Under the pieces are notes generated by a model. The model was not told the origin of the DNA. It did not search any database and saw only the letters and a program-made list of their open reading frames with translations. Made by a program: the position numbers and the translations under genes. DNA of 62,284 bases, the filler included. It is 12 parts of 12 records of this genome, joined end to end, with 100 filler letters (N's around TTAATTAATTAA, not from the genome) between each part and the next. Parts side by side here need not be neighbours in the genome. Positions count along the whole stretch, not along the records: positions 19,306 to 24,430 come from SRR15195285_3649; 11 more parts are not named here. The stretch is one strand, 5' to 3'. Positions 1 through 62,284 of this stretch are shown one piece after another. Numbering within the stretch: the first letter of the stretch is position 1; the number at the start of each line of letters is the position of its first letter.

Positions 1-704
1 GGTGATCTCGGGGAGTATTTGAGGAATGTGCCGATCGGGGTGAACATTACTAGGAATTCCTACAATTTTACACAGAAAGCCAAACAAAGTATTCCTGCCC
101 CAGTATGGGGCGTGCCGCGGCACCTCCCTATCATCTGATAGGGTCCGGGCGCATCTGACTTCGGCTACGCCAGGGGGGTCAGATGCGCCTAGCAGGTCCG
201 TAGCCTAATCGGCCGAGACCACCCTATGCTGTTACCTACACCACTTCTCCCCGCCCAAGCGCCATTGCTTCGTAATGCGCGTGAGTAGAGGCCTTCGTCC
301 ACCCAGTCGTATCTATTATCCATTCCTAACCTAGCCGCACACTCGCCGTCACCTTCGCGCGCCATCTTCGCGGTCATTCGTCGGGTCGTCAGCCAAGCTT
401 TGGCTTCACTAGAGCGGCAGTTGCTATCTCCCCACGTCGCAGCGTGGCTAGCGTTAGCCATGTGTCCGTGCGCGTGGGGGCCTTATGCCCGCGAACACAC
501 TAAGCATACGCAGGCTGGTGCTCGCGCCTATGTGTAGAATCGCGTGGGCATACTCGCAGTCGCGATTAGTTTGCGGAAGAAGCGCCTCGGAAGAATAAAA
601 TTGGATTGATTTCAGCTGCGGCAATGGTGGTGGCTATCGTGCAGGTGACACACTCGTTCCGTTATTGTTTGTCCTGCGCCACCCATTTTGGAACTCAATC
701 TGAC

Positions 705-3700
705 TCAGGGTTTCGATTTCCCGAACAGAAGCAACGCGTACATCAGATTGCCGTGACGAACAGTTCCAGCTCCGTCTGTGCCTTGTTCACCGTATGGCAA
801 GATGCCCATGAACGGCTTTCCATTCAGGCCCGACGACAAGTTCTTGGCAACACCATCAATCTCATCGCGGATTTGCATGCTGCAGCCAGCACAATAGAAA
901 GCCAACGCTCCTTGCAACGTCTCACAGAATGTGCTGACAGGTGGGGCATCTGTGGCACTCTCCACAAGCTCGACAAGATCTCTTCTCGAAGTTTTCATGA
1001 GAGTAAGCCTTTGCCCTTCGTGGACGTCCGCAAAGAGCCGGATACCTCCGTTCTCAGTGACTAAATGAGGATGCATCAACTGAAAAAACGGTTTACTGGT
1101 CTCGCCTTCCTCTAACGGCGCTGCGTGTGTCCCGAGTGGACGGCAGGTAGACAAAGTGAAGAGCCGCTCGCCAATTGTGGTGGTTTCTTCTTGCATCAAG
1201 CTCTGCAGCAGTTCTACTTGATTGCGATCACTTGGTTGCTGACCGCCCGTGCTTTTGTCGCCAGGATCGTCAGCATCTGCTTTGATCCAATCCCCATAGA
1301 CTGCACTTGCAGGATGGCCATCAATCTCGACGATCTCTCGATCTGCCGCCTTTGTGACAGTCCCACTGTGCGCACTAGGCTCGTAGCACGAACTGAAGAC
1401 TGTCGCTACTTCTACACTTGTCCACAGCATGCAAATCGAGACTCCGTCGTTGCTTACGTTGATCCGCTCCCTGTGTGCAGATGCTACCCACCAACCACAG
1501 CTGGAAATATCACCTGCTGCGGAGCCTCCAATGATCGGCACACCTTGCACAACTTCAGCAACGCCAGCCAACACTTGCTCTTCATGGCCGGGTGTCCCGT
1601 TGATTATCACAACATCTGGTTGGTCGGCCCGCAACCCATCCTGCATTGCTTGTTTTGCTGCGTCTCGGCCGGCCTGCAACGCCTCACCTTGACCCTGACT
1701 TACACCCTCAGCATAACCCAGTCCGATACGTCCCCGAGGATCTGATATACCGAGCAACCCAAATGTGCACAGTCCTGAATTGCAGATGGCCCCAGTAATG
1801 GATGACACGGCCTGTATGCGCGCATCCGGTGCCATCAGCTGGAGACTTTGTATGGCCGTCGCAGGGTCGATGCCTTGTGATGCTGAGACCAGCATCAGCT
1901 GTGGCATCCGGCCAGACCGAGCCACCAACTCCCCGTACGCGTCTTGTGCGCACTTGACAGAGTTATCCTCACCTTTTGCTGTGCCATTGCAAACGCAGAA
2001 ACTTGTGCGATCAACTTTCGGCACGTGAGGAGCTGGTGCCGGTGCGACTTGAGACAGCGTTGTTTTCGATGTGGTTCTTGCTAGTCCTGTGCTATCCATG
2101 GTCCGCCGAACGAAATGAAAATTCGTTCGCTCAGGTTGTTTTTGTGTGTGGGTGCCAACATTTGCAAGCATCGGTCCCAGCAGTGTACCGATGGACATTG
2201 CGCCAGAGTCACGCACCACAGTGTAATGATCGCCTTGATAAATTTGTAGAGACACGTGTAACACGAGTGAAGGGGAGCTAGAACTGACCAAACCCCACCC
2301 AAAGTCTCGACGTGCATGCCCTGGATATGCTTGCAAATGTTCGTTGGTCTCAGAGGCACGGAGGAGATGCAACAGCACCCTTCCTGAGGTACCGTCATCC
2401 ACCACTGGACGATATGTTGCCAACGCTCGCAGGTTGCGTTGATAGATACTGAACATGTCAGAGAACTCGGTTAAGGATAGCTCCACAGGCAGAGCCAGGA
2501 GTTGCTGCAATGCATTCAGCATGTCCTGTTGAGGCTCAGCTGACTGAGCAAGCTGCGTTGCAGAGGGTAGCTGACCTGTGTGATCAAGAGACGTGAGGTC
2601 ATTGGCGAACTGCAACAATGCAACTGCTTTGTCTTCAATCAGGCGTATTCCCTGTGCTGGCGCTGGGCTGTCCACAAGAATAATGCTTGCCAATCGTTTC
2701 CCCATCTTGCGCAACTGAAGCAGCATCTCGAAAGCCAAAACGCCACCCATTGACCATCCACCAACAGAAAAATGATTTCTTCGTCCCTCAGGCAGCGTTT
2801 CAAGGTGCTCGAGTACAGCTTTGACAAGGACGGTGGCAATATTCTCTATTGAAGCTTGCTCAACATCTCGGCAAACCTGCGCATGAGAAAGTGCAATAAT
2901 TGGTTGCTCTGCGCCGATGGCGTCAGCAAGTTTTCTGTAGCAGAGAGAGATACCTGATACTGGGGCGACAAAAAACAAAGGTGGCATCGACCCAGTTGGA
3001 TTCAGTGCCACCACCTCGGCACTTAGTGCAGAGGTCAGCTCTTCCAGTGTGTCCGTTTTCTGCAGCCACGACGCAAGAGCTGCAATTGACGAGCACCCAG
3101 CCAGCACGTCGATAGGGATACTTCGGCCGAACTCATCCTTGACTTTATACGCCATTCGAAGCAGCATGATGCTGCTGCCTCCGATGTCCAGAAATGATTC
3201 CATCACGCCAAACCCCGAAAATCCAAGAACAGCCTCCCAAACGTGGTACAGGCGAGTCTCTGTGTCATCACGTGGTTCAATGTGTTGCAGGGCAGCGGCA
3301 CCTCCGGGTTGCAGTTGCTGGTGCTCTATATACTCGACAAGGTTTTGCTTCAGAGCTTGCCGATCGACTTTTCCGCTAACGCTCATAGGAAATTCTTTTA
3401 ATAGGATCATGTACTTCGGGATCGCGTAGCTTGGCACTCGGCTCTTGAGACCAGTCTGCACAGAGTCGAGCACTTCAGTCTTCTTTGTCTCGTCTGAGGC
3501 GGCCTCTGGATGTGTGCAGACTATGAATGCAGCAAGCTGTTGCATTCCTTTCTCGCCCACAGGCATTGCAAGAGCGCTCTTTACGACATCATCAACGGCG
3601 TTGATCGCGGCTTCCACCTCGCCGATTTCAACACGAAAGCCATTGATCTTCACCTGAAAGTCAATCCTCCCAAGTATCTCGACGTCACCACTCGGGTAAT

Positions 3701-6700
3701 AACGACCGAGGTCACCTGTGCGATAAATGCGTTGGTCCAAGGCTACACTATGCACGAATGCCTTGCGTGTTTTTGCTTCGTCACCCCAGTAGCCTCGAGC
3801 CAACCCGTCACCTGCGATGCAGATTTCTCCATGGACTAGATCTTGCACTGGTTGCAAATCTTCATCGAGGACGTACAGCTTTTGATTACCCAACGCGCGA
3901 CCATACGGAATGCTCTTCCAGTGCTGATGAACGTCGTCAATTCGATAATAGCAGCTCCAGATTGAAGCTTCAGTCGCGCCACCTAGGGAACAGACCAAGA
4001 GATCTGGTTCGGATAGCAGCTGTTTCAGCGTCGTTGGCATAGTCAACGGAATAAAATCGCCACTCAACAGGATGAGACGCAGAGGTAAACTCTTAAAACG
4101 CTCGCGGGCTTCATATGACGAGGCAACGTAATCGAGCAGCATTGTCATGACAGGAGGAGCTGTGTTCCAGACCGTAATGCCATGCGTCTCAAGCAGGTGA
4201 AGCCAGTGCTCTGGGTCTCCTTTGCGCTGATGATCGGGCATTACCAGTGTACCACCAATGGCCATCACGCCAAATATATCGTATACTGATAGGTCGAAAC
4301 TGAGAGCAGCCAAAGAGAGTACTTTGTCTTTGGCTGTGACTCGAAACCGCTCATTCATGTCTTGGCACGTGTTGCTTCCACCACTGTGGGGTATCATGAC
4401 TCCTGCACACACGTATTAATCCAGCGGACGTCAAAACAGCTGAACACGTCTTGTATTGCTCCAGTGCAAGTGCAAGCACCGAAAACTGGCGCGGGATGAT
4501 TCAGAGTGAAGCTCACCTTTTGGTGTCCCGGTCGAACCGCTGGTGAAAATGATGTATGCCAGGTCATTCAGGTGCACCTCGCCTTCGTTATCTGCAACAG
4601 CTGGTGAATGTGCTTCACCGGCATCTTCGGCAACTTCAATCATGCGCACAGTACTCTGGCGACCGTTGCAGGAGAGTGATTCACTCAACTCCTCGATGTC
4701 AACCCGACCATCGTGTAGGAGAACTATCGCGCTGATGTCTGCAAGGATGCCAGCTATTCTGTCTGGGGGCTGGTTGGCAGAAATAGGAACGTAAGGGCAG
4801 CCCGCAAGCTGCACAGCTAATACACCCACAACCTGCTGCCAGCCCTTCTTCATGTATACTGGGACTGGACGTTTTGTTGGCGGAGCTTCATCGGACTGCC
4901 CAGCACTCACAATCGCAGCAGCGAACAACCGGGCTAATCGTAATATCCTCTCAAACGTGAAAGTCTGATCTGTGGCCGCATCATATACTGCAATAGCGTG
5001 TGGTGTTGCGAGCGCCTGCAGTAGGATAGGCTGGTGCATAAGAAGCGGTTTGACGTTTTGGTTGACAGCCCTCGCATTGAGATGATGCACCATCTGCTCT
5101 TGACTGGGTTTAAGAATCGGCCGATTACCGAGCACTCGGTGATGCGATGGGCCGTCAGCTACTTGAGCGATTTCCTCCAGCATATCGCAGAACGCGTGGA
5201 ACATTGTGATGATGAGCCCGTCTGGAAAAACGTTCGCCTTAAAATCCCAGTTGAAAAAGAATGACCCATCAACGTCATTAAACACTTGGACATCAAGCCA
5301 CACTTGAGGTGTCGTCAATGCTGCGTGTGCAGGCGTCTTCCCAAACCAAGTGAACGGATTCGTCTTGTCTGCTGGCTCTTGGTTTAGCACACTAGCAAAT
5401 ACAAAGGGTGCAACGGCGCGACCCATCGTATTGTCACGCTTATTCAGCCGAGCCATAGTGTCAGTGCCCGATGTACAAACGCTGTGATCCATACAGCTCA
5501 GGACCGTCGCTTGAAGAGTCTTGGCCAGAGTGCGCAGTGATGGAGCCGCTTTGAGACTTACGTCCACTGGGACAAGCATCGTGGAAGATAGATTCCCCAC
5601 CAGCTCTGAGACTCCAGCGTGCAGACTAGTGTCCCGGGAAAACAGTGCTGCATTCATTGTAAACTTTTTTGTTGAGGACCATGACGCAATAACAGAAATG
5701 TAACATGCAAAGACAAGGGAAGATTCGGTAAGACCCTCAGCACTGCATAGCTTGCAAATTCGCTTCCACTTGTTCAGACCAAGCGATGATGACAGACGTG
5801 AGATGTGGCCATGTCTAGAATCTTGGTCTACCGCAAGTGGTACCTGCGGATGTGGGTGCAAGCCACCGTTTTCTGGGTCTTGGTCGCACAATGCACCCCA
5901 GAATTCATCCTCTCGGCGTTTCTGCTCCGCGTCCTTCCGACGCTGTGTGTCCAAGGCGACATAGTGCGGCAATGATAATGCGAAGTTGGCCAACTGAGTC
6001 GTCTCACCGTACCTATATAGCTGCCACAAGTCGTCCATCAGAACTGTTAGAGACCTGGCGTCAACAACCATTAGGTCGAAGAGGAAAAAGATGCGTGTGT
6101 GACCGCCAGGTTGGCGCAGCGCTTCGATTTGAAACGGCCTTTGGCCAAGCCCAACATGTGATAGAAGAACATTCCTCAGCTCTACAGTAGCTTCATCAGT
6201 ATTGCCGTTGGTAATAGTGAGCCTAAACTTGCTTATATTGACTGCTGGTTCAATCTGCTGCTTGCCGTCTGGCAACACGAATGTACGCAAAGAACCGTGG
6301 CGTTCGACCAGGACATTGACAGCTGTTTCGAATCGAACACTGTCAAGCTGTTGCAAGATTGTTTCCCATTCTATCCACGCTGGCTGGGGAGAGCCATTTA
6401 ATGGCGACCGCCCAGTCCAGTACAGCTGCTGCATTGGTAGCAGTTCAAATGGAGCGCTTTCATCAATGTGGTGCGTAGAGGCCTCTGAGGACTCGCCTTC
6501 ACCTAGCTGTGGCGACAGTCCGGCAGAAGACGCAAGTCTACCTGCAACGATTTCGTTGCAGAGTGAAGTTATGGTGTGGTCTATCAGAGTGTTTAGTGGT
6601 ACTAGAATGCCAATCGTGTCCCGGAGTTTCTGCCGGAAGCGTATCAGAGACAGCGAGTCGAACGAAAGATTGCCCAACGGGATTTCATCAGACACATCTT

Positions 6701-9700
6701 CTCGAGGCAAACCCAGGATCCCCGCAATTTCATTGGACAAAGCTGGCATGAGGTAAGTCAATAGGGTCGATGCCCACGTTTCACGGCTGAGTCCCACTGA
6801 TGCCTTCGGACCTACCAGCACAGGAGACCTTTCGACTGCGAGGAAGCTATCATGTAGCGTCCGAGGGAGTGCGCTATCGCTAGCATCGGAGTCAGACACT
6901 GGATCCACTGGTTGTCGCGCTAAGTTTTCAGCGACATCCCAACACACAGGTGCATCGCCCTCCTGCATTTCGGGCAGCTGCAACTTCGCAGCAAGACCAA
7001 TTCTTGCTGGCTTGCCCGTTGAGCCTTTTGGGATCGCACTCATAAGAATCATTGTCTCCGGCAACCACTGTGCTTGCAGACCTTGCTTCAATGCAAATGA
7101 GCGGAGTTTCTCCAGTTCAAGAATATTGCTTGGATGCAACACAACTGCTGCACCTACAACTTCGCCAAGCATCTTATGAGGCATAGCAAAGCAAATCATC
7201 TCCCGAATTGCTGGATGAGTGATCAGCACATCCTCGACCTCCATTGGTGAGATCTTCTCACCTCCACGATTGATGATTTCTTTGAACCTGCCTGAGAGGA
7301 CCAAATGACCGTCTGGGTCGACGAAGCCTTTGTCACCTGTGCACAAAAAGCCTTTTTCTGTGAAAGCTTTGAGGTTGGGGTCCTCCGCCATGTGACCTTT
7401 TTTTTCATACCCGCGTGTCACACATTCCCCACGAACGCAGATATGTCCTTCTTCGTTTGGACGACAGACCTCAGTGTTGATGTTGTACTCCGGGTCGCGC
7501 ATCACCACAATCTCTGGCCCACCAGAAAAACCGACAGATCGTAGTTTTCGCTGAGCGCCCTGCCTTGGATTAGTGGCGATCGGCATCGATTCTGTCATGG
7601 CGTATGTGCAGAGTACTTCTACGCCCATTACGCTCTCCATGCGTTCGCCTACAGATGGCAACAGTGCTGCGGAACAATTTCTGGCGAACTTTAAGTGATG
7701 ATATGGTGCAGCGCCGTGCTTGGCCTTATGCTCCTCTGCGAAATTCAGAATCTCCTGGTGCATTGTTGGGACAGCCGAATACCAAGTCGGCGGCGGCGAC
7801 TCTTGCAAGGCTCGAAAAAATTCTTCGCCGCCAGCAAAACCCGTTGTAGCGTATAAACTAGAGCCGGCGAGCGCCGTAACAAGCACATTTACAGATATAC
7901 CATGAATGTGAAAAAGAGGCATAATATTGATGCAAATGTCGCTCTTCGATAAGCCGAGCGTCGACGATATGCACAGCCCACCGCAGCTGATATTTCCATG
8001 CGACAGTGGAACAACCTTGGGTTTGTTTGTGGTGCCCGACGTGTGCAGTACCAGAGCAACATCATCGCGAGTCGGCCAGATGCGGCCCGTTATTTGAGGT
8101 GTAAGCCGCGCTGTGCTTGGACGCCATTGTAGCTTGAATAGACCAACATCCTCCGTGCTGGGTACCAGCTCAATGACGGGCAAATTTCCACATGAGGTCG
8201 CTACTTGTAGTATATCGTCGCTGTCCAGGAGCCCAGCCCAAACCACGATTGCCTTTGCAGGTAAATCTTCAAATTCGAACTTCAAAGCAGCTGGCGTGAG
8301 CTTCGTACTTAAGGGTGCGTACGTACAGAAAAGCGACATGCCCAAGAAACACACTGCAGCCTCTGGCCCGTTAGGGATAATAACACAGAGTCTGTCCCCT
8401 TGCGTGATGCCAAACTGGTGCAGGTTGAGATCGTCGGCAATGAAACGCTTTAAACGAGTGTAGTCAAGCGGTTTTCGGGTGCCACCGACTTCACGCAGAA
8501 AGACTCGATCCGAACTTTCTATCAGGTCGAAATGACAATTCCATGTTTGCTGCCATGCTTGCTTCGCAGTGAGCTGCTCCGGTGGTCCTTTCAACGTACC
8601 TGCTCCATCTGCAGCCACAGCAACACCTTCGAAGACTTTGGCTGAACGCTCCGTTGCAAGCTGCACAACATGCTGTGCGTCCTCGGCGATGCCACAGAGC
8701 ACGGCACTCTTCCACTTGTACATCCATGACAACCCAAGGAAAAACAGCCCAGGGTGGTGAGTTGCCGCACCTCGCTCTTGTACTGGGTAATTATGTTCAC
8801 CGTACAGATCTGGCAGGTCAAGTAATGCTTGGAAGTTCAGCTGGTATCCAGTGCAATGAATGACAGTGCTGATTCCTTCCTCCCGTAGTGACAGTTCCTG
8901 AATTGGACTAAGTTCACAACTTGGCACAGGGATGTCGGGCTCCAGCTCGAGCGGGTCCAGATTTGAAAGTTCCGGGTCATCGACACTATGCTTTTGCACG
9001 TACTGCTCAATAAAGAGCTGCATCCGCTGCACATTGCTTTCGATACGGGTCATATTCAGCTGTAGCGTTGAAGACTCAAGCTGTAGCGAGTCTGCGTCTG
9101 CGATACCTTTAGCTTTGCCAAGCAATGTGAGATCATACTTGTGGCATAGATCCCGCAGGCTCACATCTCGCCCGGGACACTGGCTTGGATTTGGACCAAA
9201 GCGTTTAGCGTTCTGCGCGTCTGACGGGAGATCGTCGATCTTGGTATCGTACAAACCGGTCTTGTGCAGCCACCAGGTGAAGTCTTTGCCGCGCACTTTC
9301 CGTGGGACGCGTAGGGACCGAGATCCAACGCAAACGAAGACACGGCGCCCTGCCTCCGCGAGCTCAGTGGTGATTTGTGTCCCGGACTGTCCTGTGCCCA
9401 CCACCAACACAGCCCCTTCTGGGATATCGCTCTCACGCTTGTAGTCACTGGAGTGAAGCTGCTGAATCTGCGGCGCAAGGTCTTTGGAAAACGGTGCAAA
9501 TTTGGGGACATGGAACCCCGAACATGCCATTACGACATTTCTGGACCGGATCCACTTGCCCGCTGTTGTCTGCACTACCCATGCCCCTTGCCAGCCTTTC
9601 GTGACTGCTTGTGCTCCTTGTCCTAGCCGCACTTCGAGATTTTTTGCTTGGCAAAATGCTTGCAGGTATTCTGTGATCTTGTCACGGCGCATGAACCCAC

Positions 9701-10952
9701 ACGGGTCCTCCCCAATTTCCGTGCAAGGGAAGTCGGGCATCATGCACATCGAGTTTTCTGTAACTAGACGAAACGAATCCCAGCGTTTTGCCGTCCATGA
9801 GGTGCCGACTGCATCGGCCTTCTCCAGAACGACGTAGCTCGAACCGGCTTCCTGCAAATAATATGCCGCGCAAAGTCCTGCCTGGCCTGCACCAACGACA
9901 ACTGTTTCTGCATCTTCAACCTCCATTGTCCGCCTTGCAGTGGCCCATCGCTTTGGGTGCATCTGCAGCCCACAAAACTGGTGGTCTGCGTTTATAGATA
10001 TTACGATGTCAGCAAGTCCCTTCACAGGCAAGATCCAGTCGTAGTACATGCGTCGGTAATGTCGATCGAAGACGTGCTCATAGCCTCCATGCATTTCGTA
10101 CAGATCGTAGCCGCACGCTTGAATATCACGTTGGACGCACTCGAATTTTGTGTCTAAGATCGCGTCAAAGTCGACTTCCAGAAAGATCAGGGTGTCGACC
10201 AGATGATTGAAAGGGTAAAAGTTCGGATGCTCAACTCCGATGCGCCAGCCCTCGAAGAGTACAACGTCAACCTGGCCACTGACTTCGCGGACAGTGTCTG
10301 TGCGATCGTCTAGCCCCTTGCTGAAGCACGGAACTTCAACCGTGCCATCGATCAAGCCTGACTTGAGCTTGGCCAACACAGTCTCTGCGAAGTATTCAGC
10401 GGTGGCATTCAGCTCCCAGCGGTTGGGAATTCCGAGCTCAACACGCTCCCGCTGTGATGTCAGAAAATCATCAAGGGAGACCTCTTCGCAGCGAGGTGGC
10501 GAGGGGGCAGCATCTTCCACACAGCAGCGCGAGCGAAGCAGTAGCTTGAGTACCTGTGCAAACGTACTTTTCCCACCACCTGCAGGGGCAACGATCCCCA
10601 CCACGAGTGCCTCGTTCGAGCCTGCTTCTCGGGCCGTCCGAAGTTCGTCAGTAATGTAGCCGGCGAGGTGGAGCATCATCCAGACGGTGCCATCGTCCAG
10701 ATCCAACTCCGCAAGTGGCTTGACATTGTCACCCTGGGACTTCGTTTCGCGCTCCATCAGTGACCGGACTTCTCGGATAGACTGCAGGCGTCGCTCCACA
10801 GCCTTGGCTAGTTCCTGCGGGCTCACTTTCTTGTCCAACTCGTCCGACATGGCGCGGGCCAGCGCAGCCTGCCCGTGATTTTCGCCGGCGAACGCAGCCT
10901 GGATTGCCTGATTGAGCTGGTTCGGACCACCATTCACTGCGGTCTTCATCAT
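705..10952 (-). CDS. Hybrid multidomain NRPS: kinase - flavin monooxygenase - A(acyl-CoA ligase-like) - T - Cy - A(Cys) - T - TE - FIST, about 3,377 aa; exons 10952-4517 and 4402-705
   Basis: ORFs 4431..11171 and 705..4412 join through a GT-AG intron at 4403-4516 (AAAG|gtgagc...gtgtgcag|GA), restoring the A3 motif FTSGSTGTPKG-VMIPH. Motifs in order: APAGGGKST/SLDDF/FEGW; VVGAGQAG, WDSFRLVT, VVGTGQSG; LHTSGTTNKPK, YAMTE, GRFKEIINRGGEKISP; FDSL; PFELLPMQQLYWTGR, DLMVVDARS, TPQVWLD; SFDLSVYD, GGATEASIW, YRTGDLGR, SGKVDR; GGSSI; GWSMGG, GDHY; YCAGC, YGEQG, HGNLM. The start codon (ATG 10952) is uncertain. Confidence 0.9.
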
Positions 10953-11286
10953 CTCAATCCGGCTCGGATCTATCCGGCGCTCCGCACTGCGTGGTGGCGG
11001 CGGCGGGTGCGGCTGCGGCTGTGTTCTCCTTCGTTGTCTCGGTTGCCGGCGCAGGTGCACGTTCACGCGTTGGCACACGCAGCTCAACCGCCGATGCGGG
11101 AGCGGGAGCCAGACCGGCAGTGGCACGCAGCGGCGCGCGTGTGCCTTATTGCGCTCTGACCAGCAGTCCACCGACGGGTCCTCATTCTGGCTGTCAGCGC
11201 AAAACTTGCAAGTCAGTCAAAACAACGGTAGTCAATTCGTGTTCAATGTTATTCACAGTTGTTTTGGTCAAATACGCAATGATTGT

Positions 11287-11386
11287 NNNNNNNNNNNNNN
11301 NNNNNNNNNNNNNNNNNNNNNNNNNNNNNNTTAATTAATTAANNNNNNNNNNNNNNNNNNNNNNNNNNNNNNNNNNNNNNNNNNNN
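11287..11386. other. Artificial contig-joining spacer (44 N + TTAATTAATTAA + 44 N); first of 11
   Basis: Identical 100-nt spacers with stop codons in all six frames also at 19206-19305, 24431-24530, 28675-28774, 31846-31945, 35376-35475, 39774-39873, 43463-43562, 46941-47040, 54021-54120 and 58552-58651. Confidence 0.98.
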
Positions 11387-11387
11387 G

Positions 11388-12623
11388 AAGGCAGCTGCTC
11401 AGAAGGCGGCGGCCGAACAGGCGGCGGCCGAACAAGCGGCGGCCGAGGAGGCCGAGCCGCCGTACGCTGCGGAGCTCGCAGGGCTCTCCTTCAACATGCT
11501 GAAGCGTCGCGCGAAGGCCCTCGGGGCGACGGACGCCCAACTCGAGGACCTCGACGACGAGGACGATCTCATGGCCGCCGCGGTCGCGCTCACGCTCTCC
11601 CTGCGGCACGCCCTGGACGGGATGAAGATGAAGGCACTCAAGGCTCGCCTGCGCGCCATCGGGGCGACGGAGCAGCAGATCGAGGACCTTGGCAACGGCA
11701 CCAGCCCCAGGGCCGCGGCGATCGCCCTGGTCCTGGACATCGCGTCCGCAGGCCCCGGCGGAGCAGCCGCCCCGCCCCAGGCGCCCGCTGCCGCGGAGCC
11801 CGAGCCGCAGCCCGAGCCTTTGGAGATCACGCTCGACAAGTACGTCGCGGCGGACAAACAGATCCGGCTGGGCAAGCTCGCCGATGCGGCGCACGGCATC
11901 AAGGTTCTCCTGGGCGTGAGTGATGCCGCCGTCAGCATCTACCTCCAACAGCACGAGGAGGCGATCAAGCAGGAGTTTGCGGCGCACGGCACCCCGGAGG
12001 ACAAGGCGAACCTACGCTGCATTCTTTCTGGCACCAAGATTCCCGGCTGGGCCTGCCCGGGTGTCTCGGTCGACTTGCTACTTGCACACAGCAGCGCGCG
12101 AACGGCGAAGCTCGGCCGACACCACATCATTGCCCTGCGCATCTACACGACCTCGAGCTATAGCCGCATCAACGATCCGTTGCGCGCCGACCCACCGCAG
12201 CGGCCGCATCCTTTTGCCGCCACGACATACTTCATCAGCGACGGCATCCGCCTGCTGCGAGCAGTTGCGGCCAGCCAGCCAGACGCCTACATCGAGCGCA
12301 TTCTCTGGCGCGGCATGAAGGACCTCGGGATTACGGGACAGTTCCTGACGGAGGGTGGGACCGACTACGCTTGCGTTTCTACCACGGCGAGCCAAGAGGT
12401 GGCGGTCCTGAATTTCGCGGCGTCGTCGCTACCACTAGTCTTTCGCATCGTCACGAAGAACAGCATCAACCGCGGCGCGGACATTTCTTTTCTTTCGGTC
12501 TTCCCACATGAGCAGGAGTTCCTATACCCGCCGCTCACTTACTTGCACTGCGTAAAGATGGAGCGCGAGACATTGTGTGGAGTGCAAATGCTTGTAGCAA
12601 CGGTAGAGCCCACCATGGCGTAA
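11388..12623 (+). CDS. R-S-E clade mono-ADP-ribosyltransferase domain protein with two N-terminal SAP-like helical repeats (5' truncated)
   Basis: Frame is open from the contig edge. ART motifs: ALRIYTT...INDPLR, LWRG (R), VSTT (S), FPHEQEFLYPP (E-x-E). The repeat LKRRAKALGATDAQLEDL / LKARLRAIGATEQQIEDL occurs twice. Confidence 0.8.
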   Translation, partial: KAAAQKAAAEQAAAEQAAAEEAEPPYAAELAGLSFNMLKRRAKALGATDAQLEDLDDEDDLMAAAVALTLSLRHALDGMKMKALKARLRAIGATEQQIEDLGNGTSPRAAAIALVLDIASAGPGGAAAPPQAPAAAEPEPQPEPLEITLDKYVAADKQIRLGKLADAAHGIKVLLGVSDAAVSIYLQQHEEAIKQEFAAHGTPEDKANLRCILSGTKIPGWACPGVSVDLLLAHSSARTAKLGRHHIIALRIYTTSSYSRINDPLRADPPQRPHPFAATTYFISDGIRLLRAVAASQPDAYIERILWRGMKDLGITGQFLTEGGTDYACVSTTASQEVAVLNFAASSLPLVFRIVTKNSINRGADISFLSVFPHEQEFLYPPLTYLHCVKMERETLCGVQMLVATVEPTMA

Positions 12624-13266
12624 TGTAGTATTGTAGCATTACTCTTATGGGGTACTGTACAGCAAGCCCTCCACTCTGCACTCGTGCACCACGGCGTTGG
12701 CACCTTTGAGCTTGTGGCCATAGTCTCACAGTTCAATGGATTCTTTCCCATCTTCAGTTCCACTAGGTCCTAGTTTTTCAACATTTTGCAACGAACATAT
12801 AGTGCAGCAGATATTGTATAACGTGGCCCCGCTAGCAGGCGCCGCGGCTCTCCTGCACTCGGTGAGGCGCGCAAATTCAGACAAGTCGGTGGCAGAAGCA
12901 GGCGCAGAACCTGACATGAGAGTCCCTCTGTCGTTTGATGCGGAGAACCCCGTTGGGTTGTCAAGGCCTCCAGGAATGGCAGCCCTCTGATTGCTCGCGG
13001 AAATGTAGTTGCCTGAAGCTACTACTACCTACATGTAGATATAGTACACGTACCCAGATACAGTAGGATCCTCTAGCTAGAGCTACTATAGAAGTCTGTA
13101 TCCATAAAATCGGTGCCTGCCGCGGATCTACTAGGATCCTACCGGTACATCGCATCGAGTACGGTACAGCTGTCTGTGGCAAACGCACTGCGGCTCAGTG
13201 GAAGGTTCACGAAAAAGTGAACATGAAATGAAATGACTAAAATACCATTCACATTACTTGTCTCCT

Positions 13267-16200
13267 TCATCTTTTCCAGAAAGCTTTGCGGCCGGAAGGC
13301 TCTGGCGCCGGTGCTGCACCAGCACCGCCACCCGACTCCTCTGAGTTGAACTGCTCTTGCAACTGCCGCGCCATTTCTTCATCACTCATCGCTACTGACG
13401 AGGCCGGCGTTGGCGCAGGGGCAGGTGCCGGGACAGAAGCAGCAGCTCCACCAGACGACTCTTCCCTGTCAAACTGCTCCTGCAGCATTCGGGCCATCTC
13501 CTCATCGGACACGCCAGCGCCGCCGCCGCCGCCACCACCACCTCCTCCACCACCTCCGCCGCCACTGCCACCACCGCCACTGCTGCCAGAAACGCTCGAT
13601 GGAACGATGCCGAACGGAACCTGGGAGGAGCCCTGGCTTGCGTAGCTGTTGGTCGCCGCAGCGGGTGGTGGCGCTAGAGAGCCGACGGTCGGGCGTTGCT
13701 GCGGCGGCTGTTGCTGCGGCATGCCACCGAAAGGCTGCGCACCGTATGGAAGCTGCGGCTGCTGTGCAGGTGGCTGGTAGGCCTGCTGCGGCGGCGGCTG
13801 CATCTGCACCGAACCACCGACGTACATGGGTTGTTGTGGCTGCTGCTGATGCGCTGGCGGCGGCTGATATGCCTGCTGTGGGGCCGGCGGCTGGTATGCC
13901 GGCTGCGGTGCCGGCGGCTGACCGTAACCACCAGCCATCATGGGAGTTGCCATGCCATGGCCACCCATATCGGCAGGCGGAGCGGGGTAACCACCGATTC
14001 CGCCACCCGTCGATGGATGGTGTACCGGCGGAGCGGCGGCTGCTGGCGCTACCTTCTCCAGCACTCTGTCACTGCTATCATCGTTCGGCAAGACCAACCC
14101 ACCAATCGTTCGGCGCAATCGCTTCACTAGCGGAATCATCAGCTCGTCGCCGGAAGACTCCACGCCTTCCAACACCGATAAGAAGTCTGGGTCACGCAGA
14201 GTGAATCGGTTTGATCTCTGGTAGGCAAGGTTCAGTAGGCAAGTCAGGATCCACATCGAAAGCTCCTCGTTGTCGAAATTGCGCATCACGTGGATCAAGG
14301 ACGGAATACCTTCTGCTGCTCCAATCGCACGTCTGCCTTCATCGTTCATTGACAAATAACAGAGCAGCTCTGAGGCAATCTTTACGCTGGACTCGTCCAT
14401 CTGAGAGAGCATGGACACTAGTGAGGTAATGGCAGCCCCGGAACGCTCACGTACGCTCTCGCTGCCATCGCTGTACGCTGAAGTAGCCGCGGCGGGTGAG
14501 CTTCGAAGGATTGCGGCGCGGCCAGTTTCAGAGTGCGCGATTCTAACCAACACTTCCCCGGCACCGTGGCACACGCGGCTATCGTCCGCGTATAGCAGGC
14601 CGACCAGACGATCCACACCGCCAGCTTGGCACAGAGCTTCTCGACAAATGTCATCGACAGCGAAATTGTTCAATGCCGAACATATGCTGAGTTGGACTGA
14701 TATATCGTTGTCGCTGTCGGTGCCGCTACTGCTGTTCAACAGCGCTACCATGCCCGTCATATGTTCAAGAGCAGTTGAGGTTGCCTCCAGCAGATCAGAG
14801 CTGCCACAGACATGTTCCACGGACTCAGCGCACACTGAGTATCCCGCAAGGCAGTTCGCCACCGACTCAGTCAACTCAATGCGCTCGGCTTGTGTCATCT
14901 GCGCTAGGGCCGGTGTCGGCGGCGTAGAACTACTGCCACCTTCGCTCGTCAACTCCTGCAGCATTCGCAAGACTTGGGCAAGGCCTCCCTCCTCAATAAA
15001 CTTCTCTGCGATCTGTAGGCTGTGACACAGCTCGACCATGCAGCTCGATGCGCTCAGGCGCAACTCCTTGTCGTCCGTGTTGTTCGCTAGGACGTCCACC
15101 AGCAGCGGCAGAGTCTCCTCCTGTGCCATCGTCAACCGGCATTTCTGATGCTGTGCGAGTGCACTTAACCCAGCAAGCCCAAGCCGACGAATTTGAACTT
15201 TGTGTGAACCTTGGCCGCGGCTGGCCTGTTTCACGGCAATACAAATCGACTTGTACCCTTCGAGCCGGGCCACCATGGTGGCACAGTCTTCATTGCGGCA
15301 AGAATTGACCACGATTCTCAGGATGTTCTCCTTCAGCGTATCCTTGGTAATCCCCGCTGATAGCTGGTGTAGTAGTGTACGCAGCGCTTCGGGCTTTCTG
15401 GCCAGCCCATCCACGCAGCTGTCTTGGGCAGAAAGCCGCGCAAGGATGCCGATGACCTTCTCGACATTCGCACCACCGCCGGTATCCTGTACGCCCACAA
15501 GCTGGTCGATAAACTGCTCAATCACCTGGCGCTCGTTGGTGTCCCGTTGAAGCTGGAGGTCCAAATCTCCGTCTGACATGAGAATTTCCATCGCCGCGAC
15601 CCCGTTCCGAGTCTTGTGCTGTGAGTCTTTGTTTAGTGAAACCAGGCGATTCAGGGCGCCGAATCCTCCATTTGCGACAAATTGTGTACGGAAATCTTTG
15701 TTGGATAGCAGGTTGGTGACAATGATCGACGCGAACTCTCGTACAGTCTTGCCCTTAGCAGAAAATGTGCCCACAAGAGTTGACATGAACCCTGGCTCAG
15801 CCATCAGTCTACCGACAGTCTTGGCACCGTTCTTGCCATCGCCAAGAGCTGCTGCCAGCGCTTTGACGCCAATCTCCTGTGCCTCTTCATCTTCGCTCGA
15901 CATAAATCGCAGCATGACTCCAACCCGGGCGTTCTGGACCATCTTGTTGCGCATCTGAGGATCACAGCTCGCAAGGTTGAGCAGAAGATAAATGGCCTGC
16001 TGCTGCACTCCCTCGTCGTATTTCTCGGCTAGTTCAAAAAGTGTGTCCAGGCAGGTGGATCCCATGTGGCTCGCTGCACGCGCGTCCTGCGATAGAACTG
16101 CAAGTGCCTGCAGTGCGTCGTGCGCCAGGGTCTGCGCGTTTCTGTCACCGCTGACCGTACCGACGCGGAGCAGTTGCACGAGTGGCTCGACAGCACGTGC

Positions 16201-19148
16201 CTCAACAATTGCTGCAACGTACTGCGGTCCGCCAGCACGTGCCATGGCAGCGATAGCTGCGGCAGCATGACGTTGGACGTCCACAGAATCCTGCCGGGAC
16301 AAGAGCGGGATTAGAGCCATGTGGCTACCGCATGACAGCAAAGCACGCGCGTTCTCTGCATCAAGGACCATGTTCGAGATGCATTCCGAGGACTCATACA
16401 GCATCGACGGGTCCGGTGAGCAGAGCGTCTCGACCAGCTTTGGCAATCCGTTGTACTCACGAATTGTACGCCAGTGCTGGCTGTCTCGAGCGAACGCCAT
16501 GACCTGCTTGATCGCAGAGTGAGCAGTCGCTGGGTCAGGCGAGTTCATCATTTGCACAAGTTGCGGCAACATTCCGGCATCCATTAGTTGGGCTTGCTTG
16601 TAGTCGCTGTTGCGGGTAATCTGGTCCACAACCCGCATAGTGGCGGCCTGCATACCTCCCTGTGAAGACTTGAGGAGGTGCATGAAAGGTTGCAGGTCGA
16701 TCTGGTCAGCAACTTCGGGTTCTGTGGCGAGGCTGGCAAGGGCATAGACAGCCGCTTGTTTCAGCTCCTCGTCGTCCTTGCCCAGCAGTGTCTTCAGCAG
16801 TGGCACCCCGCCGAAGTGAAACACCTCCAGGCGTAGGTTGTGGCCGAGAGCCTCATGGGACATGATGTTCGCAAGAGTAGATGCACAGCCTTTCTGCACC
16901 GCCATATATGAGGATGATAGGCCTGTGATAAGGGCTGTCGGAAGCTGCGCCTCCTGCAACATCGCTAGATGGTTTGTGCTGATTTGGTCTGTATGGCTCG
17001 TTAGGCAGCCGAACATGGCCGCCACAGCCGACTCTGCTTGTCCGTCGCGGCTTGGCACCCGAACGAGCTCGACCAGCTGCTTGAGCATGTGGCGGAACGT
17101 GCTGAGCGTCTCCCAACAGGCAGGCGCGTTGTGCGGCCAGCGCGAAAAGTTTCTTAGCGACTCGGCAGCCAGGACTTTGGCTTCCTGCGACGAGACATCT
17201 CCTTGCTGGTCGCTGATGCCCACGAGAAGCGAAAAGCATGCAGTGAAGATCTCGACTGGGGCTTGCGTGTGCACCTCCGAAAAGGAGAGCATTTTCACCA
17301 AGAAGGTGGCGTGTGATCGAATATTCGATGATGGGTGCTGCATAAGCTTCGGCAGGGCCCCCAGATAATTCGCTTCGTGCATTCGGTCGCCAATTGAGGT
17401 ATCAGAGTTGACAACTGCGGTCAGAAGGCCCAGAGCGATGGAAAGAACATTGGCGTCCGTGTTGTTGAGCAGCAGGTGCAGCATTGATTGGATCCCGACG
17501 TCCTGGCGCATGAAATGGTCACTGAAAGAGCCGGCGTTTCGGCCCGATGCGAGCATGTTCAGCATTTCGAGAGAGAACGATTGCATTTTCGGGTCATGCG
17601 CCGAGTGGAGGAACTTCTCAACACCTCCGGCGCTCAGGATTCTTCCCTGCGCGTCGTCATTGTCGTTCACCAGTGGCTGCAAGGCCTTGCAAGCTTGCTC
17701 TCTCACCTCACTTGAATGTGAAGAGAGCAGATCCATGAGGAAGCTCAGGCCACCTTGCTGATTGACCTCGTTTGCGTTCGCCCTGCAGCCATTGCAGAGC
17801 TTGCCCAGGGCTGTGCACGCGACCTCCAGGTGTTCCGGGTAGTCGCTGCTCAGCATAGGAATCAGCACGCTCAGTCCGTCAGCTTCGCGCACAGCATTCT
17901 GCGTTGAGACATCGCCGTCCGCCAGCGTGGCCAAAGCGTGTATCGCCTGCATCTTTACATCATCGCCTCCGCTCCGCGCTATGCTGACGATGTCACGCAC
18001 CACGCCTTTGTCGACGAGCACTTGCTTGGTTTCGCGGCGGCTCGCCATTTTCGAGACGGCTGTGAGAGCAGTGAGCGCCATCGGCCCACCGATCGAGCAC
18101 TGCTCCACCACCTTCGCGGTGACTTTCTCCGGAAGGGGATCCGTCGCGACGGCGCAATACTCCAGCAGCTCGCGTGTCGCCAGCTGTTTCATGTGTTCTT
18201 CCTCTGCCCGTGTGATCAACGAGAACACACGCTCCACGCTGGAGCTGCGGCCCTGGGACAGGAACGCGTGGCAGTCCAAGCAGCACCGCTGCTCGCCTTT
18301 CAGATCGAGCGACGCCATCTCGATGTTGTTCGGGCTGCAGTACTGGCACACACAGCGGCCGCAGCTGCGGCAGTGATGGCGCCTGATTGTCTGGGTGAAC
18401 TTGATATTGCACGCCGTGCACTCTGTGGCGTCCGGCTCCTTCGGCGGCACCGCGCCGGCGCACGACGAATCCGCACCGAACGCCTGCGATGCGCTGCTGA
18501 TGGACAGCTGCTCGCCCCAGCTGTCCCACTTGTTGCCACCGCCAGAAGCTCCGGAGAAGGTCGGCGCAAGGTTGGGCGTGAAGTCCGGAAAGCTGGGCTG
18601 GCCCATACCGCCCATCCCAGCGCCGCCACCGCCAGCTGCGCCCCACCCAGCGCCGCCGCCACCTCCGCCGCTCCCGGGCACGGGCATCGGCGCGACTGCT
18701 GGAGGGGGCTGAACCTGCGGCGGCGGCGCCATCTGCAGCCGCGGATCCTCCCACGTCGTTTGCTGCAGCACGCACACGCCCGACAAACAAGCTCAGCGTG
18801 GGCTGTCGCTCTCCCCCTCGCCCCGCCCCTGCACGCTGGTGGGCTGGGCAAGGGCGGCGTGCGGACGCACCTGTGTGTTGTGGTCGATGAAGAACGTGCG
18901 CCCGTCATCCGTCGCGCGAGCCTCCCAGCCCTGTGGCACTGCGAGAACCACCAGCCGCACACGAGACAACTCAGTTTCTCCAGCGAGCGTGCGCGAGAAC
19001 CCTCAAGCCTACCCGCGCGCAAGCCCCAGACAAGCCACTTCGCCAGGCACCTCCATCAGCGAGCGCGCGCGCGAGACAGAGAGAGGCAGGGCGTCAGGCA
19101 GGGCGTCAGGGAGAGGGCGGGGGCAAGGACCATACATTGCGCTTGCAT
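13267..19148 (-). CDS. WW - FYVE - armadillo repeat - Pro/Gln-rich - 2x UIM/MIU-like protein; exons 19148-19136, 18938-18871, 18762-13267
   Basis: Splicing GT-AG introns 18939-19135 and 18763-18870 gives [35 protein letters not shown] (WW domain). FYVE: CTAC...RRHHCRSCGRCVCQYCS...CCLDC. A long ARM-repeat array follows, then SDEEMARxLQEQF twice near the C-terminus. Confidence 0.85.
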
Positions 19149-19305
19149 CGCCGCAGTCGCCGTCTCGCAGCCCCTCCCCTCCCCCCCACCCCCCCCCCCC
19201 CCCCCNNNNNNNNNNNNNNNNNNNNNNNNNNNNNNNNNNNNNNNNNNNNTTAATTAATTAANNNNNNNNNNNNNNNNNNNNNNNNNNNNNNNNNNNNNNN
19301 NNNNN

Positions 19306-21656
19306 TGCTGTTTCTGCTGCTGATCTATTTCTGCGTAACGACCGGTTGTATATTCTGACAACTCCTCTGTTGAGTACCCGTCGATTTTCTGGCCATCATC
19401 GTACTCGACTTTGTACTTCCCGTCTCGACCGGTCATGACTGTCCCCTCGAAGACCTGCGTTCGGCCGTCCCGAGACACGTTGAAAGGAACATTGACCCGC
19501 TGAAACAGCAATCGATCGACTAATGCACTACGGACCTTTGTTCCAGTGTACTCTCGCTTTTCGCAGTCTTCAAACTCGACTAACAGTTTTCCGCTCACTA
19601 AAAGCTTTTGTACGACACCGAGATGCCATCCACTCGAGCTGAATAATACGCGAACTCGCAAGCCGACTAGTAGTGACGCAGAAACCACTCGAGGCTCACC
19701 AGGTTTTGCAGATAGTTCATCAGGACTTTTGCACTTGGAGGCATTTGATGCGCGTGCGCTATCTGCTTTGCCGTCAAGGTCCAGAGTTAGTGCAGTCGAT
19801 GACTCTGGCACCTGACCAACCGTCTCAGGACAAAGGGCTCCAATTGTCCCGTTCTCATTATCCCAGTCGAACCATCGCCGCAGCCTACCTTGCCCAGCTG
19901 ACTCGTCGAGATCTAGTGGGTCGAGGACAGATGAGTGAGCAACAGAATCTGGATGCTCACGGTGGCTCATTTTCTGCCGCCGCCCACTCTGCGTCACATT
20001 CACTACGTCCAACTCCCACACGCACGCTGTCGTATCCTCTGAGTGGATGTGTCGTATCAGCTGTAGCTCGAACCACTCGTTGTGCTGCTCATCAATTTGG
20101 TCGTCGAAGACGCCGTTGTACCTACACCATCCAATATCAATATATACGCCTAGCAGCAAAACTTTACAACTGCTGCTAATCGTCTCTGGCTGTTTCACAA
20201 ACATTGGGCGGAGTAGGTACTGCAACAGGAGCTTTTGTCCAGGTAACAGATCCTGAAGCTCATGACGCTGCAGCAAACAATTATTGGCAGCAAGGATCTT
20301 CGCCTGGCGCAGCGCCTCCCTGCTCTTCTTGTACACTGGTGGCTCGGGAAGATCGATGCGGATGTCTCCGATGTGGCGCACATTCTGCGACGAGACGAGG
20401 CTGACCGTGCCTTCGTATAGCCAGTTCACCAAGAGCTTGCCGTCGTGCTGCCGCTCGCCCTTAGCCAAGTCCAGCACGTTGTCCAGGGAGGTCCGGTCGG
20501 CACCCTTGCCCGAGTCAGGCAAGTCACTGAAGTCGCACAGCCGACCCGGCTGCCACTTGCTGTTCCAAAATGCCCAGCACACCATCGTTGATTGAACTGG
20601 ATGAAACTCGCCGCAGATCTGCGCGATCCGTTCGCTTCGCCACGGTTGCTCGTCGATCCGCTTCGCTAAGGCGCGAAGCTGATCGCACTGCCGCCTCTGT
20701 GCCACGGGGATGGTGAGGGAGCCTTGATTTGTTCGCCAGCATGGGTTGTCGCAGCCGCCTGCGCGCTGTTGCTCCTTCCAGCCGTTGTCGAAAGGTGAAA
20801 GCCCTGGGTTCACGACCACTCCCATCAGCCTTCGCTCGGAGGTCTGAGCCTGCTTGCATACAGCATCGTATACACGCTCGGCCAGTGCTGGAGGAATCAC
20901 GGCTGCTGCTTCGCCACGTAGCGTATCCCTGATCCTATACCGGTGCTTGCCGCTGGTGTGGTGCGACTCGGGGCGTTGGCCGTCGCAGCGTTGATCGTGC
21001 AGATGGTGCAGGTCGTTCCACAGCGTGGTCGGTTTCTTCGGAAAGGCCCCGAAGCAGCAGTAGTCGAATGCATTCCTCTTGACCGTCGCGAGGACAGGGA
21101 ATGCGCCAAGGTCTCCACCCCGAGGATTCTCAATGACAAAGCCGCGCGACGGTTGCAAGATGCGGACGAACTCCAGGCAGCGTTGGACGAGCTCTAGTGC
21201 TCCCACATAGTTGCGGTCCTGGCGCTTTTTCCGGTTCATCCGCGAGAACTCGGTGCACGGGGGTGAGAACCACAGGAAGTCTGGCCGACCATACAGCTTC
21301 TTCACCACGTGCGGACAGAGGCTGCGGATATCGCAGCAAATCGTGGGCTCGAAGCGATCCTCAATGTCCACTGCGCCCGGACGCAGCGACGCACGCAATC
21401 AGCAGCTGCTCACGAAGCGTTACGAGCATGCATTGGACGTAGCTGCGCTGCTCTGTGGGTGCTGTCACGCATGCCCGAGGTCGTCGGCTTTGAATGCGTG
21501 CGCACCGGTGACCGCCTGCCAGCCGTGCTGCTCAAACATGGTGGAGACTGCGTGCTGGCCACAGAAGAATTCAATGATCAGCTTCTTGCGGGCCTGGCGG
21601 TACCGCCCATCTCCGCCTCCTGTGCCCAGCTTCTTCCGGGGCGCCCTGGCCGCCAT
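19306..21656 (-). CDS. C5-cytosine DNA methyltransferase-like domain fused to PWWP-like and tandem Tudor-like domains (3' truncated); intron 21371-21505
   Basis: Spliced product reads IIEFFCGQHAVS...GWQAVTVDIEDRFEPTICCDI...LWFSPPCTEFS...FVIENP...DYCCFGAFPKKPTTLWN...IPPALAERV (motifs I, IV with catalytic PC, VI, VIII, X-like). Downstream: VCWAFWNSKWQPGRL...LLVNW (PWWP-like) and two VGLRVRVLF..W/F.G.V....Y/L.VEF/YE/DD (Tudor-like) units. Confidence 0.75.
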
Positions 21657-23279
21657 TGCACCCCACGTCCTAGGACGCGCAACAGCGACTAATAGTGCGA
21701 CGGACTACGTAACGCGTAGGGAGAAACGTAAGGTGTGTACGCCGGCGTGCGTATGCCCGGCGCGCGGGCGCGCGCGCGGGACGACGCGCGGACGACCGAG
21801 ACGCCGGCGCCGGTTCCGTTCGCGGTCGGCGAATCGAGCGAAGTCGACTCGCATTTCTCTCAATTCCTGCAGAATCAGCTGATTCACAATCGGAATTGAC
21901 TGTCGGAATTGACTGAGCGCTCCTATATAAAAGTTTGCTGTATTTAAAAAATGGACTTTGTGTGTGATGCCGAGACGCCGTTGACAGACACAATTGCAAT
22001 CCGCGCACACCAGCGCGCAGGAGAGAGAAGAGGGAGGCGATCGTGTGAGGTGTGCATTTTCTTTTTGCGTTTGAGCAGGTGGGCGCCTCCCATCCACCTT
22101 CAGCATGGTGGATGGGCTAGCACGGCGCAATTTGTGTGGCTGCCTAGTACACAGAGAAATGATGATGAGGGAAAGGTAAAGTAGTTGTCTGTCTAGACAA
22201 GACAGCCCACTGCACCGAGCCACCCCTGGCCTACACTGCTAGCGAAGCTATGTTGCAACATGGCCAGTGATTCGTCGGGAGTATCGTCGATCCCGTCAAG
22301 AAAATTCGCAAACAGCTCGCTCTGGTCGGTCAGCGTAGAGCTCGCATCGGAGCTGTCCGACCACCCTGCAATCAACCACGTGACGTCCGAGCAGAGTATC
22401 CTTCAAGCAAAGTTACAATAAAACACAATAATAAAGAGAAAAGATCAAAACAAAAGATATTCAGGAGTGGAGTCCACAATTTTGGCACCAACCAAACAGT
22501 TTCTCCATGCCAGTATTCAGTTTCCCGCGCTGTCAGGTGACTGCTTCACGAATGGCTCAGACAGAGTCCTTGCCCACGCTGTCCTGCGGCTGGATACCAG
22601 CCTGCCGAACGCCACCCAGTGACTTTTTCAGTCGTCCGCTGGATACCAGCAGTTGACACAACGATGGTCCCGGTATGCCAGACCTGCTGGCGGTTAGCCT
22701 ACCAGCAGCGGAATTACGGGTATCGATATCGTTGTAGTGTGGGGAGGATGAAGCCGTGTCAGGTAACCGCCGCCGGAGCGGGGGAGCGCCGGCCCGGGGG
22801 GCGGGGGTTGCTGCACCTTATTTGGGGGAGGACATGACGCCTGAAGACATCGGAGTTTTCTTGGAGCAAAAACGCCTGCTGGATATCGTCAATCCGAAAA
22901 CCCTTCGGAGTTTTGAACAAGCCATTCCCGGCAGCGGATAGAACGCTAGGAGTTGCATCCACGGATGCTAATGTATCTCCTTTCTCTCTCTGCGACTTAG
23001 GGGTCCGAGATACTGAATGCTGAATACTGAAATGCTGTGGTGATGAATGCTGAAGCTTCAGTATTTAGCATCGCGTTGACCCTAACCACAATGTGGATCG
23101 TATGCGCAAACCTAGGCGCGTGTGTTGGGGCCAAGTGTGTGGAAGAAACATAGCAGAATCGCCATAGCCATAATGATGGAAATATGCCCAGTGTCACGGT
23201 TATACGGCTGGTTGTACAGAGGCTAATTGACGATTGCAACAGCGCACATTCATTATAATGAGATGTTGTCTACCGCTCT

Positions 23280-24387
23280 TCAGCGTTCAAGCCGTATGTC
23301 TGCTTGATAACAACAAAGAACGTCGTCTTGAGTGGATATTGAAAGGCAACAATCAGGTCATTTGCAAAAACGTTAAGCGTAAAATTCGCCAGATTAAAGA
23401 TAATTATAGCATCAACGCACCCGCGCAGTTTGTCCACACTTGCGACGTAGCCTCACAGTCCCATCGCCAACCGAGCACATAGTCTCCGTGTGGCAGATAT
23501 GCGGGGATCTTGAGCACATCCAGAATTCCTAGCGCAAAGCCACCCTTCTGGATTGAGTCGCCTTTCTTGGCTTGGAAGCCTTTGCTGGCTTGACTCTCTG
23601 TCCAATTTGCAAGTGGCGGGAATGCTGGCCTGGTTTTGCTTTGTCCGCAGCGCGAGCAGTCAGAGCCTGGGGTTTCGGGGCAGGGCTCACACGGGCCTTC
23701 GTAACTTTTCTTGTCGCCAGGAGTGCAGGCATGTGGCGTTGAGGCATTGTCGTGTGGGCCCGGCAGGCACCGTGGGCCGAGGTCAGTCGGCGGAATGGGG
23801 ATCCTTGACCATGTGCTGCCAGGTGGCTGCGTGCCGGTATTGACGTGCAGTGGCGTGATCGGGATCTTGCTTCCATCTGGTAAGAGCAACGCGGACTTGT
23901 GTGGTACGAAGTCCAGCGGATGACTCTGGAAGCACGCCTCGGTAAGCGGAGACGATGATGGGCAGAGCCTGTACGAGTAGCCACCGCCGTGATTCTGAAG
24001 TAGCTGCCACGTCACCGTGGCCACTCCTCCGATCTTCCACGTAGTGTTCGTCGGTAGCTTTGGAAGCGTCGAGCCGTTCTTGCCGTGGTACGCATTGGTG
24101 GTATTGGTGTACATCCCTGCCTCAGGGGCGTTGGTGCTCCAGGGCGTGCCACCGGCGAGGCCACACACATCCGCAATCGGCGCGTTGCCTGGGGCTCGCC
24201 AAGGATTATGGCGGTAGATATCGAATGGTGAGTTGGCGGTGGCGTTGAGGTTCACGCTCCGAGCATGGTCTGGCAGCGTGGGCTTCTTGCCCTTGTGGCA
24301 CAAGTCGGTCTGCCGCCGCCCGCTCCAGTGGTCACATTTCTCGCACCCGATGAAGCAGCCCTGTGAAAACCAGAACCCCACGTTCAA
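23280..24387 (-). CDS. LPMO-like (histidine-brace, AA15/AA17-like) Cys-rich protein, 5' truncated; last intron 23300-23420
   Basis: NPWRAPG, NHGGGYSYRLCP, LTEACFQ, YVLGWRWDCEATSQVWTNCA; splicing gives the C-terminus CADIRLER*, matching the paralogue at 30681. The N-terminal His exon is lost at the contig edge. Confidence 0.7.
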
Positions 24388-24403
24388 ACAGGTGCCGGCT
24401 ACC

Positions 24404-24430
24404 GAGAGAGAGAGAGAGAGAGAGAGAGAG
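24404..24430. repeat. (GA)n microsatellite at contig end
   Basis: Uninterrupted GAGAGA run up to the spacer. Confidence 0.9.
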
Positions 24431-24531
24431 NNNNNNNNNNNNNNNNNNNNNNNNNNNNNNNNNNNNNNNNNNNNTTAATTAATTAANNNNNNNNNNNNNN
24501 NNNNNNNNNNNNNNNNNNNNNNNNNNNNNNG

Positions 24532-25911
24532 CCGCTCACCGAGCCGAGCGGGGACATTGGCATGGCGATCGACCTGCCCGATGCGCTGCCGGACCCGGTG
24601 GTGACGACCCTGCCGAACGGGGTGCGCGTCGCGACTCAGGAGACCTTCCACCAGGCGGCTTCCATCGGCATCTTCGTTGACGCGGGCTCGCGCCACGAGG
24701 GGGCGGACTTCGCCGGCGCGACCCACATGCTAGAGAAGATGGCCTTCCAGAGCTGCCAGGAGTTTAGCAAAGCGCGCATCATCTACGAGATCGAGATGAT
24801 GGGGGCGAACGTGATCGCGAACCGCTCCCGCGAGTCGATGATCTACGGCGCGGACGTGCTCCGCGAGTACGCCGGAGACATGACGACGCTGCTGCTGGAG
24901 TGCATCACCCGGCCGCAGTTCAAGGGCTCGGAGGTGGCTGAGCAGGCGGCCCACATCGCCAACGTAGAGCTCTCCGCGCTGGCTGCGGACGAGACCAACC
25001 AGGTGTTCGAGGCATTCCATCGCGCGGCGTACGGCGATAGCACGCTGGGGCTGCCGATGTACGCGAACCAGCTCTCGCTGGGCGCGATGTCGCCGGACCT
25101 GCTCCACGACTTCGTCGAGAGCAACTACACCGGCGGCCGCATCGTCCTGGCCGGTGCAAGCGCCGACCACGACGAGCTCGTGCGCCTCGCGACGCAGTAC
25201 CTCGGCGACCTGCCCTCCGGCACGGGCTCCAAGGCCTCCGCCGGCAAGGCAGAGTACGTCGGCGGCGAGCAGCTCGTGATGGATGCCAGCAGCCCGATGA
25301 CCCACGTTGCCCTGGGTTTCGAGGCAGTCGGCTACAACCACCCAGACATGCTGTACTACCACGCCCTGCACATGATGCTGGGTGGTGGCGCGTCGTTCAG
25401 CGCGGGCGGCCCGGGCAAGGGCCTCTGGTCGCGGCTCTACGGCAACGTGCTGAACCAGTACCCGTGGGTGCAGAACGCGACTGCTTTCAACGTGCAGTAC
25501 GAAGACACCGGATTCTTCGGCATCCTCGGTGCCTCCGGCGGCGAGAATGTTGAGCACCTCACCTCGGTGATCTGCCGCGAGCTTGAGACCGCCGCCACAC
25601 AGAAGGCCTCCGATGTCGAGCTCGGCCGCGTCAAGGAGATGCTGAAGTCATCGATGCTCATGAACCTCGAGTCGCGTGCGATCGTGATGGAGGACCTGGG
25701 GCGCCAGATCCTGGCGGCCAACAAGCATGTGTCTGCCGCTGAGCTGTGCGCACAGGTGGACGCGATGACCGCGGATGACATGACGCGGGTGGCGAAGCAG
25801 ATGCTGAACACCGAGATTTCGGTTGTTGCGCACGGCGACACCAAGAAGATGCCCCGCCTCGACGTCTTGAAGCACCACTTCGGGTCTCTCTCCAAGGAGC
25901 TGACCAAGTAA
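24532..25911 (+). CDS. PMPCA: Mitochondrial processing peptidase alpha subunit (M16 family), 5' truncated
   Basis: TTLPNGVRVAT, VDAGSRHE, GATHMLEKMAF, and the alpha-specific glycine loop GGGASFSAGGPGKG.SRLY; MNLESR.IV.ED.GRQ. Confidence 0.92.
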   Translation, partial: PLTEPSGDIGMAIDLPDALPDPVVTTLPNGVRVATQETFHQAASIGIFVDAGSRHEGADFAGATHMLEKMAFQSCQEFSKARIIYEIEMMGANVIANRSRESMIYGADVLREYAGDMTTLLLECITRPQFKGSEVAEQAAHIANVELSALAADETNQVFEAFHRAAYGDSTLGLPMYANQLSLGAMSPDLLHDFVESNYTGGRIVLAGASADHDELVRLATQYLGDLPSGTGSKASAGKAEYVGGEQLVMDASSPMTHVALGFEAVGYNHPDMLYYHALHMMLGGGASFSAGGPGKGLWSRLYGNVLNQYPWVQNATAFNVQYEDTGFFGILGASGGENVEHLTSVICRELETAATQKASDVELGRVKEMLKSSMLMNLESRAIVMEDLGRQILAANKHVSAAELCAQVDAMTADDMTRVAKQMLNTEISVVAHGDTKKMPRLDVLKHHFGSLSKELTK

Positions 25912-26297
25912 ACAGGATGAGAGCGGGAGTGCTGCTACTGAGGGTAAGAACTGGAGTGTTCGTGGTTTCGGGTTACGGGCGGACGGGTGGAGTGGCATGC
26001 AGCGAACATATCTCTGCGTCGCTCGCACGTGCGCGGCAGGAGGGGAAGACTACTACTGTGAATCCCAACGCAACGGCGGTGTTAGTGCGAACGCCGTCGG
26101 TTGATGATGGGCAAGTGAGTGACATGGGGGAAACGTAAGGATATGATGCCATTGTTGCCACGATACGCTACGAGAGGTGAAGAGAAGCAGATGGAAGAGG
26201 AGGGTAGAGACACACGTAATAGCAACACCTGAATTGTTGTACCAGTCACGAGATTACTTAGTTCACTCTGTGCCCGCCGTGATTGCCGCACCTCCAT

Positions 26298-28315
26298 TTA
26301 CCCAACTGTCTGCTTCGGCTTCGGCTTCGGTTGTGGCTGTGGCTGCGGCTTCGGCTTCGGCTTCGGCTTCAGCGCGGGTTCCTCGTCCGCCTTCAAGAGA
26401 TCATCATTGATGCTCCCGCGCCTTTCGCGAGGCACTTCGTCATCCTTTGGCTGTGCCTCATTCTTGATTTCTGTGTATGCGGAGCCACCATCCGTCTTTC
26501 GCTTGGGCTCAGCAGAGGGTGTCGCGTATGATTCTGGCTCCAGGTCGTCTTTCATGTTCGCGTCGGGTATAAGTATGAAGGTGAGCGGGACCGTAAGCAG
26601 CGGGCAAATGAAATGCGCCGCGAACAGCAGGTAGGGCAAATTACGGAAGTCGCACGCCTCCCCAGGAAATTCATCTGAGAGCTCTGCGCGGACATCAAAC
26701 CAGTCGAGCGCGGCGACGCCTGTGGTGCGACTCATCTGGGTTCCAAAATTTTGAAAGCCAGCCAGCAACGCTGCCGATGCACAGACACCGGTCGAGTCAG
26801 ACTTGACGCTCCTGACACAGAGCGAGCTGACTGAAGGAACAAAAACAGCAAGCTACAAACGAGCGACCTCAGAAGACAGGAATGCATGCTGTGGATATTT
26901 TGTTACCGTAAACAGTTGCCTCCACACTCTTCGGGCACAGTTTCGAAGTCAACACCACCGCTGGCATGAAATCTAGAGTTGCGCAGAGCTGGAAGACAAT
27001 GGCGTCGCCAAGCATATACGTGACTTCGTCTGGGATGCCGATGGCAATGTTCCAACGGTTCACAATGACAATATCAATCATTGCCGCGCAGACCTTGACT
27101 ACCGTTGTCACCCAAAACACAGGTCGAAAGTTCCAATCGCTCATGGTGCGCTGAAAGAGTGCGACGCCAGCTATGGCGCAGCATGAGCCGACAACATTCG
27201 CCCAAGTGACGTAGTAGGTGTAACTAAAGCTCGGACCGCCCGGGACGCAGTCCTCATCGGCAGTGTAAAAATAGTCCAGGGCGCCATCCGTACTGACATA
27301 TAACGCATTGGTCAGAAACATATAGAGGTTGGCCTTGGCGAGAGTCCGGCCCATACAGAAAAATGCCAGAGTGCAGAGGAATACGGAGGCGCTCAGCGCG
27401 TAGATGGACTGCATGAGCCGCGTCCCGAACAGATTCACCGCTGCCATCCCCATCGCACAGAATGCCATCACTACCGCAAGAAAGAAGAGTCGCGGCTGTG
27501 ACTTGATCTTGTCTTTCTCCAGATGGCAGCACCGCTGGCCGCGAGGCAGCTGCGGCTCGCCGAGGTATCCGAGGCATGTCGGGATGATGATCTGAGCCGC
27601 GAGGGGCAGTGCGATCCAGAAGATCAGTCTCGGGTTGACTGCATCAGCCAATGGTCCGACCAGAGTTGACGCCATGAGAGCACCGACATGATATTGACCC
27701 CAGACCCAGGAGACTAGCGCGGAGGAAGTCGCCGGGTGGGCGACCATTGCTGCGGCGTATGCCCCTTGGCAGAGCAGGTCCACCATCGAAACGTCTACGT
27801 TCGCCGCGAAGAACATGACCGCAGCGATATCAGCCTGCTCGACATCTATCTGCACCGACGCCAACACCGCAAAGGCACCAACGCCAATAATGGACATGAC
27901 GACGATGTAGCCACCTTTTGGATATCCGAATATCGGCAAGCTGTCCGACAGCGTTCCCCACAGTGCCTTCATGGACCAAGGGGTGGTAGCGATCGAGCCG
28001 TAGATCTGGTACTGGGCAGCGGGAACACCCATTTCTCGATAGTAAGGTAGTTGGCCGAGGCCGATGAAGGTGCCCAGCGACCCTTTGATCCCGAAATCTG
28101 CACACAGGGCACGCGCGAGAAGGGTGTCAGCGACAGCGAGCCGTTCTGAGTGGGTGGATGCGTGCTACGTCCTCACAGCAGCACGTCATGATGATCACGA
28201 ATTTCCCTCCGAACGTCCCTGTCAGATTCCTCATGTACTCTCTGAACCCTTGCACCTCGTTCCCGATCATGTTGCAGGGAGCGCCCAGCCGCACGAAGCA
28301 TGCGGCCATCGACAT
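26298..28315 (-). CDS. Folate-biopterin transporter (BT1/FBT family, MFS); introns 28098-28176 and 26771-26906
   Basis: PWSMKALWGTLSDSLPIFGY, DLLCQGAYA, GALDYFYTA, FMPAVVLTSKLCPKSVEATVY|ALLAGFQNFG after splicing. C-terminal (KP/QP)n hexamer repeat at about 26311-26370. Start codon uncertain. Confidence 0.88.
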
Positions 28316-28915
28316 GTCTCTCTCGGCTGCGCTCTTGGGTGGGTGCAGGTGGGCGTCAGCTGTTTTCAGATCGACGGCTGAGGAGACCTCAAAGCTGGTC
28401 GACTTTCGCCGACCGCAATCCCTGCATAGTGTCCTCGCCGACACTGGCTTGGCTGACAAGCTCCGCTTGCCGGTGTTCCAGCCGCTCAGGCGGGTGGCGC
28501 AACACGCTCGTGCACGCTGTGCAGCGCGTTGACGCTTGACGGCGCCCCGCGTCACCGTCAGCAGAGGCCGTCACGCAGCACCGGCGGTGTCTCTGTCTGG
28601 GACTGGTGTGTGGTGAGGGCTGAGCTCATTCCTTGAATTCCGAGATTCACGGAGTCCTCCGGCGCTTGAGCCGGNNNNNNNNNNNNNNNNNNNNNNNNNN
28701 NNNNNNNNNNNNNNNNNNTTAATTAATTAANNNNNNNNNNNNNNNNNNNNNNNNNNNNNNNNNNNNNNNNNNNNCATCGCGAACCACGAGTTGAGGAATG
28801 CGTGCGGCTGTGATTGTCTACGCATGCTGCAGCTGTGGTACTGTAGATTTACAGTGTTGCGTCACGTGAAGAAAATCTACATCACCAGCTCACGGCTGCT
28901 GTAGCGTGCAAACGT

Positions 28916-30064
28916 ATGCCGCCGAGCAGCCGTGGCAGACACGGCCGCCGCGCTGGCTCAGGCTCCTCGCCGCCTCCAGCTGCGGAAACGTCGTCACGTC
29001 CGTCAGCGCCATTCGATATCTGGATCAAGAGCTTCACCAACGTCGAGCGGCCACTGGATGGTCGGCTGGTGGAGATACACGGAGTGACAGGGAGTGACAC
29101 CGTCGAGTCTGTCAAGGCCAGGCTTCAGGTTGAGCTCGGGGTCCCACGCGAGCATCAGCATTTGCAGTTCCTGGGAGAAGATCTGCAAGACTGGCGCACG
29201 CTCGCCTACTACCAGATTGGGGCTGAGCGCGTCACTGCTGAGCAAATGGCTGTAGAATCCAGCGCCAAGGCCAAGGCAGAGGCAGAGCGCATCATCGCTG
29301 AGGTGGAGGCTGAGGAAGCAGCCAACCAGCAGCAGATTGGTGCCGAGATCGCCTCTGAAGAAACAGCTAGAGACACTGCGAACACGGACGATGGGCCAGA
29401 TGCTCAACCCCAGGTTAATCTCGAAGCTGCAGAAGCGCAGGAAGCGCAGGAGGCGGCACAGGCTGAGATCGAGGCTGCCCGTGAAGCGCAAGCTGCGAAC
29501 CAAGCCAAGAGGCTTGCGACCAGCAACGCTAAAATTCCGCTGATTCTGCGAGTCAAGACTGTAGATTCCGCCCAGGCTTTGGCGGTAGTAACTAAGTGTG
29601 GCGCGGCGCTACAGTACGTCTCGGCTAGCCTTCAGGTTGATAAGCAAATTGCACTTGTGGCTGTGCAGCAGAACGGTTGCGCTCTTGAACACGCTGGTGG
29701 AGATCCGGAATTGCAAGGCGACAAGGAGGTGGTGCTAGCAGCTGTCCAACAATCTGGACTCGCTCTTGAGTTTGCCGCAAAAGAGCTCAGGGAAGATCTG
29801 GACGTGGTGCTGGCCGCTGTTGCTCAGGACGGGCACTCTTTGCAACACGCGGCAAAAAAGCTGCAAGCAGACCAGCAAGTGGTTCTCGCCGCTGTTGCAC
29901 AGAACGGATACGCATTGCAGTATGCGTCTACCAGTTTGCAGGCGGACAAAGATGTTGTACTCTTGGCAGTGACAGAACGTGGGGCCGCCCTCGCGTACGC
30001 TTCGGCACATCTCCGGCGAGACCCAGCCATAAACCGTGCGGCTGCAGCATCGGGGTGGAAATGA
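28916..30064 (+). CDS. Ubiquitin-like domain + acidic/Ala-rich linker + DUF4116-type repeats
   Basis: DTVESVKARLQVELGVPREHQHLQFLGEDLQDWRTLAYYQI (Ubl). About six ~25-aa repeats of the form DKEVVLAAVxQxGxALxYASxxLxxD. Confidence 0.8.
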   Translation: MPPSSRGRHGRRAGSGSSPPPAAETSSRPSAPFDIWIKSFTNVERPLDGRLVEIHGVTGSDTVESVKARLQVELGVPREHQHLQFLGEDLQDWRTLAYYQIGAERVTAEQMAVESSAKAKAEAERIIAEVEAEEAANQQQIGAEIASEETARDTANTDDGPDAQPQVNLEAAEAQEAQEAAQAEIEAAREAQAANQAKRLATSNAKIPLILRVKTVDSAQALAVVTKCGAALQYVSASLQVDKQIALVAVQQNGCALEHAGGDPELQGDKEVVLAAVQQSGLALEFAAKELREDLDVVLAAVAQDGHSLQHAAKKLQADQQVVLAAVAQNGYALQYASTSLQADKDVVLLAVTERGAALAYASAHLRRDPAINRAAAASGWK

Positions 30065-30680
30065 AAATGATGACCCGCGCCCTGTTGGACATCATCTATC
30101 CAGGAAACGAAAATCAGGAGAGATCACCCGAAGAAAGCTCCGCGCCACTGTCGATGACGGACTTGTGGTGTGACAACCGCCGGCGATCGATGCAGCACCA
30201 AAAGAATGGACACCGGAACACGCTCTCGCGCTCTCGACGCGTGGCAAGTCCCGGGGCACGGAACCACGATTGTCGTTGACACGTATTTCGATCTGGATTT
30301 CGACGGGCAACGACGAAGGCGTGCAGCGGCTGGCGGGACTCAGCGCTGGCCACAAAAAAGTGGTTGTGTGAAGCGTGCGGCCGGCCTGTGGCATGATGTG
30401 TGTAGCGATGCTAAGCTCAGCGTGTGCCTGCTCGAGAGGTGGAACGGTCGATTGACACTCCACTTCACACGACAGCTCGTTTTTACTTCCAATACACAAT
30501 TCGAAACAGCTCGAGCTGGCGAAAGTCTTAACGATGCGACAATGCTGCAAGAACGTCGAACACAAAGATCGAAACCCTTGTGGGGTGGTGCTTGTGTGCA
30601 CCGCATCATCTCTTCTACTGGACTGTGGTCATGGGGCCGTATCTTCACATGATTGTGCACCCCTCCGTGCACCCGTCAAG

Positions 30681-31751
30681 TCACACGATACGAATATCCG
30701 CACACGACTGCCAAACCTGGGCTGAGGCTTCACAGTCCCAGCGAAAACCGAGGACATAGTCACCAGGGCTCAAGTGCTCAGGTACATGAAGGTAATCATA
30801 CAGCGTGATGTTGTGCGTCCAGTCCCCTGAGCAGTTGCCCTGGCGGGGGAATCTGGGAGGGTGATCAGGGTATCCTGGCTCGTGGCATGGAGGCTCGAAT
30901 GCCCAGGTCGTGTTAGGCATACCATATCCCCCCGCATCAGGAATCCCCAACATCCGCCACGTCCCTCCGATTGGCAACGTCCCGTTTGTGACATCCACAG
31001 AATCGAGTTCGACCATGCTGCCATCCGATATCATCAATTTTGAGTTGCCAACAAAAGGCATTGGTGTGCGCTGAAAGCAAGCCTCTGTCAAGTTCGATTC
31101 AAGTGGACAAAGCCGAAACTGGTATCCCCCACCATGAATCGTACGGAAGCTTGTCATCGTCTCAACAGTTGAGCCTGCTCGCCATACGGTGCCAGTATCG
31201 TACTTGGGCAAAACCTGTGAGCCACGGTCGCCGAGCTTGACAAACTTTGTATCGGTGAACTCGCCCTTCCCAGCAGTTGCTTTGTATGAGCCACTAGCGC
31301 GGCCACAGGGGTCGAAGATGGGAGCGTGACCGGGTGCGCGCCATGGATTAAATCTCGTCCAGTCCTCTTTGGAAAATGCCTCGACATCGCGGTTGATGGC
31401 ACGGCTCCTCGGGTCGTTGTTTGTCGCCTTCATGCCACCACCACAGCGGTCGATCTTGTTGGGGTTGGAAGGGCCTTTATCTCCACCGTCACACTCTTTG
31501 CATCCGATGCTACAACCAACGCTGAACCACAAGCAGGTCTGAGCGCTTGCGCAAGAGTCCGTCCCGTTCCTGCAGGCGCACGGCGCGCCGTCCTTTCCGA
31601 TACCCTTGACCCAGTAGTAGGGAGAGTTCCCGTCCTTCCACGCCGCGAGCTCACTGTCAATGGCGTTGCGAGGCTTGGGCTTGATCAAACTGCTGTGAGA
31701 TGCCACCAGCGGGAGCAAGGCAGCCAAGAGTGTGACTAGTACTCTGAGCAT
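30681..31751 (-). CDS. Secreted lytic polysaccharide monooxygenase-like protein (AA15/AA17-like)
   Basis: Signal peptide MLRVLVTLLAALLPLVAS is followed directly by His1 (HSSLIKPKPRN). Second His in IHGGGYQFRLCP; C-terminal YVLGFRWDCEASAQVWQSCADI. Confidence 0.8.
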   Translation of the reverse strand: MLRVLVTLLAALLPLVASHSSLIKPKPRNAIDSELAAWKDGNSPYYWVKGIGKDGAPCACRNGTDSCASAQTCLWFSVGCSIGCKECDGGDKGPSNPNKIDRCGGGMKATNNDPRSRAINRDVEAFSKEDWTRFNPWRAPGHAPIFDPCGRASGSYKATAGKGEFTDTKFVKLGDRGSQVLPKYDTGTVWRAGSTVETMTSFRTIHGGGYQFRLCPLESNLTEACFQRTPMPFVGNSKLMISDGSMVELDSVDVTNGTLPIGGTWRMLGIPDAGGYGMPNTTWAFEPPCHEPGYPDHPPRFPRQGNCSGDWTHNITLYDYLHVPEHLSPGDYVLGFRWDCEASAQVWQSCADIRIV

Positions 31752-32077
31752 CCTGGGTGAGCCCTTCGCCGCCGTCCGGCGCCCGGCGCCGCACGCGCGC
31801 ACCCTGCATGCGCGCGCGAGGCGGCCTGGGGCGGCACGAGCGGGCNNNNNNNNNNNNNNNNNNNNNNNNNNNNNNNNNNNNNNNNNNNNTTAATTAATTA
31901 ANNNNNNNNNNNNNNNNNNNNNNNNNNNNNNNNNNNNNNNNNNNNGGGGGGGGGACCCACCGTACGGGTTATCCTTTCCCGATGCCCCTCGCGTGACGAC
32001 GACGCGCCACGCGCGCGCGCGCCACGGACGGACGCCGGCGCCGCGCGCCGGCGCGAGCTACCGCGGTACGACCGTAC

Positions 32078-35000
32078 ATGGGCTCCAAACTGCTGGCGCC
32101 GTGTGCGGTGCTGCTGTGCGCCGTGGGCAGTGGGCCTGCTGGCACTGAAGCGCTCGATCTCTACCCGCACACCAACGACCCCTTCGTTAATCCGCTCCAG
32201 CAGCAGGCCTGGGCCAAGCCACCACTCGCTCTTTCCGTGAGTGGAGCAGGCCACGACCCCCCCGCCCCCCTGTCCGTGCTATCCTGCGATCGGACGTCCT
32301 GGGTACCTGATGCTGCGGTCGTGGGTTTCGCAGCCGAACAAGCCACACTGGTCCGCTTATCGCGGCAGCATAGGTGCAGCCGCCTTGGATGCGTACAATG
32401 CGTCTGGGCTCGGAGACGTGGTATGGCCGCAATGGCCGGTGCTGGCGGACAAAAATAAGAGCGTGCTGACGGCGCAGCTCCAGGACGTGAAGCGGCGTGG
32501 GCTTTGGCTCACCGATATCTCCAACTACGTGCCTGGTGACCCTTCCGACTGTGATCCTGCTCATGGCATCGATGGTGTTTGCGAGTATCACCTGCCTCGC
32601 GAAATCGCTGACGAGCTGAACGACACAATGGGTGAGCGCTTCACGGGCATGGACAATGGCGAGCAGGATGGGCGGTACCTGAGCTACACCGCCGAGCAGC
32701 ACGTCCCGTTAGGTGGGAGTCCAGAGGCGCGCCCATCTGAGCTGCGTCATGGCTATCTGAAGTTCGCCAAGTTTTTCGATCGCATGGCGGACGACCTTGG
32801 GAACAAACTGATGTCTCTCAATTCGCTATGGGACACACACTATTTCGCCAAATCAGGATTCTACACAATGCTGGGCGCTGAGACAGCACAGGGCTTGCCA
32901 AATGCACAGCTGTTCTACAGCTTTCTACGGGGCGCCGCGAAACAATTTGGAACATGGATTTGTGAGTGCCGCTGCTTCTTCCTGTTCCAAAATGCAGCAA
33001 CACCACTTCGATTCTCACATCGAGACTCTTCCCACTTGTTCATAGGGGGCAACGCATCGATCTACAATCGCTTTGGATTCAAGACGTGCGCAAATCAGAC
33101 TGTCGAAGGCGAGTCGATGGTAGTGTGCTCTGAGGCTGGCACATCCCTCAGTCTATTTCGTAGGTTGATGTATACGCAGGTGATGTACGGCGCGAAGATC
33201 TTTGGATTCGAAACGCTGGGGTCGCCATGCCCGATGCCAAACGTGTGTGGCCCGATTTCTGAAATCCACAAAGCAGGGATGGATTTTGCAGCCAAGACTG
33301 AGCTCGGAACACACGTCACCACCGTGGCCGTCATCGCAGACTTTTTTACAGGCTTTGCGCCACCTCGGAATCTATACGCTCAGGTCGCATACCGCGTCTG
33401 GGGCAGCATTCCTTTTTCGAGCGGGGATTTCTGGCTCTCGAATCTGCTCGACCTGTTCTATCCCGGATACACTGGCGCATCTTACTACCACAATGAAACA
33501 GGGTTTTCGACTCCAACGCCATATGCTGATGTCGTTGATGTCCTGCTAAGCGACTGTGCTGCTGACATCCTCTCTCGCTACCCGGTGGTACTCCTCGCTA
33601 CGCCGATCGTTAGTGCGAAGGCAGAGACAACGCACAAGCTTGAGGCCTATGTAAAAAAAGGTGGGCATTTGGTAGTGAATGCAGACGCGCTGGCGTCACT
33701 ACCGCTATTCGGAATGAAAGTCGATACCTCCTCGTCTGACTGCAAGATGATCCCCGCTGGCTCGCAAGTCACTCTTGAATTGACGGCTGGCAAGACTCCA
33801 ACACAAACGCACGCCAAGGAGACGCGTGCACTGCGTGTCTGCCCAGTCACAGGGACGGAGAATGCGAAGGTGGTCGCCTCGGCCAGTGACACACACCTTG
33901 CGTACTCCGTTGATGCAGGTATGGGCACCGTCCTTTTCTTGGCAACGTCTGGTATGGCGGCCGAAGCGGTAGTCACAGCTCTGTACCATCAAACGGCGCC
34001 TGACACGGGGCTCCCCAATCCTTATCCGATGGCAGATCACGCCCATGCACTCCTGGACGATCTCCTGTCTTCTCAGACGCCTTTCACTGCAGGTGACGGT
34101 TTGACTGTGGTTGTTAACCGGGTGGAGTCGACGAAGTATTTGGTGGCAGTGTCTAATCCAGCGCTGACAGAGTTACCGTACAAACTAGTGAGCAATGTAG
34201 GGGCGGTTGCAAACATCGAGGAGATACAACTCCAGGATCGGCAATTAGGACCGACTCTGATGGCAAAGAATGTGACTGGTTATACACCACCTGGGCAACA
34301 TACACTTGGGACGTCGACAGCAAGCACGATTGCAGGCCTTGATCAGCGAATCTTCACCGTCACGCTGTCAGGCGAAAGTGCCAATCTGCTGCCACCCGTT
34401 CCACCGGCCACGTCTCCAGACAAGATCGCACTTCCGCTGCCGCACACGAGTGACTTAACGGAGGCTGTAATGTTGCGTAGCACATTTAAACAGCACTTTG
34501 ATGCCATCGTGCTTGACTGGACATACGTCGAACACCGCACTGCCTCTGAGCTTCGAAAAGAAGGGCGATGGGCATTCATGCGCAACATCTCTCTGCTAGT
34601 CGACTTCACTAGTGGCCTCAACCTATATCCTGATTTGCGATTGTGCAACAACTCTGCGCAGTATGAAGAGAGCATCCGCCGAATCTCTGCGGTTTTGATG
34701 AAGATGTCCACACCAGTGAATGCCTCGACGCACACGATGGATGTAACGTTTGCCGCCGATGCGATCATCGCCATGCATCGTGCACCAGAGAACGGGCGTG
34801 GATACTGTACGTTTCTTTCCATCCATTCCCAGCCTGCAAGACAAGCGTTAGCACTCAATGCCAATTGCCTAACGCGCGAACGCCTGCTGCAACATCGTGC
34901 TCAACTGGTGCTGTCACAGATCACACCAACAACACGGAGCCAAATGAAAAATGCCTCAATGACACACTGCGAGCATTTCAAAGCATTGCTGCTGAGTTCC

Positions 35001-35375
35001 CTAAAATCACACTGCACTTGCGCGTCGGTGCTGCTGGGCGGCAACCAAGTGGGCTACTTGGTGGAGTCGCAACGCTCGACCTGCTCGGCCGCCCACCAAA
35101 CATCATGCTAGCACCTCATCTCGCGGTGGTGGAGCCCGCTGATCCCGTGCTACACGTTCAGCCGGTCGGTATGCTCTTTGTGGCGGGCGCTGTGATGGAC
35201 GAATGGAACGGAGGGTTCAAGCTGCAAAACGCCCCACTCGCAGGTCTTTCAAGCCAAGCACTTGAGGCGATTGGTGGCAACATTGCTACCTCGTACAAAA
35301 CTAGCGCAGCGAAATCTCTGACGCGGCCGTGGCTGGTGGTCGATGCATCTATGCCAACGTATGCGCTCGAGGACA
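32078..35375 (+). CDS. Large secreted protein, possible glycoside-hydrolase-like enzyme (3' truncated); introns 32237-32333, 32962-33045, 34807-34919
   Basis: Hydrophobic N-terminal signal. Three frame-consistent GT-AG introns. Motifs GMDNGEQDGRY, GAETAQ, SFLRGAAKQFG.W.WGNAS.YNR. Segment LSRYPVVLL...LEAYVKKGGHLVVNA resembles beta-galactosidase trimerisation-type domains. Function is inferred only. Confidence 0.6.
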
Positions 35376-35476
35376 NNNNNNNNNNNNNNNNNNNNNNNNN
35401 NNNNNNNNNNNNNNNNNNNTTAATTAATTAANNNNNNNNNNNNNNNNNNNNNNNNNNNNNNNNNNNNNNNNNNNNC

Positions 35477-36188
35477 GACGAGCCGTCCTGGCGGCCCGAC
35501 TCGTTCTACGAAAAAGTCGCAGCGAACCGGCAGCTTGGGCTGCACACACTTTGCCTGCTGGATATCAAAGTGAAGGAGCCCAACATGGAGCAGCTTGCGC
35601 GTGGACGGAAACTCTACGAAGAACCACGGTACATGACCGTGAACACGTGCATCGAGCAGATGCTGCAGGTTGAAGAAGAAAAGCGCGCCGCTGGTGGCGG
35701 CGGCGCTTACGGTGAGGACACACTGTGCATTGGGCTGGCAAAGATCGGATGCAGTGGCCAGACTATAGTGAGTGGAACGATGAAGCAGGTGCGTCCGATC
35801 GCGATATGGGGCCGCTCTGCCATGCATTGCTTGACTTGGCTGTGCCTGTTGATCGCCTTGCGTTCGTCTACTTGCCAAGCATTTGTACACAATTGCACTT
35901 CTGTCCCAATGTTGTGAGCAATGGCTTGTGCGCGACCACAACGGCGTGTGTGCTCAGTTGTTGAACGTTGATTTTGGCCCCCCTTTGCATTCGTTCGTGA
36001 TACCTGGTGAGATGCATCACATTGAAGAAGAGGTCGCTCAGACCTTCCAGCTGTCCAATCCGCCAGCCTCTAGCTGCCCCGTGGTCGAAGGAAAGCAACT
36101 GCTGCCACCGCCGTCGACGATAGCCGGTGCTGCGGTCCCGCCTACGCTGGATCCGGCCGCAGTCTCGGCAGCAGTCTCTTCCTGGGGT
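35477..36188 (+). CDS. DPH5: Diphthine methyl ester synthase, C-terminal half (5' truncated); intron 35789-35957
   Basis: WRPDSFYEK, GLHTLCLLDIKVKEP, GRKLYEEPRYMT, and after splicing VDFGPPLHSFVIPGEMHHIEEE: hallmark DPH5 segments. Confidence 0.93.
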
Positions 36189-36355
36189 GTGAGTTTTCCT
36201 GTTTTCTGCTTCGCCCACCAGCAGCGACCCCCAACTACCTTGTCTAGCATCATTGCAATCAGCGCACTCGCAGCACACAAGACGTACGACGTCTCTGCCA
36301 TCATCGCTCACACGATTATGTGCATCGTACTGTCTGTCTTGTGGCGATGACCCAG

Positions 36356-37681
36356 GAACCAGCGGCACTGCAGGCACTAATTGCAGACGCCTCGGCTCGT
36401 CTCGTGGAGCTCGCGGAAGCTGGCAGCAGCAACCAGACAGTCGTCGATAGTGGCAGTGGTGCTGGCACTGGTCCAGGCGCAGAGTCTGCTCGCCTTGCTT
36501 CCAAATCAACCCAGGGGTCAGCTCCAGGTGCTGCTTCTACATCTCGCTCGCTCGTAAGATCGAAACCTGGCGGCGCAGCAACCACGCAGCAAAGGCATGC
36601 AACTGACGATTTAGAGGAGGGTACGTTCGAAGGTAGTGTCGATGCGATGGACGCTTTTCTTGACGACCTGGGTCACGTTACGGAAACCATGCGTGGCTAT
36701 GGGGTCCGGCGCGCAGTGCGGGCCGAAGGTGAGCGGTCAGACGCCGTTGCCCTGGCGGATCCCACCGGCTCCCTTAACATTGCGGAGATCCGCCCCGTGG
36801 CAAAGGAGGCGCTGGTGTGCGAGGAGCTGGCTGCTAACCTTGGCACCGCACCGCCGATGATCGAGTCGAGAAAACTCGTGGCGCCGCTGGACGGCGCGAT
36901 TCTGCGCAATGTCTTGTCACAAGAGGAGTGCGCCAGCCTGATCGCATCGACCGATGGCATGGGCTACTCCTTCTGGGATCCAGATGAAAAGCGACGAGAC
37001 TTTCGTTCCGCCGATACCGTGGAAGTGCATAGCAAAGCTCTGGCCAAAGCTTTGTGGGATCGGATCCTGCCCCATATTGCAGAGCTCACTGCAGTCAAGG
37101 TGGAGGAGATGCAATCCCGATGGGAGCGCGAAACTGACGGCGACTGGACAGCGTATGGTGTGAACCACGAGTTGCTCTTCGGGCGATATCGTGCGGGTGG
37201 GCATTTCTCGCCCCACACAGATGGCAACACAGTCGTTGATTTCAACGACCGCTCCCTCTACAGCATGATCGTGTATCTCAACGACTGTGAGGACGGAGGC
37301 TCCACGCGTATGCTCGTGTTGGAGCCAGGTGACTCCTTCTCCACAGATGCGAGTGGTAGATTTCGCGGCCGGGAGGAGAATGTCGTTGACAGCTGCCCCG
37401 TAGAGGCAGGATCGGTGCTGTTATTCTACCAGAATATTGTTCACGAAGGGGAGCCAGTTGGCATGGGCAGTATGAAGTACATCATTCGCACTGATTTGAT
37501 GTTCCGTCGGAATAATCCGTTCTGCGACAGTGCGAGTGACGTCGAGGCATTCCGGTTGATGAAAGAAGCGGAGGAGATCGAGAACACGCAGCAAGGGCCC
37601 GCGAGTGCGAACAAGGCGGCGGGTCTCTTTAGGCAGGCATTTCGGATGAGCCCTGCCCTAGCGAAGGTATACGGCTCCTGA
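36356..37681 (+). CDS. 2-oxoglutarate/Fe(II)-dependent dioxygenase (prolyl-4-hydroxylase-like); probably the terminal exon of the DPH5 gene
   Basis: RYRAGGHFSPHTDG (HxD), IVYLND..DGGST, VHEGEPV (distal His), KYIIRTDLMF. An in-frame intron at 36189-36355 links it to DPH5; an alternative independent ATG lies at 36347. Confidence 0.85.
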   Translation, partial: EPAALQALIADASARLVELAEAGSSNQTVVDSGSGAGTGPGAESARLASKSTQGSAPGAASTSRSLVRSKPGGAATTQQRHATDDLEEGTFEGSVDAMDAFLDDLGHVTETMRGYGVRRAVRAEGERSDAVALADPTGSLNIAEIRPVAKEALVCEELAANLGTAPPMIESRKLVAPLDGAILRNVLSQEECASLIASTDGMGYSFWDPDEKRRDFRSADTVEVHSKALAKALWDRILPHIAELTAVKVEEMQSRWERETDGDWTAYGVNHELLFGRYRAGGHFSPHTDGNTVVDFNDRSLYSMIVYLNDCEDGGSTRMLVLEPGDSFSTDASGRFRGREENVVDSCPVEAGSVLLFYQNIVHEGEPVGMGSMKYIIRTDLMFRRNNPFCDSASDVEAFRLMKEAEEIENTQQGPASANKAAGLFRQAFRMSPALAKVYGS

Positions 37682-37787
37682 TGAGTCCGAGAGACTAGCA
37701 CTTGTGGAGGATGCAGTCCTGCAACGAGGTGCAACAGCCGTGCACGATATCTCGTCGCGTTTCACCAGTCTTCATTATTTTCTCTCT

Positions 37788-39241
37788 TCACACAAGGACG
37801 CCGATTACTGGCAGCAGCAACAGTGCCAGAGTTCCAGCAGCACTGCGCGCGTGCACGGTCGCAGCTGTGGATGTAGGCACACCCCCTGGCGCAGGACTTG
37901 GTGCAGCCGGCCCCTCTGGTACCGTCGAGTCAGCCCAGAGGTCGTAGGGATCGTTCTCTCCGCTGCATGTGCGAGTGTCGCCTGGCACCTCGGATTGCAC
38001 ATTGCGGAGCCACACACGTTCGTGCGCCTGACAATATGCAGAGTCATTCACACTGAGCTGCGAAGTCGGACAGATGACGAAGCTTGCGTAGTTAAAAGAT
38101 TGTGTTGGGAGGTGAGGATGCGTACGGGGTGTGCTTTAGGGGTGATGATGTTGATGAGATCCTCGAGCAGAACATCAGGCTCTGGCAGTCGAGATTCAAA
38201 CCAGTCGTTTGCGGTTGCACAGTCACCGTCTACGCAGCGGTTGTTCCCCATGATGTCGTAGGTCCTATTGGTTTGCACAGCTGGGAGCTGGGCTAGAGAA
38301 TCAATAGCCATTGACTCCTGTGTGTCCCAGTTTTGGCTAGGGTACACCCAGACGTCCGCTTCGGCAGCCGCCTGGTAGAACGCAGAGAAGTTAGTGATCC
38401 CACCCCACGCAGCTGGGTCTCCAATGTCCGAGAGATCGATGATATTGCCACCGGCTTTCTCTACGAGGTCACAGTAGTAATTGGGGCAAGTTCCAGGGTA
38501 TAGCGTGCCATCGTACTCAGACACCCACAGGATGCTCTGCCGGCTGCCTCCTTCAGCAAGTGCATCTTGCACTGCTCGCTCAGCGGCGTCAATGCGTGAC
38601 TTGACCGCCGAGATATGCGCGGTTGCAGCCACCTCTGCGTTCAGGAACAGAGCGACATATTCGAGCCATTCGGCACCGCCGATCGCTGTCGCCTCACCTG
38701 TCTCGGCGACGGGGATGATAGCGCCTTCGACGCCAGCCAGAGTGGCCGATGGGCCCGCGAAGACAGCGTCGGCGCCGACCGCGTTGATGTCGCTGATGGA
38801 CGGCGCCCAGTTCTCGCTGCCGATGTTGCTCACGTCGCCCGCGGCAATGGCGTCGCGCAGGCACGGCGATGAGACAGCATCTGTGCCCGAGACGCCCTTG
38901 ATTGCCTGGCGGTAGCCGACCAGCTCAAAGAACGGGATGTACGTTGTCGACATGAGCGTGACGGTCTCGAACGGGATCTGCACCGTGCTGGTCGCGCCGT
39001 CTACCCCCGGATCACTGGCAGCAGGTTCCGGTGTGCCACACTGGTACGCAATGATCTTGTCGCTACCCACATCGATGACCTTGTACGACTTGTAGTACGT
39101 CACCTCCCATCCAGTGGCATAGTCGCTCGCGAGCTTGACTGGGAAGTAATCGAAATCTGGATCGAACTCGCCCTCAGGAACGCACGCCTGGCTGCCGGTG
39201 CCCAGCGTGCAGATGATCAGCGCGAACAACCTCAGCAGCAT
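37788..39241 (-). CDS. CBA1-like / periplasmic-binding-protein-type cobalamin or Fe-chelate binding protein, with signal peptide and hydrophobic C-tail; intron 38058-38125
   Basis: DYFPVK, WEVTYYKSYKV, YQCGTP, STTYIPFFELVG, EWLEYVALFLNAE, CPNYYCDLVEKAGG, NDWFESRLPEPDVLLEDL, HERVWLRNV. The Pro/Ala/Thr-rich stalk and terminal hydrophobic stretch suggest a GPI or TM anchor. Confidence 0.72.
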
Positions 39242-40266
39242 GGCTCAGCCCACCCGGTATGAGATCAACAGGTGCCCAGCGATGGCCACTGCAGCTATGC
39301 ACGCACGCAGCTGTACGCGCGGCGCGCGGCGCGTGAGTGAATGCTGTGTGCTTCATTTTGCTTGCTTGTTGAACCTTGCATGGTCCCGGTTCGTTGGGAC
39401 AGGCTGTCATTGAATGCCAGCTGTTGAGTAGATCTACGCACGGTGTACAGCACTATTCATGGTACAGTGTGACAATGATGCACCCATTGAAAGTGAGAAG
39501 TGTGTGTCTAGGAATTCCTACATTACAACTGGTTCGTCCAAATGTCAAAATGGGAAATCGTGGCGTGAATGAGAACGAATCGAATGAACTTGCGTCCCGA
39601 CCATCTCATGTGGATACCGTACAGCAATGAATAGCTACGTACAGTATGAATAGCTGTACTGTACCAGTAGCTAGATCAATGATAATAGTACCGGTACGTC
39701 GGAGTCTGGGCCGCCTGGTAACAGGATCGACGAATGGGATTGTAGAGCTTTTTGGGAATTCAGTGGGATACGCNNNNNNNNNNNNNNNNNNNNNNNNNNN
39801 NNNNNNNNNNNNNNNNNTTAATTAATTAANNNNNNNNNNNNNNNNNNNNNNNNNNNNNNNNNNNNNNNNNNNNACCAATTTTCGCGGCAGTTGCGTCTCG
39901 GTGGTTGGCGAATGCCTCGACTCGGGTCATCGATCCTCGACACTGCATAGCAGACTCATCGTAAACGACTCGACCTATCCGCTATCGCAGACTCATGTGT
40001 GAATCTCTTTCTCTCGAGACTGTACTGGAATTCAATACTGACTAAACCTTGGTATCAGATTGTCAGAGACAGAAAAACCCGGATCTCCCGAGCTGAAGCC
40101 ACACTGCTGGCGTGGATGGCAGGCTCTCTACATAGCGCCACCGCACGCAGAGCCGTGCATCGTCCCTGTCCACAGCTGTAGCCAAGGTGGGACGATCAAT
40201 GGGGGCTATCCCTCGCTAGCGAGCGAATTATTTTGCGCCAGATCCGGGCGGCCGGCGCTGCCGAAC

Positions 40267-42424
40267 ATGCCGACGGTGCGTGGACTGAACATCCTGCTGA
40301 TCTGCAGCGTGCGGCTCATCTGTCAGCTGGACCGCCTGGCGTGGAGCTTCCTCGTCGTGGCCATGACCGCAGAGCTGGGCTGGAACACTGTTGAGCAAGG
40401 TCACGTCAAGGCGGCATTCGCGTCCGGCTACCTCTGGCTGCAGATTGTGGGTGGGCTGGCAGGCGACCGCTTCGGCAACAAAATCTTCCAGGTCTTCGCC
40501 ATTGCTGCGTGCGCGGCAGGAATGGCAGCGGTGCCGTGGGCTATCGGCGGAGCAGGACCTGGCGAGCTGCAGGAGACAGATGGACGCGGCCTCGCACCAT
40601 GGGTAGAACTCGATCGCAAGGGTCTGAGCTTCTCTGTGGCGCGCTGGGTATACTTCATCATGGGTGTAAGCTGCGGGCCGCAGCATCCAACGGGTACCGC
40701 GATGCTGGCCAAGTGGTGCCTGCCGCAGGAGAAGGCGTGGGTTTCTTCCATGGACGCCCTGAGCTCCATTATCGGCAGCCTGCTCTCGACACTGGTCATT
40801 GGACTGGTGATCGAGATTCTCGGCTGGCGCGCGACCATGCGTGCAATGGCGCTGTGCACCGTCGTCCTTCTAGTGTTCTTCTGTGCGTTCGCGTCAGATG
40901 GGCCAAAGCGCCCCAGTTCCGGCGTTTTTGGCTGGCTGCAGATGTCGGAAGAGGAATGCCAGTTGTTTGAAGATGCTGGAATGCTGGCGTCTTCCGTCAG
41001 CAATGGGAACGGCAGTAGCGCGCAGAGAGAACAGTCAGATCGCTCCCCGATCAAATCCGTGGTCACCTGGAAGACCCTGCAACAGGCAGGGCGTTCAACT
41101 GGTAGCGGATCTGGGTCTCAGCAGCCGCTTCTGCAGCGAGGGCGGCTCAGCTCAGTCCAAGAGCTCTTCACATGTACGCACAAACACCGTCGCTCTCTGC
41201 TTTGTGTGGGTGTCGTCCCTCGAGTTTCTGAAGGACGGTATCTCTAATGTGTGTGCACTGCAGCTCCAGCCACATGGGCGCTGTTTGTGGCACACGCAAC
41301 GTATAATTTTGTTAGGTACACGATCGAGCAGGAGATGCCTAAGTTCTTCAATGACCAGCTGCACACCGGACATGCAAAGACGGGCATTGCGTTAGCCACA
41401 CTGCACGTCTCTGCGTTTGTCCTCTCAATGGCCCTCGAGCGTGTTGTCTCCGCTGCGCTGCGCTCTGAGACGTAAGCATACCTGCGCGGACATAACTATG
41501 CACGCTCACACCCACGCTCATGTAGAGAAATTTCCATTTCAATTGTCTCAACTAGCACACTGCAAAACGTGTTTCTGTGGCAGGTACTCGCTGCTTACGG
41601 TGCGTCGGCGCGCGGCGTGGTGGGGCTTTGGGATGGTTGCACTAGGCGCCGCTCTCATGAGTGTCGCAGCTAGTGCCAAGTGGGTGCCGATTAAGCCACC
41701 GTTCTGGGTAAGCAACGAATACTCCACACGCTTCGGGTCTTTGGGCGCCGCCCCCCCCCCCAAAAAAAAATCATAAAGGAATAACCCCAGCGCGCCTTTT
41801 TAAGAAGGGCCCGGGGATAAATATAAATATTGTGTAAAATACATCTCTCATCGAGAGAGGGTGTTGTGCTGCGGTGCAGGCGTTCACGGTTCTGATCCAT
41901 GTGGTGTGGGTGGGCGTCACCGCTCAGGCATTCGGTACGAAATCTGCCCTTGTTCAGACTGACAACTGCTGATTTGTGTAGAGACTTTTCGGGCTTTCAA
42001 TAGCGGGCTTGCTATCAATGCAGGTCACATTGGCAACTACTACGACCTGACAGTTGGGAATACTGGATTGCTGATGGGAGTCGGGAACACTTTTGCCACT
42101 ATCCCCTCTGCACTCTCGCCTGTAAGTTTCTCTAGCAGATGGATAATTGTGCCTTCTGGCTAGGGGTCGTTTTAACTGGGTGCTCGCTGGCTCTTGGGTT
42201 CCCACTCGCAGCTGATGGTAGCACACACTGTCCATACCTATGGTCCAGGGGAAGGTTGGCCACGGGTGATGCAGATTCTCGCTGCCGTGGCGGCCTGTGT
42301 AGGTTGGGTGTATAGTAGAGGGGTAGAGGTAGACGTGGTAGACGGGACGGACGATGCGCTACGACCCGGGCGCGGGACTGGCGGGGATGGCAGCAATGCG
42401 CCTAAGGGATCGCACACAGTCTAA
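40267..42424 (+). CDS. MFS transporter, anion:cation symporter (SLC17-like), multi-exon
   Basis: ICQLDRLAWS...GWNTVEQGHVKAAFASGYLWLQIVGGLAGDRFG, MLAKWCLPQEKA, EMPKFF, GLLMGVGNTFATIP. Several GT-AG introns between about 41173 and 42211; exact boundaries not all resolved. Confidence 0.8.
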
Positions 42425-42496
42425 TCTGCACCGATATATTGAGTGGCTACGATCCCTGTAGTAGGAAACAGCCTGGTTCTCTGATAGCTACATCGT

Positions 42497-43153
42497 TCAC
42501 TGCAATCCAGTTTCCGAACCCGTCTGTCTATGCGCGAATTCGGCACGCGCCAGCCCCGGCGCGGCAGGCCGCACGCGGCTGGGGGCGTCTCCAATTAACT
42601 GGTTGACCTGCTGGCCGAAGCACAGCAGATCGCACAACCGTGCACCGAACGGCGCATGATAATCTGTAGCCGACTGCGCGACGGCACTTGGTACAAGCTG
42701 CTTTGGCCAGACCACCTGCTGCCAGTCTTCGTCAGCAACTGTTGCCTCGTGGTCAGGCCGGTCCTGCACGCCGAACACAGCGCCATAAGGGCCCACGGCA
42801 AGACAGCACCGTGACGGGGGAGGTGCGCACGGAAGGAACCAGAAGGAGGTTGCGCGGGCGCCACTCACACTGAACGAGAAAAGACGAAGCACTACTGAGT
42901 TCGCCGCCTCGCCACCCGCAGCCACCAAAGCATCTCGCAGCGCCTGCGTCCCCAGCGGTTCCAGTGCAGGCCGATCCTTGACCTCGAGCTTCGTGGTAAA
43001 CTTGCCGCGCTCTAGCATCGCGTGCTGCTCGCAGACCTGCTCCAGCAGCGCACCCGCCGAAAGCTGCGTCGCGTCAAGCCGGAATCTCTTCAAGTCGCCT
43101 CCGTTTACCATCGACTTGATGATGATGACTCTGCCGCGCCCATGGTCGCTCAT
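42497..43153 (-). CDS. Hypothetical protein with a possible PB1/ubiquitin-fold-like N-terminus; probably spliced
   Basis: IIIKSMVNGGDLKRFRL resembles a PB1 start, and a gtgagt donor follows RLFSFS. Weak support; 3' structure unresolved. Confidence 0.35.
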   Translation of the reverse strand: MSDHGRGRVIIIKSMVNGGDLKRFRLDATQLSAGALLEQVCEQHAMLERGKFTTKLEVKDRPALEPLGTQALRDALVAAGGEAANSVVLRLFSFSVSGARATSFWFLPCAPPPSRCCLAVGPYGAVFGVQDRPDHEATVADEDWQQVVWPKQLVPSAVAQSATDYHAPFGARLCDLLCFGQQVNQLIGDAPSRVRPAAPGLARAEFAHRQTGSETGLQ

Positions 43154-43562
43154 GCTCTCCTGGCCTCAGAGGACGCTCTGTGCCTACCGTGCTGATTATC
43201 GCACTGCACTCATGCTGCTGCTGCTCAAATCAGATGGGGATACTGCCTCGATGCGTCGCCCGGGAAGTGTGGGGCGTGTGTGGGTGGGGGTAGTTCTTCG
43301 ATGCTCTTGCGTGCTGCCCACGCCCCGGGCGCCCACGCAGCACGACTCTCAGGCAGGCTGCCGGTGCACATATGAGCGTCGCGTCCCGCCCCGCGCGCCT
43401 CCGCGGCCATGCATCCGCGCGTCCGCGCACCCTCACCGCTCCAGCATGCACTCCAACTGTCGNNNNNNNNNNNNNNNNNNNNNNNNNNNNNNNNNNNNNN
43501 NNNNNNTTAATTAATTAANNNNNNNNNNNNNNNNNNNNNNNNNNNNNNNNNNNNNNNNNNNN

Positions 43563-44380
43563 GTGGTGGTGTCTGAGAAAGCGGATGTCGAGTACCGCGG
43601 TCAAGAACGACTCAGCTGGAAGTATCTGGTTTCAAAAAAACTGCCTGGCGAAGCCATAGAAATCACCGTCCTCAGAGCTGCGACAGCCGGGGATGCCAAG
43701 CCTGAGCCGACGCTGGAGAAGGCCGAGGGTGGCGGTGGAGTTGCTATTCAACTGGACAGTGGCGGTGGGTCGGAGGAGCTCAAAATGTCGATCGAGCTTG
43801 CTCCAGTTCCGCGGCTGCTGCCGCGCGTACACGAACTCGACTACCATTCCACCTACTGCATCTACGGTGGTCTCGTTGTCGTTCCCGTACGTTGCGCCAT
43901 CCCACTCGCTCTCCATCACAGAGACCATCATGCAACTCGTTTGCCTTGCTGCGTTGACCGTAGCGCTATGCCGTGGGTGTACAGGCCGGAATGCCGCTGC
44001 AGCGTGCCTCGATCAGGGCGCGGCGCTACGAAATTTACGACGCCATTTCAACGATCTCTTCAACCACTGAGTTCACAGACTTGACACAGCAGTCTTGCGT
44101 CTTGGCTGACGTCCTCGCCCATCGCATCAACGTATCGTACGATAATTTCAAAGGAGAAGTGATCAAGGCTGTTAATGGCACAGCTGTGAAGAACATGCGC
44201 CATCTGGTGGAGCTGCTGTCCGCGCTGGAAGCCGGTGAGACCACGATCGACTTCGACTGTGGTAAGTCGCAGAGTCGTGCACATTGTGTGTTTGACACGG
44301 TTGAGGCGAAGGAGTGCGAGGGGGAGATACTTGGGCTCAACAAGGTCCCCGCGTGGTGCAGCCCGGAACTGGTGCAATGA
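43563..44380 (+). CDS. Deg/HtrA protease (Deg2/Deg9-like), C-terminal PDZ region, 5' truncated; intron 43887-43984
   Basis: EYRGQERLSWKYLVSKK.PGE.I.ITVLR, YCIYGGLVVVP, VLADVLAHRINVSY, VNGTAVKNMRHLVELL. Confidence 0.8.
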
Positions 44381-44499
44381 ACGATACTGTACATGAGCAC
44401 AAACGCGCCACGCAGCTCTCAGTTCTAATTCCACGTAGTTAGTGCAATATAAGGTACCCGTGATGTGCGCCAGTCGTGTGCGCTGCTTTTAGGACGAGG

Positions 44500-45550
44500 C
44501 TAGAGGCCTGGCTTGGTAGCGCGAACGGAGAACATCATCGGGCACAAGTCGCGCTGATGCTCTGGCCACCGGTAGCCGCCGAACCCTGTGCTTTCGCTTT
44601 CCTCATCTTTGACCATCGTGTCAATCATCTGCCAATCTAGTACGTTGTGCTCATGCAAGAACTCCAGCTGCAGACCACCGTCTGTCAGCAACGCAGTGAT
44701 GATCTCGCCAAGGCTGTGATTCCATTCGTGTGTGACGGTGCTCGTGAACTTTGCATCGGGGTCGGCGTAGGTTCCATCCGAGTCGAAGGCATTCCCATTG
44801 GCTGTCTCGAAGTACGGATACGCCATCAGGAGATCTCTCCCACCGTGCTCGTCTTTCGGGCGTTCCATGAAGCCCGGTGTCTCGTCGTCGGCAAGAGTGA
44901 AGAGCATCGGGTGACCGTCGCGGACATACAGCGTCCCACCCGGCGCAAGGCACTGACCAACCACTGCTGCCCAACGCGTCACACTCGACAGCCAACAAAG
45001 CGATCCAACATTCAGGAACACAACATCAAACGTCTCACCATCTAACGCCTCAGGAGCAGAGTATACATCACTCTCCACCCAACGCGCCTCCTCAGGTCCC
45101 AGCCCAGCCTCCGCAGCTAACCGCGCTGCCTCAGCGAGCGCTTTGCCTGAAAAGTCGAGCCCCGTCACGGACGCCGCTCCGGCGTGCTTGAGGCTGATTG
45201 TGTCCGTGCCAATATGGCACATGAGATGCAGCACCTTCTTGCCCGCGATCCGGCCGGCGTCCACGAGCTCCTTGACCTCCACGGGCTGCAAGGCCACCTT
45301 GCCCGCCTTGACCAGCGCGATCTCCCTCGAATATCGCGAGTCAGGACCAACGTGGGCTGCCACCCGCTCTTCCCTAGGAGAACAGCGCTCGCTGGTGTGA
45401 GCGCCGCTGAATCTGACACTGACAGCGGCGGAGAGTCTGAGCAAGAGCGAGCCCGGCACTGTCAGTCGCTCACCAGTTTGCTTTGTTGGCATCCCGCTTC
45501 GCTTCCCACTGCTGCATGATGTTGTCACCGGCGGCGCCTGGCGGCTCCAT
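44500..45550 (-). CDS. Class I SAM-dependent methyltransferase (bacterial-like family); intron 45374-45473
   Basis: Spliced N-terminus ANKANWEERVAAH; KVLHLMCHIGTDT, VTGLDFS, FDVVF, LAPGGTLYVRDGHP, EWNHSLGEII. Confidence 0.85.
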
Positions 45551-47090
45551 CGTCCGACACGTCCGAGCCACCTACCTTTCCTGCTGTTCGCCAGCCTGCT
45601 GCTGCCCAGCCCCCGCGTGCGCCAGGTGGCGCCGTGCGGCGCGATGATCTCATGCAGCATCGCCGATGCGTCATTGCATACCCAGGTACCGGTACAGGTC
45701 CCAGTACCTATATTGAAAGCGGTCCTATATTGAAAGCTTTGATTATCAGAATGGAACAGGAGTTCAGAGAAATCACTGAGAAATTTGCTGAAATTCCTCA
45801 TCTGAAGTGGTCAGTCGATCGAGCCGAGTTTTCCCATGCATCAGCGTTGAAATGTGACTGTGTTCTGACTCCATCGGATTGATCAGAAGACCTTCAAGAA
45901 GAATCCAGCTGGTCGATTGAGCTCATTTTTCATCCTCCGGTTTCCATGAATCCAGATCAGGATTCAGCATGCATTGATCAGGAAAACAGTATCGTACTCG
46001 GCGCGAGGCACGCGTGCGCCTACGCGCACCGTGATTGATCCAAAATGGTGATTGAACAGCAGAGAACCCGATCAAGTGGGGAGACGGAAAAATGAGCGTT
46101 CGGACGTTCTGTGCGATGATGGAGGGGCGCCCCTCCCGTTCACATGGAAGGGGCGGGCAGGGGACTCCGTACCTTCGCGAAACCTCATCAGGGGGTGCGT
46201 GCAGGTGCCCAGGGAGGTGCAGAACGTGTCCTACTTCGAAGTACGAGCCGGCCGGTGTCCATAGACACCTTCAGCTCCTCCTTCTTCCCCTCTCTCACCG
46301 CCACTACTCACAGTCAGCAGCGATTTCGTCAAAAGGACGGCGCACCAGGTACGTCGACCCATATATCGTCTGAAAGCTCTCAGCGTCAGCTTTCCAACGA
46401 TGTATGGGTTGACGTCGGTACTCTGCACACAGCGGAGTCAGAGTTGTGGGAAAAAAACGCGACGAAACAGGGTTCTGGGGCCTGTACATCGATGGAAAGC
46501 GGAGGGCGAGACGGTTCCATCGGTGTAAAATTCATTGACATGTCTGCCAGCGATCCGAGTATCAAGTTGTGTTCGTGAGTGTTCACCTGCGTCGGCCCCG
46601 GGGTGGGGGCTGCGCTGGGGGGGAACCCGGCGCAAGGCCGCGGCGCGCGAGCTCAGCACCATGGCGGCATGCGGTGCACGCACTGCTGATGCGTCACGGT
46701 GCCGGGCGTGAGCAGGTGATGCAGGTCACTGCGCCGATTATGGTGCTGTTCGTGCTAGCCGTCATGCTGGGGTCTGGCCCCTTACCCACCAGTGCGTTGG
46801 CCACACGTCTGCGGGGCGCACAATCGGTGACGCGAGTGGACGGTGCGGTAAATACAGTATACATTCACCGTACTAGATCTAGATCTAGTAGGTATGCCCA
46901 TGCACGAGCACCGGGCCCAAGGTATGCCCGAGCGCCGGGANNNNNNNNNNNNNNNNNNNNNNNNNNNNNNNNNNNNNNNNNNNNTTAATTAATTAANNNN
47001 NNNNNNNNNNNNNNNNNNNNNNNNNNNNNNNNNNNNNNNNAAGATAGCCACCCAGATCGTACATGTTTATGCGGCGAATGCTTTCGATCA

Positions 47091-50000
47091 ATGCAGCAGG
47101 AGGTGCCGAGGTTTCGCGGTTTCCCTAATGATCCTCAAGCGGAAATGTACTGCACCAACGGCGAACGAGTCCCAGCTCAGGAAGAGATGGAGGCATGGTT
47201 CTACCCACCGCCAATCGAGCACCAGACCGGGCAAAGGATGGGTGCACCCACGCGACGTGCACCGGCTCGACCATCCGGTGGGAAACAACAACAAGCTTCC
47301 AAGAAGGGGAGAAAGGTGCGCCAGGCGGAAAAGGCACTGAAAGATGTGGCGCAGAAGCAGTCAACACGTGACCACAGCAGTGATCCACTGTCTGAACAAG
47401 CCCTACAGGAGTGTCGGGACTGCTTCCGGCCGTTTGCGCCGCAGAGCTCACAGGGTAGAGTAACTGAACACTACTGCTGCACAACTTGCAACGAGCGCGT
47501 CTGCAGCTTCTGCCGAGGACAGCCCGCTGACCCGTACTTAATCTTTGCCCTCCAAAGGCTCAGCCTAGCGAAGTTCGCACACGACCGGTTGATTGAAAAC
47601 AGCTGCGTCGTATACCTCGATTTTGATGTCATCGAACAGTCTCTTGCCACACTGGTTTGGACGGGGTGCTTCAACTTGGGCGTGCTCCTGGAGCCGGTCA
47701 AGCGAATGGCAACGCTTGTTGAAGAATTGGACATTCAAGGTGCACTGCCTGATTCAGGCCAATCAGATAAACTTGCGGACGCACTACCAGCAGGTACTCT
47801 TGTGTCGGTCGGCCGCGTGGAATGCTATCAGGCCAGCAGCCTCTTTGAATGCGACAACGCGCATGCGTTGCCACAATCTGCTACTGGTCGCAATATGCCC
47901 AGTTGTGACTACTGCGGTTGTCGCTTGCAAACTTTTCAATGTTTAAGCTGCGCCTTTCAGATATGTGAGCGTTGCGCTCTGATGACCAGAATTAAGCCAG
48001 GAGACTCTTGTGAGGTCGATGGCGCCGATGGAGTTGTGATCAAGGTTCAGCCAAGCCGTGGTGTGAAGGTGAGTTCTTCATGCGTTGATGGTTGTAGACA
48101 AGACAGTGAATCCGGTCAACCCAACTTTGAGTACTTGAAAAGGGACTGGCGAGGAATGCATCACCATCATTATACTTGTCCAAATCGCGGTGCTGAGAAT
48201 GATGGCGAACCGGAACCAAGCATTGTGACAGTGTCATTATTATGTGACAGCGTCATTGGTAGACAGGTTGAGCTCAACTGGGAGGATGAGCGATTTCACC
48301 TGAAACGCGAAGCGCGTTGTCTTCGGAAGCTCACGCGCGATACACGCGTCCCGACGCTCAGCGCACAAGACTATCGGAGTCACAGAAATCATAATACTCG
48401 TGCGCGTATGCACACAATTTCCATGGATGATTTCGTAGATGCTGAGTTGTTAGTGGACGCCGATGCTGACGTGGTCTATCCCTTATCACCAGTCGCGTAC
48501 GAAATGTGTGTGGCGGAGTCCACACGGCGATCTCAGCCTCTATTGCAACAGGCAATTAGCGAGCAAAAAGAAAAAAACAAGCACAACGACATTCGTCAAG
48601 AGATGATGCGAGGAATCTGTTGGGGAGGTGACACCTGGGTTTTCGTGAGCGATGGTAGACGTTATATTCGTTTGCGAGATGTAGACGTCGGTGATCGCGT
48701 ACTTACAGCTGATGGTACGACATATCGTGCTGTTGCTCGTGTGTGGGTCACTGACTACAGCGACCCCAAACGCAACACGGAGATGTGCTTCTACAGAGGA
48801 GTATGGATGACTTCTCATCACCCAGTGCTCCTTGGCCAGGACTGGCGTTATCCTGCTGATCTGGTTGAAAGCCATCCTGCCACTCAGATCGTGAAGACTG
48901 TTGGTGCAATGTACAATCTTGAGCTTAGTGGACACCTCGATACTGTTGTACTCTGTGGGGGAACCAACACGCCAGTTTGGCCGCCACTAGCATCCTGTAC
49001 TGTGGGTAAGTATTTGGGTAGAAGCTTCGGATTTGGCCTCTGGACGCGGCGTTCGACGAGATGCGCCAGAAATTGCTCGCAATGCGACAGCGTCTTCTCG
49101 GCGAACTTCAATCCAACAACAGTTCAGCCATCGATGCGCTGGGCCACGTTTCCAGCATTCGCAGAAGTCGAGTATCCTGACGCGCAGCGCGCCAATTTTT
49201 GGCCTGAGAATGCGGCGCGTGTATGGAAAGCGGCTGGATTACCAGAAGTCTGCGAAGAGTCTCACTCCTCGGCACGGATAGACCTCAGATTCAGAGGTGG
49301 TCAGTTGATCCAGCAAAGAACGAGTACTGGTTTGCCATGGCGTACAGCTATGCTTGGAGTCTTGGACAAGCGTGTCATGGAAGGCAAGCAACAGCTCACG
49401 GATCGAACGCTGAAAAGCCTACTTGAACACCATGACGTCCGACCAGCTACTACTACTACAACCAATGCCCAGAAACTGTGTCCTAGACCAAGCGAAGCAT
49501 GTGCACCTACAAATACCATGGCAACCAACACAGCGGTAGGACAGATAGGTAGCACTTCGAGTGCAATCTATGACGTAGCACTGTCCAAAAACCTCAACAG
49601 CGGCCAACGTGGTGCCTATGTGAAAATGCAACGACGCCGAGCTGTGCGTGATGCTGCTGCGGCTGCGGCTGCGGCTGAGGCTACTGCTGCCGATGATGGC
49701 CTGTCTGTTAACACAGCAGTGTGCTGCTCCGAGGCCAAGCACGCGGCAGTAGCTGCAGGAAAGACTCGCTGCTTCTTGTGTCTTGAGAGTTTCACCACCA
49801 GAAGTCACAATTGCGAGCTGAACGACGCTCCCGAGCTGATCCGACCATGCAAGGCAGAGTCCTGTGGAGCTGTCGCGTGCGCACGTTGCTGGGAGCGCTA
49901 CTTGGAATTGACGATCGGGGTCAACACATCGAGATTCGCCTGTCCGACAATCCCTTGCTTCGCGTGCCAGGCGGTGCTTCCTACTAAGGAGTGGGCTGAC

Positions 50001-50615
50001 AGTAGTGAAGCGGCAAGAAGGGTGTCTGTCGAGTATGCATGCCGGGCAGCGCAGCTGATGACTGTGCACTGCGCCACGTGCGAGCACACAGATACCATTT
50101 TACCACAATTCGATGAGGCAAGTTCCGGCGGGTTGCTCAGCGCTGTCGGGCGCGCCTGCAACTTGGCAGGCTTTGAGATGGCTCACCTGCGTGAGGCTGA
50201 GGCAGCGTGGCTGCAGTACGAACACGGAGCCGCCACACAGCTTGCCCGGCAGCTGCTCACGCTGCCACTCGATACAGCGCAGTTGCACATGGCGTTGTGT
50301 GCGGTGCACGATGTAGAGAGACGACTGGCACTGCAGCTGGCCTTGCTCTCGATCGACCCTATCGTTTCGGCAGGTCTACTGGGCTGTGATTGCGTAGACG
50401 CGACGTGCTTCAAGTGCAAGCACCGAGCGAACTATGGGCGTGGGTCGTTGTCAAAATGCGCATGCTCTGCGAGCATCTCCTGTCTGGCGGTAGCGAGCGA
50501 GGAAGAACGATCTCGACAATGGTGCTCCGCGTGCGGAGTCCAAGCGCCAACGCGTGACCTCAGCTGCGCGTCAGTGCTGTGCATTTGCGGCAAATACTAC
50601 GAGACTACACCCTGA
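47091..50615 (+). CDS. Cys-rich multidomain protein: Zn-finger-like modules - Hint (Vint-type) domain - RING/IBR-like C-terminus
   Basis: Intronless 1174-aa ORF. Hint: CWGGDTWV...VDVGDRVLT...MTSHHPV...WRYPAD...YNLEL...CTVG (about 48618-49020). RING-like CFLC...C...C...CARCW...CFAC, then CDC..TCFKC and CSAC...SCASVLCICG. Confidence 0.72.
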   Translation: MQQEVPRFRGFPNDPQAEMYCTNGERVPAQEEMEAWFYPPPIEHQTGQRMGAPTRRAPARPSGGKQQQASKKGRKVRQAEKALKDVAQKQSTRDHSSDPLSEQALQECRDCFRPFAPQSSQGRVTEHYCCTTCNERVCSFCRGQPADPYLIFALQRLSLAKFAHDRLIENSCVVYLDFDVIEQSLATLVWTGCFNLGVLLEPVKRMATLVEELDIQGALPDSGQSDKLADALPAGTLVSVGRVECYQASSLFECDNAHALPQSATGRNMPSCDYCGCRLQTFQCLSCAFQICERCALMTRIKPGDSCEVDGADGVVIKVQPSRGVKVSSSCVDGCRQDSESGQPNFEYLKRDWRGMHHHHYTCPNRGAENDGEPEPSIVTVSLLCDSVIGRQVELNWEDERFHLKREARCLRKLTRDTRVPTLSAQDYRSHRNHNTRARMHTISMDDFVDAELLVDADADVVYPLSPVAYEMCVAESTRRSQPLLQQAISEQKEKNKHNDIRQEMMRGICWGGDTWVFVSDGRRYIRLRDVDVGDRVLTADGTTYRAVARVWVTDYSDPKRNTEMCFYRGVWMTSHHPVLLGQDWRYPADLVESHPATQIVKTVGAMYNLELSGHLDTVVLCGGTNTPVWPPLASCTVGKYLGRSFGFGLWTRRSTRCARNCSQCDSVFSANFNPTTVQPSMRWATFPAFAEVEYPDAQRANFWPENAARVWKAAGLPEVCEESHSSARIDLRFRGGQLIQQRTSTGLPWRTAMLGVLDKRVMEGKQQLTDRTLKSLLEHHDVRPATTTTTNAQKLCPRPSEACAPTNTMATNTAVGQIGSTSSAIYDVALSKNLNSGQRGAYVKMQRRRAVRDAAAAAAAAEATAADDGLSVNTAVCCSEAKHAAVAAGKTRCFLCLESFTTRSHNCELNDAPELIRPCKAESCGAVACARCWERYLELTIGVNTSRFACPTIPCFACQAVLPTKEWADSSEAARRVSVEYACRAAQLMTVHCATCEHTDTILPQFDEASSGGLLSAVGRACNLAGFEMAHLREAEAAWLQYEHGAATQLARQLLTLPLDTAQLHMALCAVHDVERRLALQLALLSIDPIVSAGLLGCDCVDATCFKCKHRANYGRGSLSKCACSASISCLAVASEEERSRQWCSACGVQAPTRDLSCASVLCICGKYYETTP

Positions 50616-51084
50616 ACATGCCAAAACGTGTCAGTCAACCACAGCATGCGCGTGCGATGACCGACTTCAAGTTCTACTTCCACCCTCGGAAGTCGGAGCC
50701 GTTTGAACAGCCTGCTGACCGTGCCGACGACACGGAATGTGGCGCCAAAGCAGGAGTGTTGGCTAAAGGGCGGCAACTGCACAGCCATGGAGGGCCTCCG
50801 AACAAATGCGATTACCAGGTATTGTACCATTCATCGTTGATGTTGCGCGTCACTGGTTCCGCTTGCGCGCTTCGAGCCCCTCGTAGCTCGGTGGGGCGAG
50901 TAGAGGAGAGTATACAGGCAGTTCGCGCCTAACAAAGATCAGATTTTATGTACTGTTACGTGCGCGCATGATAGCATAATTCGAATATATACGTGTGCTC
51001 CTATAGCCAAGGCGTAGCGCGCAACGGAGAACCGCAACGGGCTCAAACCGAAGTCACTCACGAGCGCACGAGCATGGTTATCAA

Positions 51085-53745
51085 TTACGGAGCAAGCGCC
51101 GTCGAATGCGCAATATGGGGCCCATTCTTCGCGGCTAGCAAGTCGGCTGGCGATGGGCCAGCTGTGCCCACGTCAACGTGCCCGTACGTCCGGAGCAGAT
51201 CTTGCAAGACGAACAGACCGTACAGTCCAAACATGGAGTACCCAAGCGGTTTGGTCATCTTCCAGCCGCTGAAGTGAATGATCGAGATCACAGCCGCGAC
51301 CATAAAGAGAAGGATGACCAAAGAGAAAAAGAGGGTTGGAGCCTCTACACTAACGTAGCCCGGGGTGATGTCATTGACGAGCGCGTAGGCAAGCCACGGC
51401 AACGGAAGACCAATCAACACGTCAAAGATGTTCGAGCCGATGGAAGAAGATACTGCCATGTCCCCATGCCCTTGCTTGGCGACGACGACGCTCGTGAGCA
51501 AATCAGGTACGCTGGTGCCCATCGCCAGAAAAGTGAGGCCCATGACTGCATCTGGAATCCCAGCCACGCATCCAATGCTCGTTGCCCAATCCACCATCAT
51601 ACCGCTGAAAATTCCTACCCACACGATCGCCATAATAAATGACACAGGATACAGGCTCTCGAAGTCGATACCCATGACCCCGCCCAGCGTTGGATAGAAT
51701 AGCTGATCCGGGCCCACACCCTCTGGGATCACAACTGTCACTTCTCGACCTTTCAGGTGCTTTGGACGCTCTATATTCAATGTAACTTGGTCTCCCCCTT
51801 TCTTGTCAGCCGGACACCGGCACTGTGGCTTGACGCGGCGCACGTCCGGGATCGTGAACATCATTGCGGCGTTGATCGGCAACATGATACACCAAAGAAT
51901 CATTCCCACTGGGTTTCTACTGGGGGGTTCCAGGGAAAACGGCGGGTTATCCACCACCTCTGCCTGCAGCTCCACCCATGAAGTCAAGTACTTGCTGTCG
52001 TTGTACCAAGCAAGAAACTCCGAAAGCGAGACTGTATCATTGTGATCGCCGCTTTCGTGGTCGACCGATACCATCTCGGCCCATACCTCTGTAACCTCAG
52101 ATTCGGTGGGCGTGGGGCCTTTGCAGGACTGCAGCAGCAGTGCTATCTCACTCCTATCAAGCCCGCCGCTCCCATCCACATCGATCTCGTTGAACTTTTC
52201 GATCACCTGCTCAGTGATCCACTCTTCGCTTTCACCGTACCATATCCGAAACTCCGATAGCGAGACCTTGTCTGGCTGGGTAGCATCCCAAGTTTTGACC
52301 TTTGACGCGATCTCCTCGAACACTTTGGCAACCATCTCATCTGTGACGTTCGCCTCGCCTCCCGCTGCCACACGCAACTCGTTGAGCACGGCCTTGATCT
52401 CAACAGGCTCAAGGTAACCGCTGCCGTCCGTGTCGCACCTTTGGAAAGTGTGGTCCACGTTTCCCGGCACGTGTGAGACAAGATGAAGCTCGGCCTGCTC
52501 GGCTAAACTCCGCTCCTCCATTAGGATAGTCCATAATCCAGCGCGGTATGCCGCCGAGTGCTTGATCGTTTCCTCGGCCGTGACATCTGCGTTCATAAGG
52601 TGCGGCGACTTTCGCGAGGGCGCGCTTGTCGCAGAAACGCCGGACTCTCCCTCTGCCACAGGGTTCTGCATGGCGTCACCTTTTTCGTCGTCGTCCCTCC
52701 GATCCAGCATCGTAGCCAGCTGCCGGTTGTACGCCATCACCACGCAGTAGCCGACGTACCTAGACGTTATAGACAACCCGCACAAGGCCGAGGGATGAGG
52801 AAAGTCAGATACACGCTCACAACTCGACGGTTTTGGCAGGGCTCATGCTATCACTTACATAGCCAATAGAAGGCCGGCCTCCCAGGCCCAGATTGCAGCA
52901 CAGTCTTGAGGCTTGGCGAAATCGCCGTCGTCTCTCCAGTAGCAGAAGTTCTCGTATTTCAACCACGCGTCGCCGTTGGAGACTGGCTTCATTGATACCT
53001 TCCCGAACAGCAAAGCAACGGTCATCAGCGAGAGGCAGTAGTAGCTGCAGTCCCGCGCTAGTGGCCACCAGGTCAAGTACAGGGGATCTTTCGACGCCAC
53101 GGCACAGGTGCCGATGACGAACAGCACGTTGAATACCGCAGAACCGACGATCGTTCCGAATCCTACTGCCGACTGGTTGAAGGTACCGATGAACGACGTG
53201 AACAGTTCTGGAGCCGAGCCACCTGCGGCCATGAACGTAGCCCCGGCAATGTCCGGATCGATCTGCCAGCGGCGTACAAGAACTTCGAGCGCTGCACAGC
53301 GTACAGGTGTTCAAACGCGTCAGTGACTGGTTCGGACGCGGGAGCGCCCGCGAGCTAGAATGGACGTGCTCGCGGTGCGCGCACCTGGCACGAAGTATTC
53401 GTCGCACACGATGGATAGAGACAGGAACATGACCAGCACGCCAAAGATGTGCAGCAGCACGAACGAGCTGTCCAGCGTAACCCAAGGCACCCAGTTCTTC
53501 TTTTCCGCCTCGGGACAGTCGGCCGCGCGGTAGTCTATCTCGCACTGCTCGATGTTCCCGAGGTCTCTGATCGCTTGCATGCACGCCGAGACCACCGGCT
53601 CCGTCGCGTTCGTCGCATTGTCCTGCAGTTGCCGCGCGAAGGCGGGGCTCCCCTCCACCCACTCCCCCTCCGCGCCTGCTCGCCCGTCCACCAGATGCTG
53701 GGAGAGCAGTGCCCCCGCCACCCCCAGCACCCACAGACTACGCAT
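51085..53745 (-). CDS. K+-dependent Na+/Ca2+ exchanger (NCKX/SLC24-like) with EF-hands in the central loop; introns 53292-53384 and 52760-52858
   Basis: Alpha-1 repeat IVCDEYFVP...[18 protein letters not shown]...[12 protein letters not shown] and alpha-2 repeat [15 protein letters not shown]...[15 protein letters not shown]-hands [12 protein letters not shown] and [12 protein letters not shown]. Confidence 0.92.
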
Positions 53746-54120
53746 CCCAAACTCTCCTGGAAAACGTGCTGCAACCCCGGCCGCCGAGAAAGCTGGCCCT
53801 AGCGTGCGTTCGGCATCCCCGAGAGGCAGGAAGCCCCCTCTTTACCCTATACCGCTCGCACTCTGGCCTTCACAGAGCACGTCGAGCTCTCTATGCTGCC
53901 CCTGTCCCCTCGCTCTGCCCCCCCTACCAACTTCACCTACTCCCTAGCTTGCCGCTTGCCTCGTGTAAGTCGCCACCTCACCCTCCCTGTATAGCCCTGC
54001 GTACGCCGCGGCGCTCCTTCNNNNNNNNNNNNNNNNNNNNNNNNNNNNNNNNNNNNNNNNNNNNTTAATTAATTAANNNNNNNNNNNNNNNNNNNNNNNN
54101 NNNNNNNNNNNNNNNNNNNN

Positions 54121-57100
54121 AATTTCGATTTCGCAGCGCTCGCCAGTCCATCCCTCACTGCGAAATTCACAGTCACAGTTCCCATCTGAAAGACAAATAC
54201 CGCCGTGCTCGCAACCCAAGCCACAGCTGTCACCACGCCAGCAATCTGTGCAGGCGCATGTGTAATGCGACTTGCCTCTGCTCACACATGCGCCACCGTG
54301 TGCACACGGGTTGGGGTGCAAGTCACACCAACCCTTCTCAGATTCGCATACCTCTCCCGTCCACCCCCCTGTGCACTCACACTCAAACTCAAATCGATCA
54401 CTGCCCCAACGCTGACTGTGTGAAGCGACACCAACACAGGCACCACTGTGCAAGCATGGGTTATCGTTGTGTACACAGTAACCGCCGATGAGCCAGCGTG
54501 TCGCGAACCCAACGGCAACGAGCGCAGCACCAGTCACGATAAACAGTTCACACTTGTGGATGTATCTGTGCCACACGTGGCAGAGCCACACGATCGTCAC
54601 CGACGCATAGCCCAAGTAGACCCACCATTCATAATCTTCACATCTATCGCCTGCGTGGCCGTCAACGCATGCGCAAAGACCGGTCGCATTCACGCATTGC
54701 CCATAGCCTCCACAGTCTACCCCGTCGCACCACTCCCCCTCAATCTCGCAAATATCACCGCCAAAATCTGTGCCTCTGCTCATCCAGGACGTGCAGTCAC
54801 ACTGAAACTCAAACCGGTCGCTGCCCAAACTCTGACCATATGAAACAGTATCGACGCAGGTGCCATAATTCAGGCACGGGTTCTCGTTGTACAGACAATA
54901 TCCACCGACCAGTGACCAAGTGGCCAGTCCCCACACGCTGAACGCGGCCACAGTCACAGCACAAAGTGTACAGGCTCGTGGTCTTGTCTTCTTCGTGCAT
55001 CTACAGATGCACGCACAGAAACCAACCCAGGTAAATGCTAGGGCAACATAGCCCAGGTAAACCCACCACTCATATTCTTTGCAACTATCACCTGTATATC
55101 CAATCGCGCACTCGCAAAGGCCAGTTGTGTTGATGCACTGTCCGTAGCCGCCGCAGTCTACCCCAACACAGCCGAACTGACATTTATCCCCTGTCCACCC
55201 TCGCGTACAATTGCACTTGAATGTGGCATGGCCATTGCTCTGACATTCTCCGCCATTCAAACATGGACTATGCCAGTCACAGTACTGCATTGGCTCATCA
55301 CACCTAGGTTCACCTGAAAATCCTTGAGGGCAGTCACACGTGTACGCGTCACGTCCATTGCTGACGCACCTGCCTCCATTCGGGCACGGGTTTGAATTCC
55401 AGTCGCAATAAGGGGTTCCTTCGTCACAGTCACGACCTCGCCAGCCAGCATCACAGTGTTTGCAGCTATAGTCATTGTGTCCGCTACTTGAGCATGTGCC
55501 GCCGTGGTGGCATGGATTCCTGTTCCACAGGCAGAAAGGGATGCCCTTGTCGCACCGACTTCCATTCCAACCATGTAGGCATTCGCACTTGTACTGGTTC
55601 CGATCAATACTAAGACAGCTCCCATGGACACATGGGTCCACGTGCCACTCACAGTATGGAATTCCTCGTTCACAGCTACTCGTTGTAATTCCTGTCCATC
55701 CTGGTGCACAACGACTCCCAAGAGCCGGTGGCACCACCGTGCAACACTCACGATCCAGACACTTCGCATCTGAACAACGCTTTTCGTGTGCGTTCTCTGC
55801 CAGCAAGTTCGCAGATTTGCTGCAATCAAATCCTTGGCAAGAAGGATACTCCCAACAGCACTCGGCGCTAGAGCAACTCGGGCTTGAACACTTGAGACCA
55901 TGAAGTTCTGTTCCATTTCTGCGTCTGCCGAATGTATTGCAGTCAAAGTCGAGGCAAAATTCAGATCTCAGGTATGTATGTTGCGACGCGTGAGACACTG
56001 CAACTGCTAGTACGATGAGTACCAGTACCGCAACAATTACACACCCGCAAGTCTTCCTTGGTGTGCATCTTAAGTTGCGAGGCACAGCAACGCGAGTATC
56101 GAGCTCTTTTTCGTGTTCACCCTCATGGTCGAAAACTGCAGATGAGTTACTAATCCGAGACAGTGGATTATCAAAAACCGTGATAATCGAGTTCGTTCCT
56201 GTGAGTTCTCCCGCAATTTCCGCCAGAATTTGAGAAATTAAAGAGACCGCCGGCCGGTAGTGGGTCTCATCTGCCCAACAGCGCTCGACCAGGTCCAACA
56301 ACTGGTCTGGACAGCTATCATCAGCGTGCCCGCGCAGATCTGGTCTGCGACCATCAAGAGGATTGTCCTGCATCCAATTTTCTCTCTGTTCTTGCACGGA
56401 AATACCATATCGATCTAGTAGAGATTGTTGGGGTCTGAAGCGCTCGCTTGCCTTGGCCATGATCTCCGGCTCACTCAGCCTATCCCACGGCAACTGCTTG
56501 GTGATCACCTCGAATGCAGTCACCCCGAACCCAAACACATCACTTGACGTGGTGTATTCGCCAATAAAGGTCTCTGGCGCCTTCCACGCCAAGGTACCCA
56601 CACTTCCAGCAGATCGCCGACTTTGCACTTCTGTCATCATAACTTCCGCCACACCAAAGTCTGCAACCTTCGCAACGGCGATCGAAAGTTTTGTGGAGCT
56701 CAGCAGAACGTTGGCGGCCTTGAGGTCACGGTGGACGATCGCATTCGGCTCACTATGGAGCGATGCCAATCCCTGGGCGATTTCCTGAAGCCAACGCAGG
56801 CGTACCTCCCATGAAATGAATCCACCTGCTCGCAAAGCGTGGTCCAAAGCGCCTCCAGCAGCAAGCTCTAACGCCAATGCCCAACCGCGGTCTGGAATAC
56901 AAAGCACGCCAAAAAGTGCAATCAGGTTGTCGTGTCGCAGTGTCGAGCCTATTTTTGCCTCAGCGACGAATCTTTCCTTCATCCTTGCGTCGATGTTGAG
57001 GCTATTGTCGAACAGCTTGAGTGCAATGGCTCGAGTTTGCGAGTGGCCACGGAACCGGTATGTCCCGCGGTACACTTGCGCGAAACTACCGCGTCCAAGC

Positions 57101-58119
57101 ATGGCGTTGTAATCAATGTTCGCGCGTCGCACTTCCAGTATGCCTTCCATGGGCAAAACTTGGGCCATCGGCTGCTGCAAGTGCACCTCATCAGGTAATC
57201 CACTTGTAGCATTCTGCGCGAGATCTTGCGACCTCATTCGCTTCTGGCAGTGGGCGACCCTGAACATTGTGTTGATGGGGAACAATACTTCATCTTCTAC
57301 AGCGAATTCGGAGAATTCCCGAATTAACACGCCGTAGACCCCCTCTATCGTAAAGATAGTGCGCGGCCCGCGTCGGCCACAAAACTTTTCGTTGTACACG
57401 ATGTCCATTTCGCGGGAAGCAGATTTGAACTCGTGCCAACTGAACTCAAAACCGTGCTCGAAAAAGCCGGCAGGATCATGCTGTTGTGGCGACAGCCAGA
57501 CCCACTTGTCCCCGCGGAAACACCGCCCAGTGTATTGAAACTGCGTAGGAGCTTGGTCTAGTGCCCAGTCGAGGCGCTTTATGAACGGTAGGCAAGCCTT
57601 CACAGCCTCCGACATCTGGCCCGATGCATCGAGACGCGCTCGCAACGCCCTGTTGACAGCGCGATACACCGCGGGCTGCTCCAGCGTGTATATCCAGATC
57701 GTTAGGGCGTCCTCAACGGCGAACTCGGGAGGACAGCCAAGCTGTCGCAATTTGTCCCGCATTCCGGAGCGTTTTGACTCGATCAGGCCTTGGACGACAC
57801 CAATATCTATGTGCAGGTTTATGACGGTAGGGACTGCAGCCATTGATCGCAGTGCGTCCAGTACCGTCTCTGGGCAAGGCTCATTTTGAACTGCAGTCGT
57901 GATGGCTGCGCTCCAGGCTACATCTTTCAATTTGTGCTCCTCCTCATCCTCCCCATCCTCCTCTTCGTCCTCCAGATCGTCCTGATGTGGGGACGTTGCC
58001 ATCCCCCCCACCGTCGCTACTTCCACCGCTACCACCGCCTCAACCGCATTCCCGTCCCCGCAGGCTGCCCTGCCCGAGGGGGGGGCAGGGCCCTGGAGGC
58101 CCTCCTCCTCGCTGCTCAT
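54121..58119 (-). CDS. ADP-ribosyltransferase - TKL-type protein kinase - TM - EGF repeats - 2x(EGF-TM-TM-EGF) receptor-like protein (3' truncated)
   Basis: ART: IYT...YRAVNRALR, CFRG, FKSAS, SEFAVEDEVLF. Kinase: LGRGSFAQVY, IALK, HRDLKAANVLL, DFG, GTLAWKAPE, SDVFGFG. TM: VIVAVLVLIVLAVAV. Many NPC..GG.C....Y.C.C..GW.G..C units. Confidence 0.88.
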
Positions 58120-58651
58120 CGCGATGGCAGACAGCCGCGGGGGCCGCTGCTGAGAGGGTGTCGACTGCGAGAGTCAGCAAAAGTGGTCCTTGCCAGGGGA
58201 GCGCTGTCGTGTGTACACCCAACTTCACAAATTCGCTCGTCCTTTGCGCGAGCCCTCCCCGCCTTAAGGGCCGCGCGTTTTCCCACCGGTGCGCCTGATC
58301 ACATCCTGCCCGAGAGCGCCACGTGCCCCCACGGCCAAGGGGAGTGGGCGCAGATCGCCGCCAGCCCCAGCGTATAGGCTATAGCTGGCTCTCCCTCTCT
58401 CGTCTCTGCTGTCCTCGCCAGTTTTCATGATAGATCTACGACCGGATGTTGCTATTTGGTTCATGTACCTGCGTACCGGTACTCTGGGCAGTATATTTAT
58501 ACTCTCCGGAGTACATTGATGCATGTATATTGAGAACAGTATTGAGATTTCNNNNNNNNNNNNNNNNNNNNNNNNNNNNNNNNNNNNNNNNNNNNTTAAT
58601 TAATTAANNNNNNNNNNNNNNNNNNNNNNNNNNNNNNNNNNNNNNNNNNNN

Positions 58652-59755
58652 AGCAGCAGCAGCAGCAGCAGCAGCGTGCTCTGTACTCCAAAAGCCCCTG
58701 AGCCGATCACGGAGGCAGACAGTGTGCCGATCGACGCGATGGACTTCACAACTATGATGGCGTCCTGGCGACTTTCAAGCTCACCCGGTGCACCAGCAGT
58801 TCAACAAACCGACACGTCATCCACAATCTGCACAGCAGATTGTGCCGCGTCCCCTACCACGAGCGACGCATCACGTATCAGTAGAAGTGCATCCCCAAGT
58901 GCAGCTCTGGAGCAAGACATTGTTGAGTTCGAGCAGCAGCTCGACAGTGTGGCGGCAGTGCGCAGTCCGACGGTGGACTCTTCGATGTTCGCGCCATGTT
59001 CGCCTCCAGCCATTAACGCGCTTCCACGCTCGTCTGGTGAGCAGATGGAAGAGGAACTCATCGGTTTCTGCCACGCAGACTCACTTGCTGCAGCTGACAA
59101 TGAGCCTGTGAGCCGGTCGCAGTGGCATCTGTGCAGCCCTTCTGATAGCCTGATTTCTCCAGTGACGGCAGCTCTCCACAAGGGCCGAGGGCCGTTTCTG
59201 ATGGCTACCGCACAGCGCAGACTTGAGATGAAAAGTGAGCGTGACTTGATGGACACAGAGTCTTCTGGCAGTATCGTGCAGTCTACTGATGACGAGGACA
59301 CGATAACACAGCACCAAGCTGCGAAGCAGCCTCGTCTCAACTTGACGCACGCCAACATGCCCCCATTGCCTCCTGGATTGACGCCACCTGTGGTTGCATC
59401 AACACCTGAAGTGGCACCAAATATCACAGCACCAGCCGTCTTGACCGAGCACGCTCAGTCACCAGTGTGTACCAGGACAGCGGTACCAGAAATTGCTGAG
59501 CGCTTCTCCATGGCTGCTGATGTTCGTGCGGCTGATTCTGCCACTGGCAAACTGGAGTGCCTTGAGAGCGTAGCAGAGGCGACCCGTGCGTCGCGAAACT
59601 TTTGGCTTGAGAAGGAGCGGGACATGAAGCGCACGCAGCTAGTCCAGCGTCTGAATACCGCAGTGATTGCTGCGTCCATTTGTGCGAAGGCACGGAGCCC
59701 CAGTGGCGTGGCCCAAGGCGTGGCTGGGGAGGAGTCGGAGCAGATGATGGTGTGA
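58652..59755 (+). CDS. Hypothetical low-complexity Ser/Pro-rich protein (5' truncated; starts in an (AGC)n repeat at 58652-58675)
   Basis: Frame is open for about 367 codons from the contig edge; no domain recognised. Confidence 0.5.
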   Translation, partial: SSSSSSSSVLCTPKAPEPITEADSVPIDAMDFTTMMASWRLSSSPGAPAVQQTDTSSTICTADCAASPTTSDASRISRSASPSAALEQDIVEFEQQLDSVAAVRSPTVDSSMFAPCSPPAINALPRSSGEQMEEELIGFCHADSLAAADNEPVSRSQWHLCSPSDSLISPVTAALHKGRGPFLMATAQRRLEMKSERDLMDTESSGSIVQSTDDEDTITQHQAAKQPRLNLTHANMPPLPPGLTPPVVASTPEVAPNITAPAVLTEHAQSPVCTRTAVPEIAERFSMAADVRAADSATGKLECLESVAEATRASRNFWLEKERDMKRTQLVQRLNTAVIAASICAKARSPSGVAQGVAGEESEQMMV

Positions 59756-59997
59756 ACTATGTACATCGCAATCTCGCATTGTCCTGCGAGTGGAATGTTG
59801 GTCGCAAGATCTGCAGAAGCACTTCAGTTACCTCTGCTACTTGTATCTGTCCATGTAATGTTGTGTCTAATGAACGCTCATACAACAACAAGCACGTTCA
59901 TTCATGTACAGCAACCACCAGCCAAGCCCAGTGCCAATAGGTATGACAATGGTATCTCGATCGTGTCACTGTCTAGGTTTGACAGATATTATCTTTG

Positions 59998-62190
59998 TCA
60001 ACCGTCATCTGCCAAGGCACCAAGGACGCCAAACTTTCCCAAAACTGCCTCGCGAAATTCGTCGAGTGTAATGGCGCCAGACTGTGTCATATCCAGATCC
60101 GAGAAGAGGTTCCGCGTTTCGTTTTCAGACAGCGGAAGATTGAGCATTTGCACAGCCTTCTGAAACTCCTCCATCTATTCAAGTACGCATCAAGGAGCGG
60201 TGTCAGTGACAGCATTTGACAGAGACTAAAGCTGCACGCGTACAGTCACATACAGGAGATGTTCATGCAATATATGAGCAGGACAACTTACAGTAATCTT
60301 GTGGTCAGCAGAATAGGCCTGTCTCTGAAATTCTTTGAATAGCCTTAGAACTGAATTCGCGCCCCCGTGTGTCTTTTCCTGCAGTTTTGTGCGCAGCAAG
60401 TCTAGCTGTTTTCCATGGCTTGTTTGCTGTACCGTCTTTCTCCACACATCACCGAGAGCTCCAGTAGGATTATCCGCTGTTCCAGCGTCGAACTCACGTT
60501 TGAGTGCGACTGGCTCGAGCTTCAGGTCCTGGTCCCCGACCTCAACGCTGCCCACGGCGATAGCCTTGTGCGCCGTAGCGGCGTCCTTCATGATGACGAA
60601 ACCCCACGAGAGTTGGTCTTTCGCCTTTTTACGTAGCTGCACTGCGTCCACGTCTCCAAACGCGCTCTGCATTGCCATCCTGATCTTGTTCTCATCAGCG
60701 AGGTCGTGAGGAATGTTTCCGACCCAAAAACTGCGGTCGATCGCTGCGGCCGCCGACTCCGGCCCTCCGGTGTGATCACGGACTTGGGCTGATTGATGCG
60801 TCTTTGCTGCCTGACGCCAGGCCTCGTTTTGCTTCTTCTCTGCCCCACCGCTAGTGTGCAGCTCCATCTGTGCCCGTGCAAAGTGGTCACCATCGCCTCC
60901 TTCGTGCACTGCGGAATGCTTAGCTCCGAGTGCGTGATACCCGCCCATGATGAAAACTGAGAATTCGTCCTTGTCTATGTAGCCAGATGAGTCCACGTCG
61001 ATATCCGCAAAGAGCTCCTCCACCTCTTCCTTCGCCATCTCTAGGTTACAGTGGCGCAGGGCTGCGCCAAATTCCTTGATGTCGATTAGGTTGTTTTCTG
61101 AACGTGCTTTGGTGCGAAACTGCTTGAAGTCCTTCAGCAGCGTCCGCACATCTCCCTTTACTGACTGCTCGATCTTAGTGCGCAGCGAATCAAGCACCCG
61201 ACCGAACTTCGTTTTTTTCAGTGTCTCTCGCCAGAGCTGTCCGAACACTTTTTTGTCACCGTGCGTCATGTGCTCGAAGTCGGGCCGCGAGACGCGGACA
61301 GCGTGGCCTGCCTCAGCGATAGTCATGTACGAGCATACCTGCGACGCGACCTTGGGATCAGCAAAGATGACATACCCCCAAGACGTGTTGTCAGCCTTCT
61401 CGCGCAGCGACACGGCTGTCACAGTGCCGAACCGCTCCATCATCTCGCGCAGGCCTTGCTCGCCTAATTCTGGCGGCACACCGCCCACCCATACCGCAGC
61501 GTCGCGCGCCGAGGCCACATCATCGGAATCCGCGTGGTGCACGACTAGTGTCTGCGCTACGCCACCACGACTGCCTGACCTGCCGTCGCCTGGCACTTTG
61601 CCGCCTCCGCCCTGGCTGCTGTCCATCTGCACCATCGGGGTGCGGCGGCCGGAGTCGAAGATCGCATCCGGCGTTCGTGGGCGGGTAGCACCTGTGCCGA
61701 GGGGCCGCAGCGAGCGCGGCCTCGCGCCCCGCACGCTCCCCACGGAGCGTGGGCGCTCCATGGACATGATGCTGTCGCGTCCCCCTGCGATGGACCCCAG
61801 GACCCCAAGTGCCCGCTGGGCGTATTCGTCTTGCTGGTTGTCGAAATCGTTCCATGTCACAAACATGCCGTTGGTCTTCGCAACAGGGTGGCGCTGATTG
61901 ACCTCGTAGCGGAAGGAGCTATCCATCTTCTTCTTGCCAGGCAGCAGGTGGCCATTGGCATCCACCAGGCTGCTCATTCGCGACGCGCCCGACCGCCTAG
62001 AGTGCGCGCGAGAGGATCGTCGCGAGCCGACCGACTTCACACTCTGCACTGAGCCGTTGACGCTCCCCCAGCCACTCCCCGCCCTCGAGCCGTTGCTGCG
62101 CCCTCCCTGCCCAAGCCACGAGGTGTTTGGCACCTCCCAGTTCCCCAGGGCCCGGGCGCTGAACGTCGACTCCATCGAGTGTCGCGGCAT
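59998..62190 (-). CDS. Flattop/CFAP126-like N-terminus + 2x (RRM - EF-hand pair) protein; intron 60175-60291
   Basis: FSARALGNWEVP and VDANGHLLPG resemble Flattop motifs. RRMs: VWVGGVP...SWGYVIF and FWVGNIP...SWGFVIM. EF-hands: DVDSSGYIDKDEF and, after splicing, DMTQSGAITLDEF. Confidence 0.75.
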
Positions 62191-62284
62191 CCCAATCCCG
62201 TGGGCGCGTCAAGTTTACCAGCCGATCCGACTTCACGCTGTCCAGCTCGCTGCGTAATGCATATGGTACTACTAGTATAGTGCT

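What the first reader, a model, noticed from the sequence alone, without database searches (positions are those of the whole stretch)
19306..21656. Compact phage/virus-like C5 DNA methyltransferase fused to chromatin-reader-like domains
Seen: a short (about 240 aa) N-terminal MTase with SPPC, IENP and YCCFG..KKPT.LW, interrupted by an intron, followed by PWWP-like (about 20590-20370) and two Tudor-like (about 19675-19340) segments. Established: DNMT1 and DNMT3 carry readers N-terminal to a larger catalytic domain with ENV and QxRxR motifs. From recall, the ENP/YCxxG/KPT variant is typical of small MTases of phages, large DNA viruses and mobile elements. Inference: an independently domesticated, possibly histone-mark-guided DNMT outside the named families. 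Motif I is divergent (FCGQH), so activity is not certain.
Basis: partly seen in the sequence, partly recalled or inferred. Interest (0 to 1): 0.7.

Follow-up and report, generated by a model that had tools for sequence, protein, structure and literature searches.

The report
Phage-type DNA methyltransferase with Tudor readers
A marine protist gene joins a very small, virus-type DNA cytosine methyltransferase to histone-reader-like Tudor domains, which suggests a separately acquired enzyme that writes DNA methylation where chromatin marks direct it.

Summary
On the minus strand, an ATG at 21656 opens a 51-codon exon with motif I. A 135-nt GT..AG intron with three in-frame stops follows, then one long frame with SPPC, IENP, YCCFG..KKPT.LW and IPPAL. 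Spliced, the N-terminus matches a profile of ~200-aa "mini" C5 methyltransferases end to end (positions 3-203 of 205, E 3.9e-55). It keeps 10 of 10 invariant residues. Named members of that family are phage and archaeal-virus methylases, and phrog_757 matches at E 3.3e-10.

The two C-terminal segments fold as a tandem Tudor. Best Foldseek matches are SETDB1, BAHCC1 and 53BP1 tandem Tudors; best VIA match is the RDM15 Tudor, Z 7.5. One segment is homologous to Agenet repeats (hhalign 96.5%). The PWWP-like segment could not be confirmed: the model failed at pLDDT 39 and only a language-model lead supports it.

The window is 12 contigs joined by artificial linkers, so 19306 is a contig end, not the gene's end. 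Full-length relatives are 1016-1155 aa. Orthologues, a shared intron position, dN/dS of about 0.05 in the catalytic half and non-transposon neighbours indicate a host gene. I read it as a probable histone-read, DNA-write orphan DNMT. Activity and targeting are untested.

The parts
21506..21656 (-). Exon 1: ATG at 21656-21654, a basic N-terminal tail, and motif I (IIEFFCGQHAVS; FCGQH at 21552-21566). Ends in phase 1.
   Evidence: Sequence and translation. It is the first ATG after an in-frame stop. Motif I aligns with L-E-L-F-[SC]-G-T-x-S of the family.
21371..21505 (-). Intron 1: 135 nt, GT..AG, with in-frame TGA, TAA and TGA.
   Evidence: Removing it gives ...AVT-V-DIE..., which restores the family alignment and full profile coverage. 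Relatives P0004, P0005, P0009 and P0011 break or carry an insert at the same point. No spliced RNA contig was seen.
20221..21370 (-). Exon 2: the rest of the methyltransferase, a conserved linker, the PWWP-like block and the start of the middle block.
   Evidence: Open frame and alignment with orthologues.
20841..21584 (-). Mini C5 cytosine methyltransferase domain (spliced residues 25-227), interrupted by intron 1. Motif IV SPPC 21255-21266, motif VI IENP 21123-21134, YCCFG..KKPTTLW from 21062, IPPAL 20883-20900.
   Evidence: HMM of 24 family members: positions 3-203 of 205, E 3.9e-55. phrog_757 E 3.3e-10. 10 of 10 invariant and 9 of 10 near-invariant residues kept. Pfam PF00145 only sub-threshold, 17.4 bits against a cut-off of 22, on exon 2 alone.
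20364..20618 (-). PWWP-like conserved block (ICGEF..VCWAFWNSKWQPGRL..LLVNWLYEGTVSLV..NVRHIGD). Fold not established.
   Evidence: Conserved in orthologues, 75% aa identity and dN/dS 0.17 against L001. Language-model lead to PWWP clusters at 0.87. Model failed. No Pfam, PDB or hhalign support.
20122..20220 (-). Probable intron 2: 99 nt, GT..AG, in frame, without a stop. It encodes 33 residues that the orthologues lack.
   Evidence: Gap of 33 columns in P0004, P0005 and P0019. Absent from the genomic orthologue L001. Boundaries. Against: one RNA-library contig (X1 record 3, 20195-20342) reads 26 nt into it, so it is unspliced RNA or DNA.
19306..20121 (-). Exon 3 (partial): the rest of the middle conserved block, an acidic linker and the tandem Tudor. 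It runs off the contig end without a stop.
   Evidence: P0003 is 100% identical and continues beyond ...EIDQQQKQ.
19983..20240 (-). Middle conserved block (GQKLLLQ-YNGVFDDQIDEQHNEWFELQL..WELDVVNVTQSG), interrupted by intron 2. Possibly another small barrel; unassigned.
   Evidence: Conserved in 4 relatives. Only faint language-model leads to Spin/Ssty, Tudor and Agenet clusters at 0.79-0.81. hhalign probability <=1.9%.
19527..19658 (-). Tudor-like domain 1 (LRVRVLFSSSGWHLGVV..LLVEFEDCEKREY..).
   Evidence: Model m7b4f63cb0836 has strands 12-48 plus a helix. VIA best match is the RDM15 Tudor: Z 7.5, rmsd 2.5, 54 residues aligned of 58. hhalign to domain 2: 91.4%, E 8.9e-7.
19350..19499 (-). Tudor/Agenet-like domain 2 (VNVPFNV..QVFEGTV..GKYKVEYDDGQKIDGY..).
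   Evidence: Pfam Agenet sub-threshold, E 4.6e-4, 21.1 bits against a cut-off of 27. phmmer link to P0022 at E 8.7e-13; P0022 is a 16-repeat Agenet/Tudor protein, Pfam E 2.2e-83. hhalign to those repeats: 96.5%, E 8.2e-10. Foldseek tandem-Tudor matches.
19206..19305 (.). Artificial contig joint (N44-TTAATTAATTAA-N44). It is not biological sequence, and the gene is cut here.
   Evidence: 11 such joints in the window.

Best explanation
This is a real nuclear gene of a marine microbial eukaryote. It has one sure intron and one probable intron, and the contig end cuts it short.

Its N-terminus is a complete, probably active member of a very large family of ~200-aa 'mini' C5 cytosine methyltransferases. 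That family is otherwise known from phages, archaeal viruses and metagenomes. It carries motif I, the SAM-binding acids, the catalytic Pro-Cys, ENP, a DYCxFG..K.T.W block in place of QxRxR, a short Cys/His segment in place of a large target-recognition domain, and IPPxL.

Behind the enzyme, a eukaryote-specific extension carries several conserved blocks. One is a tandem Tudor/Agenet (Royal-family) module. Full-length relatives carry two further blocks, and their profile similarity to Agenet repeats is weak.

Most likely mechanism: the Royal-family modules dock the protein on methylated histone tails, or on another methylated chromatin protein. The mini-methyltransferase then puts 5-methylcytosine on nearby DNA. 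This is a 'histone-read, DNA-write' enzyme assembled from a captured virus or prokaryote-type catalytic domain.

Shown: gene model, family membership, retention of catalytic residues, Tudor fold, purifying selection, orthologues. Inferred: DNA as substrate, activity, histone binding, nuclear role.
For: Gene model and full profile coverage after splicing.

Family size and naming: 736 hits at E<=0.001. At least 5644 proteins at E<=1e-5 among 8000 scored, and several of the JGI rows that carry a name read 'site-specific DNA-cytosine methylase'. 24 phage records match by tblastn, including records annotated as C-5 cytosine DNA methylase. phrog_757 matches at E 3.3e-10.

Catalytic residues: 10 of 10 invariant and 9 of 10 near-invariant kept.

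Tudor fold: model pLDDT 76.9. Foldseek gives 6 matches at E<=0.001, all tandem or triple Tudor proteins (SETDB1, BAHCC1, 53BP1) at probability 1.00. VIA's best match is the RDM15 Tudor, Z 7.5. hhalign to Agenet repeats gives 96.5%.

Host gene: three near-full-length homologues or copies share the layout, P0003 at 100% identity and P0004 and P0005 at 64-66%. The intron-1 position is shared. dN/dS against L001 is 0.049 in the methyltransferase half and 0.155 overall, with dS saturated. The orthologue's 3' neighbour is an intron-bearing hydantoinase/oxoprolinase gene. No repeats or transposon domains lie on the window contig.

Precedent: bdelloid N4CMT, a bacterial methyltransferase with a C-terminal chromodomain (PMC8885841, abstract and passages).
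Against: No activity, methylome or binding data exist.

Pfam's C5 model is below its cut-off on exon 2 alone. No member of the mini family has a solved structure: the profile reaches only motifs I-VI of solved enzymes at E>=0.002. I found no paper testing a member's activity; for the listed HFTV1 papers I saw only the listing.

TM-scores for the tandem Tudor are low (0.27-0.39) and the VIA Z is middling. KOW, SH3 and other small barrels score nearly as well. The Trp of the putative cage in Tudor 1 is Arg in P0005 and P0010 (printout).

The PWWP-like and middle blocks have no confirmed fold.

RNA-library contigs cover exons but also intron sequence, so neither expression nor splicing is shown.

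CpG observed/expected is 0.98 over the 12 contigs, so there is no sign of pervasive CpG methylation in this mainly genic sample.
Confidence: 0.6

Rival explanations
1. The enzyme acts on RNA (as DNMT2 does on tRNA) or on another substrate. The Tudor modules would then bind methyl-arginine proteins of RNP complexes rather than histones.
For: DNMT2/tRNA-C38 methyltransferases are among the best solved matches of the family profile, E 0.006, level with M.HaeIII at 0.0024. SMN and TDRD3 methyl-arginine Tudors are among the VIA matches at Z 5.7-6.4. PMC12344493 notes that for orphan DNMTs it is hard to predict DNA or RNA as substrate (passage).
Against: Named family members sit in phage and archaeal-virus genomes, where DNA modification is the usual role. 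Sources call them DNA-cytosine methylases. The best Foldseek matches are histone-lysine readers: SETDB1, BAHCC1 and 53BP1.
Confidence: 0.12
2. It is a catalytically dead or regulatory pseudo-enzyme, like DNMT3L. It would be kept for its reader array or as a partner of another DNMT.
For: Motif I departs from the family's G-T-x-S (G-Q-H-A), and one near-invariant Leu is Phe. The second Cys of the family's frequent C..C..H segment is missing. There is no CpG depletion.
Against: The catalytic Cys, the ENP Glu and both SAM-binding Asp residues are kept, along with all 10 invariant residues. The methyltransferase half is the most constrained part of the protein, at 85% identity and dN/dS 0.049.
Confidence: 0.1
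3. The gene belongs to a mobile element or an endogenised virus rather than to the host's own chromatin machinery. The readers would steer the element or self-methylate it, as proposed for retrotransposon DNMTs.
For: The same mini-methyltransferase family occurs inside LTR-retrotransposon polyproteins with integrase, Tf2-type SH3, chromodomain and Dam (P0048, P0078, P0101, P0117). DNMT-bearing retrotransposons are documented (PMC5890265, passages; preprint 10.64898/2026.05.21.726589, passages). Only about 2.8 kb of 5' flank, and no 3' flank, is visible in the window.
Against: There are introns. Only 1 copy is found in the 62-kb window. No direct or inverted repeats of 20 nt or more bound the gene. 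No RT, integrase or transposase lies on the window contig or on L001, whose neighbour is an oxoprolinase gene. In the tree the clade lies in the half that holds the three named phage enzymes, away from the four LTR-borne ones. Forcing them together costs 137 lnL, p-AU 0.0255, but the group was named after the tree was seen and a long branch is involved.
Confidence: 0.08
4. The fusion is an assembly or gene-calling artefact: two adjacent genes read as one.
For: The assembly is highly fragmented (12 contigs in 62 kb). P0003 shows a suspicious repeated C-terminal block.
Against: One uninterrupted frame runs from the methyltransferase to the Tudor domains (21398 down to 19306). The same continuous frame is present on the independent metagenome contig L001, 925 codons, and in P0004.
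Confidence: 0.03

Closest known systems
Phage and archaeal-virus 'mini' C5 cytosine methyltransferases (phrog_757; Bacillus phage Bcp1 gp133, 221 aa; Haloferax tailed virus 1 gp60, 218 aa; Inoviridae sp. methyltransferase, 218 aa)
   Same: The same catalytic domain from end to end: L-x-L-F-[SC]-G, [ST]-[LV]-D, C-D-I, SPPC, ENP, DYC.[YF]G..K.T.W, a Cys/His segment and IPP.L.
   Different: Those are stand-alone ~200-220-aa proteins of viruses. This one is a eukaryotic, intron-bearing gene with over 800 aa of extra C-terminal sequence. It sits on a long branch (stem 1.31) within the family.
Bdelloid rotifer N4CMT (PMC8885841)
   Same: A prokaryote-type DNA methyltransferase at the N-terminus fused to a C-terminal Royal-family reader; the paper's 'histone-read-DNA-write' layout (abstract and passages).
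   Different: N4CMT is an N4-cytosine amino-methyltransferase with a single HP1-type chromodomain. Here the enzyme is a C5 type with a tandem Tudor/Agenet module plus further blocks. N4CMT's activity is shown; this one's is not.
DNMT3 (PWWP/ADD), plant CMT (chromodomain), DNMT5b with Tudor domains (PMC9998398)
   Same: C5 methyltransferases coupled to histone-mark readers. Tudor domains are reported in some DNMT5b proteins (passages).
   Different: Those have large catalytic domains with ENV and QxRxR (textbook knowledge; not tested here). DNMT3 and DNMT5b carry their readers N-terminal to the catalytic domain, and CMT embeds its chromodomain within it. The mini-family profile reaches DNMT1 only at E 0.05-0.3 over motifs IV-VI, and no DNMT3 chain is listed.
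'Orphan' eukaryotic DNMTs (PMC12344493) and retrotransposon DNMTs (SymbioLINE-DNMT, PMC5890265; EpiLTRs, preprint 10.64898/2026.05.21.726589)
   Same: Lineage-restricted eukaryotic C5 methyltransferases outside DNMT1/3/5, thought to come from viral or prokaryotic sources. Members of the same mini family sit in LTR elements with chromodomain and Dam.
   Different: Orphans are described as 'generally sparse, lacking companion domains' (passage), whereas this one has a reader array. It is not in a retrotransposon polyprotein. Whether it is among the published orphans I could not check, because the supplements are closed. The precomputed Pfam field is empty for P0003-P0005, so Pfam-based surveys may miss it.

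Membership tests
Mini C5 cytosine methyltransferases (phrog_757-type, ~200-220 aa) | Full-length match to the family profile | tested here: met
   The spliced protein matches positions 3-203 of 205 of an HMM built from 24 members, E 3.9e-55, 178.9 bits. phrog_757 E 3.3e-10 on exon 2 alone. Caveat: the 24 members were found with this protein as the query.
Mini C5 cytosine methyltransferases (phrog_757-type, ~200-220 aa) | Family-invariant residues (SPPC Ser and Cys, ENP Asn and Pro, DYC Cys, K.T, Cys and His of the short segment, IPPxL Leu) | tested here: met
   10 of 10 invariant and 9 of 10 near-invariant columns kept. The exception is Leu to Phe in motif I.
C5 DNA methyltransferase superfamily (Pfam PF00145) | Score above Pfam's gathering threshold | tested here: not met
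   17.4 bits against a cut-off of 22, covering profile positions 42-111 only, on the exon-2 translation. The spliced protein was not submitted. Some stand-alone family members pass, for example P0014 at 25.2 and P0035 at 26.3.
C5 DNA methyltransferase superfamily (Pfam PF00145) | Motifs I (FxGxG-like), IV (PC) and VI (ENV-like) | tested here: met
   FFCGQH, SPPC and IENP are present and align with the motifs of M.HaeIII and DNMT2 in the family-profile alignment.
C5 DNA methyltransferase superfamily (Pfam PF00145) | Motif VIII QxRxR and a large target-recognition domain | tested here: not met
   These are replaced by DYCCFG..KKPTTLW and a ~30-aa Cys/His segment. No profile match lies beyond motif VI.
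Named eukaryotic DNMT families (DNMT1-6) | Phylogenetic nesting inside a named clade | not tested
   No reference DNMT1-6 sequences were available from the tools for a joint tree. Indirect evidence only: the family profile reaches DNMT1 and DNMT2 structures at E 0.006-0.3 over the N-terminal motifs, and no DNMT3 chain is among the 45 listed.
Tudor/Agenet (Royal family) | Five-stranded SH3-like barrel fold, in tandem | tested here: met
   Model pLDDT 76.9 with two 4-strand-plus-helix units. Foldseek's best matches are SETDB1, BAHCC1 and 53BP1 tandem Tudors, E 2.5e-4 to 1e-3, probability 1.00, but TM only about 0.3. VIA gives RDM15 Tudor Z 7.5, SMN Tudor 6.4 and a PWWP 6.2; KOW and SH3 barrels score similarly.
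Tudor/Agenet (Royal family) | Sequence homology to a recognised family | tested here: met
   Pfam Agenet is sub-threshold, 21.1 bits against 27. Domain 2 against the Agenet repeats of P0022 (Pfam E 2.2e-83) gives hhalign 96.5%, E 8.2e-10. Domain 1 against domain 2 gives 91.4%.
Tudor/Agenet (Royal family) | Aromatic cage for methyl-lysine or methyl-arginine | tested here: inconclusive
   Aromatic residues stand where I expect cage residues from recalled Tudor structures: F, F, Y, Y with DDG in domain 2, and F, W, F, Y in domain 1. This is by sequence reading only. The W of domain 1 is R in two relatives. No coordinates were inspected.
PWWP | PWWP fold or profile match | tested here: inconclusive
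   Pfam gave 0 families at E<=10. The PDB profile search gave nothing relevant. The model failed at pLDDT 39.1. The language-model search placed PWWP clusters first, at 0.87 with 168 shared features, which the tool rates as a lead only. VCWAFWNSKWQPGRL resembles the recalled PWWP beta1-beta2 signature.

The most novel reading that the evidence does not exclude
A lineage of marine protists independently captured a phage or virus-type mini C5 methyltransferase and built it into a multivalent histone-mark-guided DNA methylation writer. The catalytic domain is N-terminal, and an array of Royal-family modules lies C-terminal. This would be a further, separate origin of a chromatin-coupled 5mC system in eukaryotes, made from the smallest known kind of C5 catalytic domain. 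Pfam-based DNMT surveys may well not see it.
Probability: 0.35. Interest if true: 0.75.

Novelty: new variant of a known kind. Interest (0 to 1): 0.6.

Why it matters
Eukaryotic 5mC systems are thought to rest on a few ancient DNMT families plus scattered 'orphans', which are described as lacking companion domains (PMC12344493, passage). This gene would be an orphan that did acquire a reader array. It would parallel the rotifer N4CMT case, but for 5mC and with Tudor/Agenet modules.

It also shows that an abundant viral mini-methyltransferase family has entered eukaryotic chromatin contexts more than once. Other proteins in the search join it to PHD, U-box, chromodomain and integrase, or Dam.

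A ~200-aa catalytic domain almost without a recognition domain could be a useful minimal writer for studying or engineering targeted methylation. The precomputed Pfam field is empty for the three full-length relatives, so comparable genes may be under-counted in DNMT censuses.

Tried and rejected
- Own-genome search: no genome is held for this window.
- phmmer of the exon-2 protein against PDB: 0 hits at E<=10.
- NCBIfam: nothing for the target.
- AlphaFold of residues 217-480 (PWWP-like plus middle block, with the 33 intron-encoded residues and a 7-row alignment): mean pLDDT 39.1, so it was not used for fold search.
- PWWP tests that gave nothing: Pfam on 7 members, PDB profile, hhalign against the Tudor and Agenet profiles.
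- Middle block: only faint language-model leads.
The single proteins P0018 and P0016 found no relative in viral contigs, so the viral or cellular carriers of the nearest small relatives stay unknown.
- Cluster look-ups gave almost no names.
- Metatranscriptome contigs (4 runs, 2 studies) cover parts of the exons at 95-100% identity, but also intron 1 and 26 nt of intron 2. No spliced joint was seen. Several bins (19828-20175 and others) have no cover. None of this shows expression, splicing or their absence.
- CpG observed/expected is 0.98, which is uninformative for targeted methylation.
- AU test of 'target clade plus four LTR-borne enzymes': p 0.0255. It was framed after seeing the tree, and the four are not a clade themselves, so it is weak.
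- The search of earlier findings: nothing by place, sequence or words.
- Literature: searches found no paper describing a mini C5 methyltransferase fused to Tudor domains. Subscription papers and supplements were not visible.
- I considered that the ORF at 13267-18792 was a neighbour. I rejected this because it lies across an artificial joint.
Full report
**What the window is.** The 62,284-base window is not one stretch of chromosome. It is 12 contigs of 3.1-11.3 kb joined by 11 artificial N44-TTAATTAATTAA-N44 linkers. The finding lies on the 5125-nt contig 19306-24430. Its lower coordinate, 19306, is simply the contig edge. The large ORF at 13267-18792 lies across a joint and is not a neighbour. 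Composition (GC 0.53-0.60) and dinucleotide biases are alike across the contigs.

**Gene model.** The gene is on the minus strand.
- An ATG at 21656 is the first ATG after an in-frame stop. It opens exon 1 (21656-21506), which encodes a basic tail and IIEFFCGQHAVS.
- A 135-nt GT..AG intron (21505-21371) carries in-frame TGA, TAA and TGA. Splicing in phase 1 gives ...AVT-V-DIEDRF.... This restores the alignment with every family member and gives full profile coverage.
- Relatives P0004, P0005 and P0009 start just before the same point. P0011 reads through an insert there. The intron position therefore appears shared.
- A second, probable intron (20220-20122, 99 nt, GT..AG) is in frame and has no stop. 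Its 33 residues are absent from P0004, P0005 and P0019 and from the genomic orthologue L001. One RNA-library contig, however, reads 26 nt into it. Its splicing is therefore not shown.
- The frame then runs to 19306 without a stop. P0003 is 100% identical to the window's translation over the 644 residues they share, and it continues for about 510 more residues.

**The methyltransferase.** Pfam sees only a sub-threshold C5 match, 17.4 bits over profile positions 42-111. No PDB sequence matches. A full scan of 1.84 billion representatives gave 736 proteins at E<=0.001. Apart from a few close relatives, these are ~200-230-aa proteins that match residues 1-170 of the exon-2 translation and start about 28 residues earlier, which is the length of exon 1's motif I.

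PHROGs names the family: phrog_757, 'DNA methyltransferase', E 3.3e-10. A profile search with 24 members found at least 5644 proteins at E<=1e-5 among the 8000 candidates scored. Most rows carry no name; several JGI rows read 'site-specific DNA-cytosine methylase'. tblastn found 24 phage records. They include Bacillus phage Bcp1 gp133 ('C-5 cytosine-specific DNA methylase I', 221 aa), Haloferax tailed virus 1 gp60 (218 aa) and an Inoviridae methyltransferase (218 aa).

The spliced target matches an HMM of the 24 members over positions 3-203 of 205, at E 3.9e-55. It keeps 10 of 10 invariant and 9 of 10 near-invariant residues. The Gln-His after the Gly is unusual.

The family profile reaches solved C5 enzymes only over motifs I-VI: HaeIII at E 0.0024, DNMT2 at 0.006, DNMT1 at 0.05-0.3, and no DNMT3 chain among the 45 listed. 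QxRxR and a large recognition domain are replaced by DYCxFG..K.T.W and a short Cys/His segment. This is a distant, minimal branch of the C5 superfamily with no solved member.

**Where the catalytic domain came from.** I built a quick maximum-likelihood tree of 135 domains. 155 sequences went in: 7 had no methyltransferase match, and 13 were dropped for covering under 150 of 205 profile positions.
- The target, P0004 and P0005 form one clade (SH-aLRT 100) on a long stem (1.31).
- The clade lies in the half of the tree (53 rows, 97) that holds the three named phage enzymes.
- It is apart from four LTR-retrotransposon-borne members and a PHD-fused one.
- Forcing the target clade together with the four LTR-borne members costs 137 lnL, p-AU 0.0255. 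That test was framed after seeing the tree and involves a long branch.
- No reference DNMT1-6 sequences could be included.

The last 128 residues on the contig fold at mean pLDDT 76.9 into two four-strand-plus-helix barrels.
- Foldseek's six matches at E<=0.001 are SETDB1, BAHCC1 and 53BP1 tandem or triple Tudors, at probability 1.00 and TM about 0.3. Spindlin and FXR1 follow.
- An independent scan of 48,161 chains puts the Arabidopsis RDM15 Tudor first: Z 7.5, rmsd 2.5, 54 residues aligned of 58. SMN Tudor, a PWWP, Spindlin-4 and BAHCC1 follow. KOW and SH3 barrels reach similar Z values, so the fold alone is not decisive.
- Sequence evidence closes the gap. Domain 2 hits P0022 by phmmer. P0022 is a 16-repeat protein that Pfam scores as Agenet at E 2.2e-83. 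hhalign gives domain 2 against those repeats 96.5% (E 8.2e-10) and domain 1 against domain 2 91.4%.
- Aromatic residues stand at the usual cage positions. This rests on sequence reading and recalled structures only.

The PWWP-like block is conserved (75% identity to L001, dN/dS 0.17) and resembles the recalled PWWP beta1-beta2 signature. Every formal test was empty, though, and the model failed. Only a language-model lead at 0.87 points to PWWP. The middle block is likewise unassigned. Full-length relatives carry two further conserved blocks that match Agenet repeats only weakly (24-28%). These lie beyond the window.

**Host gene or mobile element.**
- Only one copy is in the window, and no bounding repeats are present.
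- The upstream ORF (23404-24430) has no Pfam family, so no transposon domain.
- On the orthologous metagenome contig L001, the 925-codon frame ends in a stop. It is followed, convergently, by an intron-split hydantoinase/oxoprolinase gene.
- dN/dS against L001 is 0.049 in the methyltransferase half and 0.155 overall, with dS saturated.
- Short contigs from four marine metatranscriptome runs of two studies match the gene. They also cover intron sequence, so they prove neither expression nor splicing.

**Reading.** I conclude that this is a host gene encoding a captured virus or prokaryote-type mini C5 methyltransferase fused to a Royal-family reader array. The closest working analogue is rotifer N4CMT, with its 'histone-read-DNA-write' layout (PMC8885841). 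Recent surveys describe orphan eukaryotic DNMTs as mostly lacking companion domains (PMC12344493), and Tudor domains are reported only on DNMT5b (PMC9998398). My searches found no description of this architecture; supplements and subscription papers were not visible. Activity, substrate, sequence specificity and the bound mark are all inferred. CpG observed/expected of 0.98 gives no sign of pervasive CpG methylation in these contigs.

Noticed in passing
window 11287-11386, 19206-19305, 24431-24530 and 8 more joints: The window is 12 short contigs (3.1-11.3 kb) concatenated with N44-TTAATTAATTAA-N44 linkers. Adjacency across joints is artificial, and any first-stage finding that spans or relies on neighbours across a joint is unsafe.
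   Followed up: yes
proteins P0048, P0078, P0101, P0117 (hits): The same mini C5 methyltransferase domain sits in LTR-retrotransposon-type polyproteins. P0101 carries integrase, a Tf2-type SH3 and a chromodomain. P0078 carries the Tf2-type SH3 plus a sub-threshold Dam match, P0048 a Dam adenine-methyltransferase domain, and P0117 the Tf2-type SH3. These resemble the 'EpiLTR' elements of a 2026 preprint. Whether they are the same elements was not checked.
   Followed up: partly
proteins P0143, P0114, P0100: There are further eukaryote-style fusions of the mini methyltransferase. P0143 carries a C-terminal PHD finger, and P0114 a C-terminal U-box. P0100 groups with P0114 in the tree. The family therefore seems to have been recruited to chromatin or ubiquitin contexts several times.
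   Followed up: partly
protein P0022 (1405 aa): A protein made of 16 tandem Agenet/Tudor repeats (Pfam Agenet E 2.2e-83), Ala/Gly-rich between the repeats. It served here as a bridge for assigning Tudor domain 2.
   Followed up: partly
protein P0003, C-terminal ~200 residues: The public protein identical to the window's gene repeats one block twice: ..EIDQQQKQHQDQAQE.. and the last barrel, IPINSSRIPRVGDRVEVEY..RWR. This is either a real tandem duplication or an assembly artefact. The orthologues P0004 and P0005 have one copy.
   Followed up: no
window 23404-24430 (-): A Cys-rich ORF of over 341 aa runs off the other end of the same contig, upstream of the methyltransferase gene. It has no Pfam family at E<=0.001.
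   Followed up: partly
window 13267-18792 (-): An 1841-aa open frame on the neighbouring contig, with a FYVE-like Cys cluster, a long region that looks like armadillo/HEAT repeats and a Pro/Gln-rich tail. Read by eye only.
   Followed up: no
window 21385-21395 (inside intron 1): One metatranscriptome contig (X1 record 7) has 62 other letters in place of 9 here. This suggests an intron length polymorphism in a closely related strain.
   Followed up: no
L001 2837-7106 (-): The orthologue's neighbour is a fused hydantoinase A/B (5-oxoprolinase-type) gene split into three frames by introns. It is useful as a marker for testing synteny once longer assemblies exist.
   Followed up: partly
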